The translations under genes were made by a program, and so were the position numbers. Positions 1-10,840 of a stretch of DNA of 10,840 nt are shown here, piece by piece. The stretch's first letter is position 1, and every line of letters starts with the position of its first letter. The DNA is from an uncultured delta proteobacterium. GTDB taxonomy: Bacteria > Desulfobacterota > Binatia > DP-6. The stretch is taken from assembly GCA_963815115.1 (NCBI GenBank), contig CAWFFN010000011.1:1-10840 (forward strand), in the 5' to 3' direction. The notes beneath the pieces are model-generated. The model saw only the letters and a program-made list of their open reading frames with translations, was not told the DNA's origin and searched no databases.

Positions 1-80
1 AGCGGGCTCTTCGAGGACGGACGCCGGTGCCAGCCTGCCCGTTCGGGGCCTCCGGCAGCCTCGTTACGCTCCGGCAGCCG

Positions 81-1211
81 ATGCCCGACCTCCCCGCTCA
101 TCCGCCGTCCGAGCCGAGTCAGCCGCTCCGGAGCTATGAGGAGTTCCTCGAGGACATCAAGGCGCGGATCCGAACCGCCCAGGCGCGGGCCGCGCGGGCG
201 ATCAACGCTGAGCTGGTCGAGGTGTACTGGCAGATCGGCCGGGAGATCCTTCGCCGTCAGGCCGAGGAGGGCCCGGAGCGCGGCCGTCGCACCCCCGGCG
301 TGATCCAGCGCCTCTCGGCCGATCTTCGCGCCGCGTTTCCCGGTGCCCGCGGATACTCTGTGCCGAGCCTGTACCGCATGCGAGCGCTCGCGGCGGCGTG
401 GCCCGAAGGTCTCTCAGACCGGATGAGAGACCTTCCGTGGGGTCATATCGTGACGATCACGGCCAAGGCGACGGAGGACGCGCGGGACTGGTACGCCGAG
501 CGAGCCGCAGCCTGGTCCCAGGAGCAGCTCGAGGCCGCGATCGGGACGCGGCTGCACCAGCGCCAGGCGGCCGCGATCACCAACTTCGGGCGGACGCTCG
601 AGGCGGGCGACGCCGCGGCCGTGCAGCGAATCACTCGCGACCCTCTGATCCTGGACTTCGTCGAGCTGGCCGAGAGCGCCAGGGAGCGCGACCTGGAGGC
701 CGCGCTGCTGAGCGACATCGAACGGTTCATGCTCGCCCTCGGCGAGGGCTTCTACTTCGCCGGGCGCCAGCGGTCGCTGCAGGTCGGCGGCGAGGAGTTC
801 GTCCTCGACCTGCTGTTCTACCACCACCCGACACGCCGCTTCGTCGTCATCGACCTGAAGGTCGGCCCGTTCCGCGCGGAGTTCGCCGGCAAGATGAACC
901 TCTACGTCAACGCCGTCAACGAGCTCATCGCCCACGACACCGACCGGGCGACGGTCGGGTTCATCCTCTGCACCGACCGCGACAAGACCGTCGCGCAGCT
1001 CACGCTGCAGGGCATCGCGACGCCGATCGCGATCACCCGCTACACGATCGGCAAGCAAGGAGTCGAGATGACCGGCGAGGAGGCCGAGATCACCGAAGGC
1101 ATCGACGAGGAGATGGAGTCGATGCGCCGCGTCGAGCAGCGAGTCGCTGAGTTCGCCGCGCGCCGAGCGAGCGAGCTCGCCCACGGCACCGGCTCGCGCG
1201 ACCGGCCCTGA
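81..1211 (+). CDS. YhcG/DUF1016 family PD-(D/E)XK nuclease domain protein
   Basis: N-terminal DUF1016 helix 'LEDIKARIRTAQARAARAINAELVEVYWQIGREI', 'LPWGH', 'RDPLILDF', 'ERDLEAALLSDIERFMLALGEGFYFAGRQ', and nuclease core 'LDLLFYH...FVVIDLKVGPF...GKMNLY...VGFILC'. ATG at 81 preferred over GTG at 27. Confidence 0.93.
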   Translation: MPDLPAHPPSEPSQPLRSYEEFLEDIKARIRTAQARAARAINAELVEVYWQIGREILRRQAEEGPERGRRTPGVIQRLSADLRAAFPGARGYSVPSLYRMRALAAAWPEGLSDRMRDLPWGHIVTITAKATEDARDWYAERAAAWSQEQLEAAIGTRLHQRQAAAITNFGRTLEAGDAAAVQRITRDPLILDFVELAESARERDLEAALLSDIERFMLALGEGFYFAGRQRSLQVGGEEFVLDLLFYHHPTRRFVVIDLKVGPFRAEFAGKMNLYVNAVNELIAHDTDRATVGFILCTDRDKTVAQLTLQGIATPIAITRYTIGKQGVEMTGEEAEITEGIDEEMESMRRVEQRVAEFAARRASELAHGTGSRDRP

Positions 1212-1245
1212 CCAGCGCCCGCGCGACTCGCTCCGGCTGAAGCGT

Positions 1246-1837
1246 TCACGCGCCGGCCAGGAACGCCGGGCGCTTCGACAGGCCCGCGGCAACCCGCAGC
1301 GCCGGCACGAGACGGTCAAGCGAGACGATCAGTACCCCGCCCTCGGTCCGCTCCAGACCTCTGGCCCGCACGACGCACAGGACCGGGAGCGCCCCGCGCC
1401 GGCACCAGCGCCGCCGGCGGCGGTGAAGCCACAGCGCCATCTCTCGCACGCCCGCTAGGTGACGCGCATCGAACGTTCGGGCACTTTGTTTCGATTGCGA
1501 ACGCGACGCCGCTGGGTGCGATCGCGATCGAGTCGATGTCTCCTGGCCGGCGCCACGGCAGCGAGTGTCGCAGCCGCCAGCCTTCACCCTCGAGCCGCGC
1601 GAGCGCGCGCTGGACCTCGTCCTCCGACTGGGCGCCGACTCGGCTGCGGCCGGCAAGCGCCAGCCAGCGACGCGCGCGTATACCCAGTGCCCCCGCGGCC
1701 AAGAGCAGCAACCCGTCCAGGGTCACGGCCCCGGCGCCGGCGGCGAGCAGCCCCAGCATCGCTACGGCTGCGCACCCCGCCGAGGCCATCACTGCACGCA
1801 TCAGCCGCCGGTACTGTTGCCGGTGGGCGAAATTCAC
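1246..1837 (-). pseudogene. NERD (nuclease-related domain) membrane-anchored protein with a +1 frameshift near 1481-1484
   Basis: Two hydrophobic helices followed by NERD motifs 'GAQSEDEV...WRLRHSL...GDIDSIAIAPSGVAFAIETK' in ORF 1316..2116. The natural continuation 'ARTFDARHL...ALPVLCVVR...VLIVSLDRLVPAL' lies in ORF 1246..1656. Minus strand reads AAG-T-GCC-CGA-ACG-TTC, i.e. one extra base. Start GTG 1837 (VNFAHRQQYRRL) is assumed; the frame is open to 2116. Confidence 0.8.
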
Positions 1838-2116
1838 GCTGCGCCCCGGCCGAAACGCCGGACTACCCAGCATAGAGATCCTCGTCGATCGTGGCGCGCG
1901 GTCGCCGACAGCGAGCAGGCGCTCCTCGAGCGCGAGCTTCCGCCGGCGGATCGTCTCGATCCGCTTGTCCAGCTCGACCGGGAGATGATCGCCCCACCCG
2001 AGCGCGTACAGCCGCAACTCCGTGGCCTCGAGATCCTCGAGCGCCTCCCACGGCCGGCCCGGGTCCGCGACATCGACGTCCGCGATCCGGCTGCGAGTGG
2101 GGGAGGGCTCTGGCAT
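1838..2116 (-). CDS. Hypothetical helical peptide in frame with the NERD gene (N-terminal extension, or a separate gene that lost its stop)
   Basis: ATG at 2116; protein-like charged helical segment 'PWEALEDLEATELRLYALGWGDHLPVELDKRIETIRRRKLALEERLL'. Confidence 0.4.
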
Positions 2117-2335
2117 CGCCTTCAGGTTGGTCGCCGTGCTGGATCGTGAACGCCTGTTTCCGAGATGGTCTCAGGCATGCTGGACGGAACCTGTCCGACA
2201 CCGGAAGCCAGAACGTTCGTGCTGAAGCGAGGCGTCGCGGTGACCGGATCGAGCGGGCACTTCGATCTCTTCGTTGCCCGGGCCCAGTACTGCGCTCCTT
2301 ACGAGCACGCGCAGCCACGCGTGATCGGCCGGATT

Positions 2336-2419
2336 GAGACGACGCTGCAAGCAGGCACGACGCTGTCCCAGCAGCCACGCTGGTCCCAGTTCCGCGCGCC
2401 CTGCTCGCAGCTTCGTCTC
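2336..2419. repeat. 84-bp imperfect palindrome just downstream of the recombinase
   Basis: GAGACGACGCTGCAAGCAGG (2336-2355) versus CCTGCTCGCAGCTTCGTCTC (2400-2419): 18/20 complementary. Confidence 0.8.
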
Positions 2420-2432
2420 CCAGTGTTCGGTG

Positions 2433-3137
2433 TCAGGATATGGTGTCCAGACCGGCGCTGGCCGGAAGCACCGGAGCCGGCCGACGGTAGACGGTATCGA
2501 CGATCTCCGAGCTGTCTATCCCCTGGAGGTAGACGCTGGTGATCCCGAGGTTGCTATTCCCCAGCTGGCGCTGGATGACGACCAGCGGGACGCCTTCGTG
2601 CGCCATCTCGATAGCGTGCGCATGTCTCATCTGATGAGGCGCGAAGCGGCGTCGCACGCCGGCGTTGACGGCGATTCGCTTGAGCTGTTTGCGGGCGGCG
2701 GAAGCCTCCCAGCGCCTCCCGGCCGTCGGTCCGTGGATCACGCACAGCAGCGTGCCGGGCGGGAGGCCGGCCCGGATCTCGATCCATGGCTCGAGCCGGG
2801 ACCAGGCCCAGCGGTCCAATCCGACCTCGCGGCGCTTGCCGCCTTTGCCGCGGCGGATCGTGATCTTGCCGTTCGGGCGGTCGAGATCGGTCTCGGCGAG
2901 ATCGAGCGCCTCGCTGATCCGCAGCCCGGCTCGCCAGAGGAGCACGATCAGCGCCCGTAGCCTGGCGCCGTCGCTGTTCTCGCCGGTGGCGCGCATAACG
3001 GCGATGATCTCCTCGACGGTCGGCGGGTCGGGCGGAAACCGCAGACCTTTGTTACGGGGCTGCCTCCCCTTGTGGTAGCCAGGCATCGTGACCGGCGACC
3101 GGCGATGACCGGCGGCGTTGAGAGCGATGTCTTCCAT
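2433..3137 (-). CDS. Tyrosine recombinase/integrase (short, catalytic domain only)
   Basis: Motifs 'LLWRAGLRISEALDL' (R), 'RRGKGGK' (K), 'PHQMRHAHA' (HxxR), 'IQRQLGNSNLGITSVY' (Y). AGGAGG RBS at 3144-3149, 6 nt from ATG 3137. Confidence 0.93.
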   Translation of the reverse strand: MEDIALNAAGHRRSPVTMPGYHKGRQPRNKGLRFPPDPPTVEEIIAVMRATGENSDGARLRALIVLLWRAGLRISEALDLAETDLDRPNGKITIRRGKGGKRREVGLDRWAWSRLEPWIEIRAGLPPGTLLCVIHGPTAGRRWEASAARKQLKRIAVNAGVRRRFAPHQMRHAHAIEMAHEGVPLVVIQRQLGNSNLGITSVYLQGIDSSEIVDTVYRRPAPVLPASAGLDTIS

Positions 3138-3153
3138 CACTCACCTCCTATAT

Positions 3154-3219
3154 GGACGTTGAGCTCGGCAGCCGGGAAAAGCACCGTGCGTGCTCGCCCG
3201 CGGCCGAGCAGGGTCGTCC
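3154..3219. repeat. 66-bp imperfect palindrome immediately upstream of the recombinase RBS
   Basis: Nested pairs GGACG/CGTCC, GCTCGGC/GCCGAGC, CGGG/CCCG, AGCAC/GTGCT with internal bulges. Confidence 0.7.
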
Positions 3220-3307
3220 CACGGTCTCGCAACCGGGCCGCAAAGTGGGTTATCTCGATCGTCTGACCGAGCGTTGGGGCCCGGTCAGTCCGGCGTAGGA
3301 TTGCCCG

Positions 3308-3712
3308 GTGTCGTTTGCGCACTATCCACCGGTCGACCAGCCGGGAGCCGAGCGGCTGCGGGCAGCGACCGTGGCGTGGGCGCCGCTGCTGGGCGAGCTG
3401 CACGCCGTCGGCCTGCGACCGTATCTCGAGCTCGAGCATGGCAATCGCGACGATGCGCTGCGGCTGTACTGCGAGGTCGACGGGGACCTGTTGCTCGACG
3501 CGTCGATCTGCGATGAAGGGCTCCCAGACACCCCTCCGGCGGCGCTCGACGACGACTGGACGGCGTTCGTCCAGAGCCCCCACAGCACTGAGCGCTACCT
3601 GGCCGACGTGATCATCGAGCTGCCGCTGACCTTCACGCTGCTGGCGGCGAAACTGCGCGACCTGGTCGACGCGGTCAGCGCCGGCGAACGGCCAGTGCGG
3701 ACGACCTGGTAG
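3308..3712 (+). CDS. Hypothetical protein (134 aa)
   Basis: Acidic globular composition, G/C-ending codons, GTG start preceded by AGGA at 3297-3300; no family recognised. Confidence 0.75.
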   Translation: MSFAHYPPVDQPGAERLRAATVAWAPLLGELHAVGLRPYLELEHGNRDDALRLYCEVDGDLLLDASICDEGLPDTPPAALDDDWTAFVQSPHSTERYLADVIIELPLTFTLLAAKLRDLVDAVSAGERPVRTTW

Positions 3713-3729
3713 CTACAAGCCGCTCAAGG

Positions 3730-3762
3730 CGGATCGCATCTGCTGTCAGATCCTGCGATCCG
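3730..3762 (+). terminator. Stem-loop after the hypothetical gene (possible terminator)
   Basis: CGGATCGCA...TGCGATCCG 9-bp arms with an inner TCTG/CAGA pair, 17 nt after the stop codon; no U-tract. Confidence 0.4.
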
Positions 3763-4125
3763 GCCGGGTGCCAGAGCGCCGGGGCTGAGGACCGTGGGGG
3801 AGGCCGAGGGCGTGAGGTCAGAGGCGGACGACGGTGGGGGAGATCACCGTCGGCGCCTGTCGTAGTCGGAGCGTGACGATGATCTCGTCGATGTGGATCC
3901 CCTCCAGGCAGACCGTGCGCGCTTCCCCTTCGGCGGGATCGCTAGCAGCAACCTTGCAAGCACGACGCCCGTCAAAAGGACGCGCCTCTGGCAGGCCGGG
4001 GTAAGCGGCGCCCGGCGGCGAGAGTTGCGCAAGGCACGCAGCACGGCGCACGCCAGGTGCTACGCGCGCCACGCAAAGTTGGGAAAGCACGTCTGGGCCG
4101 ACGTCTGGGCGTCTGCCTTGCAGTC

Positions 4126-4970
4126 GTCGGATAGGCCCGAGCGCATTGCTGCGCTCGGGCCCTCCTAGGAACCCGGCGTGCGACTTTCACCGCACCGGGC
4201 TCGAGCAAGCCGTTGAGATCCGTTGGCGTGGCGCCGTACGATCCGCTCGTCGAGGAGCGTTTCGTCCGCGGGTCCGTTCACCGCGACGTGTGTCGTGGCG
4301 TCTAACTTGTCCGTTGGTTCGGGCGTCATCGTCATCTTCTTCTCGCTGGCTCACCTGACCACGTCAGCGCCCTTGCGGGCCGGACCACCCGGGTCCGTAT
4401 CCGGCCGGTTGTGCGCGACCGCCAGCTGGAGGGGCTGGCACCTGGTCCCGGTTTCCCGTTGCGTTTCCGCTGCCGGCAATTCGCTTCTTGGTCATCCGAT
4501 TCCCGCCGGGGAGTTGGGCTCTCCTCACGGTCGGCTTACCGGACCTGAGTCCGGACCTCGACGGGGTTACCGCGTTCCGCACGTACGAGCTGCGAGCGGG
4601 GTGGGCGCCCTCTGTGCCCCGGGGACGACGGTGCTCCTCCCGGTCTGAGGCGCGTTCTCAGCCGGCGCCTGCCGCATCACAGCGGCCGTCCCTGCACCCC
4701 GCCACGACATCCCATCTCGCGGGGCTCTGCTTCACGAGGCATCAAACGAGGGTTCACAAAGTTCGCCCGTCCGCTCTTCCCCTCGCCTGTAGCGCCCGGA
4801 TGGAACGGGCGCCCTTGGGCTTCCCCCCGAGCTTCGCACCCCGCCGTTACCAGCGACGCACGTCGAGGGCGGGGACAGGCCATTGAGCACGGACCTGGAA
4901 CTACTCGATCACATCAAACTGATCCTCCAATCCGGGTAGTTCACTCGTGTCGTGCGACATCGCGTCGCAC
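4126..4970 (-). mobile_element. ORF-less group II intron (IIB / chloroplast-like class probable), 845 nt
   Basis: Minus strand starts GTGCGACGCG at 4970. Domain V GAGCCCGGTGCGGTGAAAGTCGCACGCCGGGTTC (4202-4169) has the AGC triad and GAAA loop. Domain VI GGAGGGCCCGAGCGCA-GCAA-TGCGCTCGGGCCT-A-TCC has a bulged A at 4132, and the intron ends GAC at 4126. EBS1 CGCGC (4654-4650) lies in the loop of CTGAG-AACGCGC-CTCAG, and EBS2 GGCAGG (4673-4668) is just upstream; both match the 5' exon CCTGCT-AC-GCGCG. Confidence 0.95.
4204..4335 (-). pseudogene. Remnant of the intron-encoded RT/maturase ORF (start and end fused by internal deletion)
   Basis: Domain IV position translates MTMTPEPTDKLDATTHVAVNGPADETLLD-ERIVRRHANGSQRLA running into domain V; this resembles, from memory, the first and last residues of actinobacterial intron RTs. 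No RT motifs (YADD) remain. Confidence 0.65.
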
Positions 4971-4990
4971 CGCGCGTAGCAGGTCTGAGC

Positions 4991-5045
4991 GGCTCGGCGA
5001 GCCGAGACTTGCTTTCGAATTTTGCGGGTCTCGGCAGCGCGAGCC
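4991..5045. repeat. 55-bp imperfect palindrome next to the intron 5' exon
   Basis: GGCTCG/CGAGCC outer arms and GCCGAGAC (5001-5008)/GTCTCGGC (5028-5035) inner arms around an AT-rich loop. Confidence 0.75.
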
Positions 5046-5064
5046 CTGCATTCACGAAAACGCG

Positions 5065-5334
5065 CTACTCCAGGTCGGCGGCATCGACGACGACCGCGCG
5101 GATGACGAAACGAGCCCCGCAGGTGGCGAGAACCAGGGCCCGGCCGGATTTGGCCGTGAGACCTCTCGGGAGATGAATGCGGGGCCCCGGACGGGTCTGC
5201 GGCGCCGGGTCCACGTGCCCGCGCCCGAACAAAAGCAGGGCGTTCGGGCCGGGCGTGACGACGACGTCCGGTCCGACGGCGTGGCGAGACGCGCTGCTGG
5301 CGAGAACGAGGGAACTTAAGATTTCGGCCGACAC
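5065..5334 (-). CDS. Possible small hypothetical protein (89 aa) or gene remnant
   Basis: The 3' part of ORF 5065..5727 is protein-like ('DVVVTPGPNALLLFGRG...ALVLATCGARFVIRAVVVDAADLE'); the 5' part overlaps palindromic DNA and looks non-coding. Confidence 0.35.
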   Translation of the reverse strand: MSAEILSSLVLASSASRHAVGPDVVVTPGPNALLLFGRGHVDPAPQTRPGPRIHLPRGLTAKSGRALVLATCGARFVIRAVVVDAADLE

Positions 5335-5762
5335 ACCTCTCGGCGAATCGAAGCGGGGCTGGGAGTCGGCGTTAGCGCGAGCCGTCGCGCGTACCCGCCG
5401 CGGAGCGAAAGCAGGTGCTTCCGCGCGACGATCATGACGGTCGGCGCGCTGACGATGCCGAGAGACTCGCCGATGGCGATTTGCAAGACCGCTCAGCCGC
5501 GCCGGCGAAGTCCTGCTTCGTTGCTGCCACGGGTATTTCGTGCCCGAGCGAACTCTTCCGCATCCCGCGGGAGCATCAGTCGCTCGGCATCGGGTCTGCT
5601 TCTGTTGGTCGTCCGTTCCGAGCATGCTGGAATCGATCGCGAGGCGCTTGCCCCGCGGGAATGCGGCACTCCACCGGGCCACACTGGCGGCCGTCGCCTG
5701 AACCTCGTGGGCGACGTCCGGCAGCACCGGGCACTACCCAACCCGAGCGTCGTCGGCGGTTG

Positions 5763-6821
5763 TTACGTACGCGAGAAGCGCGCCGCGGCGGCGGCGCGCG
5801 CGGACTTCCCGGACAGCCGCAGCTTCGCGTAGACGTTCGAGAGGTGGCGCTCCACTGTCCGGGTGCTTAGGAACAGCCGCTCTGCGATCTGCTCGTTGCT
5901 CATCCCGGCGGCCACAAGTTCGAGCACTTCGCGCTCGCGCTCGCTCAGCTCGGAGAGATCCGCGGCCACGGCAGGTGTTCGCTCGTCGTCGCCCAAGAAG
6001 GCGCGCACCTCGGCAAGAAATGCCTCCCAGGCCGGTTCGCCTTGCTGCAGGATGTGGTTGTCGGACTCGAGCGTCACGAAGCGAGCGTCCGGCAGGAGGG
6101 ATGCCAGGCGCCGCCCCTCCTCGTAAGGCACCGCCCGGTCGTGGCGCGCATGGAGAACGAGCGCCGGCTGGGTGATGCGGCGCGCCGTGTCGGTGATGTC
6201 GAGTTGCGTATTCGACAGCCACAGCCGTGCGGCCATCTCCCCGCTGCTGGAGGCCTGCTGCATGTCGTCATACCAACGCTTTTGCTCCTCGCCTGCGCTG
6301 GGGATGAAGAACGAGCTGAACACCTGTCGGAAGGCGGGCACCGCGCCGCCCCAGCCAACTCGCATCAAGTCGATCAGCAGCCGCGACTGCTCCGTCTCTC
6401 TCTCGCCGCGTTTGTAGCGCCCGCGCGTGTAGGTTCCGTAGAGGAGGAGATGGCTCACGCGCCCGGGGTTTCTGACGGCGTACTCGATCGCTGTCGGCCC
6501 GCCGCCCGAGACGCCGAATAGAGCGAAGCGCTCGAGTTCCGCGGCGTCCACCACGGCGGCCAGATCGCCGACGTAGGTGTCTAGCGTCGGTGTGCCGTCG
6601 AACTGCCGGTCCGAGAGCCCGCAGCCGCGCTCGTCGTAGCGAATTAGCGCGTGCCCTCGGCTCAGCTCGGTGACCCAGTGCCGCCAGACCGGGCTCTGCC
6701 GGTCGTAGTCGAGATGGGTCATCCAGTTGCCGGCCTTGACGAGCGGTGAGCCCTGACCGTCGATCGCGTATGCGAGGCCCACGCCGTCTGGCGCGGTGCA
6801 AAAGCGAGTCTCGTGCTTCAA
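5763..6821 (-). CDS. Alpha/beta-hydrolase fold + C-terminal LuxR HTH transcriptional regulator
   Basis: 'RYDERGCGLS', nucleophile elbow 'GVSGGG', 'HARHDRAVP', 'SDNHIL', then LuxR HTH 'LSEREREVLELVAAGMSNEQIAERLFLSTRTVERHLSNVYAKL'. TTG start at 6821 (or 6824) assumed. Confidence 0.93.
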   Translation of the reverse strand: MKHETRFCTAPDGVGLAYAIDGQGSPLVKAGNWMTHLDYDRQSPVWRHWVTELSRGHALIRYDERGCGLSDRQFDGTPTLDTYVGDLAAVVDAAELERFALFGVSGGGPTAIEYAVRNPGRVSHLLLYGTYTRGRYKRGERETEQSRLLIDLMRVGWGGAVPAFRQVFSSFFIPSAGEEQKRWYDDMQQASSSGEMAARLWLSNTQLDITDTARRITQPALVLHARHDRAVPYEEGRRLASLLPDARFVTLESDNHILQQGEPAWEAFLAEVRAFLGDDERTPAVAADLSELSEREREVLELVAAGMSNEQIAERLFLSTRTVERHLSNVYAKLRLSGKSARAAAAARFSRT

Positions 6822-6902
6822 CAAGACGATCGTACGCCCGGCAGATCGCGGCCCCTGCCTCGAGCTGTAGGTGGTTCGGGGCAACCCGGGCTGTCGCGAC
6901 CG

Positions 6903-6945
6903 GTACGTGCATCCCGCCACACGTCCCACCCGGATTTGGGTAGTG
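6903..6945 (+). promoter_or_regulatory. Candidate operator upstream of the OsmC operon
   Basis: GTACGT-N5-CCGCC-N17-TTGGGTAGTG; a second copy (N13 spacer) lies on the minus strand at 5770-5732. Confidence 0.45.
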
Positions 6946-7015
6946 GCGCCGATGTTGCGCAGGCGGCTTGGGAGGACGCTTCCACCAACACCACAACGAC
7001 CGAGGAGGTCTCCCA

Positions 7016-7585
7016 ATGACGGTAGCGACAGACACGATCCGCAACGGTGTGGACACCGAGAAGATGTTCGCCACGCTGGACTTGATCAAGGCGCAGCCGG
7101 AGCTAGCGAGGTTCCAGTTCCGGGCCACCAACCGCTGGATCGACGGCGCCCACAACCGCTCGACGATCAAGGGCTTCTATGCCGCGGGCGGCGAGGACGC
7201 CACGCGCAGCGAAGAGTTCCGGATCGACGCGGGCGAGCCGGCGATCCTGCTCGGCAGCGACACCGGTCCCAACCCGGCGGAGTACCTGTTGCACGCGCTC
7301 GCCGCCTGCCTGACGACGTCGATCGTCTACGTGGCCGCGGCGCGCAGGGTGCAGCTCACGTCGGTCGAGTCGACCCTCACGGGCGACATGGACGTGCGCG
7401 GCGCACTCGGCGTCGACGACGAGCCGCGCAACGGGTTCGAGCGCATCGGCGTGACGTTCCGCGTGACGGGGAACGCTCCCGAGGACAAGCTCCGCGAGGT
7501 CGTGGAGCGGGCCCGGAAGCGCTCGGCCGTCTACGACATGGTCACCAACGGCGTGTCCGTCGCCGTGGGGGTGGAGACCGACTGA
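7016..7585 (+). CDS. OsmC/Ohr family protein
   Basis: 'GEPAILLGSDTGPNPAEYLLHALAACLTTS' signature; AGGAGG RBS at 7003-7008 before ATG 7016. Confidence 0.92.
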   Translation: MTVATDTIRNGVDTEKMFATLDLIKAQPELARFQFRATNRWIDGAHNRSTIKGFYAAGGEDATRSEEFRIDAGEPAILLGSDTGPNPAEYLLHALAACLTTSIVYVAAARRVQLTSVESTLTGDMDVRGALGVDDEPRNGFERIGVTFRVTGNAPEDKLREVVERARKRSAVYDMVTNGVSVAVGVETD

Positions 7586-7662
7586 GCCTCGCATGCAGGC
7601 CCGTGGCCGACGCCACCGCGCTCCGGCCACGGGTGCGTGAGGGGCGGATTGGAGAGTCCGTG

Positions 7663-8880
7663 ATGCCGATCGAACTCACAACCCACACCGACGCCGGTGC
7701 CCGCCTCGTGGCGATCGCCGAGCGGCTCTGCGACCAGCTCGCCGCCTGCGCCGCTGAGCACGACCGCGACGGCACGTACCCGTTCGAGGCGATCGAGGCG
7801 CTCAAGGCGACCGGCTACTTCGCGGCGCCCGTCCCCGTCGAGCTCGGTGGGCTCGGCGTCTCGTCCGCGCACGACCTCGTCGTGGCGTCAAGCCGCCTGG
7901 CGCGCGGCGACGCCTCCGTTGCGATCGGCGTGAACATGCACCTCGTCGCGGTGCACAACATGGAGCGCCGCCGCCAGGTCGCGGTCGCCGCCGGGGAAGA
8001 GCGCCGCGCCCGCGGCTTTGCATCATCGCTCGAGCAGATCGCCCGCGAAGGCGTGGTGCTGGCCGCCGCGATCAGCGAGCCTGGCCAAGACCTGACCAGG
8101 CCGAGCACGCGCGCCACCCGCACGGTGTCCGGCTGGCGAATCGACGGTCGCAAGCTGTTTTGCACCATGTCCCCCGCCGCCACCGACCTCTACGTCGCCG
8201 TCACGTATGCCGACGGCGAGGGAGCTGAGCGCTACGCGTACGCGATGGTCCCCACCGGCGCGCCCGGCGTCACGGTTCACGACGACTGGGACGCGCTCGG
8301 CATGCGCGCCTCCGGCAGCAACTCAGTCTCGCTCGAGGGCGTCGAGCTGCCCGAGTCCGGTGTGCGCGGTGGCTTTCGCGCCGGCGATCCGACGCCGTAC
8401 ATGGAGCGCAACCTAGTGGCCGGGCTGTTCCACGCCGCAGCCTCGCTCGGCATCGCCGAGTCGGCCGACGAGGTCGCCCGCCGCGGCGTCGCCGGGCGCA
8501 TCAACGGCCCTGCGCGCCCGCTCGTGCAGGTGGCTGGCAACGCCGTCGACCTAGCCGCCTCCCGCGGCGTCCTCTCGCGCGCCGCTGCGCTGATCGATCA
8601 CCACCGCGCCGCCAACCCGGCCTCCGACGGCACCGCCGAGGAACTCGGCGCGCTGTTCGCCGAGGCCCAGGCCGCCAAGGCGTTCGTCAACGAAGCAGCC
8701 GCCCGCATCGTGGACCGCGCGCTCGGCCTCTCGGGCGGCGCCGGCTACCTCAACGGCAGCCTTCTCGCGCGGGCGTACCGCGACGTCAAGGCCGGCTCCT
8801 TCATGCACCCGCTTGGCGCCAACCGCGCGTATGACTACCTCGGCCACGTCGCTCTCGGCGAAGAGGCGTCGCTGCACTGA
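7663..8880 (+). CDS. Acyl-CoA dehydrogenase-fold protein, probably a two-component flavin-dependent monooxygenase
   Basis: 'AAEHDRDGTYP', 'PVELGGLG', 'LARGDASVAIGVNMH', 'GWRIDGRKLFCTMS', 'DDWDALGMRASGSNSV', 'GGAGY...LARAYRDVKAG'. GGAG RBS at 7651-7654. The adjacent flavin reductase supports monooxygenase function. Confidence 0.9.
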   Translation: MPIELTTHTDAGARLVAIAERLCDQLAACAAEHDRDGTYPFEAIEALKATGYFAAPVPVELGGLGVSSAHDLVVASSRLARGDASVAIGVNMHLVAVHNMERRRQVAVAAGEERRARGFASSLEQIAREGVVLAAAISEPGQDLTRPSTRATRTVSGWRIDGRKLFCTMSPAATDLYVAVTYADGEGAERYAYAMVPTGAPGVTVHDDWDALGMRASGSNSVSLEGVELPESGVRGGFRAGDPTPYMERNLVAGLFHAAASLGIAESADEVARRGVAGRINGPARPLVQVAGNAVDLAASRGVLSRAAALIDHHRAANPASDGTAEELGALFAEAQAAKAFVNEAAARIVDRALGLSGGAGYLNGSLLARAYRDVKAGSFMHPLGANRAYDYLGHVALGEEASLH

Positions 8881-8881
8881 G

Positions 8882-9385
8882 ATGACGCTCGCAGCTCCAG
8901 CCCCCGCGGCGCCAGCGCCCAAGGCGCGCTCGTTCCGTGACGCGCTCGGCAGGTTCGCGACCGGCGTCGCGTTCGTCACCGCGGCGCCTGACGACGAGCC
9001 GGTCGGGTTGATCGTGAACTCGCTCACCTCCGTCTCGCTCGAGCCGCCCCTAGTCTCGTTCTGCCCAGCGCGGAGCTCGCTCACGTGGTCGCGGATGCGT
9101 CGCGCGGGACACTTCGGAGTGAACGTGCTGGGGCGGCAACACGAGCGGTTCGCAGTGCGCGCGACCCCTGTCGGCGCGGAACGATTCGCCGGCCTCGACT
9201 GGGAACTCGGACCCCGGGGCGCGCCGCTGCTCAGCGATGCCCTCGCCACACTCGAGTGCGAGATCCTCGCCGAGCACCCCGCCGGCGACCACTGGATCGT
9301 CGTCGGCCGCGTCGATGCCCTGCGCACCTCGCCCCTCAAAGACCCGCTCGTCTTCTTCGCCGGCGCATTCGGCGCCCTGAGATAA
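8882..9385 (+). CDS. Flavin reductase family protein (HpaC/RutF/DszD-like)
   Basis: 'FRDALGRFATGVAFVT', 'SLTSVSLEPPLVSFC', 'FGVNVL', 'AGDHWIVVGRV', 'PLVFFAGAF'. ATG lies 1 nt after the upstream TGA, consistent with translational coupling. Confidence 0.94.
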   Translation: MTLAAPAPAAPAPKARSFRDALGRFATGVAFVTAAPDDEPVGLIVNSLTSVSLEPPLVSFCPARSSLTWSRMRRAGHFGVNVLGRQHERFAVRATPVGAERFAGLDWELGPRGAPLLSDALATLECEILAEHPAGDHWIVVGRVDALRTSPLKDPLVFFAGAFGALR

Positions 9386-9687
9386 CGAATGAAGACAACG
9401 GCCCGGCCACCCGAAGAGCCTTCCATCCCCGACAAACGGGGCGTCTCCGCAGAGGTGCCGACGACGCTCGGTGTGGACGAGACGCGACAGCGCGCCCACC
9501 CCAACGCCGGGCCTCTGAATCCTCGGGACGATGCGAGAGCTGACCTCGGAGAAGACCTCCTTTCGCTCCCCCGCGGTACTCGTGGCCGGCCAAACCAGTC
9601 ACCCGCCTTGCGCGGCCAGCGGGGTACGGAAGCGCCGGAAGCGGAGCCGCGTGTCCCACGCGGCCGCAGAGCCCTGCTTTCCGCGCA

Positions 9688-10781
9688 GTGGGCTATCCAT
9701 TTGAGTCAGGTAGTCTCGGGTTCGTGCCGACAGCGGGCAAGGACTATCCGGGTTCCTACGGCGAGCTGCTGGCGTGGTTCCCTGATAATCACGCGTGCAT
9801 CGACTATCTCGAGTGGTTGCGCTGGCCCGAGGGGTTCCGCTGCCCGCGGTGTGTCAGTCGCGCCGGCTGGCGGTTGAGTTCCGGCCGTTGGGAGTGCACG
9901 GTGTGTGGGCGCCAGACGTCGGTGACGGCGGGGACGATCTTCCACCGCACGCGCACCCCACTGCCGACGTGGTTCGCGGCGGCGTGGCTGATGACAAGCC
10001 AGAAGCAAGGCGTTTCGGCGCTTGGACTTCAGCGGGTGCTGGGCCTCGGTTCCTACCAGACGGCGTGGGCGATGCTGCACCGGTTTCGCTTGGCGATGCT
10101 ACGCCCAGGCCGCGAGCGGCTGAGCGGCTGGGTGGAGGTCGACGAGGCGTACGTCGGAGGTCTCGAGGGTACCGTCCACGGTCGGGAAACGGCGACGAAG
10201 TCGATCGTCGCGATCGCCGTTGAGATCAAGCAGCCCAAGGGTTTCGGGCGGATCCGACTGCAGTCGGTCCCGGACGTCTCACAGGGCAGCCTGATCCCGT
10301 TCATCGAAGCGACCGTCGAGCCCGGCGCGACGGTCCACACCGATGGATGGCAGGCGTACTGGACCGTGCCCGAGCACGGCTACCTGCACGAGCGGACGAT
10401 CATGCGCAAGCAGAACGACCCGGCGCACGTCGTGATGCCAGGCGTCCACCGCGTCGCCAGCTTGCTCCAGCGCTGGCTGCTCGGCACCCACCAGGGCGGG
10501 GTCGGCCCCGAACACCTCGACGCATACCTCAACGAGTTCACCTTCCGGTTCAACCGCCGGCACTCACGGCGCCGGGGAATGCTCTTCTACCGCCTGCTCG
10601 AACAGTCGATCGCAGCCGAACCGGTCACCTACAGCAGCCTGATCGCCAACCCAAAGGCGACCGGCCGGCAAGCGACGCCTCCATCACGTCCAGGACGCGT
10701 CGCCTCGGTTCCCGCAGTCCACCGGCCGTGGCGGCAAACCCCAGCGAATACACGCTCCCCTGACCCAAATGGATAGCCCAT
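9688..10781 (+). mobile_element. IS1595-family insertion sequence (about 1094 bp)
   Basis: Inverted repeats TGGGCTATCCATTTGAGTCAGG (9689-9710) and CCTGACCCAAATGGATAGCCCA (10759-10780), 21/22 complementary; 8-bp direct repeat TCCGCGCA at 9680-9687 and 10782-10789. Confidence 0.93.
9724..10776 (+). CDS. IS1595-family transposase (zinc ribbon + ISXO2-like DDE domain)
   Basis: CPRC...CTVC zinc ribbon, 'TAGTIFHRTR', catalytic 'VEVDEAYVGG', 'VHTDG', 'YLNEFTFRFNRR'. GTG 9724 preferred because 9688 is the element end. The stop codon lies inside the right inverted repeat. Confidence 0.94.
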   Translation: MPTAGKDYPGSYGELLAWFPDNHACIDYLEWLRWPEGFRCPRCVSRAGWRLSSGRWECTVCGRQTSVTAGTIFHRTRTPLPTWFAAAWLMTSQKQGVSALGLQRVLGLGSYQTAWAMLHRFRLAMLRPGRERLSGWVEVDEAYVGGLEGTVHGRETATKSIVAIAVEIKQPKGFGRIRLQSVPDVSQGSLIPFIEATVEPGATVHTDGWQAYWTVPEHGYLHERTIMRKQNDPAHVVMPGVHRVASLLQRWLLGTHQGGVGPEHLDAYLNEFTFRFNRRHSRRRGMLFYRLLEQSIAAEPVTYSSLIANPKATGRQATPPSRPGRVASVPAVHRPWRQTPANTRSPDPNG

Positions 10782-10840
10782 TCCGCGCAAAGGAGGCGCG
10801 ACCCAGGAATCACGATATGCATGCAGACCGACGAAAGCGA

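Follow-up and report, generated by a model that had tools for sequence, protein, structure and literature searches.

The window analysed here, a stretch of 10,840 nucleotides that makes up an entire 10.8-kb contig (C11), contains a group II intron of 845 nt on its minus strand (4970->4126), recognised both by Rfam and by sequence comparison, which lacks an ORF and is an ordinary member of a large ORF-less family in soil Actinomycetota. We regard it as likely, with a probability of about 0.8, that this element is one copy of a widespread non-autonomous group II intron family of soil Actinomycetota, which originated by two deletions and would be mobilised in trans. The same deletion break-points are present in many copies at different genomic sites (34 complete genome copies and 71 of 80 metagenome loci), and the sections below describe the intron, its relatives and the doubtful origin of the contig on which it lies.

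Anatomy of the intron and of its domain IV

A scan of the whole window with Rfam at the gathering threshold gave two matches in total, both inside the intron: RF00029 (Intron_gpII, domains V/VI) at 4204-4126(-), with 51.0 bits against a cut-off of 40 and over the full model (1-77), and RF02012 (group-II-D1D4-7) at 4898-4811(-), with 36.9 bits against a cut-off of 34 and over part of domain I. When 3800-5300 was scanned with permissive settings, the only additions were sub-threshold matches to plastid domain V models, again on this helix, and two miRNA matches attributed to chance; a family nhmmer profile run against the assembly matched at 4970-4127 (E 1e-239). The group II features found include the domain V helix with its bulge, GNRA loop and catalytic AGC, the bulged A of domain VI, the D1-D4 match, 5' GUGCG at 4970-4966 and five contiguous EBS1-IBS1 pairs (Table 1); the intron ends in ...CCUAUCCGAC, with 4126 as the last base (minus strand; 3' ...GAC), and the branch-point column (927) is unpaired in the consensus fold of the family. 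The search for an RT/maturase within the intron returned no Pfam family at E≤0.1 in six overlapping frames. The Rfam matches, the 5' consensus, domains V and VI with an unpaired A and the lack of any Pfam family in the frames together confirm the identity of the intron. They agree with the preliminary description, which had proposed an ORF-less group II ribozyme with intact ends, domain V and domain VI branch A, had pointed to Rfam as a check (both models score above gathering) and had given the exon junction as GCGCG^GACTG, which is what the sequence reads.

The anatomy of domain IV was established by alignment with five ORF-containing siblings. What is left of the domain measures 152 nt (4355-4204), and not about 130 nt as first estimated, and all eight pairs of its basal stem are paired in 31 of 31 copies, seven of them unchanged and one with a single C-G to U-G replacement. 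Remnants of the ORF are found within this stub in the order 5' to 3': about 26 N-terminal codons, about 10 'VRRLxQRI' codons and the last two or three codons. The preliminary description had taken the domain to retain, apparently, the first and last codons of the RT gene. For the middle remnant, local alignments recur at one sibling position (the score is 39 for L039, and shuffled sequences reach at most 27). A C-terminal origin of this middle piece, suggested by a weak RRH..G peptide likeness, was rejected in favour of the N-terminal VRRLxQRI region, as the local alignments fall about 1,650 nt short of the end of domain IV. The replacement of TGA by CGA at the boundary of domain V (4203-4201), which had already been remarked upon, is confirmed against the siblings and is found in six of the 31 unique family copies, with TGA in the other 25.

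Two deletions separate the stub from the siblings. On the 5' side of the larger one the siblings read ...UUCACGGC^GUCG... and on the 3' side ...CCAGGGC^UUGCU, which places the ~1.65-kb deletion in a GGC microhomology. The hairpin at 4265-4238 had at first been taken for the deletion junction; it is real and conserved (89.1% of 265 cells are paired, vs 22.8-33.3% when the partner is slid, and four of its nine pairs have double changes), but it marks a small deletion of ~22 nt, and the main junction lies about 35 nt away from the position first proposed for it. The IEP-start remnant is highly conserved at the nucleotide level, including a TTA codon within a sequence of about 67% GC, and it contains a conserved hairpin at 4302-4279. 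The mini-ORF that runs from this remnant (4335-4165, 56 aa) was discarded as a peptide gene: only its 5' part is conserved, no more than 7 of 31 copies preserve the reading frame as far as the former stop, and no Pfam domain matches it. Conservation of the domain IV stub is at the level of the RNA and not of a protein. In the introns of Thermosynechococcus elongatus and in Ll.LtrB, a high-affinity maturase site is described in DIVa, the 5' part of domain IV (PMC2882425), and by analogy the IEP-start region is proposed to be a DIVa-like maturase-binding site, a role that would account for its conservation.

The rest of the ribozyme was evaluated through the consensus fold of the 31 copies, which comprises 211 pairs; compensatory double changes are present in 73 of these. 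In the window copy 9 of the 211 pairs are non-canonical (the family ranges from 2 to 21, with a median of 5), and three of these nine breaks correspond to an alignment offset in the perfectly paired EBS1 stem. This pattern of substitution indicates that the ribozyme is under structural selection and that the window copy is, by the same measure, apparently intact.

Table 1. Features of the ORF-less intron and its exon junctions, in the order of the minus strand (^ marks a junction)
Feature	Position in window	Strand	Basis or remarks
IBS1, the final 5 nt of the 5' exon, GCGCG	4971..4975	-	pairs with EBS1 loop
Insertion site of the window copy	GACCUGCUACGCGCG^GACUG		exon junction GCGCG^GACTG
Whole ORF-less intron	4126..4970	-	Rfam at both ends; collinear 1-845 with 34 complete copies elsewhere
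5' splice-site consensus GUGCGAC	4964..4970	-	sequence; positions 3-7 invariant in 31/31 family copies
Domain I portion matching group-II-D1D4-7	4811..4898	-	Rfam
EBS1 hairpin CUGAG-AACGCGC-CUCAG	4645..4661	-	EBS1 core CGCGC at 4654-4650; loop co-varies with 5' exon across copies
Domain IV stub, 152 nt	4204..4355	-	closed by basal stem GGU/GAGCC with GGCUUGCU
IEP-start remnant, ATG and about 26 codons (..PEPTDKLDA..VNGPADE)	4260..4335	-	aligns to sibling ltrA N-termini
Stub hairpin ACGA-AA-CGCUC(loop)GAGCG-GA-UCGU	4238..4265	-	at small (~22-nt) internal deletion vs siblings
Remnant of sibling codons VRRLRQRIFTA (RVT_N region), about 10 codons	4209..4239	-	sibling alignment
Main ~1.65-kb ORF deletion junction	about 4209..4211	-	GGC microhomology, ...CAACGGC^UUGCU
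CGA where sibling ORFs end in TGA overlapping domain V	4201..4203	-	sibling and family alignment
Domain V, 34 nt, GAAA loop, two-base bulge	4169..4202	-	RF00029 alignment; compensatory pairs in family fold
Domain VI	4129..4165	-	RF00029 alignment; unpaired branch-point A at 4132, 6 nt between A and 3' splice site
3' exon start GACUG	4121..4125	-	sequence

The family, its RT-encoding siblings and its history

Species-representative genomes were scanned with a pattern of two conserved anchors that flank the missing ORF and lie 40-70 nt apart, and 60 stretches were found in 34 assemblies (counted by accession prefix), most of them titled Solirubrobacterales, Solirubrobacteraceae, Conexibacteraceae or Actinomycetota, and a few titled Nitriliruptoraceae, Streptosporangiaceae, Mycobacteriales, Chloroflexota or Alphaproteobacteria. 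Thirty-four complete copies of 826-863 nt are collinear with positions 1-845 of the window copy at 72-94% identity and all have different flanks (three further copies at locus edges were left out of this number); the family alignment, from which four identical sequences were removed, consists of 31 unique copies, that of the window included, and is collinear through the stub. The deletion is not peculiar to the window copy: its break-points are common to the 34 other complete copies. At least 120 metagenome contigs match the anchor pattern, and among 80 such loci that were fetched, 79 match the intron, 37 are complete and collinear, and 71 give one alignment across the whole stub. The closest relative of the window copy (L075) is also ORF-less and has 94-95% identity to it; an exact 32-nt stretch of the stub occurs only in L075 among genome contigs and was not found in metagenome contigs. 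Three copies (L039, L040 and L059) have atypical stubs. Matches of at least 99% to plasmids cover only the 34 nt of domain V. A match to a Rhodococcus plasmid (H13) is found at six places in the record. A search of the literature by title found no paper on this ORF-less family.

Introns that do encode an RT are present on Streptomyces plasmids (for example NZ_CP109482.1 and NZ_CP108736.1, annotated ltrA) and align with positions 1 to about 680 and 760-845 of the window intron at 73-77% nucleotide identity. Their 5' and 3' ends and their domains V and VI are the same as in the window intron, but their domain IV contains an ltrA of 601-603 aa and their length is about 2.55 kb. The sibling IEPs contain RVT_N, RVT_1 and GIIM, and their best match in the PDB is 6me0_C (E 9e-99), with GsI-IIC RT at E 1e-35 and LtrA at E 6e-30; 6ME0 is, we presume, the TeI4h RNP of T. 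elongatus. On these alignments the family is shown to derive from RT/maturase-encoding introns whose IEP is most like the maturase/RT of 6ME0. Class C (IIC) introns insert directly behind a terminator hairpin and have a shortened domain V, and assignment of the window copy to this terminator-targeting class was set aside: its domain V has the full 34 nt, no terminator-like site was found on the minus strand upstream of 4970, and the weaker of the first two PDB matches above is the one to the IIC enzyme. Five family-carrying genomes were tested for helpers, and all five contain GIIM matches (70, 134, 16, 8 and 12, respectively) as well as collinear ORF-less copies beside full-length siblings, the latter recognised as matches to positions 1-708 and 760-843 that lie about 1.7 kb apart; two intron-rich genomes gave more than 40 matches each.

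The relation between each copy and its target can be followed through EBS1. In the window copy, the loop CGCGC (4654-4650) forms five base pairs with the 5' exon GCGCG (4975-4971), and 25 of 35 copies have at least five contiguous EBS1-IBS1 pairs that reach the splice site, vs 39 of 1112 (3.5%) when introns and exons are combined with mismatched partners; a good match is absent, by this simple pairing test, in the remaining 10 of 35. The 5' target of L075 is nearly identical to that of the window copy (GACCUGCUA[A/C]GCGCG) and its 3' flank is unrelated. The presence of this pairing across copies that have differing flanks shows that the ORF-less form itself inserted repeatedly, according to its own recognition rules.

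The notion that one deletion was followed by clonal spread is too simple, as the ORF-less copies do not form one clade. In a maximum-likelihood tree of the ribozyme (positions 1-623 and 760-845), built with 31 ORF-less copies and eight ORF-containing siblings, the two types interleave, with six changes of state, at least five of them required by well-supported branches; siblings that have the ORF cluster with ORF-less copies from the same genome, and a single ORF-less clade is rejected (AU test, p 9.8e-5). A second clade test, on 28 copies of the hairpin type, was defined after the tree had been seen. We favour the view that the stub arose once and that recombination or gene conversion with ORF-containing introns came later, because both deletions and several stub-specific substitutions are common to the copies; alternatively, the deletion may have recurred at the GGC microhomology.

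Taken in order, the steps of the preferred explanation are as follows. A ~1.65-kb deletion between two GGC-containing microhomologies took out nearly the whole ORF, and a second deletion of ~22 nt in domain IV created the conserved hairpin, leaving a complete ribozyme (domains I-III, V and VI) and a 152-nt stub of domain IV. By analogy with TeI3 of T. elongatus, this stub would keep the maturase-binding site, and a sibling RT/maturase acting in trans would splice the RNA and drive its reverse splicing into DNA sites that pair with EBS1 and EBS2. The window copy, with its 5-bp EBS1-IBS1 pairing and a 5' target nearly the same as that of L075, sits at one such site. Both the binding of a maturase to the stub and the mobilisation of the family in trans are what we infer from this analogy.

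Another way of looking at the interleaved tree, which we put forward as a tentative possibility, is that the short-domain-IV form is a long-lived satellite that moves between distant Actinomycetota, its domain IV module having been exchanged with, or regenerated from, different ribozyme bodies, and that the window copy is an intact satellite in a host without helpers. If true, exchange or regeneration of the module would explain why the tree is interleaved despite one shared stub, and the window copy would become a second candidate, after C.te.I1, for a bacterial group II intron in a genome free of IEPs.

The host assembly and the origin of the contig

The assembly to which the window is assigned (G000) has 6.89 Mb in 12 contigs and is estimated to be 100% complete. 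A profile search of the assembly found no GIIM and no RVT_1, tblastn with three sibling IEPs gave nothing below E 0.4 except the stub itself, and no second copy of the ribozyme was found in it by BLAST, RF00029 or the family nhmmer profile; a full-length parent, or a fragment of one, was likewise looked for in this assembly and not found. The streamlined, multicopy satellite and the maturase helper suggested by the preliminary description therefore hold for the family and not for this assembly: collinear copies and helpers are present in five of five other family genomes, but here there is a single copy, and the search for a full-length RT-encoding sibling or for further copies in the genome, which that description had recommended, found neither. 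Because the assembly contains neither a helper nor a second copy, the window copy is probably immobile in it, and splicing there would occur only if the ribozyme self-splices. None of the 24 other genomes in the family of the host, which is coextensive with the order, contains the intron; any GIIM at all was found in three of those 24 and in none of the four genomes of the genus. Partial matches were found in 21 of 401 genomes of the class, and the only collinear ORF-less copy was that of the window's assembly.

These results have to be read together with the origin of the contig, which shares no sequence with the other contigs of the assembly, unlike five of the six remaining small contigs, which have overlaps with main contigs at 98-100%. 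In its core domain, the rpoB of the host has 93% and 89% identity to genus and family relatives, respectively, and only 62-79%, piecewise, to three intron-family genomes (piecewise 69-81% for the rpoB region at the DNA level). The intron, on the other hand, has 94% identity to L075 despite this distance, and so its sub-lineage was not inherited with the core genome of the host. The region 6900-9429 (OsmC / acyl-CoA dehydrogenase / flavin-reductase) has end-to-end matches of 85-87% in three intron-family genomes, vs matches of only 26-110 nt in the host's 24 relatives, and the IS1595, integrase, NERD and YhcG genes of the contig have many matches in intron-family genomes. An empty target site was sought in the relatives and not found: the 24 genomes of the host's family gave matches of at most 63 nt to 3200-5900. 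The tetranucleotide composition of the contig is typical of the assembly (57th percentile), a measure that does not discriminate membership because both lineages have about 70% GC. Either the contig was acquired by recent transfer, or it was mis-binned and comes from a Solirubrobacterales-like organism. Being foreign to the host core genome and unlinked to it, it may owe the "orphan" status of its intron to recent transfer or to mis-binning; if it was mis-binned, the missing helper is an artefact, and the organism of origin would be one that does have helpers.

The contig is rich in mobile-element genes, and the intron occupies a non-coding site within a stretch of about 2 kb that lacks a convincing coding signal and is bordered by a hypothetical gene at 3308-3712 (+) and an alpha/beta-hydrolase-LuxR gene at 5763-7016 (-). 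No coding frame was found at either splice site: there is no sustained high third-position GC, and the flanking ORFs have no Pfam domain. Contigs from soil and peat RNA libraries (runs X1/X2, which are identical records and possibly one data set, X7 and X11) match the interior of the intron only (4149-4965), with 0-1 differences over 151-306 nt, and one of 272 nt crosses the stub with no differences. They contain no splice joints and do not cover the flanks, and this lack of flank cover proves nothing. The ORF-less form is thus present in RNA libraries, where DNA carry-over is possible, and splicing is not indicated.

It has to be considered whether the element is, like C.te.I1, a splicing-only intron of a genome without IEPs, removed by self-splicing or with host factors and kept because the transcript needs its removal. 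The assembly without RT/maturase and the well-preserved ribozyme are in line with this proposal, for which C.te.I1, described as an ORF-less intron in a genome that has no IEP, is the precedent (PMC4424553, PMC3919590). We nevertheless consider it unlikely: as no coding signal adjoins the splice sites, there is nothing obvious that would need splicing; none of the 24 relatives has a counterpart of the flanks, which are accessory DNA; the membership of the contig in this genome is itself doubtful; and recent arrival, to which the 94% identity to L075 points, would explain the preservation equally well.

Even less probable, in our estimation, is that the copy is a dead relic, that is, a decaying element with a non-functional ribozyme left behind after the loss of its helper. 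A single copy with no helper and no splicing had been named beforehand as the mark of such a relic, and the half of it that concerns copy number and helper is what the assembly contains; the intergenic position is also compatible with decay. The proportion of non-canonical pairs, however, is within the range of copies from helper-rich genomes, domain V, the branch A, the 5' consensus and the EBS1-IBS1 pairing are all intact, and L075 is 94-95% identical. Finally, a private deletion, by which the window copy would have arisen on its own from a full-length parent, could invoke the GGC microhomology, where a deletion could recur, and the scattering of ORF-less copies among ORF-containing ones on the ribozyme tree, but it is hardly credible when both deletions, the hairpin and the stub-specific substitutions are common to dozens of copies, the closest relative is ORF-less at 94% identity and the assembly has neither a full-length parent nor a fragment of one.

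Comparison with known ORF-less introns

The closest precedent is provided by the TeI3 introns of Thermosynechococcus elongatus, of which 17 copies are described, with one DIVb deletion and a second smaller one (Mohr, Ghanem & Lambowitz 2010, PMC2882425). According to the same account N- and C-terminal remnants of the ORF are retained, EBS/IBS pairing is good, and related IEPs mobilise these introns (PMC2882425). As there described, TeI3 and the window family are alike in being ORF-less derivatives of an RT-encoding intron with one large and one smaller deletion in domain IV, in having break-points common to all copies and keeping N- and C-terminal ORF remnants, and in occupying different sites with good EBS/IBS pairing in genomes that also contain related IEP introns. 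The TeI3 copies are described in one cyanobacterial genome, whereas the window family is distributed over at least 34 assemblies, several lineages of Actinomycetota and many metagenome contigs, and mobilisation in trans, reported from experiments for TeI3 (PMC2882425), would hold for the window family by analogy. Unlike TeI3, the family has a ribozyme phylogeny interleaved with that of its ORF-containing siblings, and the window copy has no helper in its own assembly.

Co-residence with RT-encoding relatives extends beyond the bacteria, as Dai and Zimmerly in 2003 reportedly described archaeal ORF-less group II introns that live beside such relatives; these resemble the window family in that respect and belong to a different domain of life. 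C.te.I1 of Clostridium tetani, which lies in the locus of a surface-layer protein and is described as undergoing alternative splicing in vivo and self-splicing in vitro (PMC3919590, PMC4424553), has two properties in common with the window copy: both are bacterial group II introns that lack an ORF, and both are assigned to genomes free of IEP genes. The window copy differs from it in being intergenic, outside any gene that would need splicing, in belonging to a mobile family, in having an uncertain genome assignment and in being known from sequence alone. Because of the doubtful origin of its contig, it can be called only a possible orphan of a genome that lacks helpers.

A review of 2015 states that ORF-less introns are rare in bacteria and nearly always found beside related IEP-encoding introns, with C.te.I1 as the sole exception, that few of them are expected to have been overlooked and that such derivatives are perhaps short-lived (PMC4424553). 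A survey of 2022 reports an increase of ORF-less introns in certain genomes and very few group II introns in most genomes of Actinobacteriota (PMC8919778). A related IEP-encoding intron was not found in the genome to which the window is assigned, a result qualified by the possibility that the contig does not belong to it. The family runs against the expectations of the 2015 review: there are dozens of copies per genome in some assemblies and at least 120 metagenome contigs, one stub has been retained at 72-94% identity, and RNA libraries contain the ORF-less form. The size and spread of the family exceed what the cited literature would predict, and all its ORF-less copies are missed by ORF-based annotation. 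With TeI3 as its closest counterpart, the family constitutes a natural series in which to ask what portion of domain IV is required by a maturase in trans, and it bears on the recombination between non-autonomous introns and their helpers and on the fate of such introns in a helper-free cell.

Origin of the contig and its other genes

Judged by sequence comparison, the whole of contig C11 (window 1–10,840) is foreign to the core genome of the host, the organism of the assembly. Window 6900–9429 aligns end to end with three Solirubrobacterales-type genomes at 85–87% identity, and the rpoB region of the host matches the Solirubrobacterales-type genomes that carry the intron family at only 69–81%, piecewise. 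A comparison of C11 with the remaining contigs of the assembly found no overlap. The foreign character is attributable either to mis-binning or to recent transfer.

The contig also holds a gene cluster of mobile-element or defence type, located at 27–3140 and 9688–10,776. Elsewhere in the assembly, stretches of the main contigs are duplicated in the small contigs C2, C3, C4, C6 and C10 with 98–100% identity, a duplication that looks like strain variants or unresolved assembly repeats.

Coordinates of window genes, duplicated stretches and interrupted family introns
Feature	Location	Strand	Remark
YhcG-type PDDEXK nuclease	window 27–1211	+	
NERD-domain protein	window 1316–2116	-	
Tyrosine recombinase	window 2433–3140	-	
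IS1595-family transposase	window 9688–10,776	+	at end of contig
Duplicated stretch	C2 1–15,778		matches end of C12
Duplicated stretch	C6 794–14,522		matches start of C7
Intron interruption	L036:1836–3660		one of the family's 1.8–4 kb insertions
Intron interruption	L044:1168–2941		one of the family's 1.8–4 kb insertions
Further interrupted introns	L057, L083, L087, many matches in genomes G401/G402		

Compound and atypical family members

At locus L082 (465–3760), an ORF-less copy (2922–3760), whose 5' flank ends in ...CCUACCCGAC, sits immediately 3' of the end of another family intron, and a second, partial match (intron positions 1–717) lies upstream; these introns are in a tandem or nested arrangement. 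Six places on the Rhodococcus sp. WAY2 plasmid NZ_CP046574.1 match the window intron. One of them (L006, 335090–335964), an 875-nt stretch that begins where an annotated RT-domain gene ends and is adjoined by IS21 genes, is possibly another compact or nested arrangement.

Five copies in one assembly (L048, L060, L074, L080 and L081) have both flanks in common, start with CUGCGAC instead of GUGCGAC and show poor EBS1–IBS1 pairing by a simple pairing test. Here the intron is probably the passenger of a larger repeat, or the copies form a subgroup with a different 5' boundary.

Insertions near one intron position

Many family members, ORF-less and ORF-containing alike, are interrupted by insertions of 1.8–4 kb at nearly one intron position (about 474–512 of 845). 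Both ORFs examined among these insertions encode IS110-family transposases (DEDD_Tnp_IS110 + Transposase_20), and the element appears to be an insertion sequence whose specific target is a conserved segment of the ribozyme.
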